From Amoebidium appalachense (Eukaryota; Protista; Ichthyosporea), in NCBI GenBank assembly GCA_963693365.1, contig CAVNZM010000018.1, positions 367,861 to 431,860 on the forward strand: a DNA stretch of 64,000 bases, given 5' to 3'. Position numbers and translations under genes: made by a program. Below, piece after piece: positions 1 to 64,000 of the stretch. Each line of letters opens with the position of its first letter. Position 1 is the stretch's first letter. The notes under the pieces are model-generated. The model was not told the origin of the DNA and did no database searches. It was given only the letters and a program-made list of their open reading frames with translations.

Positions 1-837
1 CAGCTGTGTCCGCATGGCACACGCAAAATCTACTGCCTGTTTTGTGGTGGATCGGGGGTGTGTTCGCATGGAAAACCAAAACCAAACTGCCGGCCTTGCG
101 GCGGCTCATCCTACTGCGTACACGGTAAGAAAAAGACGCTCTGCCGGTCTTGCGGTGGATCCGGCATTTGTCCCCACAACAAGGAGAGAAAACTTTGCAG
201 ATATTGTGACATTCGATTGTTTTGCACAGGCTGCAAGCTGACACTGGTGAAAAAAAGGGGTAAGTTATGTGCCACATGCAATCCACAGTCCACACGTCGA
301 ACCAAGTGGTCCGATGCCCGGCCAGAAATTAAGGTTCTGCGACACGTATCTAGTATCATAGGCCCACCGACCACGCACGACCAAGTGATACCAAACGAAT
401 GCAACGTTTGGAGTCGGCCAGACCTGTACTACGACTTTGGGACATTCGTAATGGTCATTGAGGTGGATGAGAATCAGCACCACCGATACGACTCCATGTG
501 CGAGGTTGCGCGGATGTTCAACCAGGCCTCTGCGCACGAAGTGCCGACCATGTTCATCCGGTTCAACCCGCACGGGTTCAAGATCGACGGCAAGACACGG
601 AGGACCGGCATGAAGCAGCGGCTCGATGCGCTGACCGGCGCCATCAAACATGTGCGGGACACGGATCATGCCACACTGTTCAGGGATGGGCGCATCCGCA
701 TGGGGTATCTGTTCTACGACTGGCACGAGGCAACAGCAGATCTGGGCGTGCAGTATAGCAGGCTGGTGTCAATCGAAGACACGGACAAGCTACTGGCCCC
801 GTTTCAAGTCAAGACGAGTCCGGTGGAGGAGGCTTAA
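1..837 (+). CDS. Cys/His Zn-binding repeat protein with C-terminal PD-(D/E)XK (Vsr/DUF559-like) endonuclease; 5'-partial
   Basis: Frame open from base 1 (QLCPHGTRKIYCLFCGGSG...). Repeated CxHxxxKxxCxxCGG units, then RPDLYYD...VIEVDENQH...FIRFNP nuclease motifs. AATAAA at ~872. Confidence 0.8.
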   Translation, partial: QLCPHGTRKIYCLFCGGSGVCSHGKPKPNCRPCGGSSYCVHGKKKTLCRSCGGSGICPHNKERKLCRYCDIRLFCTGCKLTLVKKRGKLCATCNPQSTRRTKWSDARPEIKVLRHVSSIIGPPTTHDQVIPNECNVWSRPDLYYDFGTFVMVIEVDENQHHRYDSMCEVARMFNQASAHEVPTMFIRFNPHGFKIDGKTRRTGMKQRLDALTGAIKHVRDTDHATLFRDGRIRMGYLFYDWHEATADLGVQYSRLVSIEDTDKLLAPFQVKTSPVEEA

Positions 838-1177
838 GCTGTAGGCCGACCGGGAGGGGCTCCTTTTATTCAATAAAAGCGGTCCTGCACAGGGCGAAAA
901 GGGTCAACCCCACGACACTGTTCTCTAGAAATTTCGGAGACATTGTAACGGTGTGCCACGGTGTTCTCTTGGCTTTCGGGAGACATGGTGGGTACCGGCG
1001 AGGCTATTCTCTATGAAATGACGGGCCAGTCGTTCACAGAAGCCGCCGCGTTCTCTCTGGTTTGTGAAGAAATCGTTGGACTGAGTAGCGGGTGGTGGGG
1101 GGGAGAACAGGGTGCACGCCCCTCCCCCCCCCCCCCCTCCTCCCGTAACACGAGCGCACATTTTTAAGGCTTCACGC

Positions 1178-2911
1178 ATGAACATACAGGGTGACAACCC
1201 CAACGCAGGCTCACAGGGGTTCAAGCGCCCCCGAGAGCCCGAGCGCGACCTACCCTCGCATGCGGATATTGCCGTCAGGAACGTGCATCTGATCTCCGAC
1301 ATGGGTGCCGTTGAAGGTGAAGAGGCCGCCGAGGGCGACAATGCCAACAACCCCTTCGACCTGGTCGCCAACTACGGCGTGACGCTTCTTAGACCTCACA
1401 CGCTGCTTGCCAGCCCTTATGCCACACGGTACCTGTCCGAAATCCTGGCCTATTCCCTGGTTCTTGTTCCGGGCGAGCTGGGGCGGCGCGAGTTCGACTG
1501 CGGCGACAAGGAGGCGTCCTTGACCGGGCCCATGTACAAGAACAATCCCTTCTGGCGATCCCATGGCACCACCGTCCCCCTCGACCCGCCGGGCGGCCAG
1601 CTGTATGACCAGATCGCCCGTATGGTCTCCAACAGCTCGCGCAACCCGTCCCTTCGGCCTCCGGTTACACGCCCGGGGGAGCCCGCCTACACCGGCATCA
1701 CCCTTGCCATCGCGGCGACCGGGTCCGACGCAAACACCCTCTGCGAAACGGTGGCCATCCAGGCCGCGCGGGTGCGCAACTCCCACTGGGACTGGATGGC
1801 GTGCCCGTGTGACGCATTCGCATGCAACTGCAACGACGCCGCCGTCCTTCTGTACGACACCTACGGCGCCGGCCGGGGCACCTTTGCCGGTGCGTCGCGG
1901 TACGGGTTTTCGCAGAACTGCAACTGGAGGAGGGCCCACGTCGTGCATCGCAAGGCGAACGAGTCGGCCGTGGACGCGCTCGCACGTGCCCAGGATGAGC
2001 TTGCGGAGCAGGGTATCCCTGTCGGGGCCGTGTTCGTCGAGTTCCTGAACGGCCACCACGTGGTCATGATGTCCAAGGACGACGCCTGCGCCATCCGGCA
2101 GTGGTGCAGCGACCAGAGGGTGTATCTCATCGCAGACGAGATTCTGAGCGCGTTTCGCTGCGGCGCGCTCTTCTCGTTCCAGTTGTACGACGGCGCCGTA
2201 GTGCCGGACCTGGTCACGCTGGGCAAGGGTTTGCAGTTGGGCCTCGTCGTCAAGATCGTCGACCCCGACACCCGACTGAGCGAGGTGGAGACACTGTTGC
2301 GAAACACAAGCCCAGGGTACAACCTGCACATCCCGCAGGTTCCTAGCATGGAGCTCTGCAACACCGGGATATTGACCGCGCTCCATGTCCTGCGCGTCAT
2401 CGAGGTAGGCGACCTCATCCACGGAGCCGCGGAAAGGTGTCGTGAGCTCTGCTACGGCCTCAACCGATACCACAGCGTCGTCACCATACGCGTGGGTGCC
2501 ATGGCATGCCTCTACACCCCCGACTTTCTTCCAGACGACTTCCCCCCAACGACCCCGGGCTCCACGGACCCGTTCTCGCGCCTGCTCGATTTCCTGCTGG
2601 GACCCGACGACCACGTCGGGAAACACAGGGGCTATGCGCGCCAGCAGTACCGCGCCGACGACCACTCCCAAGTCCCTCCCGGCATGGCAGGGTTTCACTT
2701 CACCTGCACCGACTGGGAGCGCGACAACCGCGTGCTCTACAGCAGCACCCAGTCCAACAGGATCTGCCCGCCCCTCGACCTCACCACCGCCGAGGTGCAT
2801 GCGATCGTGAACTGTGGCCGACTGCGCCTGTTCCCCCACAATCCGACCACATACGGGCCCATCGAGTCGGTGAACGCGCAGGTGGACATGGGCCTGGTTG
2901 TCCCGGTCTGA
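1178..2911 (+). CDS. Divergent class-III PLP-dependent aminotransferase-like protein
   Basis: TGSDAN, AVFVEF, YLIADEILSAFRCG and PDLVTLGKGL match the class-III signature with the PLP lysine retained. First ATG at 1178. Confidence 0.75.
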   Translation: MNIQGDNPNAGSQGFKRPREPERDLPSHADIAVRNVHLISDMGAVEGEEAAEGDNANNPFDLVANYGVTLLRPHTLLASPYATRYLSEILAYSLVLVPGELGRREFDCGDKEASLTGPMYKNNPFWRSHGTTVPLDPPGGQLYDQIARMVSNSSRNPSLRPPVTRPGEPAYTGITLAIAATGSDANTLCETVAIQAARVRNSHWDWMACPCDAFACNCNDAAVLLYDTYGAGRGTFAGASRYGFSQNCNWRRAHVVHRKANESAVDALARAQDELAEQGIPVGAVFVEFLNGHHVVMMSKDDACAIRQWCSDQRVYLIADEILSAFRCGALFSFQLYDGAVVPDLVTLGKGLQLGLVVKIVDPDTRLSEVETLLRNTSPGYNLHIPQVPSMELCNTGILTALHVLRVIEVGDLIHGAAERCRELCYGLNRYHSVVTIRVGAMACLYTPDFLPDDFPPTTPGSTDPFSRLLDFLLGPDDHVGKHRGYARQQYRADDHSQVPPGMAGFHFTCTDWERDNRVLYSSTQSNRICPPLDLTTAEVHAIVNCGRLRLFPHNPTTYGPIESVNAQVDMGLVVPV

Positions 2912-2960
2912 AACAGATGCGCAGTCAGCCAGTCAGCCCAAGCACTCCCGATTCTGCGGT

Positions 2961-3095
2961 GGGGCCTGGGGGGCTGGGTGGCTGAGGGTGGCTGGGGGTG
3001 GCTGTGGGGGGCTCCTGTGTCCCCCCAACGCACGTGCCTCGCCCGCCTCCTGGTCCTTCCGTGCCCCACTTGCCACTCCCAGCCCCCCAAGCCCC
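2961..3095. terminator. GC-rich stem-loop between convergent genes
   Basis: GGGGCCTGGGGGGCTGGG-TGGC (2961) pairs with GCCACTCCCAGCCCCCCAAGCCCC (3072-3095). Related sequence at 3975-4065. Confidence 0.4.
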
Positions 3096-3232
3096 GGGCA
3101 GTGTCTATGCAAGTTGTTTGAGACATATTGCAAGACCTGCTTGCTCACTGGCGCCAGGTTTATTGGGTGATGGTCCAATGCACCTTTGCCCCAATGGTGG
3201 GGTGGTGGGGTGGTGGGGGCCTGGGGGCGCTC

Positions 3233-3919
3233 CTAATCCTGAAAGATCCTTGAAGCCCACAGGTAGTAGCAGTCTGACTTGCCACTGGCACCTGTTGGTG
3301 GGTGCAGTGGCCATTTGCAAACTCTAGGTTCGAGCGTGCATTTTGTGTGTCCAAGAATTTTTGTAATGGCCATCCCGAATGCCCGAGTGCTTGGCATAGG
3401 AGTTTGGGCAGCGTTGACGTTGTGCCATTCCTGAAAAAGCTGATACAGCCCGGTTGATGTCACGGCACAACCGTTGTGGATGAATGTGAAATTTTCACAC
3501 CCGTTTCTGTGTGACAACAGATCCCTTAGGAATTGCATCTCATTGTTAGCTGATGTGCAGACTGCCACTGGCTTTTCGGCCTCCACATCCAGCGCTGGAA
3601 GTGGGCTCCAAATGAGCTGCAAGGTGTCTGGTTCGATCGTGGCTCTGATGCCCAGGAGCGTCATCGTTTCGATCGCCACTTTCAAGCAATCTAGGGACGC
3701 AATATCGAACAGATGTACCCGAGGTCGATGGTTCGGACAGTAGGCTTGATAGCACAGGACCTGCCCAACGGCGGATTTCCATTTAGAAGCGCGCTTGACT
3801 TCGATGACTTCCGTGGCCGTCAGCAGGTCGATCCGTCCTGCGGGCGTGCGTACCTCAATGGTTCCACCTTCGAGCTTGGCCAGCCTATCCCTGACATATG
3901 ACTCGTCGTAGGTAGCCAT
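3233..3919 (-). CDS. PD-(D/E)XK nuclease-like domain fused to a helicase-type C-terminal (probable winged-helix) domain, paralog 1
   Basis: EVRTPAGRIDLLTATEVIEVK...WKSAVGQVLCY. C-terminus (QFLRDL...GLYQLFQEW...FGMAITKILG) aligns with the C-terminus of the helicase at 5206-6708. Confidence 0.8.
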   Translation of the reverse strand: MATYDESYVRDRLAKLEGGTIEVRTPAGRIDLLTATEVIEVKRASKWKSAVGQVLCYQAYCPNHRPRVHLFDIASLDCLKVAIETMTLLGIRATIEPDTLQLIWSPLPALDVEAEKPVAVCTSANNEMQFLRDLLSHRNGCENFTFIHNGCAVTSTGLYQLFQEWHNVNAAQTPMPSTRAFGMAITKILGHTKCTLEPRVCKWPLHPPTGASGKSDCYYLWASRIFQD

Positions 3920-4087
3920 CACTTACAACACAAGAAAATAAAAATCACCCGCAGTCGATTGTTGGTTGCCAGTGGGTGGCTGGGGGTGGCTGGGAGGGGC
4001 CTGTGTGCACCGGTGCCCCGTCAGCCACGCGTGCCTCCTGTGCCTGGCCGGCCACCCCAGCCCCACGCGCGGTGTTAACAGGATCAC

Positions 4088-4792
4088 CTAGGCGTGATTA
4101 ATCTTCTCGTAATCGAACACAAAAGCATATGATGTTCCGGCCGGGGCAAGTGCAGTCATCCCAGGGGGGACAGTCAGGTGGTTGTTTCGCACCCCCCTGT
4201 TGGCTCCGAAAACCTTGGTGAGCATGGAGCCCACGCTCTTCACATTGATATATGGCAAACTCTTAGACTTGCCATTGAGAGCAAGCCACTCTTTGAACAG
4301 ATGTAGCATAGCCGTGGCTGTGATACGGGCTCCATCGTGTAGTTGCTGTATAGACATACCCTCTTTACCATTCGCCATGTCTTTGAGAAACTCGAAGAAA
4401 AGTCTATACTCTGACTCCGGGGAATCCGGCTGTTGTTCAGAATCAGTTTGGCTGTTTGAGCGTGCTGGGCGGGGCATCCACATCAACTGCACCGTATCGA
4501 GTTCCACTGTCAAGGTGACGCCTAATCGAGCCATTGTTTCCGCCGCAACCCTGTATACATCAGCTGATGCATACCCAAATAAATGAACCCGGGGTTGGTG
4601 GTCAGGGAAATACCCATGGTAGGCAAGGACCTGTCCCATGGCCCCCTTCCACTCATGCGCCCGCTTTACCTCAATGACCTCCGTGTCAGTCAGGAGGTCG
4701 ATACGTCCTGCTGGTGTATGTACTTCCTTCTTTCCACCCTCCAGGGTCATAAGTCGGTCTCTGACCCATGATTCGTCACCAACACCCATCAT
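4088..4792 (-). CDS. PD-(D/E)XK nuclease-like domain + helicase-type C-terminal domain, paralog 2
   Basis: EVHTPAGRIDLLTDTEVIEVKRAHEWKGAMGQVLAY. C-terminus EFLKDM...DGARITATAMLHLFKEW...VGSMLTKVFG. Confidence 0.8.
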   Translation of the reverse strand: MMGVGDESWVRDRLMTLEGGKKEVHTPAGRIDLLTDTEVIEVKRAHEWKGAMGQVLAYHGYFPDHQPRVHLFGYASADVYRVAAETMARLGVTLTVELDTVQLMWMPRPARSNSQTDSEQQPDSPESEYRLFFEFLKDMANGKEGMSIQQLHDGARITATAMLHLFKEWLALNGKSKSLPYINVKSVGSMLTKVFGANRGVRNNHLTVPPGMTALAPAGTSYAFVFDYEKINHA

Positions 4793-4960
4793 ACATGGCA
4801 CAGAAAAAAATAGCCTTGATGATACCACCAGTGAGGGTGTTTTTCACCAATGCAAGACCTGCTTGCTGGAACCGTGATATTTATTGGGTGCCGATGTTCC
4901 ATTTTACAGAGTGATACCAGAACTCCCCACGCTGATAATATGCTAACCCCACCCTCGGAG

Positions 4961-5210
4961 GTGTAACGTTGTAGGGGGTGTAACCAAAGGATTTCAACTC
5001 CACCCCCAAAGTGTGGTCCCCCATAGCAACAGCCAATCAGATCGCCCCATCCCACCCCATTCCGCCTGATTTATTTCAGTAGTTACTCTAGTTACAAATA
5101 GGAAGTAGTAGTTACAGAGAATACAAGGAGGTCAAACGGCACAAACGGTGCGTTTTGATTGGTTCCCGGATCTAGTTACAATTTTGTTACGCGTTACACG
5201 TTTCGTTACA
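4961..5210. promoter_or_regulatory. GTTAC/GTAAC iteron-like cluster (candidate replication origin)
   Basis: GTAAC at 4963 and 4980; GTTAC at 5082, 5091, 5111, 5175, 5186, 5193, 5205. Immediately downstream of, and overlapping, the helicase stop codon. Confidence 0.5.
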
Positions 5211-6708
5211 GACCCACCACCCTACGAGCAAGTGTGTAGCAACCGACAATGCCCGATCCTGCGTTCAAATCTTGGCCTGGGGCGCCGTAAGCTATGGATG
5301 CAGCACGCGTACTCGTGAGCTTTCCGAGGATGGCCGTAACCGCCATCCCAAAGTCGCGCTGGGTGGGCCTCTTGGACTTGTCGGGGGTATTCTGTTCCCA
5401 CCAGGTCTGGTAGAGATAGAAAAGGCCACTTGGGGTGATTCTGGCACCGTCCTCGAACACAGGCGCACCCTCAAATACGTTCTCCCGTTTCATCAGGTCA
5501 CGCAGGAACTGCAGCTCCATCGGTCCGCTCAGGTCCTGTAGCTGCCGCTTCAAAGTGGTCATGGGAGGCGGGACCCTGTTGGGGTCGGACACGGGGATCC
5601 TCATGAACCACTGGTAGAGATGCTCAAGCGCAGGGGATCCAGCTGCATACTGCTGGGACAGGGCCCTGAAATACCTCTCATCGCCAACACGGCTGTCGGA
5701 CACCTCCATGCACGCATAGCGCCTGTCCGTGCGACTGACCGGGATGGGATGCTGTTCGTTGGACATCAGGATCCAGCGCTCGCATGACCTGACCTTGACT
5801 GCATCAATTCCCTTGGCCTCGTAGGTCATGGTGTCGTCGGTAATAAGCGTCTTCAGGTGGTTGGGTGTACGATGACTCTTCCCGTATGTAACCTCATTGC
5901 ACACAACCAACAGCTTGAACGTGATACCGCCATTGAAGCGGCTTGCCAGCCTGTCCTCGGTCTCAACCACACCAACAAGATCGTCACCCAGGACATTCTG
6001 AATGATCCGGACAAACATGTTCTTGCCAGTTCCTTCGATGCTCCTCATCAGCCAGGCAGACTCGGGCTTGCGTGCGGGGTACTGGAACAGGTGCCCCAGC
6101 CACTCCAGCACGTAACGGTACAGAGACTCGTCTCCTGCACAGATGACCTCCCTTGCATGGCAAATAAAGCCCGCAAGAAGGCTCTCGTCTATGACAAAAG
6201 ATGGGTCATACAGGAACTGGAATCCCTGGAAGCTGTTGAATGTGCGGCTGTGGGTAGACGTGTAGCGGGGGTTGCGGACACGGGTCTTGGGGTCCGGGTC
6301 ACTGGGGTCGAAGACGATGCCACCGTGGTACACGACCATGTGGCTACTGTCCAGAAGCCAGGAGCCCTTGTATGTTTCCACCTTTTTGCCTGTCGGGTTG
6401 TATTTGAACTTGTACTTGGACAGCATGTCGGCCACCTTCTCCTTGGACTTGATCTCATGGACGAATCTCCCATCCTTGAAACGCTTGAAGAGGTACACAC
6501 CATCCGGGCGGGAATAAGCCACCAGTGTGCGACAGAACGCGTGGATCTGCTCCTCTGTCCATTGGTATTGCTCAACGATGTCCGCGTCCAACCAGTTGTT
6601 GCGCGTGCCTGTTGTCCGCTCAAACTCTTCGTAGGTCGCCAGTTTGCGCTGCTCGTTCTCTGACATGTCCGTAGCTATCTTCATGTAGAGGTCTTCCATG
6701 ATGTCCAT
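5206..6708 (-). CDS. Superfamily-3 (D5/DUF5906-like) helicase without an obvious primase domain
   Basis: FNSFQGF pre-helicase motif, WLGHLFQYP, Walker A (EGTGKN), Walker B (LVVCNE), motif C (WILMSN), arginine finger (DRRY), C-terminal wHTH-like region. Confidence 0.88.
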   Translation of the reverse strand: MDIMEDLYMKIATDMSENEQRKLATYEEFERTTGTRNNWLDADIVEQYQWTEEQIHAFCRTLVAYSRPDGVYLFKRFKDGRFVHEIKSKEKVADMLSKYKFKYNPTGKKVETYKGSWLLDSSHMVVYHGGIVFDPSDPDPKTRVRNPRYTSTHSRTFNSFQGFQFLYDPSFVIDESLLAGFICHAREVICAGDESLYRYVLEWLGHLFQYPARKPESAWLMRSIEGTGKNMFVRIIQNVLGDDLVGVVETEDRLASRFNGGITFKLLVVCNEVTYGKSHRTPNHLKTLITDDTMTYEAKGIDAVKVRSCERWILMSNEQHPIPVSRTDRRYACMEVSDSRVGDERYFRALSQQYAAGSPALEHLYQWFMRIPVSDPNRVPPPMTTLKRQLQDLSGPMELQFLRDLMKRENVFEGAPVFEDGARITPSGLFYLYQTWWEQNTPDKSKRPTQRDFGMAVTAILGKLTSTRAASIAYGAPGQDLNAGSGIVGCYTLARRVVGL

Positions 6709-6759
6709 TGTAGTATGGTTAGATAATATCTGACAGGTGCCGGGTCGTGCTCGCCGTAT

Positions 6760-7199
6760 TTATACCAGGTCGGGTGCATTCGTCACCAGCTCGGGATGTG
6801 CTGCCCTCACATGGCAATTCAGAGCATGAGACCGACTGAATCTGCACTCGCATCCCACAGACGGGCACCTAAGGGTATCCCGCACCGGCCGCGTGCGCGC
6901 CTTGTCCTCCTTGTGGACTAGGCGCCGGTGCCACCATAACGCGGCGGGGTACGGGAAGTCGGCAGGGCACGTGTCGCAGACATATGGCCGCTCGCCGGTA
7001 TGCATTCGCACGTGCAGCTTCATGTAGTCGCCGCGGGTAAAGGATGCAAAGCAGCCATCATGGGGGCATGTGTACGGACGGGTCTCCGAGTGCGTTGTGG
7101 CACGGTGTCTTTTCATGTTGGCGTTGGTGGTGAACGTTTGGGCGCATTCGGGGCACGGAAAGACTCTCTTGGGCGGGGGTCTGCATGGTTGGTCAATTG
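6760..7199 (-). CDS. C2H2 zinc-finger protein (4 fingers); 5' end uncertain, possibly spliced
   Basis: The frame upstream of the track start encodes another finger (FPCPECAQTFTTNANMKRHRATTH). Canonical HTGERPY linker. Pyrimidine tract + TAG at ~7200-7220 on the minus strand suggests a splice acceptor. Confidence 0.75.
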
Positions 7200-7257
7200 C
7201 TAAGGAGTGGGGAGAAAATGAGTGCGGGTGTCACTTAAGTACCCCCCCCCCCCACCC

Positions 7258-7575
7258 CTACCACCTGTACACCAGCACGCCAGCGAGCAGCACGAGCAGC
7301 ACCATGCATGCAAGCGCTATGCCCCTCCACATCGAAGCCCTCTTGAGCTGTGCATCATGGTCGTCCAATGAAGTGCCCATGTAGAGCATGAAGCGCGTGC
7401 TGTTGTCGATGGTCAGGTGGTACTCGTGCGGGTCGGCGGCAATGTCATCCCTGCGCAACCACGAGTTACTCGGGTTGTCAAATCTCAGGTTTGCAATGTT
7501 CGGAGAAGTCATACCTTCCGAAGAGATACTTTGGAGCGCCCCCTCCCCAGCAACTCGGGGAGCACACACAGACAT
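7258..7575 (-). CDS. Small tail-anchored membrane protein, hypothetical
   Basis: 105-aa ORF ending in a hydrophobic helix IALACMVLLVLLAGVLVY; a partial copy of this tail lies at 7831-7880. Confidence 0.45.
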   Translation of the reverse strand: MSVCAPRVAGEGALQSISSEGMTSPNIANLRFDNPSNSWLRRDDIAADPHEYHLTIDNSTRFMLYMGTSLDDHDAQLKRASMWRGIALACMVLLVLLAGVLVYRW

Positions 7576-7646
7576 TATGCATCGCAGTGCTAATGGAACC
7601 TAAAAACCGCTGGGACGTAGGGCGCGCCAAGACGGAGGACGCACTG

Positions 7647-7780
7647 CTACAATGATCTTTGGTAACCTTGTTTTTCTTGGTCATATATATGGTCAATTTG
7701 ATAGCTGTTCGATCTTGTGTCCAGAGCGGTGGTTGTAAAAGGCAACAACAACAACCCACTGCAAGTGTCACAAAGGGCAC
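7647..7780 (+). mobile_element. Orphan left end of the IS607-Fanzor element
   Basis: 134-bp near-identical copy of 12905-13038 (2 visible substitutions), preceded by the same CTG. Confidence 0.8.
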
Positions 7781-7979
7781 GCTGTCGGTGCATTAACACA
7801 AACAACAAGACCCCACCCCCCCCCCCTGAGCGCCAGCACGCGGCAAGCAGCACGAGCAGCACCATGCATGCAAGCGCTACGGTCCACAACACAGGTGTGG
7901 AAGAGGAAGTGGCAATTTTTATTTACTGGTCGTGTCCAGCACGGCTGCGCTTCTCAGGGCTGACAGCTATCGCGTTTTG

Positions 7980-8232
7980 ATTGGTGTAATCATGACTAAG
8001 ATCAAAATTGGCTGTCAGATCGGATATGCAAATCTACCAATCAAATTAATTATCGCGGCTCACTTCAATGCTGTGAGAATTTTGCGAACCAATCACATTA
8101 GCTCAACCTAGATCACCATCCCTGCCAACCAATCAGCGCGCGAATTGAACTCCAATCAAATGGCGCTGTGGACATGCCATACCAGTACTTTCTGAAAACC
8201 GATCCTACATAAGAGACCAACACGAGGCCAAT
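7980..8232. promoter_or_regulatory. CCAAT-box cluster, probable bidirectional promoter
   Basis: ATTGG at 7980 and 8007; CCAAT at 8037, 8089, 8129, 8152, 8228, mostly CCAATC. Lies between divergent genes. Confidence 0.55.
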
Positions 8233-8384
8233 CCTGTCACTTTCACGCTTTCACACATTCTCCCTCACAACAACTCCCAGCCAAACGATTGTTGCCAGAC
8301 ATCTCACCACGTCCCTCTTTCTCGCCTTTCTTAGCGGATCGTTTCACTAGACAAATCACCACACGCTGGCATTCACGCACAAGC

Positions 8385-9794
8385 ATGGACCAAACACCTG
8401 AAGAGGCCGTGGCTTTGCCTTTCATCGTCCGGCCCCCCGGCTCGGACACGGACAAGGTCGTCGTCTATGCCGTGGACGACAAGTATCGGCTCCACCGGGA
8501 CCCTGTCAGCGCTCGGCTGCTGGAAGTTGCGAGAGACGGCGACCTCCGCATCTTCGAAACACGGGAGAGCTTCGCTGCGTTCCGTTCAGTCCTTGAAAAC
8601 GACATGAAAACTTTGCTGCTGCATTTGGAGAGACAACCCCACGGGCCTGGGCGGGTGCCGCCTCTCTGGGACACTTGTCTGCACTCCATCGCGTTCCCAA
8701 TGTACGCCGCCTTCCAGCGCTACGTGCTGGGGAATCCGGACCATGAGGCTCTCCACGAGGGCACGCTCGGTCAAGGGGTTCAGGACTTCTTCATGCTCGT
8801 GGGGACGGCGCTATGCGAGCGGTCCGGTCTCAAGGCCCGACCCCCTGCCCACTTCAGTCAAGAGCCGGCCACTTCCGCCTTGCGTACGTATACGTTATGC
8901 AAGGACATTGACGACGTGGTGTACAATGATTGGGCTAACCGGGCCGTCGAGCACTTTGTGAACGAGTTGCCTTCCGTGTCATGTCTCCAGTGCCGCTCGC
9001 CCGTCGACACAAAGAAGTGCACCCGCTGCAGAAACGCCTACTTCTGCAATGACATCTGTATGAAACAAAAGTGGCCCGAGCATAAGAAGGACTGCAAGGA
9101 GCAACCCACCCACCAAGACCCAACGGTGTCGAAAAACGAGGTCGTGGTCTACACCATGGACAGCCACTTGCGTTTCCACTCGGACCCGGTCTGCAACCTG
9201 ATGCTAAAAGTTCTGGAGTGCGGCGACCTGCGTGTGTTTCGCAACAAGGAGCGCTACATGGAATGCGAGGCTACCCTGGCGGGCGAGATGCGTGCTATAG
9301 AGGAGCGGAGATGGGTGAACGACCCAACGGTGACTGCGGCCGAACGCAACATGGCTGCCTACTTCGCGTGTTTTAGGCACTACTGTGTCTTCCACCGCTA
9401 CGTGCTGGAGGAGCGGGACTACAATGCCCTGTATGCCGGAAACATCAGCACGGGCGCCGGTATTGTCTTCAGAATGATGCTTCATGTACTGTGCGCGTCT
9501 TCCGGCCTCGAGCACACCACGCCCGAGGCTGTTGTGCAGATTGCGGAGTTTGCGGTGAGCACTCTTCCCGTGTCCACGGAGTACGACATGGACAACATGT
9601 GTATGTATGAATGGTGCAACCGGGCCGTCAAGCACTTCATCGACAAGCTGCCCTCTGTCGTCTGTGCCACCTGCGGCTCGACCGGGCGCACCAAGAAGTG
9701 CTCGGCCTGTAAGCACGTCTACTACTGCAGCAGGGACTGCCAGACCCGCGATTGGGGTGAGCACAAGAAGGACTGCCAGAAGCAGGGCCCGTAG
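8385..9794 (+). CDS. Internally duplicated protein: 2x (unknown ~190-aa domain + MYND zinc finger)
   Basis: Halves begin VVVYAVDDKYRLHRDPV and VVVYTMDSHLRFHSDPV. MYND fingers CLQC...KCTRC...YFCNDIC...WPEHKKDC and CATC...KCSAC...YYCSRDCQTRDWGEHKKDC. Confidence 0.85.
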   Translation: MDQTPEEAVALPFIVRPPGSDTDKVVVYAVDDKYRLHRDPVSARLLEVARDGDLRIFETRESFAAFRSVLENDMKTLLLHLERQPHGPGRVPPLWDTCLHSIAFPMYAAFQRYVLGNPDHEALHEGTLGQGVQDFFMLVGTALCERSGLKARPPAHFSQEPATSALRTYTLCKDIDDVVYNDWANRAVEHFVNELPSVSCLQCRSPVDTKKCTRCRNAYFCNDICMKQKWPEHKKDCKEQPTHQDPTVSKNEVVVYTMDSHLRFHSDPVCNLMLKVLECGDLRVFRNKERYMECEATLAGEMRAIEERRWVNDPTVTAAERNMAAYFACFRHYCVFHRYVLEERDYNALYAGNISTGAGIVFRMMLHVLCASSGLEHTTPEAVVQIAEFAVSTLPVSTEYDMDNMCMYEWCNRAVKHFIDKLPSVVCATCGSTGRTKKCSACKHVYYCSRDCQTRDWGEHKKDCQKQGP

Positions 9795-9842
9795 GGGATG
9801 GCCGTGGTGATGCTGTGTCTGTGTGCTCTTTTAGGGAACCTA

Positions 9843-9994
9843 TTTCGTGACAAGCGATAGAATTCATTCGGGGTTGTTGTAGAATCGTATATTTATTATT
9901 GATGTAATCTCGGGTACTTGTTTCGTGTGCAAGCGATAGAATTCATTCGGGGTTGTTGTAGAATCGTATATTTGTCATTGATGTAACCTCGGGT
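9843..9994. repeat. ~78-bp tandem duplication in a convergent intergenic region
   Basis: CAAGCGATAGAATTCATTCGGGGTTGTTGTAGAATCGTATATTT...CGGGT occurs twice. Confidence 0.85.
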
Positions 9995-10073
9995 TGTCAA
10001 ACTTAATTCGGGTCGGTGGTTATGTGCATAATGGTATGTGATTTTTCCAACATCGATATCGACAGAATAAATC

Positions 10074-10235
10074 TCAGTCCGTTTTCCGCTTTACTCGCAC
10101 GCTCTGTCGGAGCACCAGTCTCCGGTATTTCGGCATGAGCGCGTCGGCATACACGTACTTCTCAATACGCCTATGACCTCTCCTTTTTGACCGACCTCTT
10201 CGGTGTGGCATGCCCCTTGTCCGAAAAATGTCCAT
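10074..10235 (-). CDS. Small Arg/Lys-rich basic protein (53 aa)
   Basis: MDIFRTRGMPHRRGRSKRRGHRRIEKYVYADALMPKYRRLVLRQSVRVKRKTD. Confidence 0.4.
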   Translation of the reverse strand: MDIFRTRGMPHRRGRSKRRGHRRIEKYVYADALMPKYRRLVLRQSVRVKRKTD

Positions 10236-10571
10236 CTCCGACTGCGAAAACACCCTAGTGAAACCACTTTCTCCGCTTACACCCTGCGGCACATTGGTTG
10301 CTGGTCCACGCGCCCTCCTCGAGCTCGAGATACACCTTGCGCCACCCGGGCTCTGCGCGCTTGATCTCGCACGCCACCACAATGTCTCCCGGGCGCACAC
10401 CTGCAGTCCACATGCTGGTGCAGCAGCGCACGCTCAGCACCTCACATCCCGAGTCGGCCCCGCGCACACACACACCGAAACACGCAAGCGTGCACTCATG
10501 GTCGTGCAGCGCCTCGAGAACTGGCACCTTGCGGGCGAGTGTGCGCCGACGCAGGCGCAAGTCGGGAAGGG

Positions 10572-10580
10572 TATAAAAAG
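10572..10580 (+). promoter_or_regulatory. TATA box
   Basis: TATAAAAAG ~55 bp upstream of ATG 10631; the same motif occurs at ~23246 upstream of ORF 23448. Confidence 0.5.
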
Positions 10581-10630
10581 CCGTGTTGGACGCGGAGAGC
10601 TGCCAGTCTGCATCTGCACCAGAACTGAAC

Positions 10631-11149
10631 ATGGCTTTTGAGCAGGACCTGAAGCTGTTCGTGAATAGACTTTCGCTGTTTGTCTCGAGCATGACGTTCG
10701 ACTCACACGGCGCCGGGAGGGTGGCGAGCCGGCCGCTACAGCTCCACGCGCGACTCGGCAAGGGCGACACGATGCTGTCGGACACGATGCTGCCGCTGCA
10801 ATCGGTCGAATCATCGAATCGAGACGGACTCAACCACCTGGTGTTTTCGACGTGTCCGCTGGAGGGGGCCGGGGATGCGGTGACCATCGACCTAGATTGG
10901 GGCAAGTCGTTCCGGCTGACCTGGGAGCGCTGGGACACCACGCTGTCGCTGCTGCCACCGAGGGACCCAACTGAGAACGAAGGGATGGGGGAGGGACGTG
11001 CCGTCCCCCTGAAGGCTTCGAGCCAGCGAACAACCCTTCTGCGAATCGACTTTCTGAAGGACTTTGTTTGGCACGACACGGGCTGCGACATCCTGTCGCT
11101 GCAGCTATACGAACCAGCAAAGAAAAATAGGCGGCTGCGTAGAGAATGA
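10631..11149 (+). CDS. Hypothetical protein (172 aa)
   Basis: ATG downstream of a TATA box; basic C-terminus (KKNRRLRRE); no family recognised. Confidence 0.55.
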   Translation: MAFEQDLKLFVNRLSLFVSSMTFDSHGAGRVASRPLQLHARLGKGDTMLSDTMLPLQSVESSNRDGLNHLVFSTCPLEGAGDAVTIDLDWGKSFRLTWERWDTTLSLLPPRDPTENEGMGEGRAVPLKASSQRTTLLRIDFLKDFVWHDTGCDILSLQLYEPAKKNRRLRRE

Positions 11150-13103
11150 TAAATATATCACGCAGTGCGTGTGTGTGTGCGACTGCGCCCCGGATGGTGC
11201 AGCACGCGTATATAAGCAGGGCCACCCCCAAGGTGTCGTCCGAGCGCATGCCTGTGTATGCGCGCACAAATTTGTTTGCATTGCGGAGAAATCATACCCC
11301 CCCTCCCCGTAAACCAGTCGATTGTTGCTGCCAGCATTCTCGGCACGACTGAGGGTGCGCAGGTATATAAGGAGCACACACAGCCAACTGGGGTCAGTCT
11401 GACACAGCATGGCTACCGGACAGAGCAACTCAAAGGTGGACATGTCGCTTCTGTGGAAGGAGTTCCCCCATTCAAGGATGCCCAATATAGGATCCATGGA
11501 AAGGGCAAGGATGCACAGGGTAGCGTCCTGGATACCGCCACCATTGTGCTTGGCTCGTCAAATGCTGCAAGGTCTGCATGGTTTGATATGCAGGCAAGCA
11601 AGGAGTCGACCGTTAAGGACCTTGTTGCTCGCAGCAACAAGGTCCGCATAAACGGAAAGGGAATGGTTACACCTGTCGCTCCTTTCAAGGTCCTCATCGA
11701 GATCATCTTCATGCTCCCTGGCCAGCGCGCGCACGAGTTCCGCAAGACCTGTGCCAAGTACGTTGCACGACTTTTGTCACACAAGGATTGGGAGGGTATA
11801 AAAGAACCAGACACACAACCCCAAACCTCACTTTCACAAACCATGCCAACGGAACACGACGAAAGCTTAGCTATGCTAACCGGAAACGAGGTCGCCGCAA
11901 AAAAAGGCGACACCATCTGCATTGGTGACTATGTAGTGCGAGTTGCTCAATCCGAAGGTGTTAAATACGCCAGTCTTGTTGATTATGCAATGCTAGTGCG
12001 CAATTTAGACAGACATGCGGCCGCTGAGTATGTCAGACGACATTATGAGAATGAAGAGGAAATCAAAGGCCTCAACATGAGGCCTTTGAGGTTCGGCGAT
12101 TCAAAGCGACCCTCGATTGGTGTTCCTGCTTCATCGTTGGTGAAACTGACCTTCAAGATGGCATCCGGCTCGCGCTATGGATCTGCCCTCGTTGACAAGT
12201 GGGCCCGAGACATAGCGCGCCTCGAGGGTGGGGATGAAACTCTGCTGGAAGACATCGAGCGCAACCGTGCCGCAGCAGAAGCCAACCCCAGTGGGCCAAA
12301 TGCTTTTATGCGTGACAGTGTGCAAGCAGAAATGGATGCCGACAGGACACCCGAGAGGGAGCCCAAGAGACTGAAGCTCGGAGACATCACCCAGTTCATG
12401 ACCAACCAGGCCGAGATGGAAACTGCACTGAGTCTGTACAAGGAGGCGCGCATCGCCGAATCTGCACAGTACACGGAGATCATGATGATGCGCGAGGAAG
12501 GCGCTCTGTGTGACAAGCGCGCAGGTGTGATTCGCGAGGAGCGCCTGAAACTCGAGGCGCAGTGCCGGCTTTTGGAGCTCCAGGCAACAGACAGCATCAA
12601 GCAGGACCACATCCCACCCGAATACGAGGATGCCAGCGAGGAGCTGCGCCGGGTCACCAACCACGTGTGCACCAAGCAGCAGTCCGGCATCTACGTGTTC
12701 GTGTCCGAGTATGGCGACCCGCCCTGCCTGAAAATCGGACTCAGTCTGAAGGACGTGAAGGGCCGCATGAAGCAGGCCGGTACGTGGCATGTGGGACCCA
12801 ACAAGCGCCTGCTCTTTGCGCTGCCCGTGCCGTCCGAGCAGCTGGCGCTTGCGGAGAAGTGCCTGCACACAGCACTCAAACACAAGAACGTCGAGCGCGA
12901 GCTGCTACAATGATCTTTGGCAACCTTGTTTTTCTTTGTCATATATATGGTCAATTTGATAGCTGTTCGATCTTGTGTCCAGAGCGGTGGTTGTAAAAGG
13001 CAACAACAACAACCCACTGCAAGTGTCACAAAGGGCACACTTATTCTTGTTATCTGAAACTGCCAATGTTGGGCAACTTCAAATATTTTCTATACCTTAT
13101 AGT

Positions 13104-13787
13104 ATGCCCCACAATGGCACCAAGTACATATCTGGACTTCAATCCAGAAAGAAGTACGGGGTATCGGGATCCTCACTTCGGAGATGGGCAAACCAGGGAC
13201 GCATCCGAATTGTTAGAACACCAGGCAATGTCCGCCTGTACAACACCTCGGACATTGACACGTTGCTCGGGTGTGAAACGGACACACGAACAGACAGAGT
13301 TGATGTTGCCTACGCACGGGTCTCATCCCACAAACAGCGCACGGACCTCGACCGGCAAGTTCAGTATCTGCGTGAACGGTGTCCCAATCACGAAATTGTC
13401 ACTGATGTCGGGAGTGGCGTCAACTTTAAGCGCAGAGGACTGCTGTCCATTTTGGAACGGGCAAGCAAGGGAAATGTCAGAGAGATTGTGGTTGCCCACA
13501 AGGACAGGCTGTGTCGACTCGCCGGTGACCTGCTGTGGTGGATTCTGGAAGCATATGGGGTCAAAATCGTGGTTCTCAATCACGCAGACGAGTCCAATAC
13601 AGATGAACTCGCGGAAGACCTTATCGCCGTCACCACCCACTTTGTCTGTAAGCATCATGGACGTCGCAAGTACGGAAACAAGTGCAATGGAAAAGAGGGA
13701 AGCGGAAAGGAACTTCAAAAGACTAAAGCGCATGGCATCGAAACACATGAAGAAAGAGCAGAAACTCTATTTGAAGGATCGTCTTAA
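13104..13787 (+). CDS. tnpA: IS607-type serine recombinase (MerR-like HTH + resolvase catalytic domain)
   Basis: GVSGSSLRRWANQGRI...RTPGNVRLY HTH; YARVSSHKQRTDLDRQ catalytic Ser motif; DVGSGVNFKRRGL; VAHKDRLCR; ELAEDL. Confidence 0.92.
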   Translation: MPHNGTKYISGLQSRKKYGVSGSSLRRWANQGRIRIVRTPGNVRLYNTSDIDTLLGCETDTRTDRVDVAYARVSSHKQRTDLDRQVQYLRERCPNHEIVTDVGSGVNFKRRGLLSILERASKGNVREIVVAHKDRLCRLAGDLLWWILEAYGVKIVVLNHADESNTDELAEDLIAVTTHFVCKHHGRRKYGNKCNGKEGSGKELQKTKAHGIETHEERAETLFEGSS

Positions 13788-15066
13788 TGGACGGCCTCCG
13801 GAGCTTGACGATTATGTGGCCTGTGGAGTGAACGTTCTGGCTTTGCGGGAAAGGACCGAGCTTTTGGTCCGCACAAAACTCATCCGTGTGATCCCAACAA
13901 AGGAACAAAAGCGATGGTTGGTCGAATGCTTCGGAGTGGCAAGGAAGATCTTCAATCAATGTGTAGGTCTTCACGACCTGAAGGGAAGCATGGACAAAAC
14001 CGAATATCGCAGGCAATTTGTCAACAACAAAAGCATTCCCGACTGCGAAGAATACAAGAAGCGTGTGCCAAACCTTCTTCGTAACGGCGCGGTGGATGAT
14101 TTTTTCGGGGCCGTGGGTTCGCAGAAGGCAAAGGCACGTTATGCTAAGAAGAGGGGTTTAAAGGCAACCAGTGTCTTTGTCCGGTATAGATCCAAAAAGG
14201 ACGGATATCAATCAATTCTAATACCCCGCGCACTCACCAAGTTCAATGGTACACACGCCATTTTTGCCCCAACGATGTGCCCCGAAGGTGGGCATTTGAA
14301 ACTTGCGGAGCAAGTACAACCGGATGAGATGGAAACAGATGGGCGGCTCTTGATGACCAGGGACGGGAATTTCTACCTATCAATTACATATCGGGTACCG
14401 GGGGGTGATAGCCAAACCCCTCTAACCGAACAACACGATAGGCGGATATGTGCACTTGATCCTGGTATTAGAACCTTCCAGACTGTCTATGACCCCTGTA
14501 ACAAGGAGGTCACACACCTTTTTCCCGGGGACATCAAACGCATCAGTCGGCTGCTCAACCGTGAGGACCAGCTGAAAAGTCGTTTGACACAGACATCTGT
14601 TAAACACAAAAGTCGGTATCGGATGAGAAAGGCCCTGTTCCGAATGCGCCAAAGGGTTCAGAACCTTATTGCCGACGCACACTGGAAGGCCGCTGGATGG
14701 CTCACCTCCAACTTCGACGTGGTAGTTATTCCTTGGTTTGACTCTGGGAGTATGTCACGTAGGGGCAAGAGGAAACTTCGCAGCAAGAGCGTCCGATGCA
14801 TGATGGGTTGGCAGCATGCCAAGTTTCGACAACGGCTGGTGTGTAAAGCAGAGCAACGGGGAACTGCAGTGGTGTTTGTCAATGAATCCTACACCAGCAA
14901 AACGTGTGGGAGGTGTGGACAGATCAACCAGGGTCTTGGAGGTTCTAAGGTGTTCAAGTGTAAACATTGTGGGTTGGTCATTGACAGAGATGTCAATGGG
15001 GCTCGCAACATATTTATTCGCTCATGTACGCGGCCCGTGGGCAGCCACGGGCCTCTGCCGGTATAG
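13114..15066 (+). CDS. tnpB: Fanzor2 / IS607-type TnpB RNA-guided nuclease, apparently intact
   Basis: IRVIPTKEQKRWLVECFGVARKIFN; RuvC-I ALDPGIRTF; rearranged Glu in VNESYTSKTCGRCG; Zn finger CKHC; RuvC-III DRDVNGARNI. Start codon uncertain. Confidence 0.9.
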   Translation: MAPSTYLDFNPERSTGYRDPHFGDGQTRDASELLEHQAMSACTTPRTLTRCSGVKRTHEQTELMLPTHGSHPTNSARTSTGKFSICVNGVPITKLSLMSGVASTLSAEDCCPFWNGQAREMSERLWLPTRTGCVDSPVTCCGGFWKHMGSKSWFSITQTSPIQMNSRKTLSPSPPTLSVSIMDVASTETSAMEKREAERNFKRLKRMASKHMKKEQKLYLKDRLNGRPPELDDYVACGVNVLALRERTELLVRTKLIRVIPTKEQKRWLVECFGVARKIFNQCVGLHDLKGSMDKTEYRRQFVNNKSIPDCEEYKKRVPNLLRNGAVDDFFGAVGSQKAKARYAKKRGLKATSVFVRYRSKKDGYQSILIPRALTKFNGTHAIFAPTMCPEGGHLKLAEQVQPDEMETDGRLLMTRDGNFYLSITYRVPGGDSQTPLTEQHDRRICALDPGIRTFQTVYDPCNKEVTHLFPGDIKRISRLLNREDQLKSRLTQTSVKHKSRYRMRKALFRMRQRVQNLIADAHWKAAGWLTSNFDVVVIPWFDSGSMSRRGKRKLRSKSVRCMMGWQHAKFRQRLVCKAEQRGTAVVFVNESYTSKTCGRCGQINQGLGGSKVFKCKHCGLVIDRDVNGARNIFIRSCTRPVGSHGPLPV

Positions 15067-15190
15067 GCCAAGGTTCTTGTAATCTTGCATGACCATGCCA
15101 CTAGCCTAGCTCCTTTCATGACCCGTGGTCATGTTGGCAAGTTTAGGAAAGGATGGTAGGTTCAACTGTATCTGTTCCGTGTGGACTTTG
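15030..15190 (+). ncRNA. Predicted omegaRNA (scaffold to 15174, flank-derived guide from 15175)
   Basis: Hairpin 15032-15040/15045-15053; stem 15084-15097/15124-15141; closing stem GGTATAG/CTGTATC (15060-66/15166-72). Position at the element right end matches TnpB/Fanzor systems. Confidence 0.7.
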
Positions 15191-15332
15191 TGACTTTTGC
15201 TGCGGCCATGCTGGAGATGGCGAGGGAGCACATGGAAGACGACTTGACAAGGGACCTCGTCATGAGCGTGTTCAAGAAGGGCAGTCAGGAGCAAGCGCAG
15301 TAGCCCCAAGACATTTCAATGGATAAGCACCA

Positions 15333-16120
15333 TAATACAAGTAATTCGGTCAACGTTTTATTCCATTATTCGGAGTGCTCGGTAGCAATTAATACAAGTC
15401 CGAATTCGGTCAACGTTTTATTCCATTATTCGGAGTGCTCGGGAGCAATTAATACAAGTCCGAATTCGGTCAACGTTTTATTCCATTATTCGGAGTGCTC
15501 GGGAGCAATTAATACAAGTCCGAATTCGGTCAACGTTTTATTCCATTATTCGGAGTGCTCGGGAGCAATTAATACAAGTCCGAATTCGGTCAGAGTTGCA
15601 TCTCATTTTTCGGCGTGCTCGGTAGCAATTAATACAAGTCCGAATTTGGTCAAAGTTGCATCTCATTTTTCGGCGTGCTCGGTAGCAATTAATACAAGTC
15701 CGAATTCGGTCAACGTTTTATTCCATTATTCGGCGTGCTCGGTAGCAATTAATACAAGTCCGAATTCGGTCAAAGTTGCATCTCATTTTTCGGCGTGCTC
15801 GGTCGCAATTAATACAAGTCCGAATTCGGTCAACGTTTTATTCCATTATTCGGCGTGCTCGGTAGCAATTAATACAAGTCCGAATTCGGTCAGAGTTGCA
15901 TCTCATTTTTCGGCGTGCTCGGTAGCAATTAATACAAGTCCGAATTTGGTCAAAGTTGCATCTCATTTTTCGGCGTGCTCGGTAGCAATTAATACAAGTC
16001 CGAATTCGGTCAACGTTTTATTCCATTATTCGGAGTGCCACAACACATATCCGAATTCGGTCAACGTTTTATTCCATTATTCGGAGTGCCACAACACAAG
16101 TCCGATTTTGATCAACGTTA
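15333..16120. repeat. 60-bp tandem array with palindromic CCGAATTCGG core and two alternating variants
   Basis: AATACAAGTCCGAATT(C/T)GGT at 15391+60n through 15991, plus degenerate end units. Variant A AACGTTTTATTCCATTA; variant B A(G/A)AGTTGCATCTCATTT. Confidence 0.95.
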
Positions 16121-16291
16121 CATCCTCCCAAAATCGGGAAAACCCTCTCCCCCCTTCCCCCCCCCCCCTTCTCCCCCCCCCCCCCCCCCCCTCCGGATTG
16201 GAAACCCCACTCCGCGATCGGAGAAAAGTCCCTCCCCCCCCATCACCTCTCGCGCACCCCCACCACCGCATTATATCATGCACCCAGTAAC

Positions 16292-16663
16292 ATGGACGCC
16301 GGCGCACCCTTTCTACCGCCCCGTCCCCTCTCCGCCTTGCGAACAACAAACCCTCCCTCCCCCATCCTGCTGGCCGTGCTCGCCGGGCTCATTCTCTACG
16401 TGCTGTGGGACACGTTCAGCCCGCGTGTGCGGCGGCGGCTGGCGGTGCTCAAGTGCCCCGGTACATGCCCGATGTGTGCCAGCTGCGGCAGCTGCTCGCC
16501 CCGCCGCAAGTGTGCGCACTGCCCCCGCTGCCACGTGTGCGGTGCAAGCCCCACCCGGTGCACCCAGTGTCCCGCATGCAAGCACTGCCCGCCCGAGCAG
16601 AAGTGCCCGGCGTGCCCCACGTGTGCACATGCGCCGGCGGTGGTGATCAAGGAGCGGGCATGA
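16292..16663 (+). CDS. Single-TM, CxxC-repeat cysteine-rich protein
   Basis: ILLAVLAGLILYVLW followed by CPGTCPMCASCGSC...CPACKHC...CPACPTC. Confidence 0.7.
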   Translation: MDAGAPFLPPRPLSALRTTNPPSPILLAVLAGLILYVLWDTFSPRVRRRLAVLKCPGTCPMCASCGSCSPRRKCAHCPRCHVCGASPTRCTQCPACKHCPPEQKCPACPTCAHAPAVVIKERA

Positions 16664-16699
16664 GGATTGACACGGCAAGAGATTTTTGTGGCATAGAGT

Positions 16700-16993
16700 A
16701 TGGCGTACCGATGGGAGTACAAGCTAAAGGAGGAGCCCGGCAAGGCACCCGTGGTGCAGGCAACTGTTGTGCCGACCGAGGCCACCGCCCGGCGGACGCA
16801 GATGGAGCAACGAGCATACGCACAAGAGCTTGCGGAAAAAGGCTACATAGACCTGCCCGAAGAGCTTGCGGATAAGTGCGGATTCAAGAAGTGGGTGCCC
16901 CAAAACCAACGGCAGACAGCCATCGTGCTGCAGAAGATGATGGAGCCGGAGACCCTACCAGCCGAAACGGAAAATCATGAGAGAAAGTGTTGA
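16700..16993 (+). CDS. Hypothetical protein (97 aa)
   Basis: ATG-started ORF with protein-like composition, in tandem with the upstream gene. Confidence 0.5.
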   Translation: MAYRWEYKLKEEPGKAPVVQATVVPTEATARRTQMEQRAYAQELAEKGYIDLPEELADKCGFKKWVPQNQRQTAIVLQKMMEPETLPAETENHERKC

Positions 16994-17284
16994 GCTTTGT
17001 GTGTGTGTGTGTGTGTGTGTGTGTTGAGCTTTGTGTGTGTGTGTGTGTGTGTGTGTGATTGCACACATGTCACAGATTCAAAGCAGAATTGGTATATTTA
17101 TTGGAGTCTCTCCGCCACTATGGGTGACTACAATACACATAAAAACTTGGAAAGAAAATTTGGTACGTCACATATTTTTGCAGACCACATTCGAGTTAAC
17201 ATTACGGAAATTTTTGGTATCGAGCTAAATACAAAAATAATAAAAAAAACTTGTTGAAACAATGAAAACTTTGTACCACGTCTC

Positions 17285-17674
17285 TCCCCACCGCACCCAC
17301 CATGAATCCTATAGATGTGAATGTGTGGCCTACTGCCCACACCACACCACCACAACTATGTTTCCCCAATGCACCCACCACGAACCCTATAGATGTGAAT
17401 GTGTGGCCTACTGCCCACACCACACCACCACAACTACGTTTCCCCACTGCACCCACCACGAACCCTATAGATGTGAATGTGTGGCCTACTGCCCACACCA
17501 CACCACCACAACTACGTTTCCCCACCGCACCCACCACGAACCCTATAGATGTGAATGTGTGGCCTACTGCCCACACCACACCACCACAACTACGTTTCCC
17601 CACCGCACCCACCACGAACCCTATAGATGTGCCTACTGCCCACACCACACCACCACAACTACGTTTCCCCCACC
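17285..17674. repeat. 78-bp minisatellite, ~5 copies, downstream of the KDM4-like gene
   Basis: CCCACCACGAACCCTATAGATGTGAATGTGTGGCCTACTGCCCACACCACACCACCACAACTACGTTTCCCCACCGCA repeated. Confidence 0.9.
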
Positions 17675-17693
17675 GTATCGGGCCATTGCAACC

Positions 17694-17753
17694 TCACGGC
17701 TTCTGCATCCGATAGTCCACCATCTCACGTTTCAAAATAGGGAGGTCGAGCTG

Positions 17754-17832
<79 letters not shown>

Positions 17833-17982
17833 CGTGTGTGCGTGTGCGTGCGTGTGTGTTACACTGTTAGACCGATAGATTAGGTGCCTTTGTGCCGTGT
17901 GTGTGTATGTGTGTGCCCGAATGCCTTTGTGCCGTGTGTTTGCTTAAGTGCATGTGTGCATGTGTGTGTGCATGTGTGTGTG

Positions 17983-18019
<37 letters not shown>

Positions 18020-21000
18020 GCGTGTGTGTTACACTGTTAGACCGATAGATTAGGTGCTTAATAGTTAATCCCCCAAACTACTTTGATACCGGGGGTGTAA
18101 TGGTGTGTGTGTAACTACTTTGATACCAATAGATTGTTTCAACTACCTTCAGACCAACGAATTGTCTCGTTTTTTTTTTTTTTTTTGGGGGGGGGGGTGT
18201 GGGGGTTGTACCTCGAATGTCTCGTTTTGGCGATCGGGGCATGTGCAAAACGGGGGTACCTTCCCGTTCAAATGTTCCAACCAATCACGAGTTGCAAAGT
18301 TGACCGCCTCGGCAAGGTGGGCGCCAGAGGCGAACCCCATGTGGTAGGCCCCAGGCAGGGTGTAAATAAGGTCGCCCGGCCTTTGCTCTGCATGGTAGAC
18401 GTGGATGCTCCTTTTTTCAAACAGCCTCGGGTTCACAAAAATATTCTGTCCCACCCCGGGTGTAAGCACATGATAGTGTGCATGTGTGTGCCCGAATGCC
18501 TTTGGGTGTTCATGTGTGTGCCCGATGCCTTTGTGCCGTGTGTTTGCTTAAGTGCATGTGTGTGCCCGAATGCCTTTGTGCCGTGTGTGTGCATGTGTGT
18601 GCCCGATGCCTTTGTGCCGTGTGTTTGCTTAAGTGCATGTGTGTGCCCGAATGCCTTTGTGCCGTGTGTGTGCATGTGTGTGCCCGAATGCCTTTGTGCC
18701 GTGTGTGGTGCATGTGTGTGCCCGAATGCCTTTGTGCCGTGTGTGTGCATGTGTGTGCCCGAATGCCTTTGTGTCGTGTGTGTGCATGTGTGTGCCCGAA
18801 TGCCTTTGTGCCGTGTCTTTTGCTTAATTTGGCTGCTTACCTTATGCATCATGAACCCAGGGCACGGCTTCTTGGACTTTGCATCCGGATGGATATCCCG
18901 AAGGACCCTTTCGACACGATCTCGACTGCCAGGGCTAATCGAATACCAGTGTTTTCCGTGCGGACCGTCAACCATTAGGTTGAGACTGCCGAAGGCAGCA
19001 TCCTCTGGATGTGGGCCGAACAAACCAAGATAGCGGGACCTGCAAAAGATTGAAACAAAGTCGATTCGATTAGAGGTCGGGAGGGTGAGTGAGGACGGGA
19101 AATCTGTGCGGGCAAGTGAACTATTCTGAATTCTTGTGTGGATATGGGGTAGTCAATTCAAAATTAGAGGTCGGGAGGGTGAGTGAGGACGGGAAATCTG
19201 TGCGGGCAAGTGAACTATTCTGAATTCTTGTGTGTGGATATGGGGTAGTCAATTCAAAATTAGAGGTCGGGAGGGTGAGTGAGGACGGGAAATCTGTGCG
19301 GGCAAGTGAACTATTCTGAATTCTTGTGAGGATTTTTTTTTTTTTTCGGGGGGGGGGGGGGGGGTAGTACTTGTAAAACATGGGAATGCATATCCCGTCG
19401 AGGTGCTGGTATTCATGGATGCGATGAAGAACAGAGTCCAATGTCCTTAAATTGGGCATCCATTTGTAGGTCTCGCTGACCACCTGAATGGGCATGCACT
19501 TAGCTACATAGCTACGGTCCGGAGGCATGGTGCAACTATACAAACGATGCAATGTGCGGGATTGGGGGTCACAAAGGGGAGGTTGCAAGTGCTGAAATGG
19601 TGTGCAGAGCAACTTCGCCCGCTTACCTCGCTGGGGGTGCGTGTGCCAGGTGGAATGCTGTGCTCGTTGGCGTAGTGGAATTCAAACACAGGTTTCCCCA
19701 ACTGATTCCGTTCCTCGGGACGGCTTTCAGGCCAATGCTCGTCCAGCATGTCCCAAAACTCTCTCTCGGACAACGATGCATTGCCCTAATTCACGGGTTG
19801 CAATGTTAGTATAATGTTTAGTCAGGGCATGCGAGGCCGGGGCGTGCAGAAAGTGTCTCTCGGCAGGCCAAGTTTTAAAATCACGCAAACATTGCTAAGT
19901 GTGAGGCCGGGGCGTGCAAAAACAAGCCAAGTAAATTCATGCAAACATTGCTAAGTGTGAGGCCGGGGCGTGCAAAAAGTGTCTCTCGGCAGGCCAAGTA
20001 AATGCAAACATTGCTAGGTGTGAGGCTTCCTCTCCATCCAAAACTCAAGTAACACACCTGTGGGGCCGGTAGGTTACCGTGGTCCAGTTCATGCGTCAGA
20101 GCATATACGTCTTTGTTTTCTGTTGCCTGCAGATTTTGTACGTTGTGGGGTCTGCCGGGCAAATCCAGCTCCTGGGATGCTGCTGCCAGTGCCTCCTTCA
20201 CCTCCTCGGGTAGGACTAGCCTCGCAGCCCCCGCCCTCCTCACGTCGTCATACTTGCCGATTTTGTACAGGAACTGCTCCAGTGTGTACCTCTCCAATAT
20301 GTCAGGTGTCAAGCGAAAGGTTGGAATACGTCTGGAGATGATGGGTGTCGTGGACCGGGGCGATTGGGGTTCGACTGGGAACTTCTCTTCCTGCTCTGTG
20401 TGTGGTGGGTGGTGTGTGTAAATATTGGGAGTTGTGTGTGTGCATGTGTGTGCCCGAATGCCTTTTTGTGTGTGCATGTGTGTGCCCGAATGCCTTTGTG
20501 TGTGTGCATGTGTGTGCCCGAATGCCTTTTTGTGTGTGCATGTGTGTGCCCGAATGCCTTTGTGTGTGTGCATGTGTGTTCCCGAATGCCTTTTTGTGTG
20601 TGCATGTGTGTCACCGAATGCCTTTTTGTGTGTGCATGTGTGTGCCCGAATGCCTTTGTGTGTGTGCATGTGTGTGCCCGAATGCCTTTGTGTGTGTGCA
20701 TGTGTGTGCCCGAATGCCTTTGTGTGTGTGCATGTGTGTGCCCGAATGCCTTTGTGTGTGTGCATGTGTGTGCCCGAATGCCTTTTTGTGTGTGCATGTG
20801 TGTCACCGAATGCCTTTTTGTGTGTGCATGTGTGTGCCCGAATGCCTTTGTGTGTGTGCATGTGTGTGCCCGAATGCCTTTTTGTGTGTGCATGTGTGTC
20901 ACCGAATGCCTTTGTGTGTGTGCATGTGTGTGCCCGAATGCCTTTTTGTGTGTGCATGTGTGTGCCCGAATGCCTTTGTGTGTGTGCATGTGTGTGCCCG

Positions 21001-21149
21001 AATGCCTTTTTGTGTGTGCATGTGTGTCACCGAATGCCTTTGTGTGTGTGCATGTGTGTGCCCGAATGCCTTTTTGTGTGTGCATGTGTGTGCCCGAATG
21101 CCTTTGTGTGTGTGCATGTGTGTGCCCGAATGCCTTTTTGTGTGTGCAT

Positions 21150-21210
<61 letters not shown>

Positions 21211-21944
21211 CAACCTGCAGGCGGCGCCAGCCTCGATAGTGGGCTTGCTACCGCCGCAAATCTGGCCGAGAAATTGTTAAGACGAAGACGTTTGGCAGCC
21301 CACAAGGTGGCAGCCTTCTGGAGAGAAGGGAGTCTGATATAACGAACCCCGCCAAAAAACAGAACGCAATCACGGTCCGTCATGTTTGTTCGAATTGTGT
21401 GACTGAGTTCGAGTCTGTGTGTTGGGTCGTCGTTTATGGAAAGGGAATCCCCCTTTTCGGGTATTGGGCATGTTCTGAGAAGGTAGAGTAACTTGGCAAG
21501 GGTAGGGGTATCCTCGTTGTATTCAGGGCCCGCAGCAAACGTGAACCCGGAGTCGATTGTCTTTCTGTGTATGTCGGCATATGCCCCCAAATCGTAAACT
21601 TCCCAGTCTTTCCCCCCCTGTCTCAGAATTTTCATTACGTTTCCTGGTATCTTTCCGGCTATGAACTTTTCCTCCCTAATTTTCCAGCCTGACTGCTCTC
21701 CTTTCTTGCCTTTTTTGAAAAACATAAGAATTTCGTGTTGCTCGTCCTTGTGTAGAATGGAGAGCCTGACAGGATAATCGGCAGTTTTGTTTCCCACCAA
21801 AACGATGCGTTCTATAGCGTGGACCCGCCCATGTGCAAAAACGTTGTGTGCATCGAAAGAGGTGGAAAAATGAAAAGTTGCACGTTTAGCATATGGGTAG
21901 GCTTGTGTTGTGCCGAGCCATTCTTGAAAATCGGAACCGGCCAT
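17694..21944 (-). CDS. KDM4-like JmjN/JmjC histone demethylase, 7 exons (21944-21215, 20395-20058, 19785-19627, 19483-19371, 19039-18841, 18445-18212, 17750-17694), ~609 aa
   Basis: All six introns are GT-AG with matching phases. JmjN (IPTFRLT...GAARLVLP), EREFW, FGPHPEDAAFGSLN, GKHWY, CPGFMMHK|NIFVNP, QRPGDLIYTLPGAYHMGF...EAVNFATRDW...CTC. Fe ligands (HxE...H) and the KDM4-type Zn site (C, H, CxC) are present. Confidence 0.88.
18477..18815. repeat. ~37-bp minisatellite filling intron 5 of the KDM4-like gene
   Basis: TGTGCCCGAATGCCTTTGTGCCGTGTGTGTGCATGTG units. Confidence 0.9.
19070..19328. repeat. ~95-bp repeat, about 3 copies, filling intron 4
   Basis: TAGAGGTCGGGAGGGTGAGTGAGGACGGGAAATCTGTGCGGGCAAGTGAACTATTCTGAATTCTTGTG occurs three times. 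Confidence 0.9.
20433..21150. repeat. 32-bp minisatellite, ~22 copies, filling intron 1
   Basis: TGTGTGTGCATGTGTGTGCCCGAATGCCTTT(T/G) units. Confidence 0.95.
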
Positions 21945-21994
21945 GTTAATATAATGGTTTGTGCGTGAGCGAATTGTGGTTTGTGTGCAAGCGA

Positions 21995-22195
21995 GTAGTA
22001 GAAAATCTGTCGGGGTAAAAGGAAGTTTTGCTGTGGCTAAAAATGTGTAGCGCTAAGACGTGTAGTAGAAAATCTTTCGGGGTAAAAGGAAGTTTTGCTG
22101 TGGCTAAAAATGTGTAGCGCTAAGACGTGTAGTAGAAAATCTTTCGGGGTAAAAGGAAGTTTTGCTGTGGCTAAAAATGTGTAGCGCTAAGACGT
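21995..22195. repeat. 67-bp repeat x3 upstream of the KDM4-like ATG
   Basis: GTAGTAGAAAATCT(G/T)TCGGGGTAAAAGGAAGTTTTGCTGTGGCTAAAAATGTGTAGCGCTAAGACGT at 21995, 22062, 22129. Confidence 0.9.
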
Positions 22196-23447
22196 GACAG
22201 ACTGTTGCCGGAAGTGAGAGACTGTAGAACCGACGGGTTTGTTCAAGTGCACGCTTGGTCAAATAATTCGAGCATTGGTAATCGAAGTAGGGCAAAAATG
22301 TGTACCCACATATATGTATTTCAATCACTGTCTCGGCCACCGATACCCGTTGCAGTTAGGCTACCACAATGCGAAGATTTGAGATTATTTTTATTGTATG
22401 TGTTTATTTTGTGTACTGTACTTATCCATAAATATATCTTAATACAGCGTCAATAGAAGGCACTGCGTTACAGGCACATCGATGTTTGCTTTGAAAAGCC
22501 TTGCCCCCCTCCAGACAGTTCTCAGAAGTTCACGTGATCCACGAGATACCTCAATCGCTGTCCAACCAATCAAAAAGACACATGACCCCAATCGCTGTCC
22601 AGCCAATCAAAAGGATCCTGAATTCGCGGGTCTTCTGTGTACATATTGTGTATAAACAAAATCATTAATACTTCATTGTAATGATCTTATCCAGAGAAGT
22701 ATAATTTTGAATTTTAATAGATTTGATTGTGATAAAAGAGGGTTTTTATAATCGTTTTGACAGTGGGCGTTAAAAAAAACGGAATAATTCAAAAGCCATC
22801 TCACCGGAGGGGGGGCAAAAAGGGGTGATATTCGAATGACCCGCGGCAACGGCATCCATGTTGATGTTTTTTGTTCGTTGTACACAAGACTTGAATGAAA
22901 TAAATAAAATTATGTAGAAAAACACTTGAATTTTGCATTGATTGTGATGAGTTTTTTAAGAATCCTTTTCACCGGGGCATTAAAATTGTGAAAATGCCCC
23001 AACCAATCCAAGGGCATGCGCATCTTCTAGAAAGCCCATGCCAGAGCTACCCAAAACAAGATGCAGTTGTACCTGTTCGCGCTGTTCCCTATGAATTTAT
23101 TTTCCATGTTGAGCCAAAAACATTACAAGTAAAAAAAAACCTAAAAAAAGCAGTCAAGCCAATTCACGTACTCATAATTTGGACAATCGTCCCGAATCGA
23201 TACCCCATTTCGATCCGCGAGTAAGATGTCTGTTGGAGCTGGGGCTATAAAAAGGCAGTCTAACTGATTTGGGGGTCATTTGTCGATCAAATCCTTTCAC
23301 GCTGTCTAAACCTTACTCGAGGCAAAAATTCCTTTCTTTTGTTCTTGACCCTTTTGTTCTTAACCTTAAGCGTTACCGATTGGGGTTTCTCATTTCGATC
23401 ACTCTCACCTCGAAAATCCTTTCTTTTGTTTTTGAGCGTTACTAGTC

Positions 23448-24332
23448 ATGTCAGAGCCCAAGTCTCCGCATAGTCAAGGGGGTGGGGAGGGGGGTGAGGG
23501 GGAAAAGACCTTCCGTGTTACCCCCGAGATGTGGGACGAGCTTCGTCGGGTCTATGTCACCCCCGAGATGTGGAACGAGCTTTGCAATCGGGTCAATGTT
23601 GTCGAGGAGCAGCTCAAGTCGTTGTCCGTCGACGTCGAGAAGGTTTCGGGGAAAGTTGTTCGCCAGAACGAAGCTCTGCAACGCCAGAACGAGGCTCTAC
23701 AAGAGTCTGCAGCATCGAGTGCGAATGAAGCACAAGAATTGCTCCATCGTATGTCCCGTGGGTACGGTAATGTAGCGGGGCTTGTGCAGCAGCTGAAGGA
23801 GACTCGGGATGCTCTTCAGGCAAGGGAGGTCGAGTTGGCGAGCGTGAGGGCCACGGCTGAAGAGTACAGGCTTCAGCGTGACAGGCTGTCTGCATGTATG
23901 GACGAAAACCCGATGAGTTCTGTGTACAACCCCTCCGACCAGACCCACCGCAAGCCCCCTCCCCCCCGGCCAGCTCAACAAAGCCCCCTGCCCCTCCCGG
24001 CCGGCTCAACAAAGCCCCCTGCCCCTCCCGGCCGTGTCGTTCCGGGACCCCCCCCCCCGCGCTTTTGGGTACCCCTCGCACCACCACCCCGAAGGGTGGT
24101 AAGAGAGGCAGTGACGATGTCGAGCATGACCCCAAGAGACACGCGCCCAGCAAGTAGTGTGTGGTGGGTGGGGGGTGTTTGGGGTATAGTTTTTGCAAGC
24201 AAACTGGGTGTATTGTTGGGGGGGGGGGGGGGGGGGGGGTTACAAACAACCGAGTGTATTTTTTGGGAGAGGGGAGCCACAACGGATGTATTTCGATACT
24301 ATGTAAAACTTATGCAGTGGAAATACAGATAA
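23448..24332 (+). CDS. Coiled-coil and proline-rich protein; 3' end uncertain
   Basis: Upstream TATAAAAAG; VTPEMWxEL duplication; heptad-rich middle. The frame after the C-run at ~24050 may differ (alternative end ...KGGKRGSDDVEHDPKRHAPSK* at 24157). Confidence 0.6.
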   Translation: MSEPKSPHSQGGGEGGEGEKTFRVTPEMWDELRRVYVTPEMWNELCNRVNVVEEQLKSLSVDVEKVSGKVVRQNEALQRQNEALQESAASSANEAQELLHRMSRGYGNVAGLVQQLKETRDALQAREVELASVRATAEEYRLQRDRLSACMDENPMSSVYNPSDQTHRKPPPPRPAQQSPLPLPAGSTKPPAPPGRVVPGPPPPRFWVPLAPPPRRVVREAVTMSSMTPRDTRPASSVWWVGGVWGIVFASKLGVLLGGGGGGGLQTTECIFWERGATTDVFRYYVKLMQWKYR

Positions 24333-24429
24333 ATATATTACATTAAGAAGACACGTGTGCCACCACGGATGTATTTATTTTGTAAAGCTCAGTGGAAATA
24401 CAAATAAATATATAAGCACGTGTTGCCCC

Positions 24430-24983
24430 CCGGCCTCACACGGATGCATTTACTTGGCCCCCGGATTCACCAGCCTCACACTAAGCATTATTTGCATGCA
24501 CGGATGCATTTATTTGCCCCCCTCCCCCCTCCCCCCTCCCGGTCTCTAGCATTATTTGCATGCACGGATGCATTTATTTGCCCCCTCCCCCCTCCCCCCC
24601 CTCCCGGTCTCTAGCATTATTTGCATGCACGGATGCATTTATTTGCCCCCCTCCCCCCTCCCCCCTCCCGGTCTCTAGCATTATTTGCATGCACGGATGC
24701 ATTTATTTGCCCCTCCCCCCTCCCCCTCCCGGTCTCTAGCATTATTTGCATGCACGGATGCATTTATTTACCCCCTCCCCCCTACCCCTCCCGGTCTCTA
24801 GCATTATTTGCACACACGGATGCATTTTTTGTTTCACTTTTTGCATCCCCCGGCCTCACACTTAGCATATATATTTGGCCTCCCGGCCTCACACTTAGCA
24901 TATATATTTGGCCCCCCGGCCTCACACTTAGCCTATATATTTGCCCCCTCCCGGCCTCACACTTAGCATATATATGTGGCCTG

Positions 24984-25034
<51 letters not shown>

Positions 25035-25217
25035 TTTGCATCCCCCGGCCTCACACTTAGCCTATATATTTGCCCCCTCCCGGCCTCACACTTAGCATAT
25101 ATATTTGGCCTCCCGGCCTCACACTTAGCATATATATTTGGCCCCCCGGCCTCACACTTAGCATTTATATTTGCCCCCTCCCGGCCTCACACTTAGCATT
25201 CACATCTGCCCTGCCTG

Positions 25218-25261
<44 letters not shown>

Positions 25262-25345
25262 GAGAGACTTTTTGCCCCCCCCCCCCTCCCCCCGTGCCCC
25301 CCGTGCCCCCCGTGCCCCCCGGAACCACGCCCGGGCAGTGTCTTT

Positions 25346-25380
<35 letters not shown>

Positions 25381-26100
25381 TGCCAGCAAGCCCCCCCCCC
25401 CCCCCGTGCCCCCCGGAACCAACTGTGAGGCCCCCGCCAGTCTCCTCCGCCTCCTCCGCCCCCCCGGCCCCCCAGCCTCCCCTGCTCCCCAGCCCCCCTG
25501 CTGCCGGAACCACGCCCCCAGTGGTGGCATTTAGTTAGGTGTATATACGAATACACGTGCCTCCCCCTCCCCCCAGCCCCCCCTGCTGCCGGAACCACGC
25601 CCCCAGCGGTGCCATGCTTCCCCCACTCTCCCCAGCCCCCCCTGCACGTGTGCCCTCCCAGCCCCCCTCCTCCCGGAACCACGCCCCCAGCGGTGCCATG
25701 CCGCCCCCACTCTCCCCAGCCCCCCTGCACGTGTGCCCTCCCCCTCCTCCCGGAACCAGGCCCCCAGTGGTGGCAGCATATGCCTTTATTAGTCAAACAG
25801 AGCCACCAGAAACTTGCACCACTCTGGTGCCTCATGCACATCTACCTGCTGCACAGGCAACATGCTCTATGCATACATAATACTTTCTCACTGTGGGTGG
25901 CTCGCCAGTCTCGCCCTCCTTGCCCTCCTCGCCAGCATGTGTGCCTCACATATCCGCCCTCTTGCTGGCCTGCCGGAACCACGCCCCCAGTGGTGCCATT
26001 CCCCAGCGGTGCCATGCCTCCCCCACTCTCCCCAGCCCCCCTGCACGTGTGCCCCCCCCCCCCCCCTGCTGCCGGAACCACGCCCCCCAGTGGTGGCAGC
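24430..26100. repeat. Block of three tandem-repeat families adjoining the palindrome
   Basis: ~62-bp CTAGCATTATTTGCATGCACGGATGCATTTATTTG-(C-rich); ~33-bp CCCGGCCTCACACTTAGCATATATATTTG; CCGGAACCACGCCCCCAG(C/T)GGTG family. Confidence 0.85.
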
Positions 26101-26130
26101 CAGTGCCTTACATACTAATCTATTCTATGG

Positions 26131-26221
26131 CCACATGGCCAGATGGCCAGATTGTTTTGACTTCAGGTGGATCCCCCCCCTGCTCACAGACTGAATTTGA
26201 TCTGGCCATCTGGCCATGTGG
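26131..26221. repeat. 22-bp inverted repeat (stem-loop)
   Basis: CCACATGGCCAGATGGCCAGAT ... ATCTGGCCATCTGGCCATGTGG. Confidence 0.8.
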
Positions 26222-26351
26222 GTATAAACCGTTTTCTGTTCTAATATTGGAGAACTGTCGATAGTGATAGAAAATGTCATTGGAAGAACAATCGGGAAGG
26301 TCATCACATGATAGATATTTGGAAGTGATCTACTGGAAAGAGCGAAGCAAT

Positions 26352-26805
26352 ATTGGACTGCTCCCCCTAGTTGAACAGTTTGGGGGGAAAGCCGAAGGCT
26401 CTAAATTCGGATATTCGGGATTTGGTTGTAAGGTTTTACGGGTCGGGCCGAAGGCCTTAACGGGCCGCAGGCCCGCCTATTGGGCCGCCAGGCCCGGGGC
26501 CCCGGGGACCGGGGGCCTCCCCCCACCCACGCGGGCCACCCCCGGCCCGGCCCGGCCCGCGGGGGCACGGGGAGTAGAGCTCTACTCCCCGTGCCCCCGC
26601 GGGCCGGGCCGGGCCGGGGGTGGCCCGCGTGGGTGGGGAGGCCCCCGGTCCCCGGGGCCCCGGGCCTGGCGGCCCAATAGGCGGGCCTGCGGCCCGTTAA
26701 GGCCTTCGGCCCGACCCGTAAAACCTTACAACCAAATCCCGAATATCCGAATTTAGAGCCTTCGGCTTTCCCCCCAAATTGTTCAACTAGGGGGAGCAGT
26801 CCAAT
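26352..26805. repeat. ~454-bp spacerless GC-rich palindrome
   Basis: Centre GTAGAG|CTCTAC at 26579/26580. Arms 228 and 226 bp, differing by one substitution and a 2-nt C-run indel. Confidence 0.97.
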
Positions 26806-27498
26806 TAAGATTCCTTGTAATCTAATTGCTCCATTGTAACAATCGTCCGCCAATCCCTGCGCTGCTATCAAGATCTGTCAAGATCTCCTGAGGCTTACAC
26901 TTTCAAATGAATTATTGACCCATTTTTAACAGATTTTGGAACCAAGCACTCAAATCACGTGGTAATGGTACTGCTTATAATACGTATATACCCCTTATCC
27001 TCTCTCCTCTATGCCCGTACTTCCTTTAAGTTCTTTACGCTCCTAACATCTCCCATGCTTGTTTGTGTGTTTGTGCGTGCGCTTTGTGGGGCACGCCGCA
27101 CGCGTGCGTGGGTGCGTACGTATATGCCTATGTGGGCCCGTGAGTGGGCGTGTGTGCCTGTGTGTGTGCATGTTGTGTATAATTTGTGCGTGTGCGCGTG
27201 TACGTGTGTGCGCTTGTGTGGGCGTGTGCATATGCGTGTGCGTGTGTGCGCGCGTGTGTGTTTGCACGCGCGTCTATGCGCGTGCTTGTCTTTGTGTGTG
27301 TGCGTGTGCGTGCGTGTGTGTGTGTGTGCGTGTGCGTGCTGGTGGTGATAATAAGGGGTGGGTATCAAAACCTATCCATGTGGCCCTCCTTCTCCCGCTC
27401 CCCCGCCCCCCCCCCCTCCGTGCCGCCTCCCACCTCTTTCTCCTCCTCCCTGGCCTCCCCGTGCAGTTGCAATGGTCGGGGCTTTCGTGTCCCCTCAG

Positions 27499-27529
<31 letters not shown>

Positions 27530-27879
27530 TGTGTGTAGTGTGCCGGCCACTGTGTGCTGAGCCTGGGGGGAGGGAGAGGGGGCAAGAGAAAGCGAAGGGG
27601 TAGGGACGGGGTGGTTGAAGGATGGGGTTGTGCCGGAAACTTCCTGATAAACGGTTTTCAGATAACCTGTACGAGTGTTCGCATAGAAAGCTTGTGCTTG
27701 CTATGTGCATCTATTCCCCTGAAACTGCCGGACACGACCATACTAGGACAAGCCGCGCGTGTGTGGGGGGGAGGGGGGGGGGGGGGGGGGGGGGAGGGTG
27801 GATATCACCACGTATGTTGAATTTGCAAACTGCAAGCTCTCTATACCGGTACCGTAAATCCTCTTAGTAGTGTCTGTGT

Positions 27880-28085
<206 letters not shown>

Positions 28086-28191
28086 TTGGTCTATCTATCT
28101 ATCTATCTCTCTTCTCCTCCCTTTCGAGTCTCTATATCGTCGTCTCCTTTCTGTCTTCTCTCGTTCTCTCTCTCTGTGGGGTTGGGGCCCT

Positions 28192-28225
<34 letters not shown>

Positions 28226-29370
28226 CTAGTAATAGGGATAGAGAGCCTTGCGGACAAGCAGCTGGCTGCTGCACATTCAAACATAACATGTTTAGGGGAG
28301 TGGAACTGTTCAAGTTGGGCTGGTTGAAGGGGAAGGGAGAGAGCGGGGGGAGGGGGGAGGAGGAGGGGGGGGGGGGGGGGTTTGCTGGGGGTCCCGAGAT
28401 CTCAAGAGGAGATGCACAGTGTTGAAGTCTATGTATTGCATGTTACCGCTTACGGGTTTCATCGGAGCACAGGCGTGTTTGTGTGCGTACAGTGCAAGGC
28501 GGGAAAGCTGACGGTGCCGGTGTAAGGAAAAGGGAGAGGCTGGTAATAGAAAAGACTCCAAGAAATCACAGTGCTGGAAAAGTACATCCTCTTAGGGGAC
28601 GTAAGGATTCCGCAGGGATGAAGGGGGGGGGGGGGGGGGTACAGGAAAGCAGGCTGTGCAGCCCCAGCCTCCTTGGCCACTATTGTGGTCTCCTGCGTTT
28701 TCAGCAAAGGCGTTTCTGTCCTCCTTTCTATTTTCCGTTCAACATAAAGCCTACGACTTGTGTCAAGAAACGAACCAAGCTCGTTTTGCTTTAGCCCCTC
28801 CACCCAAGTTGCCAAAACCGTGAGGGGAAAAAAAATAAATAAAAAAAAGTTTAGCAAGGTTATCCAAGCATTCAGCCTGTGTAGTTTTAAGTTAGCCAAA
28901 CCTGGCACTGCAGTGTGGTGACGAAAGTTTGACCCGTGAGAAGGTAGCTGTGCCTTTGTCGTGCTCGAGATCTCTGGGCAAACACAAACTACCCCCCCCC
29001 CCCCTCTCCCCACCCGGCTTGTTTTGTTACATCCTTAGGCTTCACATACAGAAAATGCAGGAGCAAAGCACGTAACTTAGACCGTTAACAAAAAGATGGG
29101 GAACGGTAGGGGTAATGATCATGATATCCTCCCGGTACTATATCGTATGTAGGGCCGCCGCGCGCTGTGAATGATCCGCCGCCAAAACTCCTTCGATCGT
29201 CCGCCACGGTGACGTCACCATTCGCAGATGTCAATAGCAAAGCTGTGATATCGAAAGCCGCTATCGACTAATGATATGATCATGAGAGTCATGTGCACTT
29301 CAAGAGTGCACGTGTGACGTTCGCTAATATTTAAGGTTGGGTCCGCTGATTTTTCAACCAGAGTACTGGC

Positions 29371-29837
29371 TTAGTGTCTACAAAAAAAATAGACACTCTG
29401 AGAGGCAAATTCATGTAAGAATTGCACCTTAGCATTCGAACTATACTGAGAGGCAAATTCATGTAATTGCACCGTACCATTTGACAGACTGCCAAACACA
29501 TATTTCACCAAACTTTGTTGTCCATAACTTTTGAGGTATGTAAAAGACCCTATAATGGGCATATGTGAGGAAGGATTATTATTAGATTACTGTATATGGG
29601 TAAAGAAAAGCACACTCCCCGTGATAAGAAACTATTGTACGCCACAATCCAAGACATGACAACATTAATTGCACACCCTGTGTTTGGCAAATTTGGCTGT
29701 ATACATGTACTCACCCCAAACGGATAAATTTTATGCCCGGCTACACGCATCCCCGCCTCACTCGCCCCTCTACCTCTTCCCTTCCACATCGTCTCTGCCC
29801 AATATCCAGCGATATGCGGAGTGGCTGGCGACTCCAC
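29371..29837 (-). pseudogene. Possible degenerate LINE AP-endonuclease fragment
   Basis: RGRGASEAG and FTYLKSYGQQSLVKYVFG resemble APE motifs; frames are disrupted. Confidence 0.25.
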
Positions 29838-30226
29838 CGGAGGTACGGCTGGACCATAGTGTGACTATGAATAGTTTTAAGTCTATGGCTGATAGATACC
29901 TTTTTACTTTACGTGTCGAGCTCGAGTCCCTCCCAGTGTTACTTGTTGGAGTGCAGACTTACGCTCACTCCACTATATGTGTATGTTAGCTTTACAATTG
30001 GTTCCGTGTACATAGACACATGCTGACACTCGATCACCACATGCACATCTGCATCGTTGAGGAATGTTGCCAATTGTGTTTTGACTGCAAACGATTGGTT
30101 CACTGGTCCCAGAGATATCTAAATGAAAGTAACCAATCCGATTAGCGCCTGGCATCCGGATTACATTCCAGACTGCTGCCCCACGGGTATATAAACCACG
30201 GCTCTGCCAGGTGCAGAAATGGAGTT

Positions 30227-30418
30227 GGGGTTTACGCTGTTTACTCGAGGCAAAGAGAACCAGTCTCAGGTATGGGGGGGGTTTTGCTCGGAATATCCCC
30301 TCAGCGGTATATCATGATCACGTACATAGATGTCGGGTGGTGACTATATATCAGGGTTTACTTTCTCTACGAGACACCATAAAGACTACAAGGAGAAATC
30401 AATTAGTTGGGGTTCCCC

Positions 30419-30483
<65 letters not shown>

Positions 30484-30515
30484 GGGCTCCCCTCGGGACA
30501 CTCGGTATCAGCTGG

Positions 30516-30574
<59 letters not shown>

Positions 30575-32228
30575 TGTGTGTGTGTGCGCGTGCGCTATAA
30601 TTTTGTAGTGATGTGTTTCTCAAGCCAATCAATACACCTAATAAACAGGTCGTAGTTACGCGTGTTTAGTATAAAATCAAGGATGTTGTAATTTACAGGT
30701 AGGCTATCTTTCTGGGTGTCTGTTGTGAATGTGACGTGTGTGTGTTGCGGTATTATGTGGTCTATCAAACTACATTTGGCGATACATGACCGGTTAAACT
30801 GGTGTGTGTGTGTGTTGTTTGGGCATGCAAATGATGCCACCTTATACTTATTAGATCTCCACTGTATAGCACGTGTACAGTAAAAGCGTGGTAATTGATC
30901 AATAATACCATCAGCTAGAGAAAGACCAGTTCTACAGGAAGGTAATATGTATTTAGGTGTTATACACTTGCGAGTGCCATATTTGGCAATATGGTTGAGG
31001 CGGTCAGTATATATAAAACGAGACATAAGGCTTAGTTTTTCAAGGTGTATGCTTTCATCGGGTCTAGTGTCGTGTGGTATCTTTTTCCATTTGTTATATT
31101 GCGTGATTATCTTGTGATTGTGTACATGTTTAATAAGTAAGTGGCAGTCCAAAGTCACACACACACTATTGCGGGGTTTATTTGTATTTGTGCCCAGGGG
31201 AGAAGGGGAGAGAGAGGGGAGGAAAGAGGGGAGAGGTGAGGAGGGGACAGGTCGGATAGAGAAGAGAGGGTGAGAGGGCAAATACTTCTTTAAGCGGCTT
31301 ATGTGCTTATTGAATTTCAGCGCGAGATAGGATACTCTAGCAGCTATTGGGACCAGACCATATATCGAGAGCGTTACAGGCCCAGGTTTACAACAGTTGT
31401 TAGATAGAAAGGAGGCAACTTCTGCTTCAAGGAAATTTGCCAAGGGTTTAAGCGCTCTAGTTCTCTCTTTCTTGATCCAAGCGGCGAGAAGGGGTAAACC
31501 ATATTCACATGCCGGGAAGACAAAAGTGCGAATAAATGTAAGTCTAATAGAAGGATGGAGGGGTGTGTCTTTAAAAATATTAGCCGAGAAGAAAGCTAAC
31601 CGCTTACGAGCCAACTCTACCCTCTTTTCGACCATATGGGGAAACATAACACCAACAGAATCAACCGGAACACCAAGATATTTGTATTCTGGAACTATAG
31701 GTACAGGTTTAGATGATAATGTAAATGTGTGTAAATTGTTAGCTATATCAGGTACAAGAACACCACATTTGTCTATGTTAAGGATCATAAGGTTTGCCTT
31801 GCACCACTCTGACACTACATCGAACAATCTTTGCAGGCGTCTAGGGGTACGGGCAAGGAGGGACAGATCATCAGCATAGAGAAGTGCAGGCGGAAAGTTA
31901 TTAATAGGGTCATCGTTTTCGGCGTAAATCTTGACAGCCAAATCATCTATAAATAGGTTAAACAAAAAGGGGCTAAGCAATGAACCCTGCAAGAGACCTC
32001 TAGTACGAGCAAAACCATATGAAAGATGCCCATTAACCACAGCTCTACCATAGGTTTGAGACAAGAGTGCTTCTAACAGAACACCAATGCAGTGTGGTAC
32101 ACCCCGTGCAGCAAGCTTTTCCCATAGGAGACCAGGGGAGACAGAATCGTAAGCAGTTTTCCAATCAATAAAGCCAACATATTGTGCACCAACTTGCATA
32201 GAATCGTGCAGTGCCATTATTTGAACAT
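30227..32228 (-). mobile_element. 5'-truncated non-LTR retrotransposon inserted in the TRIM 5' LTR
   Basis: 10-bp TSD AAATGGAGTT (30217-30226 / 32229-32238). The 3' LTR shows the empty site. Confidence 0.85.
30595..32217 (-). CDS. Non-LTR reverse transcriptase, N-terminally truncated
   Basis: FIDWKTAYDSV, RGLLQGSLLSPFLFNLFIDDL, LLYADDL, LNIDKC, YKYLGV; C-terminal Cys/His cluster. Confidence 0.92.
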   Translation of the reverse strand: MALHDSMQVGAQYVGFIDWKTAYDSVSPGLLWEKLAARGVPHCIGVLLEALLSQTYGRAVVNGHLSYGFARTRGLLQGSLLSPFLFNLFIDDLAVKIYAENDDPINNFPPALLYADDLSLLARTPRRLQRLFDVVSEWCKANLMILNIDKCGVLVPDIANNLHTFTLSSKPVPIVPEYKYLGVPVDSVGVMFPHMVEKRVELARKRLAFFSANIFKDTPLHPSIRLTFIRTFVFPACEYGLPLLAAWIKKERTRALKPLANFLEAEVASFLSNNCCKPGPVTLSIYGLVPIAARVSYLALKFNKHISRLKKYLPSHPLFSIRPVPSSPLPSFLPSLSPSPLGTNTNKPRNSVCVTLDCHLLIKHVHNHKIITQYNKWKKIPHDTRPDESIHLEKLSLMSRFIYTDRLNHIAKYGTRKCITPKYILPSCRTGLSLADGIIDQLPRFYCTRAIQWRSNKYKVASFACPNNTHTHQFNRSCIAKCSLIDHIIPQHTHVTFTTDTQKDSLPVNYNILDFILNTRNYDLFIRCIDWLEKHITTKL

Positions 32229-33914
32229 AAATGGAGTTAAGTCATGGAGTTCAGTCATGGAGTTCAGTCATGGAGTTCAGTCATGGAGTTCAGTCATGGA
32301 GTTCAGTCATGGAGTTAACACACTGAAAGCAGTAAAAAACGGGTCAGCGCCCAAGCGCGCCACGACGACCCTAGTCACAGCGGACTCTACTTCCAACAGG
32401 GTTATGGGCCCAGACACGACACCGCGGCCTCTAACTTCACGTCCCCTACGACGCCTTGAACGGAGGAGCCCAGAAACCGACTTCTAGGCTGTACCCTACA
32501 CCCGCGAGCGTATTTCCGTGAAGTAGAGACTTTCGCTTCCACAAACTCCATCCGCAGCAGCCTGCGACATCAACGTCAAGTATTCCACTTCATTGGCGGG
32601 GCACGCACCACAGTGGAATGCACACCCCGGTCTACCCTGCAAGCAGCCACACTCACTCTCTCTTCTCTAGTGGTGTGTACACTTCTCCAATTGGGTAGGG
32701 GTGTTGGAGTGCAGACTTACGCTCACTCCACTATATGTGTATGTTAGCTTTACAATTGGTTCCGTGTACATAGACACATGCTGACACTCGATCACCACAT
32801 GCACATCTGCATCGTTGAGGAATGTTGCCAATTGTGTTTTGACTGCAAACGATTGGTTCACTGGTCCCAGAGATATCTAAATGAAAGTAACCAATCCGAT
32901 TAGCGCCTGGCATCCGGATTACATTCCAGACTGCTGCCCCACGGGTATATAAGCCACGTCTCTGCCAGGTGCAGACATGGAGTTAAGTCATGGAGTTAAG
33001 TCATGGAGTTCAGTCATGGAGTTAACACACTGAAAGCAGTAAAAAACGGGTCAGCGCCCAAGCGCGCCACGACGACCCTAGTCACAGCGGACTCTACTTC
33101 CAACATTACTAACGGTCAGCAAAAACACCAACTACTAGTAGCCTATATTGCGGATACGGTTAGACAATCTCGCTCCTATATAGATTCGTTTATTCATGAA
33201 TTGATGTTGTGTCGTATAGCACATAAATATGCAAAGATGATTATGTCTTGGCGTTGTAATCGGTTTTTGGTGTCTCCTGCTCGTATGTGTAATATGTATG
33301 GGGAGCGGTTTACTCGCGGATGCATATCTATCAATAAGTGTGACCTGTTAGCTAGCTAATGTGGTAGAACCGGAGGTTATGGGCGGCTTTATTCCCAATT
33401 CTCTTTTCTACTTCTTTCCCCCAGTATATCCGTTATAAAATGACCGTGTTAGATCACCTTATTAATGCTGCACAGTATGATATTGTGATACGGTGTCTTA
33501 ACTTTCTCTCGGAGCTACCAATGCTAGCTTCTGATTATCCATAATCTATACTAGGGTTGTTTTTTTGCATGACAGTGTACACACATAAGCCACTACCTGT
33601 ATTTGATTGGCTGCGCTGGAAAACGCAGTAGGCCGTCAAGTCACGGGCTCACGGACGATGTCCGCAGCAATACAAAGTGCATAAACCCCTAAATTTTATG
33701 CCGTTTGAACTTCAAATTATGTCAGCCTGTGGAGATAGGTTAGGTTTGTGTGAATAGTAAAGAACAGACTTAACTTGCGGTTTTTTCTAATGATTTGAGA
33801 CGATATTGTTTTGGGGAAGCTTATTTTGGTCAACTCATCGCAACCGCGACCTCTGGTGGTCAAACCCACAAATCCCAGACAAACGATCATGTAAAGAAAA
33901 GTTTTTTTTTTTAA

Positions 33915-34345
33915 AAATGACTTTATTGATAAAGCTCATGAAAGAGAAGCAAGCCGGAGATATCACAGATATCTCAGAAGAAAATGCAAAAACCCCTACT
34001 CACGGATACGGAGGAGATAACGACTCAGATAATCATACACCCTAGAAAACTCGTTAAACATACGGTGGTTTAACAGATAGTCAATAGAAGTAATATCAGG
34101 ATTATCTGAATAAGCTAGTCTTCGAATTTCTAACGGAAGAATCTGAGATAAATAAATACATTTATCTAGATGTTTGCGAGAAAAATAACATTTTTTAACA
34201 TGACTTTATTGATATGCTCATGAAAGAGAAGCAAGCCGGAGATGTTACAGATATCTCAGAGAAGAAAATACAAAAAAACAACTTATTGATATGCTCATGA
34301 AAGAGAAGCAAGCCGGAGATATCACAGATATCTCAGAGGAGAAAA
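33915..34345. repeat. ~60-bp repeat x3, dispersed/tandem
   Basis: TTATTGATA(A/T)(A)GCTCATGAAAGAGAAGCAAGCCGGAGAT...CAGATATCTCAGA at ~33924, ~34206, ~34283. Confidence 0.8.
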
Positions 34346-35336
34346 TACAAGTTCTGAGTGTAGGGGGTGCCACGCATACCAATTCGATCGAATCGTTTAG
34401 CCTGGAATGTACGTACCATCAGCTGAGATCATGATGATCTGGCCTGACCGATACGAAAGGATAAGAAAAAAGTAAAACAAGCAGATAAATACCCAAAGTT
34501 ATCATAAAAATTAACATAAATATGAATAGTATTATATTCTGCAGGAATTACTATCAAGTTCTTGCTTGAAGTTGCTCTCCACAACTCAGGAGTGACTCGC
34601 GACGTACAATAGTGGTACGCGCGCGTACGTGGGTGCACGCACGCAGCCCTGAAGACATGTACGCCCGATGGCTAATCTGATAACTAACTCATAAATCGGC
34701 TATTAATATATTTTGTCTTAATTCACAACAATCAAACTGTAACTATAAAACACAACTATCACAACAAGTAACCGCCTTCACAGCATTTTAACCCCTATTC
34801 CCTGTTGTCCTCTTGCAGGCTGTGTGCCGTGCGTGAGCCTTGATCCACACGTGTACTATGATCTTGTCGTCGGAATGCGCCTGTGAAGTGTGAAAGCCAT
34901 TCAGAAATCATTGCCGGGGGTTTTGGTATGCTTATTGCATTCCAATCACAATCTTCGACAGTTTTATCCTCTCCGACCCAACGTATGTAGGTAATGTACT
35001 CATGATCACACACGACTGCGTACGAGTAAAAAAAACTTTTCAACTTGGACAACAGAGCCCTGTACAGTCTGTTCATAGTGTAAGAAAACTCTGTAGGGAA
35101 GAAACGTACACATTTATGACATCAGCTTGTTTTCGCGACCTTCTATTTATATGGCAGCTACTATTGAGTTGCAGCACTAGCTAGTTGTTGGTCCCCATAC
35201 ACGTTTTCTAGCTTATCATTGTTTTCGTATGATGCACACTCCATCCACTTGATTCTTCGCAACACGACCAGATGCACCCACGCACTAGCTCAAAAAAACG
35301 AACCCATGCTACTGTGCCTAAGGCACGAACGCAACC

Positions 35337-36881
35337 ATGGCTTCAGACCTTAACATCACATACCACTGCCCTGCCTACTTAACACTACCAAACTGTACCT
35401 TAACATGGGCATCATATCTTGGGTGGGGTCACGAGGTGCCATCGTTAATATTCATAGTTACATGCCTAGGCCTTCTTGCATACGCTGTACGTGTCTGCCA
35501 TACGCACATCACACTTAGTGGGTTTAGGCCTATTGCCGTACCACATGACAAACCAATAGCCTTTTCTGCATTCCTTGCAACTGCATCGCTCATGGTTACA
35601 GCACCCGACCCCTTTGCATACAGAAATCTCTTCGGCGAACCCATGTTTCTGTGGGTTAGAACCTGTTCCCTGACTTTGTCTCTCCTTTCTCTCGGCTACT
35701 ACGTTATTAAGTGGCAGGGAATAATAGATGCTGGTGCAGGCCTGTCTAGGCATCGATCGTCGTACAGGAGAAGAAATCGTGCAAACGCAGGAGAAACACA
35801 CACTCGCACGGGCGGCTCCGGACAAACAGAAAAATCTGGGTTATGGGAACGGCTGAAAGGAGTGGACAGACGACGGATGCGAAGGACGATTGTCTTGGTA
35901 CTCCTGCACATTTTCACAACCGGAGTGCTCGTATTTCAGTTCATGATGGCAATCGCAGGGGAGGTGGGAAGACGGACGGGGAACAGAGCTGGGTTGGACC
36001 GAACGAATTATTTGGTCATCGTGTTGTGTGCAAACGGCATCGGGTGCGCCGGGCTGTCGATAGTTTTCATCTACCATACCATCTTGGTGTTGACGATTAT
36101 GGTCGAGAGTACGCGGAGAACACACCTATTGCTCCTCGTTGGCCAAAGCACGACGAGTGCTGTCGCCTCGCGGGTCGGATCGACCTCCGGTAAGCAGAGC
36201 GGACCTGCCACCGACACCCCACAAACGAGATCGGAACTGGTGGCCGAACATGCTGACAAAGATGAAGTCAGGCAGTTTGAAAATCAAAGTGTCGATTTTG
36301 AGTGTGTGAATTTATCGCCTTCACCCCAGTCTGGAAGCAACCTGCCTGCACTTGCACCGACGATTGAGCGTTTTCCGCAGACTGACGAAAACACGGAACT
36401 TAAACAACAAAATTCCGGTTTATTTGGCGCCACCACGGCCAAAAAGTCTCGCGGGAGGAAACTGTCGGTAAGTTCTCTGCGACATACAATTCATCTTTTG
36501 CCCATGGCGGTCGATACCGGCCCGGAGGAGAAGGAAGAGGAGCCGAAACCAACCAAAGAGAACAGAGAGCCGTCTCTTTTCTACCATGTGCGGAAAGTGA
36601 TCGTAAGCAATAAGCTTGCTGTCCTGTGTTTATTGGTGACTTCCGGTGTTATTCTTATTACTGTGGTTGTGTTTCAGCGTCTCAGAGCTATAAGAGAAGA
36701 GCAACCGGATTGGGTGGGGGATTACCCCCTTCCAACCGTGCAACGTATGCTTGTTGTTGATTTGGGGTGGGAGGTTTATCTGTTGCAGATTTGGTTGTTT
36801 GTGTTGCTACACTTTGCAGACCCAAACAGAAACTCACGAGCGAATGCCAGGCGAAACACACATAGTGTGTCACAGGTGTGA
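35337..36881 (+). CDS. Intronless seven-transmembrane protein with a long loop between TM5 and TM6 (GPCR-like topology)
   Basis: Seven hydrophobic segments by eye; DPF after TM2 and W closing TM3; ~170-aa Ser/Thr/charged loop. Confidence 0.75.
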   Translation: MASDLNITYHCPAYLTLPNCTLTWASYLGWGHEVPSLIFIVTCLGLLAYAVRVCHTHITLSGFRPIAVPHDKPIAFSAFLATASLMVTAPDPFAYRNLFGEPMFLWVRTCSLTLSLLSLGYYVIKWQGIIDAGAGLSRHRSSYRRRNRANAGETHTRTGGSGQTEKSGLWERLKGVDRRRMRRTIVLVLLHIFTTGVLVFQFMMAIAGEVGRRTGNRAGLDRTNYLVIVLCANGIGCAGLSIVFIYHTILVLTIMVESTRRTHLLLLVGQSTTSAVASRVGSTSGKQSGPATDTPQTRSELVAEHADKDEVRQFENQSVDFECVNLSPSPQSGSNLPALAPTIERFPQTDENTELKQQNSGLFGATTAKKSRGRKLSVSSLRHTIHLLPMAVDTGPEEKEEEPKPTKENREPSLFYHVRKVIVSNKLAVLCLLVTSGVILITVVVFQRLRAIREEQPDWVGDYPLPTVQRMLVVDLGWEVYLLQIWLFVLLHFADPNRNSRANARRNTHSVSQV

Positions 36882-37385
36882 ACCTAGATGAATGTGCATC
36901 ATTTTTTTATCTTTATATAGTTGTTTTTGGGACAAAAATTAAAATAGTATCGTTGCATACCTGCCTCACGCGCAGAGGACACAAGTATTTTGCACGATGA
37001 CGTAATACATACATTATTCTTCTCTCCTTCCACCCCACCTCTTTTTTAGCCTTTTTAAGTTTAAATAAATGTAAAGATTTGGAAGTAGCTTACGAACAGT
37101 TGTCATGATGGTTTTTTGCATGCAGATAGTATTGCAGGGACATGTGTTTTTAAAAGACAGGCATATATTTTATTCTTGCGGAAATAGGAGTGTTTTTGTA
37201 GGTAGGTTTATACAGTAGATAAGACGTGTATATGGTGTACATAATAAGATTACGTCACTATTGTTATCATGACTCTGTGTTACGGCATAGGTATACTACA
37301 GTCAGTCCTTTACTTAATTTTATCTTCTTGTCCAAAATACATGTACATGAAGATGAATCCGCCGTCTAGTGCGTGCGACCCCCCC

Positions 37386-37416
<31 letters not shown>

Positions 37417-37622
37417 AGAAAAAAAAAAAAGAAAAAAAAAAGAAAAGAAGAGAAAAAGAAAAACTCGGATACTGTGAATGGCTTGGGCTCCCCTTTATGG
37501 GGGACTCTGCGTATTATACACATTCCTTTCTTAGTGTGGTTTGCACTCTGGATTTATGATGCCCCATAAATGATCCGTACTTCTTACTCTGTACACCATA
37601 TACTATGATAACCATACCATAT

Positions 37623-37679
<57 letters not shown>

Positions 37680-38260
37680 TATAGTATATTGCTATCTAAC
37701 TAACACATTCCGACCATCCCCCCTCCCCCCTCCCCCCCCCCCCTCCCCCCGCCGGCTGCCGCCGGGGGCTCAGACTCTCTCTCGCTCGTTTTTGAAGCTT
37801 GAACAGGATTACACGATCGGCCAAAAGAACATAATTGCAGGTCTAAAGGTCAGGTTTTGGTGGGACCATTTGCAGGTGAACGTCTTGGTTGTTTTGATTA
37901 AACGGACTAATATATGGTATTTTATATCATTATTAGTATATTTTTTTATTCCGCTACTTTACTATAATTATTAGCATAATTTTTTAGTGCACTACTTTAC
38001 CCACCTATCTTCTTTGTTATATGCTCACTGACAGTCGACGTATTGCTGGCCAGGTCAAGATCCTAATCATAACACACACCCAGATGCACAAACCCACACG
38101 CACAAACACATGTACACACACACACACACACACACTCACACACTCACACACAGGCATATATCCACACGCGCATACACCCCTTTATATACTTGTACACACA
38201 AACACAACACAGTGTCACACACGTACACTACACTGACACAGACATACACGTACACGTACC

Positions 38261-38323
<63 letters not shown>

Positions 38324-38899
38324 CACACACACACACACACGCTCACACACAGGCATATATCCACATGCGCATACACCCCTTTATACACGTGTACACACAA
38401 ACACAACACACACAAGTACACTACACTGACACAGACATACACGTACACGTAACACACACACACACACACACACTGCGACACACCCACCCGCCCAGCGGCA
38501 CACACACACACGCGCGCACGCGCGTTCTTGGAGACACGTATCCAACATTTATTGATATGACCACAAGCACCCATGTGATAACACAGGTGAACTGATTTAT
38601 CGTTATGATCTTGACAACTGTTCTTTCTGCCAGTGGAGCGCTCGATAAACAAAACAATTCAAAGCGGCAAGTACATGAAAAAACAAACCTTGGGCCATAC
38701 AGACGTACAGATGCATGTGGGATGGTAGAAACCGTCTCCTTTTAACTAAACTAAATACCGTCGTTTCATAATTTTCATTTCGACTACATGTACAGTATAT
38801 GTACGCGTTATTCGATTCGGTGTCTGCGCAAGTATGGCATACGGAAACACTATGACCTGACAGTTTCTCAGTATGTGTGGGTGTGCTTGTTTGTTGCGA

Positions 38900-38958
<59 letters not shown>

Positions 38959-39459
38959 TTCGCGCATGCACGTGCATGTGACCATGTGATATATGCATGC
39001 CTGAATTTCTTAATGTGCTAGGCAATAGTGAAGCGAAATCATAACCACACAAACGGATAGTCGATGGCGAACATGAGCAACATTATTTGTGACAAGCACA
39101 GGGCTAAATATTTGGTTTCCAGCCAACACAAAAGCAGCAGAAAGTGCAGGTATGTTCATGAAATCGGGCATTACTATGACTCGTCGTCGTGTGATATACC
39201 GTTTTGATTCATTCAATCACCCTAGCCTAACAAGACCATCAAAGATTTATGCTATGCAGCTAAAACTTCGTATGTCTGTTTGCCTGTGTGCATGTGCGTA
39301 TGTGCGCATGTGTGTGTATGTGTGTATGTGTATGTCTGCATGTGCATGTCATGTGCATGCGCACGTGTGTGTACATGTTTGTGTGTGTTTACATGTGTGC
39401 ATGTGCATGTTTGTGTGTGTTTACATGTGTGCATATGCATGTGTGTGTGTGTGTGTGCC

Positions 39460-63634
<24,175 letters not shown>

Positions 63635-64000
63635 CTGCACCCACACAGCTGTATTAGTGGAGCCATACAACAAAGAAGAGAGCTGGGAATGGGAGGCTGT
63701 TTGGAAAGGGCCGAAACATGTGGAAGGGAGTGCTTATGGGTAGAGATGTAGAGATTGTCCACAACAGACCGCAAAATATCCCGATGTTATGTGTATATTT
63801 CTCTGTTTTCTCCCCAACAGCACTTGCCTCCCCCCCCCCAAAAAAGAAAAAGAAAAATAAAATCATTCCATATACCTTTCCCGCCACCTCAAAAAATAAA
63901 AAACAGGACACACGCCAATAAAAAATAACCTAAACCTTCTACACCCTCCGCTCAGCTCATACAAACCCAAATCAGGTGCAAGAATACAAGCACGATCCCC

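Follow-up and report, generated by a model that had tools for sequence, protein, structure and literature searches.

We propose that the locus described here is the replication cassette of a virus-derived element, in which a helicase would act at an adjoining repeat array and two predicted nucleases, N1 and N2, would cleave the replication origins of related elements that compete with it. The chance that this whole reading is right seems to us a little under even. Its parts can be judged separately. That the two nuclease fusions bind origin-type repeats is rather probable; that they are aimed chiefly at a rival and not at self is a tentative choice, somewhat short of even.

The DNA analysed is a stretch of 64 kb (the window). 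Three intact, open reading frames lie on its minus strand in the order helicase, repeats, N2, N1. The original prediction had the genes flanking an iteron cluster; three co-oriented genes are indeed present, without symmetric flanking. The features are as follows.

5206-6708, minus strand: helicase, 500 aa
5209-5520, minus strand: winged-helix domain of the helicase, predicted to bind the origin (ESM Atlas features, homology to the N1 tail)
4962-5210, both strands: iteron-like cluster, likely origin, with seven (T)GTAAC on the minus strand (5082-5209) and two inverted copies (4963, 4980)
4851-4890, minus strand: CACCCAATAAA...AGCAAGCAGGTCTTGCA element, repeated at 3129-3169
4088-4792, minus strand: N2, 234 aa from the first ATG
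about 4502-4780, minus strand: NucS-like PD-(D/E)XK domain of N2, which retains the E, D, ExK and QxxxY residues
about 4091-4393, minus strand: divergent winged helix of N2 (sequence comparison)
3974-3992, minus strand: array of two 10-bp repeats, CAGCCACCC, after N2; G-quadruplex-type motif on the plus strand
3233-3919, minus strand: N1, 228 aa from the first ATG
about 3623-3907, minus strand: NucS-like PD-(D/E)XK domain of N1 (AlphaFold2 model, NucS match)
about 3236-3556, minus strand: winged helix of N1, after a low-confidence linker
2976-3004, minus strand: array of three copies of the same 10-bp repeat after N1 (repeat search)

By its sequence the helicase is an SF3 protein of the NrS-1/DUF5906 type that has no primase. 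The SF3 assignment made earlier agrees with matches to Pfam DUF5906 (E 3.8e-19) and PDB 6k9e (E 1.5e-15), and the Walker A of the latter is given in PMC7102993 as the NrS-1 motif. Walker A (GTGK), NE at the Walker B position, N317 as motif C and a DRR finger are all found, and these AAA+ core motifs (Walker A, B, motif C, arginine finger) are invariant in alignments. The ATPase core, the motifs and a Pox_D5-like tail are common to this protein, the NrS-1 polymerase helicase domain, DUF5906 and the D5/P4 primase-helicases (PMC7102993), but the N-terminal primase domain of the fused D5/P4 proteins is missing. Pfam and other family searches matched no primase family in it, its 500 aa compare with 550-870 aa for primase-fused relatives, and its three close relatives (501-507 aa) likewise have no prim-pol domain. 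No separate primase gene was seen within 1-17 kb.

The C-terminal domain said to be shared by the three adjacent genes is present with the motifs that had been quoted for it, and is about 105 aa long. The pairwise similarity to the helicase C-terminus is 35% over 96 aa for N1 (pairwise E-value 1e-13) and 35% over 48 aa for N2 (pairwise E-value 7e-5); over the winged helix the identities are 32% and 18%, respectively. The tail is predicted to have, by fold and score, a D5/P4-type winged helix, as had been proposed: its ESM Atlas features lie at 0.95 to Pox_D5 clusters, and residues 118-226 of the N1 model match winged-helix proteins with Z 5.8-5.9 (VIA-align). Pfam Pox_D5 itself matched 2 of 13 tails weakly (best E 0.069), Foldseek against PDB gave nothing at E<=0.001 as evidence for the fold, and a tail profile matched none of five virus records.

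The repeats are very likely a replication origin, as their number and position suggest. GTAAC occurs nine times in 4963-5209 and 74 times in the whole 64 kb, and when 4830-5210 was dinucleotide-shuffled 2000 times, no 5-mer ever reached nine copies. Seven of the nine repeats are TGTAAC, and the TAA stop codon of the helicase sits inside the first of them. The lowest G+C content (32%) is found at 5075-5124, inside the direct repeats, and the gap to the inverted pair has 50-60% G+C; the A+T-rich patch is modest and off-centre between the opposed repeats. Of 12 distant helicase loci, 7 have a clear array in the corresponding position, each with a sequence of its own; three have none and two are borderline. 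SaPI origins are described as 6-12 penta- or hexanucleotide iterons directly downstream of rep, in both orientations and bound by a C-terminal winged helix (PMC9371898), a description into which the nine copies here (7+2) fit, so that the earlier notion of origin-like repeats is upheld by copy number, by the distant loci and by this layout. SaPI Rep/PriRep5 with ori, and SCCmec Cch/Cch2, likewise have an SF3-type initiator with a C-terminal winged helix, and some SaPI Reps also carry no fused primase (PMC9371898). In contrast to SaPI, whose A+T-rich region lies roughly midway between the iterons, the host here is eukaryotic, no primase gene was seen in 1-17 kb, the A+T patch is off-centre and nuclease-tail fusions follow. 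Origin recognition by the NrS-1 C-terminal domain has not been addressed so far, according to PMC9371898. A recognition octamer attributed to the NrS-1 primase occurs once in the cluster and twice in 64 kb, which is the chance frequency, and it was dropped; it does not appear in the available text of PMC7102993 either.

N1 and N2 are predicted to be nucleases with intact catalytic residues. The AlphaFold2 model of N1 has a mean pLDDT of 90.6, from a 97-row alignment in which two rows, both helicase tails, are misaligned, and the fold from the single sequence reaches only 37. Residues 3-97 match NucS best (2vld, Z 10.2, rmsd 2.5, 90 aligned; VIA-align), and E4, D29, E38, K40, Q51 and Y55 are nearly invariant across the 97 rows. 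The PD-(D/E)XK identity proposed for the N-terminal domain is thus supported by the NucS match, by D...ExK and by QxxxY, which we take to be the NucS/RecB-family motif. The fold is common with NucS/EndoMS, but the N-terminal domain of NucS itself is absent here. N1 and N2 are 46% identical over 197 aa (pairwise), their nuclease domains 67% and their winged helices 21%. Purifying selection is indicated, since codon positions 1, 2 and 3 are identical at 82, 77 and 36 of 102. Pfam, PHROGs, NCBIfam and PADLOC gave no family name for either protein, profile searches of PDB sequences gave no matches, and no biochemistry of this nuclease-domain family was found in the literature searched.

What might such a protein do? 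The DNA-binding domain of N1 and N2, judged by homology, is one taken from a replication initiator, and for this there is a precedent. The original prediction regarded the fusion idea as undescribed; however, vibriophage ICP1 encodes Odn (Gp88), a characterised nuclease that incorporates a captured origin-binding domain, which is 42% identical to the RepA_N of its target, and its cutting needs iterons (PMC8263062). Like N1 and N2, it joins a nuclease domain of a mobile family, derived in Odn from putative homing endonucleases, to the origin-binding domain of a replication initiator, and it has been proposed to drive the swapping of origin/initiator modules (PMC8263062). Odn consists of T5orf172/GIY-YIG plus RepA_N and is encoded by a phage against a satellite with iterons of about 30 bp (PMC8263062). 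In contrast, N1 and N2 combine a NucS-like PD-(D/E)XK domain with a D5-type winged helix, and exist as two copies in a eukaryote with an activity that is only predicted. The helicase next to which they lie in cis has a homologous tail and 5-6-bp repeats of its own. Neither T5orf172 nor RepA_N gave a family match in N1 or N2, and the folds differ from those of Odn. They are no homologues of Odn but may work like it. The concept is thus already known; what differs is the set of parts, the setting in a eukaryote and the place beside a cognate origin. In print, we found origin-aimed nucleases with a captured initiator tail for one bacterial virus only, and no description of this nuclease-winged-helix fusion in the open-access literature.

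If our preferred reading is correct, the helicase tail would bind the nine GTAAC repeats just past the helicase stop codon, and the helicase would load there and melt the nearby A+T-richer patch, by analogy with SaPI Rep/ori. Priming would come from another gene or from the host. N1 and N2 would recognise iteron arrays other than the adjoining one, as Odn and the divergence of the tails suggest, and helicases would escape by swapping the tail together with the repeats. An origin arms race within a family of eukaryotic DNA viruses or virus-derived elements with primase-less SF3 initiators, in which each copy carries restriction-fold nucleases aimed by their tails at the iteron arrays of rivals and helicases exchange tail plus repeats in response, is a more doubtful extension.

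The history of the tails bears on this. Helicase and fusion winged helices interleave in a weak tree that has many long branches and no well-supported one; helicase tails form a single group in 0% of 200 bootstrap trees (AU p 0.03), the group put to this test having been picked after a first tree. The window helicase is 61% identical to the homologue P0003 in the core and 26% in the tail, and 38-39% and 38%, respectively, to P0049. The N1 tail is 51% identical to that of P0049, which may reflect the short branch of P0049. The interleaving, together with the fact that fusion tails are only 18-32% identical to that of the neighbouring helicase, suggests that specificity modules were swapped among helicases and fusions. 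With such tails, the earlier claim that N1 and N2 recognise the very GTTAC repeats read by the neighbouring helicase is unsupported. The recognition-helix region of N1 is no less like that of the neighbouring helicase than any other.

Eight further proteins carry the nuclease-winged-helix fusion, six in the domain order of N1 and N2 and two reversed; the count is a lower bound, and a search for longer tail-bearing proteins gave two, already in the set, among 7993 candidates. Two fusions lie on contigs equal in length (3198 and 7624 bases) to those that carry two out of three close helicases, for which the chance is about 3.5e-6 under a simple null; among control helicases, one of 40 also matched a fusion's contig in length. 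Judged by these equal lengths, the two fusions likely share contigs with close helicases, with tail identities of 27% and 34% in the pairs. The predicted linkage of fusions to helicases is to this extent indirectly borne out, but it does not extend to distant helicase loci: none carries a nuclease, which indicates that the nuclease does not belong to the core of this replicon type. Searches of IMG/VR, JGI and GTDB gave no close relatives with DNA context, and a phage search gave no match.

Several other explanations can be considered. N1 and N2 might bind their own GTAAC or 10-bp arrays and nick or cut there, which would start rolling or recombination-dependent replication, separate concatemers into units or release the element by excision. 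The fusion genes adjoin the origin here and probably adjoin helicases in two relatives, the N1 tail is homologous to that of the helicase along the predicted recognition helix, and the same short array follows each nuclease gene and occurs nowhere else in the window. We still consider such processing unlikely, as the tails are so dissimilar (32% and 18% to the helicase in cis, 27% and 34% in the inferred pairs), one origin would need no two different tails, and a core part of the replicon would not be missing from distant loci. About equally unlikely is that N1 and N2 are selfish homing-type endonucleases, the captured tail merely aiming the nuclease at a conserved essential site, so that sister copies with no cassette near the origin are cut and acquire it when the break is repaired. 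The duplication in tandem, 3' elements included, the existence of both domain orders and the origin of the Odn nuclease from putative homing endonucleases (PMC8263062) point this way, as does the gain and loss of whole gene cassettes in other copies of the island (joints 1092-2869, 6713-7234 and 12901-15172). None of the joints listed, however, skips N1 or N2 cleanly, and no empty allele was seen. Homing is compatible with our preferred reading.

It is also improbable, in our opinion, that the tail simply replaces KilA-N, HTH or Bro-N as a general DNA anchor, in which case the proteins would have no particular tie to origins, acting as regulators or as nucleases that lack specificity, and would at most compete with the helicase. 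The N1-type nuclease family is large (1533 matches), with varied partners in the 80 members scanned (KilA-N in five, HTH family in five, Rha and Bro-N in one each), and since most members carry unrelated DNA-binding domains, shuffling of a general kind may have produced this fusion among others. The domain of about 95 aa has eight BFVD matches at E<=0.001 (27-46% identity; rmsd 1.3-2.4 in seven and 6.4 in one), giant-virus KilA-N proteins are its best structural matches, and none of eight viral nuclease loci examined has the winged-helix tail or a helicase nearby. Seven of the eight plasmid records with the domain are cyanobacterial. The same domain is normally fused to KilA-N, Bro-N or HTH in giant viruses and cyanobacteria, but to a helicase-type winged helix in N1 and N2. 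Shuffling leaves unexplained why the fusions adjoin origin and helicase in this locus, and probably in two relatives as well, why catalytic residues are retained, and why at least two independent fusions, in both orders, involve one tail subfamily.

The locus is likely a multi-copy, virus-like island in a eukaryote genome, a point that the original prediction overlooked, as it did the lack of a primase domain in the helicase. Its gene content is giant-virus-like, it reaches the left edge of the window, and the 19 ORFs scanned include none of the hallmark genes of a Nucleocytoviricota GEVE or Polinton-like virus (capsid, packaging ATPase, DNA polymerase, integrase). Euglena GEVEs have 25-35% G+C, unlike the island (10.1101/2025.04.23.650285), and in the available part of PMC11244446, on Amoebidium elements, helicase or nuclease terms occur 0 times; the island is therefore not classified by either source, as far as their accessible text goes.

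Origins of D5/NrS-1-type helicases are poorly defined, and the locus offers a compact candidate (250 bp, nine repeats) next to which three binding domains homologous to one another are encoded. If the arms race is real, it would provide a defined D5-type origin, naturally occurring pairs of tail and repeat that could be programmed, and a counterpart of Odn that was built independently in eukaryotes. Should the fusions indeed cut the origins of rivals, then nucleases directed at origins evolved a second time, out of other parts, in elements of eukaryotes, and N1 and N2, with two domains in about 230 aa, would be small natural cases of nuclease retargeting by domain swap.

The 10-bp motif is absent from the window beyond the arrays after N1 and N2. 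The copies of the CACCCAATAAA...AGCAAGCAGGTCTTGCA element bracket the N2-N1 pair, and this element is possibly a poly(A)/3'-end signal.

The three-gene locus and repeat cluster of the original prediction are confirmed, and the locus is real, coherent and testable. Its elements run in the order helicase, repeats, N2, N1:

5206-6708, minus strand: SF3 helicase (500 aa)
4963-5209: nine GTAAC copies, seven in the helicase direction and two inverted, the first containing the helicase stop codon
4088-4792, minus strand: N2, NucS-like nuclease domain fused to a winged-helix tail
3233-3919, minus strand: N1, a fusion of the same construction

The helicase matches DUF5906 and the NrS-1 helicase domain with all motifs kept. 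A primase domain is absent from it and from three close relatives (P0003, P0004 and P0049; 33-45% identical, 501-507 aa). Among distant relatives, 15 helicase loci were fetched and 400 bases at the helicase stop were analyzed in 12 of them; left out were L007, which shares its contig with L008; L010, nearly a copy of L009 and negative; and L025, which is truncated. Arrays were clear in seven of the 12 (0/500 shuffles), borderline in two and absent from three. Among the 12, L011, L023 and L024 are kin. The motif differs from array to array, and five of the arrays run in both directions. At L001, an A+T-rich viral contig, 8-9 two-directional CCCTACAT repeats (7053-7450) follow a fused primase-helicase and make a clean candidate origin. 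Two-directional arrays directly after the stop of DUF5906 helicases of prokaryotic viruses (L002, GGTGTAGA; L003, CTCGACAC; L004, CCCTGCAC; L008, CTGTACCA) are ready material for studies of a tail-repeat code. In SaPI origins, iterons are bound by the winged helix of Rep (PMC9371898), and the same helicase-then-repeats layout is seen in the window and at the distant loci with arrays. Because of this likeness and the recurrence of arrays, the GTAAC cluster is a strong predicted replication origin.

The N-terminal domain of the fusions is indeed of the PD-(D/E)XK type: residues 3-97 of the N1 model match NucS (Z 10.2), AF1548 (9.3) and other restriction-fold nucleases, and E, D, ExK and QxxxY are near-invariant in the alignment. 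N1 and N2 are under purifying selection here. The family has 1533 representatives. When 80 of its best 150 matches were scanned with Pfam, 13 had a match (KilA-N 5, HTH types 5, Rha 1, Bro-N 1, DUF5906 1); among viral structures, its top eight matches come from giant viruses, and five of them bear the name KilA-N or N-domain. Hence the domain is a mobile module whose usual partner is a DNA-binding domain. G-quadruplex-type motifs lie directly after both nuclease genes (3199-3227, 2961-3011 and 3974-3999).

The winged-helix nature of the common tail is also borne out. By ESM Atlas features, the N1 and helicase tails both score 0.95 to Pox_D5 clusters, in which 17-64% of members carry that family; the Pfam match is weak. 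The N1 model (pLDDT 90.6) has three helices and a wing, and its residues 118-226 match winged-helix proteins modestly (Z 5.8-5.9, rmsd 3.2-3.5), namely an oriT-binding pCW3 accessory protein, RFX5 and a JetABC chain.

Nine of the best 150 nuclease-family matches have the tail: helicase P0049 and eight fusions, six in the window's domain order (P0046, P0047, P0048, P0050, P0051 and the partial P0067) and two reversed (P0001, P0129). Most of the nine were seeds of the tail profile; P0129 was not. One member of the same cluster, P0195, comes from the annotation of a Daphnia sinensis assembly and may or may not be the animal's own DNA. Fusion P0046 and helicase P0003 each lie on a 3198-base Logan contig, and fusion P0047 and helicase P0049 each on a 7624-base one. 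Each pair fits, and chance would seldom yield two matches of this kind, although 1/40 control helicases also matched a length; the members of each pair are thus probably linked on one contig. The predicted linkage of fusions to helicases thus probably holds for these close pairs, but no nuclease was found in distant helicase loci and neither tail nor helicase in eight viral nuclease loci; it is limited to the window helicase's clade.

What might the tails recognize? Between N1 and N2, identity is 67% for the nuclease domain and 21% for the tail, and their tails share 32% and 18%, respectively, with that of the neighbouring helicase, which argues mildly against the idea that all three read the same repeats. 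In the two probable pairs, fusion and helicase tails are 27% and 34% identical. The N1 tail is 51% identical to that of the foreign helicase P0049, a short branch. Nuclease and helicase tails interleave in a tree with no well-supported branch (AU p 0.03, for a group picked after the first tree), and helicase tails do not track the ATPase core. Low identity, interleaving and this lack of tracking suggest that specificity modules may have been exchanged repeatedly, and would speak, weakly, against a specificity simply copied from the neighbouring helicase.

A precedent is Odn (Gp88) of vibriophage ICP1, a nuclease with a captured origin-binding domain that cuts the iterons of a satellite; its authors regard it as the first such case, and it is proposed as a driver of replicon swapping (PMC8263062). 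N1 and N2 share this construction logic but are not Odn homologues. By analogy, they would cut the origins of rival elements, a tentative reading that we favour over three others. That they process the element's own origin is unlikely, homing-type spread equally so, and domain shuffling independent of origins a shade less probable still. The arrangement had been thought undescribed: no account of this nuclease-tail fusion was found in the open-access literature, but the concept is known from Odn.

The window is eukaryotic DNA, since 68 CA/TG microsatellites, a reverse-transcriptase ORF and a RhoGAP fragment lie right of 15.3 kb. None of these occurs in 1-15.3 kb, an island of dense intronless ORFs, including MYND and C2H2 fingers. 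Contigs from four public runs contain many diverged variants of it and joints skipping whole cassettes (1092-2869, 6713-7234, 12901-15172); from these it is a repeated, mosaic element, and it is virus-derived. No class-defining viral hallmark gene was found among the scanned ORFs. Other island features are:

58-837: ORF with Cys-rich repeat and PD-(D/E)XK-like endonuclease; a giant-virus MAG (L020) holds a relative
1112-2911: aminotransferase class III-like ORF (E 5.5e-9); cassette absent from other copies (joint 1092-2869)
11258-12913: long ORF with weak C-terminal T5orf172 match (E 0.049), a second nuclease-type gene of the island
12908-15172: IS607-type element, serine resolvase (12975-13787) and TnpB/Fanzor2-type ORF (to 15066); empty site in contigs, 12901 joined to 15172

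A near-copy of the IS607 left end (7648-7800; compare 12908-13040), possibly a non-autonomous derivative, has a copy of one short repeated ORF end on either side (7283-7331 and 7843-7891). A 188-aa ORF of no known family (10583-11149) lies within the stretch of deepest contig coverage. There are also a two-copy repeat of 79-bp period (9851-9994) and, near the island's right side, a 60-bp tandem array (15319-16100).
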